Shown piece after piece: positions 1-6,250 of a stretch of 6,250 bases of DNA. A model generated the notes under the pieces. It worked only from the letters and a program-made list of their open reading frames with translations. It ran no database searches and was not told the origin of the DNA. The stretch is from a virus, in the IMG/VR virus record IMGVR_UViG_3300010385_000053. One strand, written 5' to 3'. A program made the translations under genes and the position numbers. Each line of letters starts with the position of its first letter. The stretch's first letter is position 1.

Positions 1-250
1 TTATTCTTGCACTGTGTAAAAGTGATGAAATAACAATTAAACCTGATATAGCTTGAAACAGGATTATGAAAGCTGAAAAGCTAAAGCAAAGGCTTTGGCC
101 TGTAGTAAGTACAATGCATTTTTCTTCTGGTAGTTCGGCATTGGGTAGCCAGTCATCATATTTATCTGCGTACTGGCTAAGGTTAACTATTTCTTTAGGT
201 ATTTCAGAACCAGCAATAGGAACACAATCAGCAGCACCCCCTTCACAATC
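1..250. repeat. Terminal redundancy, copy 1 (identical to 6001-6250). It is a circular-permutation or concatemer overlap, not a biological repeat.
   Basis: Base-by-base comparison of lines 1-250 and 6001-6250 shows no mismatch. The repeat lies inside a continuous coding frame. Confidence 0.95.
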
Positions 251-1519
251 TCCACCGCCCTCACCTTCGCCATCACCGCCACCATTACCACCACCACTAC
301 CGCCACCGCCACCAATGGGTTTATCGGTTAAAATCTGGTTACCTTCTCTAACAGCGGAAATTAAATCATTCATTTTTGATGCCTTAACAGCTTCAAGTTT
401 GTCATTTTTTTGAAGGCCAACGAATACAGTAGTATGAAAATCATCAATAGCAGTTTTTAAAACATTGGTGTTATTGGTGGCCGTATCGACCATTTTATTA
501 TGTAACTTGTTATCATTTTCAATTTGAACTTGTGTGTTATTAGACTGCTCTTTTATTAAGTTTCGCAACATACAGGCATTATCATCACTGGCGCAATCTT
601 CAAGATCCTTTTTAGGTTTTTCTGTTTCATCCTCTTTACTACCATCATTATTAGCATCATCATCTTTATCGGTTGGCGGTGCTGGTTCATTATTACAAAA
701 CATAATGGTAACGCCATCAACGGTATTAGTTTCACACTGGCCTTCGTCACCTTCATCAGATAACTTTTTATTATCATATGGTTTATCACCACAAGCAGCA
801 CCTTGAGAAACACCCAGTGCATACTGGTCAGAAGTTACATTTTCAGATTTTACAGAATATGCACACCCATCATTGCAGTACATACCACCGCCATCAAAAG
901 GAACACCACCAGTCATTTTACTAGAATATAAATCCTCGCCAGAACCAGCAGCAGGACATTCCTTAGGCATACATGAATCAGAACCCATAGCCTTTGAAAC
1001 AGCCTTAGAATGATAACCAGCTGGGCAATCTTTTTCTGGCTCTGGTTCATCTTCAAGTGATTTTGCACACATTAATGAACCATCATTTTGCGGGTCAGAA
1101 TAATAAGAGTGAATATGTTTTGGTGCGCCATTTGGAGGACAAGATTTTAACTCAACAACACCGTAATCATTATAAATATTAAAGTTTTTAGGGTTGCGGC
1201 AACCACGAGCAGGATCAAAAGACGAACCACAGTGAACATATTTAAACGTAAAACGCACAGTATCATCATTAATTTTTTTTGATGTGACACCTGAATCTGA
1301 GACATATCTACTACTTGATATACGATCATCAATAGCACGTTGAAATGCTGATTCACAGTGAGCAACGGTATCAGTAATGCGACCGTAGGGCCCAAAACAT
1401 TTATTTTTGACCTCTTCTGATTTAGGGGTTAATAAATTATCTAAATCTAGTCCAGTAGCATGAGAATCAGAAACAAAAAAAGCGCTCGTTAGCGCCAATA
1501 TATATATTAGTAATCGCAT
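1..1519 (-). CDS. pIII-like minor coat / host-adsorption protein, 511 aa in total. This segment holds codons 1-506 and the first base of codon 507. The frame runs off position 1 and continues across the circular junction to the TAA at 5984-5986.
   Basis: Manual translation from the ATG at 1519-1517 (AAGG lies 7 nt upstream) found no stop down to position 1. The N-terminus MRLLIYILALTSAFFVSDSHA/TG looks like a signal peptide. About 20 Cys are spread through the N-terminal two thirds. There is an acidic linker (DKDDDANNDGSKEDETEKPKKDLED) and a Gly-rich linker GGGGGSGGGNGGGDGEGEGGGD at 248-313. The C-terminus is a hydrophobic anchor (LCFSFSAFIILFQAISGLIVISSLLHSARIIAGAI). The gene sits between the major coat and pVI-like genes. 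Confidence 0.8.
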   Translation of the reverse strand, partial: MRLLIYILALTSAFFVSDSHATGLDLDNLLTPKSEEVKNKCFGPYGRITDTVAHCESAFQRAIDDRISSSRYVSDSGVTSKKINDDTVRFTFKYVHCGSSFDPARGCRNPKNFNIYNDYGVVELKSCPPNGAPKHIHSYYSDPQNDGSLMCAKSLEDEPEPEKDCPAGYHSKAVSKAMGSDSCMPKECPAAGSGEDLYSSKMTGGVPFDGGGMYCNDGCAYSVKSENVTSDQYALGVSQGAACGDKPYDNKKLSDEGDEGQCETNTVDGVTIMFCNNEPAPPTDKDDDANNDGSKEDETEKPKKDLEDCASDDNACMLRNLIKEQSNNTQVQIENDNKLHNKMVDTATNNTNVLKTAIDDFHTTVFVGLQKNDKLEAVKASKMNDLISAVREGNQILTDKPIGGGGGSGGGNGGGDGEGEGGGDCEGGAADCVPIAGSEIPKEIVNLSQYADKYDDWLPNAELPEEKCIVLTTGQSLCFSFSAFIILFQAISGLIVISSLLHSARI

Positions 1520-1533
1520 GGGAGCGCCTTGTT

Positions 1534-1605
1534 TTAATCATCGAAAAGTATATAAAGTGCTAAAAGTCCTGAGACAATTAGCACTGTGTCTAATGTGATG
1601 AACAT
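1534..1605 (-). CDS. 23-aa hydrophobic micro-ORF (MFITLDTVLIVSGLLALYILFDD), a candidate pVII/pIX-type minor virion-tip protein.
   Basis: Its ATG at 1605-1603 overlaps the major-coat TAA (1607-1605) as TAATG, and its TAA is at 1536-1534. It encodes a single hydrophobic helix with an acidic tail. It fills the otherwise empty gap between the coat and pIII-like genes. It falls below the ORF-track size cutoff. Confidence 0.5.
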   Translation of the reverse strand: MFITLDTVLIVSGLLALYILFDD

Positions 1606-1826
1606 TAGCTAAAAATAGTACCTTTAAGCCATTTCCAACCAATAGCAACAAAACCAGCAGTTAAAAATACACCACCAATTAAGTTAGCGTTATCAGTAAA
1701 AAACGCTTGGAACTGGGTAGTTGCAGCGGTAACTTCAGCAGCAGCTTCAGCAAATGCAGAACCAGAAACAACAGCAGTAACTAAAACACCAGCTTTTGCT
1801 AACTTACCTTTAAATATATTTTTCAT
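1605..1826 (-). CDS. Major coat protein precursor (pVIII/Cep-like), 73 aa.
   Basis: The 26-aa signal peptide MKNIFKGKLAKAGVLVTAVVSGSAFA is followed by a 47-aa mature peptide. That peptide has an acidic N-terminus (EAAAEV..D), a hydrophobic core (LIGGVFLTAGFVAIGW) and a basic C-terminus (KWLKG). There is a strong SD (TAAGGAAAATAACATG). The gene lies upstream of the pIII-like gene. Confidence 0.85.
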   Translation of the reverse strand: MKNIFKGKLAKAGVLVTAVVSGSAFAEAAAEVTAATTQFQAFFTDNANLIGGVFLTAGFVAIGWKWLKGTIFS

Positions 1827-1841
1827 GGTTATTTTCCTTAT

Positions 1842-2039
1842 TTAAAAAACCATTTTTCTAAGTTTCTTCCACCCATAAGAGATAAGAAGAACAACGATGA
1901 TTGAGGGAGCAACTTCAGTTTGAAATGTTTCCCAATCTAGCGGAACTGGAAGAGGATTATGAACAACCTCCAATTCCACAGGACACTGTTTATCAACAGG
2001 CTTAACTGGACAGATTACGACATATTCGTAATTAGCCAT
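1842..2039 (-). CDS. 65-aa small membrane-anchored protein with no signal peptide. It occupies the position of CTXphi psh and is a possible minor coat or assembly protein.
   Basis: The N-terminal half is Pro/Cys-containing and acidic. It is followed by the hydrophobic stretch APSIIVVLLISYGW and the basic tail KKLRKMVF, a coat-protein-like charge layout. The gene is packed tightly between the ssDNA-binding and coat genes. Confidence 0.55.
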   Translation of the reverse strand: MANYEYVVICPVKPVDKQCPVELEVVHNPLPVPLDWETFQTEVAPSIIVVLLISYGWKKLRKMVF

Positions 2040-2041
2040 GA

Positions 2042-2389
2042 TTAACCGCCGAATGAATCTTTAAAGTGTTTTTTTAATTCCATGTCTACAGGTATCAATT
2101 CAACAACTTCATTATCAAAAGTTTGGTCGTTAAATGAAAAACGTAGGTCATAGGACTTATCAGCAACAAAAGCACGACTGTCTATTAGTTTGTGTGCATA
2201 TTCATTATTTATTGCAATTGGCTCTTTACCGAAAGGCGTTGAAGTAGTTTTACCAGCGGCCTTACGTTTAAACTTTGGTGAATTAACATCATCCAAAGGG
2301 TATAAAACTTCGATAATAGCGCGCTCAACATCAGGGTTTTTAGACTCTGGAAAGCTTGTGATTGAAATACCAGCGATAACAATAGCCAT
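2042..2389 (-). CDS. Putative ssDNA-binding protein (pV/RstB position), 115 aa.
   Basis: It lies immediately downstream of Rep, with TAA and ATG adjacent. An AAGGAG SD is embedded in the end of the rep gene. Its size and position are typical of the inovirus ssDNA-binding gene. I recognised no diagnostic motif. Confidence 0.5.
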   Translation of the reverse strand: MAIVIAGISITSFPESKNPDVERAIIEVLYPLDDVNSPKFKRKAAGKTTSTPFGKEPIAINNEYAHKLIDSRAFVADKSYDLRFSFNDQTFDNEVVELIPVDMELKKHFKDSFGG

Positions 2390-3550
2390 TTAATAGCTCC
2401 TTAATTGTTCAGTTAAAATATTTTTGTATATGTTAGGAATATCTAAAGATTTCCCCGTTATGTATTTATCAGGAACTATTAAACCTAAAACAGTTTTAAT
2501 ATCTCCCTCAGTAATTTCTAAAATATCAGCAAGGGCTTTACCACACATTCGCCTTACCCACTTAACTCTACTAGCTAAATCGGTAGCAGCCGTTGATGCC
2601 TTTGGAGAAGTTGAAGTATGAACACCTTTTGAATTAATCATCTGTTGAGAAAAATCACAGATACCGGCAAAAGTAGAATCAGGATCTAATAAACAGTCTA
2701 CAGTCCACTTTTTAAGTTCAACTTCATTTCGATACCAAGTAAGAGATTCCTCTTCTATACCTTGCTCTAATTTTTTATCATATATGCGCCAATAAACAGG
2801 GCTAGTACGTTTACCGACAGTGGTCATTTCAACATCAAATTCACCATGAATATTGAAAGAGTGACGCGGGGCCATAGTTGGGTTAGGCCCACCCTTTTTA
2901 CGGGCGAATGCTTTTTGGAAAAAATTCTTTTCAGCGTTGGTGCAATTAAAAACGTTGTCATAACAATCACGAGCAATATCTACACGAGAAAGGAAACTAA
3001 CTGTTAAAACCTTAGATAGCCAGTGGTGAAGAATGAAAGGTGTAGTATGAGACCACAAGTGCTTGCAACCTTCACCCGAAATTTGAAAGTAAACAGTATC
3101 TCGTTGACCACCAATACCAACAAAACCGACCTTAGTCCCCTCTTGAGTGACTAAATTCATAGAGTTGTTATAACCATGAAAACCTTTATCCCTTGGAGCT
3201 GATAACTCAAAACCAAGAACAAAACGACTAAAAACACCTAAAGTATTAATATAAAAATCAGACATTTTAGAATTAAGACGTTGTTTTTGAATTTCAATAG
3301 CCGTTAAGACTTCATCAGAAGTTAAGCCTTCAGTTTTAAAATCATCGGTAATAGTAGGAACGTCAGGGAATAGCGTTTGACTATCTACTGTTGAGCCAAT
3401 AAAACCAGCTCGCTTACAATGACGTAAATCAGAAAGACCAAAACTAAAAGATAAATGATCAATGATAGTCTGGTTTTGTTCATGTTTTTTAAATCGCTCC
3501 AAACGATTATTAATCAACTGAGTGGCTCTATCCGTATAGTCGTAATTCAT
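2390..3550 (-). CDS. Rolling-circle replication initiator of the Rep_trans type (RstA-like), 386 aa.
   Basis: Three motifs read as characteristic of the Rep_trans replication-initiation-factor family. They are FQISGEGCKHL, LSRVDIARD and VGKRTSPVYWRIYDKKLEQG....WYRNEVELKK (the conserved RxYDK...E and RxExE block). It is the first large gene of the operon. Confidence 0.8.
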   Translation of the reverse strand: MNYDYTDRATQLINNRLERFKKHEQNQTIIDHLSFSFGLSDLRHCKRAGFIGSTVDSQTLFPDVPTITDDFKTEGLTSDEVLTAIEIQKQRLNSKMSDFYINTLGVFSRFVLGFELSAPRDKGFHGYNNSMNLVTQEGTKVGFVGIGGQRDTVYFQISGEGCKHLWSHTTPFILHHWLSKVLTVSFLSRVDIARDCYDNVFNCTNAEKNFFQKAFARKKGGPNPTMAPRHSFNIHGEFDVEMTTVGKRTSPVYWRIYDKKLEQGIEEESLTWYRNEVELKKWTVDCLLDPDSTFAGICDFSQQMINSKGVHTSTSPKASTAATDLASRVKWVRRMCGKALADILEITEGDIKTVLGLIVPDKYITGKSLDIPNIYKNILTEQLRSY

Positions 3551-3741
3551 TATATAGCACCTTCAGATACTAATTGGCGGTAATTAGAATTAGTAATCTC
3601 AACTGTTTTACAATCAAACTCATGTAAAACCCAAACACGAAACTGGTACATATTATCGAAATAGTCATACACGCGAACACCATCTAAGTCATAAGTAACC
3701 TGAACACCCGCTTGTTTGTTATTTTCGTAATACACAATCAT
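3550..3741 (-). CDS. Hypothetical 63-aa protein, first ORF of the replication operon.
   Basis: The ORF exactly fills the space between the promoter region and rep. Its TAA (3552-3550) overlaps the rep ATG (3550-3548) as TAATG. The protein is rich in aromatic and beta-branched residues. No convincing SD lies upstream, which lowers confidence. Confidence 0.45.
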   Translation of the reverse strand: MIVYYENNKQAGVQVTYDLDGVRVYDYFDNMYQFRVWVLHEFDCKTVEITNSNYRQLVSEGAI

Positions 3742-3859
3742 TTCTAAGTTTCTAAGACAGTCAATTTGTAAGTAGATTAGTTTCTAGCAATCCAAAAGTC
3801 AACAATGAACGTAATAATTGTTTATAATTAAGAAATTTCAACAATACAAAGGGTAAATA
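3741..3859. promoter_or_regulatory. Divergent promoter/operator region between the replication operon (-) and the regulator gene (+).
   Basis: On the minus strand, TTGACT (3802-3797) is followed by a 17-nt spacer and TAATCT (3779-3774). On the plus strand, TCAACA (3799-3804) is followed by an 18-nt spacer and TATAAT (3823-3828), so the two -35 boxes overlap. Tandem TTTCTAAG repeats lie at 3741-3748 and 3749-3756. A third partial copy, TTTCTAG, lies at 3781-3787 inside the minus-promoter spacer. Confidence 0.5.
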
Positions 3860-4051
3860 ATGCCAACAAAGCACATAGACGATATAACGTGGCGCAAGGT
3901 TGAAAAGGAATTAGTAAAGGCGGTTGTATCAACACAAACGTCAATCAAGGATGTAGATATATTAAAAATACTTATAAACGTAGGTATAAAAAACATAGAT
4001 AAAAGTGATTATAAGGAACTGACAAAAAGAAAGAACAAGCCTGAGAGTTAA
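3860..4051 (+). CDS. Small divergently transcribed DNA-binding regulator or repressor candidate (RstR position), 63 aa.
   Basis: It is the only plus-strand gene. The SD AAAGGG lies 6 nt upstream of the ATG, a TATAAT promoter lies upstream, and an intrinsic terminator follows directly. The sequence pattern is a short N-terminal strand (KHI), helix (DDITWRKVEKELVKAVV), turn (STQTS), helix (IKDVDILKILINVGIKNI) and then a basic tail, which is compatible with a ribbon-helix-helix fold. Confidence 0.55.
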   Translation: MPTKHIDDITWRKVEKELVKAVVSTQTSIKDVDILKILINVGIKNIDKSDYKELTKRKNKPES

Positions 4052-4070
4052 GGTTTAGTTGAGAGTTATA

Positions 4071-4100
4071 CCCCGTAATACAGTTACGGGGTTTTTTTTT
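4071..4100 (+). terminator. Rho-independent terminator of the regulator gene.
   Basis: A perfect 8-bp stem pairs CCCCGTAA (4071-4078) with TTACGGGG (4084-4091). The loop is 5 nt (TACAG) and is followed by T9 (4092-4100), 20 nt after the stop codon. Confidence 0.85.
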
Positions 4101-4327
4101 GACTTCCCAGCAAACACAGTGAGGGGCTCGGTGCTCGCCCTTCTCTCTGTGTTTTTGCTGTTGGGAATTTTAAGAGAAAAGAGAAGTTTATCAGAGGGGC
4201 AATTTAATTTTATTTTCATTAACTGGCTATGTGCAGCCATAAGAAAGCCGATGTCGGTTAGCTGGTTTGGGTTTCCGCTTCGCTATCGGCTGTCGCCAAG
4301 TAAATATTATAATATAGAATTCAAATA
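4101..4327. other. Large structured intergenic region: candidate replication origin(s), packaging signal or attP.
   Basis: It is non-coding and lies between convergent gene ends. It is locally much more G+C-rich than the rest of the genome, with 26 of 40 bases G/C at 4101-4140. A bulged hairpin spans 4108-4160: a 12-bp outer stem with a 2-nt bulge, a 7-bp inner stem and the 9-nt loop TCGGTGCTC. GAGGGGC occurs twice (4121-4127 and 4194-4200). A 15-nt purine run lies at 4172-4186. A small hairpin pairs TGGCT with AGCCA (4224-4239). A 7-bp stem pairs AGCCGAT with ATCGGCT (4246-4252 / 4285-4291). The palindrome ATATTATAATAT lies at 4304-4315. Confidence 0.6.
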
Positions 4328-5674
4328 CTAGAATTGATGAAGAAATATCTTTGTATCTTTAAACTTTAGTATGGGCAAATCTTCATTTAGGTAAATGAAA
4401 TAACCTAATTTCTCTAAGTAGTTCGAGCTTAGAAGAATAACTTCAGGCTCCTTTATTTGCTCACTTCTGGTTTGCTCTTCATCATCCTTTGTTGTAAAGC
4501 TAATAGCCTTTTGCTTTTCAACCTCTTGCCCAGTAACACAATTTATATAGTGCTCAACTTCCAAAATACCATTAGTACGTTTCAACTGATAACCACCATA
4601 TTCATAACTTTTACAAAGCTCATTCAATGGGTGTTTAAACTTAGTTGTTTTAAACTGGATGTTTTCGACCTCTTTGGTTTGACTGGGTAATGACTTAGGT
4701 GCAATGGCCTGTTGCTCTGAGTCATTTATTTTTGATTCCGGTTCATCAGAAGTAAGCCCTAAACTAACAAGTAATGTGTAAAACAAATAAATAATAAACG
4801 GTATCAACAAAAGCATTAGCATTAATTTAGGCGGCATCTTAAATTTAGCTGTATGCTCATCCGCAGACCAATAGACACCATAAAAATTAGAGTCGCGCTT
4901 AATGGCTTTGGTAACACATTTTTCTAAATCACCTGAATAATCGGTACTAAATTGCTTATCCCTAGAAAAACGAGTGATAACAGCCCCGCCCATTGGTCTA
5001 AAATAATGAACGTGCATACCAGTACATTTTTGAATAACAGCATCTAAAAAAGTATAGTGCTGGGTTACTAAGTGGATATCAACCCCGCTATGCCTATGCT
5101 TTTGAAATTGAGTGTAATAATAAGGACGCTTGGCACTGTTTGCCATTGGTGGAAAGTAGTCTTGGCACTCGTCAAACAAAGCTATAGAGCCGTTAGGCAG
5201 TTCAGGCCATCTAGTTGGGTCATCGGTATGCGTCCAGTGGTAATTTAAAAGCTTAATAGTTTCAACCGTTGGGTTTTCAGATTCTTCTAAAAACAAATCT
5301 AAGGCTTTTAAGTTTGATTTTGGATAGCACTTCCTACACCAAGAAACAAACAGATCAATAACTGACTGTTCAGAATAGCGAGCATAGTTAGGTGCTAACC
5401 AAGGAACATCTGAAACATCAACCAAACGTGCTTCAGCATGAACAGTTTTTATTATCTTTTTATAGCGCCCCACCTTAGGTGAGTTTTGAATAGATGGGTA
5501 ATAATAACCATAAAAAAACCCCTGAAAACTATTACAAAAATCTAAGTCCAATAAGAAAGCTTTAATATTATTATAATATTTAGGCTTTTGTGTAACCGCA
5601 GGATCATTACATATTTCTTTAAGGGAATTTAGAGTTTTGCCCGCGCCTGGTACTCCAGTTCTTAAGTAAATCAT
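4328..5674 (-). CDS. zot: Zot/pI-family phage assembly NTPase, 448 aa.
   Basis: The N-terminal Walker A is MIYLRTGVPGAGKT and the Walker B is IALFDECQ. A single transmembrane segment (LMLMLLLIPFIIYLFYTLLVSLGL) lies around residues 285-309, followed by a C-terminal domain of about 140 aa. The start overlaps the pVI-like stop as ATGA (5674-5671), and TAAGG lies 8 nt upstream. Confidence 0.85.
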   Translation of the reverse strand: MIYLRTGVPGAGKTLNSLKEICNDPAVTQKPKYYNNIKAFLLDLDFCNSFQGFFYGYYYPSIQNSPKVGRYKKIIKTVHAEARLVDVSDVPWLAPNYARYSEQSVIDLFVSWCRKCYPKSNLKALDLFLEESENPTVETIKLLNYHWTHTDDPTRWPELPNGSIALFDECQDYFPPMANSAKRPYYYTQFQKHRHSGVDIHLVTQHYTFLDAVIQKCTGMHVHYFRPMGGAVITRFSRDKQFSTDYSGDLEKCVTKAIKRDSNFYGVYWSADEHTAKFKMPPKLMLMLLLIPFIIYLFYTLLVSLGLTSDEPESKINDSEQQAIAPKSLPSQTKEVENIQFKTTKFKHPLNELCKSYEYGGYQLKRTNGILEVEHYINCVTGQEVEKQKAISFTTKDDEEQTRSEQIKEPEVILLSSNYLEKLGYFIYLNEDLPILKFKDTKIFLHQF

Positions 5675-5982
5675 GGCGCAGACCTTACACCCAATTTAGT
5701 AACAGAACCCGCACTTGTTAAACCGCGAATAGTTAAAGCAGCAGCATAAGAACCAAGCATTATTCCAACTGCAATATCCAATTTTGCATATTTTAAAACA
5801 GCTATTATTTCAACTGGCAAACCTGAAGCATTTGCTGCAATCAACTGGTAAACATAATCAATCCCAAACTGACCTAGTTCATAAGTTACATAGCCAAACC
5901 CCAAACCCACTAAAACCTTAGAAACTAAACTAGGAAGTAAAGCGGCAAGGCTAACGAAAAAAGTTTGTAATAATAAAGGCAT
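5671..5982 (-). CDS. pVI/Ace-like minor coat protein, 103 aa, with several hydrophobic segments.
   Basis: It lies between the pIII-like and Zot-like genes. The sequence is highly hydrophobic (MPLLLQTFFVSLAALLPSLVSKVLVGLGFGYV...). I chose the ATG at 5982-5980 because AGGAG (5996-5992) lies 9 nt upstream. The ORF track's TTG at 6000 would overlap the pIII-like gene by 17 nt. Confidence 0.7.
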   Translation of the reverse strand: MPLLLQTFFVSLAALLPSLVSKVLVGLGFGYVTYELGQFGIDYVYQLIAANASGLPVEIIAVLKYAKLDIAVGIMLGSYAAALTIRGLTSAGSVTKLGVRSAP

Positions 5983-5983
5983 A

Positions 5984-6250
5984 TTATATTGCTCCTGCAA
6001 TTATTCTTGCACTGTGTAAAAGTGATGAAATAACAATTAAACCTGATATAGCTTGAAACAGGATTATGAAAGCTGAAAAGCTAAAGCAAAGGCTTTGGCC
6101 TGTAGTAAGTACAATGCATTTTTCTTCTGGTAGTTCGGCATTGGGTAGCCAGTCATCATATTTATCTGCGTACTGGCTAAGGTTAACTATTTCTTTAGGT
6201 ATTTCAGAACCAGCAATAGGAACACAATCAGCAGCACCCCCTTCACAATC
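5984..6250 (-). CDS. C-terminal 88 codons plus stop of the same pIII-like gene, seen again in the wrap-around copy. It shows how the ORF terminates.
   Basis: The frame is the same as 1..1519 because the offset of 6000 is divisible by 3. It reads ...HSARIIAGAI then TAA at 5986-5984, ending 1 nt before the pVI-like ATG at 5982. Confidence 0.8.
   Translation of the reverse strand, partial: DCEGGAADCVPIAGSEIPKEIVNLSQYADKYDDWLPNAELPEEKCIVLTTGQSLCFSFSAFIILFQAISGLIVISSLLHSARIIAGAI
6001..6250. repeat. Terminal redundancy, copy 2 (identical to 1-250).
   Basis: Same comparison as for copy 1. Confidence 0.95.

What the first reader, a model, noticed from the sequence alone, without database searches (positions are those of the whole stretch)
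1..1519. The largest gene in the window is missing from the ORF track: a junction-spanning 511-aa pIII-like adsorption protein
Manual translation of the minus strand from the ATG at 1519 is open to position 1. It continues through 6000 to the TAA at 5984-5986. The architecture is typical of pIII: a signal peptide, a Cys-rich N-terminal region (about 20 Cys, an even number consistent with periplasmic disulfides), an acidic linker, an Asn/Lys-rich helical-looking segment, a Gly-rich linker and a C-terminal membrane anchor. I recognise no known receptor-binding domain in the N-terminal region, so it is the likely determinant of an uncharacterised host or pilus specificity. The four track ORFs covering this stretch (66-413 +, 534-806 +, 556-822 -, 1147-1395 -) are frame or strand shadows of this gene.
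Basis: seen in the sequence. Interest (0 to 1): 0.7.

Follow-up and report, generated by a model that had tools for sequence, protein, structure and literature searches.

The report
Filamentous-phage attachment protein with swappable head
The 'missing' 511-residue gene is real: it is the tip (attachment and anchoring) protein of a small circular filamentous phage. It was overlooked only because it crosses the point where the circle was cut, and its one unusual trait is a head domain that differs completely between otherwise near-identical phages.

Summary
Observation confirmed. Window 6001-6250 repeats 1-250 exactly, so this is a 6000-bp circle. The minus-strand ORF from ATG 1519 through position 1/6000 to TAA 5984-5986 encodes 511 aa with 20 Cys. 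It is absent from the ORF list only because ORFs running off an end are not listed.

Differences from relatives fall on third codon positions (6/1/49), and the four overlapping ORFs carry stops in most relatives. The genome is an f327-like inovirus, and the gene sits in the pIII slot: major coat, this gene, pVI-like DUF2523, Zot/pI. It is 48% identical to f327 ORF461, which has unknown function.

No Pfam, PDB or BFVD relative was found for its domains. The pIII role therefore rests on four things: gene position, membrane topology, a predicted Cys-bounded beta-hairpin before the C-terminal membrane helix as in f1 pIII, and co-variation of the C-terminal module with the type of pVI gene downstream.

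The new result is that residues ~19-160 form a replaceable cassette. Five genomes 93-98% identical elsewhere lose all similarity exactly there. The left edge abuts a nucleotide-conserved hairpin plus U-run inside the signal-peptide codons.

Verdict: ordinary gene class, annotation artefact explained, interpretation supported. It is a new member of a known kind, of moderate interest.

The parts
1..1519 (-). Main part of the 511-aa gene: codons 1-506 plus the first base of codon 507
   Evidence: Open frame. Third-position bias of substitutions versus L002, L003 and L001. 107 homologues.
5984..6000 (-). End of the gene across the circle junction: last two bases of codon 507, codons 508-511 and TAA 5984-5986
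6001..6250 (.). Exact repeat of window 1-250, the overlap of a circular contig. It holds a second copy of codons ~424-507.
   Evidence: 0 mismatches.
1524..1530 (-). Shine-Dalgarno-like AAGGCGC, 4-10 nt upstream of the ATG
   Evidence: An AAGGCG core is conserved upstream of the start in most relatives; L025 keeps only AAGGC.
1457..1519 (-). Signal-peptide-like N-terminus, residues 1-21 (MRLLIYILALTSAFFVSDSHA, then T)
   Evidence: Sequence. Residues 9-15 are invariant or nearly so in the family. The f327 paper predicts a signal peptide for the homologue ORF461.
1471..1496 (-). Hairpin GGCGCT-AACG-AGCGCT followed by TTTTTTTGTTT, inside codons 8-17. It is terminator-like and marks the left border of the variable cassette.
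   Evidence: scan; stem and U-run are kept in 19 of 20 relatives; codon invariance 5/9 here versus 1/65 elsewhere, p=4.5e-5.: -8.3 kcal/mol, z=-1.8.
1040..1456 (-). Hypervariable N-terminal domain, residues 22-160, with 6 Cys. At nucleotide level the replaced cassette is window ~1031/1050-1467.
   Evidence: No nucleotide similarity here to five genomes that are 93-98% identical elsewhere. The same domain (65% aa, 71% nt) occurs on a different backbone in P0106/L005.
692..1039 (-). Conserved Cys-rich beta domain, residues 161-276, with 8 Cys (DCPAGYHS...MYCNDGCAYSV...ACGDKPYDNKKL)
   Evidence: Most conserved block of the family. AF2 pLDDT 80-96. No PDB or BFVD structural relative.
584..691 (-). 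Acidic, Pro/Asp/Lys-rich linker, residues 277-312
   Evidence: 14 D/E of 36 residues. Low pLDDT at 281-286.
320..583 (-). Helical region, residues 313-400. It includes Cys316 (its likely partner Cys309 lies in the preceding linker) and predicted helices 314-368 and 375-393.
248..319 (-). Gly-rich flexible linker, residues 401-424. It is the boundary at which the C-terminal module is exchanged within the family.
   Evidence: 16 G of 24 residues. Type A and type B modules diverge after this point.
1..247 (-). C-terminal anchoring module, 'type A', residues 425-507 (continues at 5987-6000). It holds Cys425/432, a beta-hairpin at 466-480 bounded by Cys468/Cys478, and membrane helix 481-510.
   Evidence: AF2 secondary structure and hydropathy. 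It is always followed by a DUF2523 pVI-like gene, in 16 of 16 loci.
5671..5982 (-). pVI-like minor coat gene (DUF2523, 103 aa) starting at ATG 5982, one base after the TAA of the 511-aa gene. It is the presumed partner in the virion tip.
   Evidence: Pfam DUF2523 E 1.3e-12, phrog_1242 'minor head protein', and MP(L/Y/V)LIQ starts in all relatives.
1605..1826 (-). Major coat protein gene (73 aa) immediately upstream
   Evidence: Weak Phage_Coat_B and phrog_1646 'major coat protein' matches. The f327 homologue ORF74 was shown to be the major coat protein by N-terminal sequencing.

Best explanation
The ORF is the gene for the pIII-equivalent minor coat protein of a 6-kb f327-like filamentous phage (Inoviridae).

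Shown here:
- It is a real, selected coding frame.
- It occupies the gIII slot.
- It is modular: signal sequence, hypervariable head, conserved Cys-rich domain, acidic linker, helical region, Gly linker, then a Cys-bounded hairpin plus membrane helix.
- The head is exchanged as a cassette between otherwise near-identical genomes.
- The C-terminal module is exchanged together with the downstream pVI-type gene.

Inferred mechanism, by analogy with Ff, IKe and CTXphi:
1. The protein is exported by Sec, and its 20 Cys form disulfides module by module (6+8+2+2+2).
2. It stays anchored in the inner membrane by its C-terminal helix.
3. At the end of assembly, about five copies cap the virion together with the DUF2523 pVI-like protein and release it.
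4. On infection the hypervariable head (residues ~22-160) binds the strain-specific primary receptor, most likely a pilus.
5. The conserved Cys-rich domain (161-276) engages a conserved envelope component. A TolA-like co-receptor is the best guess, giving the IKe-type order of variable binder first and conserved binder second.
6. The helical region and anchor then open the tip for DNA entry.
7. Head cassettes are swapped by homologous recombination between co-occurring phages. The conserved arms would be the signal-peptide/hairpin sequence on the left and the DCPAGYHS-coding sequence on the right.
For: Coding and family:
- ORF; differences by codon position 6/1/49, 7/3/45, 73/51/151.
- 107 homologues; phrog_19407 over the full length, E 1.5e-96; 48% identity to ORF461 of phage f327, with the same gene order.

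Slot:
- Searches give the order Rep_trans, DUF1293/SSB, 65 aa, coat, this gene, DUF2523, Zot.
- The genome has no other candidate for the role.

Topology and hairpin:
- strands 466-470 and 476-480 flanked by Cys468/Cys478, then helix 481-510.
- Compare f1 pIII, with a Cys354/Cys371 beta-hairpin before the M helix that is essential for assembly (PMC10175506).

Partnership with pVI:
- 16 of 16 type-A loci are followed by DUF2523.
- 3 of 3 type-B loci (L024-L026, with unrelated replication modules) are followed by DUF5455. DUF5455 is the Pfam family of M13, IKe and If1 pVI.
- The type-B module aligns to the Ff/IKe/If1 pIII C-terminus with hhalign probability 77.6%, E 1.9e-5.

Cassette:
- five genomes 93-98% identical lose similarity at window 1467 down to 1031-1050.
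- 206 of 211 protein pairs with a backbone at least 93% identical have heads under 50% identical or unalignable. 20 pairs show the reverse pattern.
- the same head sits on a different backbone in P0106.
Against: - No experiment exists for any member of the family. The f327 paper found no similarity for ORF461 and placed it in the structural module by position only.
- This protein's own type-A C-terminal module has no detectable similarity to Ff pIII or to the type-B module.
- No Pfam, PDB-sequence or Foldseek match to pIII N1/N2 or any other receptor-binding domain. Receptor and co-receptor assignments are therefore pure analogy.
- The AF2 model is weak for residues 22-120 and 393-447.
- The hairpin pLDDT is only ~66-74.
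- The host is not known. Relatives come from Pseudoalteromonas and from one Vibrio casei assembly.
Confidence: 0.8

Rival explanations
1. It is the tip protein, but the domain roles are reversed or different. The conserved Cys-rich domain binds the primary receptor, a conserved pilus or envelope protein. The hypervariable head would then not be the host-range determinant; it would vary to escape something else, such as host defence or exclusion proteins, resident-prophage superinfection exclusion, or grazers and antibody-like binders.
For: Only conservation patterns are available, with no binding data. Similar head types occur in records attributed to different genera: the P0008 head (Vibrio casei assembly) resembles the P0072 head (Pseudoalteromonas) in alignment A1. 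A strictly host-determining role therefore does not obviously follow.
Against: In every characterised inovirus the variable outermost domain is the pilus binder and the conserved one the TolA binder (established knowledge for Ff, If1, IKe and CTXphi; summarised in PMC12477597). Cassette exchange of the distal domain is the usual signature of receptor switching in phages.
Confidence: 0.13
2. It is not a virion protein but a phage-encoded, membrane-anchored periplasmic accessory protein, for example a superinfection-exclusion or host-modulating factor. The true tip protein would then be something else or be dispensable.
For: No homology to any proven structural protein. PHROG annotates the family as 'unknown function'.
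Against: - The 6-kb genome has no other ORF with a signal sequence, large ectodomain and C-terminal anchor.
- The gene is invariably between the coat gene and the pVI-like gene in the loci where both neighbours are on the contig.
- Its C-terminal module switches in step with the pVI family.
- The sister type-B module is homologous to the Ff pIII anchor.
Confidence: 0.05
3. The long ORF is an artefact, either a chance open frame or a mis-assembly at the circular junction, and one of the shorter overlapping ORFs is the real gene.
For: None beyond its absence from the ORF list.
Against: - Exact 250-bp terminal repeat.
- An identical 511-aa protein is already in the JGI collection (P0001).
- The gene is contiguous in 20 or more independent contigs.
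- Codon-position bias.
- Stops in the alternative frames of relatives.
Confidence: 0.01

Closest known systems
ORF461 of Pseudoalteromonas filamentous phage f327 (replicative form pSM327, NC_013636; Yu et al., ISME J 2014, PMC4817708); phrog_19407
   Same: - True homologue: 48% identity over the full length, and a full-length phrog_19407 match.
- Same gene order and nearly the same gene sizes: 386, 115/116, 65, 73/74, 511/461, 103 and 448 aa.
- Same type-A C-terminal module followed by DUF2523.
   Different: The head domain (residues ~19-160) is not alignable with that of ORF461. Backbone nucleotide identity is only 73-80%. Neither protein has an experimentally shown function; the f327 authors reported no similarity to known phage proteins.
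pIII (g3p) of Ff phages M13, fd and f1
   Same: - Genome slot between gVIII and gVI.
- Signal peptide, then receptor-binding ectodomains, flexible linkers, a helical C-region, a Cys-bounded beta-hairpin and a C-terminal membrane helix.
- Partnership with pVI, implied by module co-variation.
- The type-B sister module of the family aligns to the Ff pIII anchor.
   Different: - No Phage_Coat_A (N1) domain (against the M13 positive control).
- No sequence or structural similarity of any domain of this protein to Ff pIII.
- The partner is DUF2523, not the Ff-type pVI family DUF5455.
- The Gly-rich linker sits after the helical region instead of before it.
- 20 Cys versus 8 in M13 pIII.
g3p of IKe and I2-2 (N-pilus-specific coliphages)
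   Same: The order of ectodomains is a lineage-specific pilus binder first and a conserved TolA-binding domain second. This is established knowledge from Jakob et al. 2012, recalled and not read here. It is consistent with M13 N1 (residues 22-105) aligning to positions 136-224 of the IKe-type profile phrog_4150. The order matches the variable-then-conserved layout found here.
   Different: No sequence or fold similarity was detected. Whether the conserved Cys-rich domain binds TolA is untested.
pIII(CTX)/OrfU of Vibrio cholerae phage CTXphi
   Same: A marine gammaproteobacterial inovirus with Rep_trans-type replication, a Zot-type pI, and a three-part pIII that uses a type IV pilus plus TolA (established knowledge).
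   Different: No detectable similarity. The PDB searches, which should include the OrfU N1-TolA complex, gave nothing. OrfU was not compared directly as a full sequence.
Receptor-binding-domain cassette exchange in tailed-phage tail fibres and spikes
   Same: A conserved anchoring part carries a distal binding domain that is replaced by recombination at conserved junctions, so near-identical genomes carry unrelated tips.
   Different: Here it occurs in a 6-kb ssDNA filamentous phage. The variable module is N-terminal, directly after the signal peptide. No dedicated diversity machinery (reverse transcriptase or invertase) is encoded.

Membership tests
Inovirus pIII-type adsorption/termination protein (functional class) | Gene located between the major coat gene and the pVI-type gene, upstream of pI/Zot | tested here: met
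   The same order holds in all relatives with enough flanking DNA.
Inovirus pIII-type adsorption/termination protein (functional class) | N-terminal Sec signal peptide | tested here: inconclusive
   Sequence inspection only: R2, a 14-residue hydrophobic core, and small residues at -3/-1 (S-H-A then T). The region is highly conserved in the family, and a signal peptide is predicted for f327 ORF461 by its authors. No signal-peptide predictor was available.
Inovirus pIII-type adsorption/termination protein (functional class) | C-terminal membrane helix preceded by a disulfide-bounded beta-hairpin | tested here: met
   AF2 predicts strands 466-470 and 476-480 flanked by Cys468/Cys478, then helix 481-510. 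Hydropathy agrees. The f1 reference feature is in PMC10175506. This is a prediction of moderate confidence, not a solved structure.
Inovirus pIII-type adsorption/termination protein (functional class) | Flexible low-complexity linkers between ectodomains and anchor | tested here: met
   Acidic stretch 277-312 and Gly-rich stretch 401-424. Both have low pLDDT.
Inovirus pIII-type adsorption/termination protein (functional class) | Functional partnership with pVI in the virion tip | tested here: met
   The evidence is indirect. The C-terminal module type co-varies perfectly with the downstream pVI family: A with DUF2523 in 16 of 16 loci, B with DUF5455 in 3 of 3.
Inovirus pIII-type adsorption/termination protein (functional class) | Present at the virion tip and required for release and infection | not testable with these tools
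   Needs virion proteomics, immunogold labelling and genetics.
Ff-type pIII (homologous family: Pfam Phage_Coat_A N1 domain plus Ff C domain) | Phage_Coat_A (PF05357) TolA-binding N1 domain | tested here: not met
   No Pfam hit at E<=0.1. The M13 control scores 6e-66.
Ff-type pIII (homologous family: Pfam Phage_Coat_A N1 domain plus Ff C domain) | Sequence or profile homology of the C-terminal domain to Ff, IKe or If1 pIII | tested here: not met
   Type-A module versus the Ff/IKe/If1 profile: probability 1.7%. Only the type-B sister module matches, with probability 77.6% and E 1.9e-5.
Ff-type pIII (homologous family: Pfam Phage_Coat_A N1 domain plus Ff C domain) | Structural similarity to solved pIII domains | tested here: not met
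   Foldseek against PDB: the full-length model gave best E 0.1 with no pIII in the top 50. The 121-285 domain model gave best E ~1. A profile search against PDB sequences gave only linker noise.
f327 ORF461 family (phrog_19407) | Full-length profile match and shared synteny | tested here: met
   phrog_19407 E 1.5e-96, residues 1-510 against profile positions 4-522 of 522. 48% identity to ORF461. Collinear genome.
Diversity-generating retroelement (DGR) target protein | Reverse transcriptase and template repeat near the variable region | tested here: not met
   No RT or any spare coding capacity in the 6-kb genome. The variation consists of whole-domain replacement with indels, not adenine-specific substitutions.

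The most novel reading that the evidence does not exclude
The f327-like inoviruses carry an organised head-swapping system. A hypervariable receptor-binding cassette (residues ~19-160) is bounded by two nucleotide-conserved recombination arms. The left arm is a hairpin plus U-run embedded in the signal-peptide codons, and it doubles as the post-coat-gene transcription terminator or attenuator that keeps tip-protein expression low. The same left arm is present on lineages with unrelated replication modules, and one head type is shared with a protein of a different pIII-like backbone, so the head can move between inovirus lineages. The conserved Cys-rich domain behind it would be a new fold for co-receptor (TolA-like) binding.
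Probability: 0.25. Interest if true: 0.6.

Novelty: new member of a known kind. Interest (0 to 1): 0.38.

Why it matters
For annotation, this is a reminder that circular contigs printed with an overlap hide their junction-spanning gene. Here that is the largest and biologically most informative gene of the phage.

For biology, the work assigns a role to a protein family that public databases call 'hypothetical' or 'unknown function' (f327 ORF461, phrog_19407). This rests on an argument independent of homology: the anchor module co-varies with the pVI type.

It also shows that in this abundant marine group of Pseudoalteromonas/Vibrio-associated filamentous phages, host-recognition heads are exchanged as cassettes among genomes that are otherwise 93-98% identical.

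That makes the group a natural library of inovirus receptor-binding domains. Such a library would be useful for host-range studies and for M13 retargeting of the kind described in PMC12477597. The finding also gives precise junctions for making chimeras.

Tried and rejected
- Megablast of the genome and tblastn of the protein against INPHARED phages gave no match. The closest isolate by the Zot gene is Shewanella phage Dolos, at 39% identity. Its pIII-slot protein shows no significant profile similarity, although it also ends in a Cys...Cys plus membrane-helix motif.
- The Pfam scan of the protein returned nothing.
- The profile search against PDB sequences returned only Gly-linker and coiled-coil noise.
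- Foldseek of the full model against PDB and BFVD gave nothing below E 0.05. The weak top BFVD hits included two inovirus pIII-slot proteins (Stenotrophomonas SMA6 at E 0.06, Vibrio VSK 'Memb3' at E 0.2). I do not count these as evidence.
- Foldseek of a dedicated model of residues 121-285 gave nothing.
- The weak NTF2-like hits for the head were rejected, because pLDDT there is 55-65.
- The search for homologous proteins with the head domain alone returned nothing, not even the parent protein, so it is uninformative.
- The look-up of encoding contigs for P0001 found no record, so the sample of origin is unknown.
- DGR-type hypermutation was rejected: there is no RT, and whole domains are replaced.
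- Rfam returned no family for the hairpin or anywhere else.
- RNAalifold on the 5' region found no two-sided covariation. The sequences are too conserved to prove a structure.
Full report
**1. The observation**

The last 250 bases of the window (6001-6250) are an exact copy of the first 250. The sequence is therefore a 6000-bp circle written with an overlap.

On the minus strand, the frame starting at ATG 1519 is open for 506 codons down to position 2. Codon 507 uses positions 1, 6000 and 5999, and the frame stops at TAA 5986-5984. The product is 511 aa with exactly 20 cysteines.

It is the largest gene of the genome and is absent from the mechanical ORF list. That is only because the list omits ORFs that run off an end of the source.

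- a hydrophobic N-terminus;
- an acidic stretch at 277-312;
- an Asn/Lys-rich region at 313-400, predicted helical;
- a Gly-rich stretch at 401-424;
- a hydrophobic C-terminus.

**2. It is a real coding frame; the overlapping ORFs are shadows**

- 107 homologues were found by word-seeded HMMER. An exhaustive search found 46 cluster representatives, all ~440-560 aa proteins from 2-9 kb contigs.
- Against two genomes that are ~95% identical, nucleotide differences in the conserved part fall 6/1/49 and 7/3/45 on codon positions 1/2/3. Against f327 they fall 73/51/151.
- The ATG is conserved in every relative examined, and an AAGGCG Shine-Dalgarno-like motif upstream is conserved in nearly all.
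Their equivalent frames carry stop codons in most of 18 relatives, while the main frame is open in all. The first acquires a new stop even in the 95%-identical genomes.

**3. Context**

All genes but one are on the minus strand, in canonical inovirus order:

| Window coordinates | Gene |
|---|---|
| 3550-2390 | Rep_trans replication protein |
| 2389-2042 | DUF1293 / phrog 'ssDNA-binding protein' |
| 2039-1842 | 65-aa ORF |
| 1826-1605 | 73-aa major-coat-like protein |
| 1519-1 and 6000-5984 | the 511-aa gene |
| 5982-5671 | DUF2523 pVI-like protein |
| 5674-4328 | Zot/pI |

The only relative from a cultured phage is Pseudoalteromonas phage f327 (pSM327, NC_013636). It has the same gene order and almost the same gene sizes. 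Its ORF461 is 48% identical to this protein.

The f327 authors showed ORF74 to be the major coat protein. They placed ORF461 in the structural module by map position only and reported no similarity to known proteins (PMC4817708). PHROGs lists the family (phrog_19407, full-length match E 1.5e-96) as 'unknown function'.

**4. Anatomy**

Alignment of the family (A1 and A2), AF2 models and composition give seven modules:

| Module | Residues | Features |
|---|---|---|
| Signal-like sequence | 1-21 | nearly invariant ALxSAFFV |
| Head | ~22-160 | hypervariable, 6 Cys |
| Cys-rich beta domain | 161-276 | 8 Cys, the most conserved block, pLDDT 80-96 |
| Acidic linker | 277-312 | 14 D/E of 36 |
| Helical region | 313-400 | follows the Cys309/316 pair; helices 314-368 and 375-393 |
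| Gly-rich linker | 401-424 | 16 G of 24 |
| C-terminal module | 425-511 | Cys425/432, short helix, beta-hairpin 466-480 flanked by Cys468/478, membrane helix 481-510 |

The cysteines are even in number within every module (6+8+2+2+2). This fits intramodule disulfides formed in the periplasm; that is an inference.

**5. Is it pIII?**

By homology to the classical family the answer is no:
- no Phage_Coat_A domain (the M13 control is positive);
- no hit of the family profile to any PDB sequence;
- no Foldseek hit of the full model to PDB or BFVD;
- no Foldseek hit of a dedicated model of residues 121-285 (pLDDT 83.8) to PDB;
- the protein's own C-terminal module does not match an Ff/IKe/If1 pIII C-domain profile.

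By function the case is good, and it rests on three independent lines.

(a) Slot and topology, as described above.

(b) The predicted Cys-bounded beta-hairpin immediately before the C-terminal membrane helix reproduces the H1 hairpin (Cys354/Cys371) plus M helix of f1 pIII. The cryo-EM study found these elements essential for assembly (PMC10175506).

(c) Module co-variation:
- Within this one family, the segment after the Gly linker exists in two unrelated versions. Type A, as here, occurs in 91 of 107 proteins. Type B occurs in 13.
- In 16 of 16 loci, type A is followed by a DUF2523 gene.
- In 3 of 3 loci, type B is followed by a DUF5455 gene. Those three loci have quite different replication modules: Phage_CRI/G2P_X_C, Phage_GPA with an integrase, and an unknown type.
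- DUF5455 turns out to be the Pfam family of M13, If1 and IKe pVI (E 4e-35, 4e-21 and 2.5e-8).
- The type-B module aligns to the C-terminus of Ff/IKe/If1 pIII, covering the Cys loop and membrane helix. The hhalign probability is 77.6%, E 1.9e-5, with 32% identity over 50 columns.

So the part of the protein that should contact pVI is exchanged together with pVI. In one version both partners are recognisably the Ff pair. This is the strongest evidence available without experiments that the family is the pIII equivalent.

**6. The unexpected part: a head cassette**

Five independent genomes are 93-98% identical to the window along the whole circle. They are MH649151.1 'Inoviridae sp.', a contig of a Vibrio casei assembly, and three SRA-derived contigs.
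- In every one, similarity vanishes at window 1467 and resumes at 1031-1050. That corresponds to residues ~18 to ~157-163.
- At protein level, 206 of 211 pairs with a backbone at least 93% identical have heads that are under 50% identical or unalignable.
- 20 pairs show the reverse pattern, with heads up to 27 points more similar than backbones.
- The head of this protein has only one close relative (65% aa, 71% nt). It sits on a different pIII-like backbone (P0106, phrog_31956), and similarity ends at the same place, residue 165.
- Most heads are still distantly related to each other (single-linkage cluster of 83 of 98). They share a CPP...CAK motif at their C-terminal end. This looks like one very old, fast-diverging domain family reshuffled by recombination, not unrelated insertions.
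- No diversity-generating enzyme is encoded.
- A second, less constant replacement hot spot is the regulatory region, ~3733-4327.

**7. Mechanism proposed**

Shown:
- the gene is coding;
- the protein is modular;
- the head is exchanged as a cassette;
- the anchor module co-varies with pVI.

Inferred by analogy with Ff, If1, IKe and CTXphi:
1. Sec export and inner-membrane anchoring.
2. Capping and release of the filament together with the DUF2523 protein.
3. Primary receptor (probably pilus) recognition by the head.
4. Engagement of a conserved envelope component, possibly TolA, by the Cys-rich domain. This is the IKe-type order of variable binder first and conserved binder second.
5. Opening of the tip through the helical region.

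The acidic 277-312 stretch is the better analogue of the long Ff linker between binding and C domains. The Gly-rich 401-424 stretch, lying between the helices and the hairpin, corresponds better to linker L4 of f1 pIII.

**8. Side observation inside the finding's coordinates**

The only convincing terminator-like site on the coding strand of the structural module lies inside the gene, in codons 8-17. It reads GGCGCT-AACG-AGCGCT followed by TTTTTTTGTTT (window 1496-1471), about 110 nt after the coat gene stop.
- Stem and U-run are kept in 19 of 20 relatives, including the lineages with other replication modules. The loop varies, and the closing pair varies G.U, G-C or A-U.
- Among 74 alignment columns with an invariant degenerate amino acid, only 6 are codon-invariant. 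Five of those lie in codons 2-15, giving 5/9 versus 1/65 (Fisher p=4.5e-5).
- There is therefore nucleotide-level constraint beyond the protein.
- The hairpin is modest (-8.3 kcal/mol, z=-1.8).
- RNAalifold prefers an alternative pairing of the 3' arm and U-run with the Shine-Dalgarno region. No two-sided covariation is available.
- In Ff the terminator after gene VIII sets the coat-to-pIII ratio. An embedded equivalent is a reasonable but unproven reading.
- The element also coincides with the left border of the cassette (1468/1467), so it may simply be the conserved recombination arm.

**9. Comparison and novelty**

The protein works like pIII and is a member of the f327 ORF461 family. It is not a detectable member of the Ff pIII homologous family.

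Variable receptor-binding domains on inovirus g3p proteins are well known and are already exploited for retargeting M13 (PMC12477597). The kind is therefore known. Three things are new here:
- the functional assignment of this database-'hypothetical' family by anchor/pVI co-variation;
- the sharply bounded head cassette among near-identical genomes;
- the conserved embedded hairpin.

I rate it a new member of a known kind, with moderate interest.

**10. Limits**

- There is no experimental evidence for any family member.
- Host and sample of origin are unknown. GC content is 36.5%.
- The AF2 model of the head is of low confidence.
- The signal peptide and membrane helix were judged without dedicated predictors.
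- Only three type-B loci were available for the co-variation count.

Noticed in passing
window 1471-1496 (minus strand), inside codons 8-17 of the 511-aa gene: A terminator-like hairpin (GGCGCT AACG AGCGCT) plus U-run is embedded in the signal-peptide codons. It is conserved at nucleotide level in 19 of 20 relatives, including lineages with unrelated replication modules. Synonymous sites are frozen here (5/9 codon-invariant columns versus 1/65 elsewhere, p=4.5e-5). It coincides with the left border of the variable cassette. An alternative pairing of its 3' arm with the Shine-Dalgarno region is also possible.
   Followed up: partly
window 3860-4051 (+), with 3799-3828 (+) and 4070-4092 (+): This is the only plus-strand gene: a 63-aa ORF matching phrog_5219 over its full length (E 2.6e-21). 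It is preceded by the best promoter-like site of the genome (TCAACA-18-TATAAT) and followed by a 10-bp-stem terminator with a T8 run. It is probably the divergently transcribed regulator (f327 has an RstR-like ORF in that orientation). The overlapping minus-strand ORF 3838-3996 is then probably a shadow.
   Followed up: partly
window 5980-6000: The ORF list starts the pVI-like gene at TTG 6000 (109 aa). All relatives instead start with M-P-(L/Y/V/F)-L-I-Q at the ATG equivalent to 5982 (103 aa), one base after the TAA of the 511-aa gene (TAAT-ATG). The two tip genes are therefore tightly packed and not overlapping.
   Followed up: partly
window ~3733-4327: This is a second replacement hot spot. 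In 3 of 5 genomes that are 93-98% identical elsewhere, the regulatory/intergenic region is unalignable or only ~70% identical. That is as expected for an immunity region.
   Followed up: no
L024 4744-5082, L025 8660-8998, L026 2478-2798; M13 L020 2856-3194: Pfam DUF5455 ('family of unknown function') is the family of M13, If1 and IKe pVI (E 4e-35, 4e-21, 2.5e-8). It is therefore a minor coat protein family. This is an annotation gap in Pfam.
   Followed up: yes
L024, L025, L026 (relatives): The same head, Cys-rich-domain and helix backbone occurs on phages with entirely different replication modules: Phage_CRI/G2P_X_C plus Phage_DNA_bind, or Phage_GPA plus an integrase inside a 55-kb Pseudoalteromonas scaffold. 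The adsorption module therefore moves between inovirus lineages.
   Followed up: partly
L003 (GCA_052098515.1, Vibrio casei assembly, 5830-bp contig): A genome 94-97% identical to the window sits as a stand-alone contig in a Vibrio casei assembly, whereas the more distant relatives are from Pseudoalteromonas. The window's GC content is 36.5%. The host genus of this phage is therefore uncertain.
   Followed up: no
window 1-250 and 6001-6250: An exact 250-bp terminal repeat marks a circular contig. Any feature within 250 bp of either end is seen twice, and any ORF crossing the junction is lost from linear ORF calls.
   Followed up: yes
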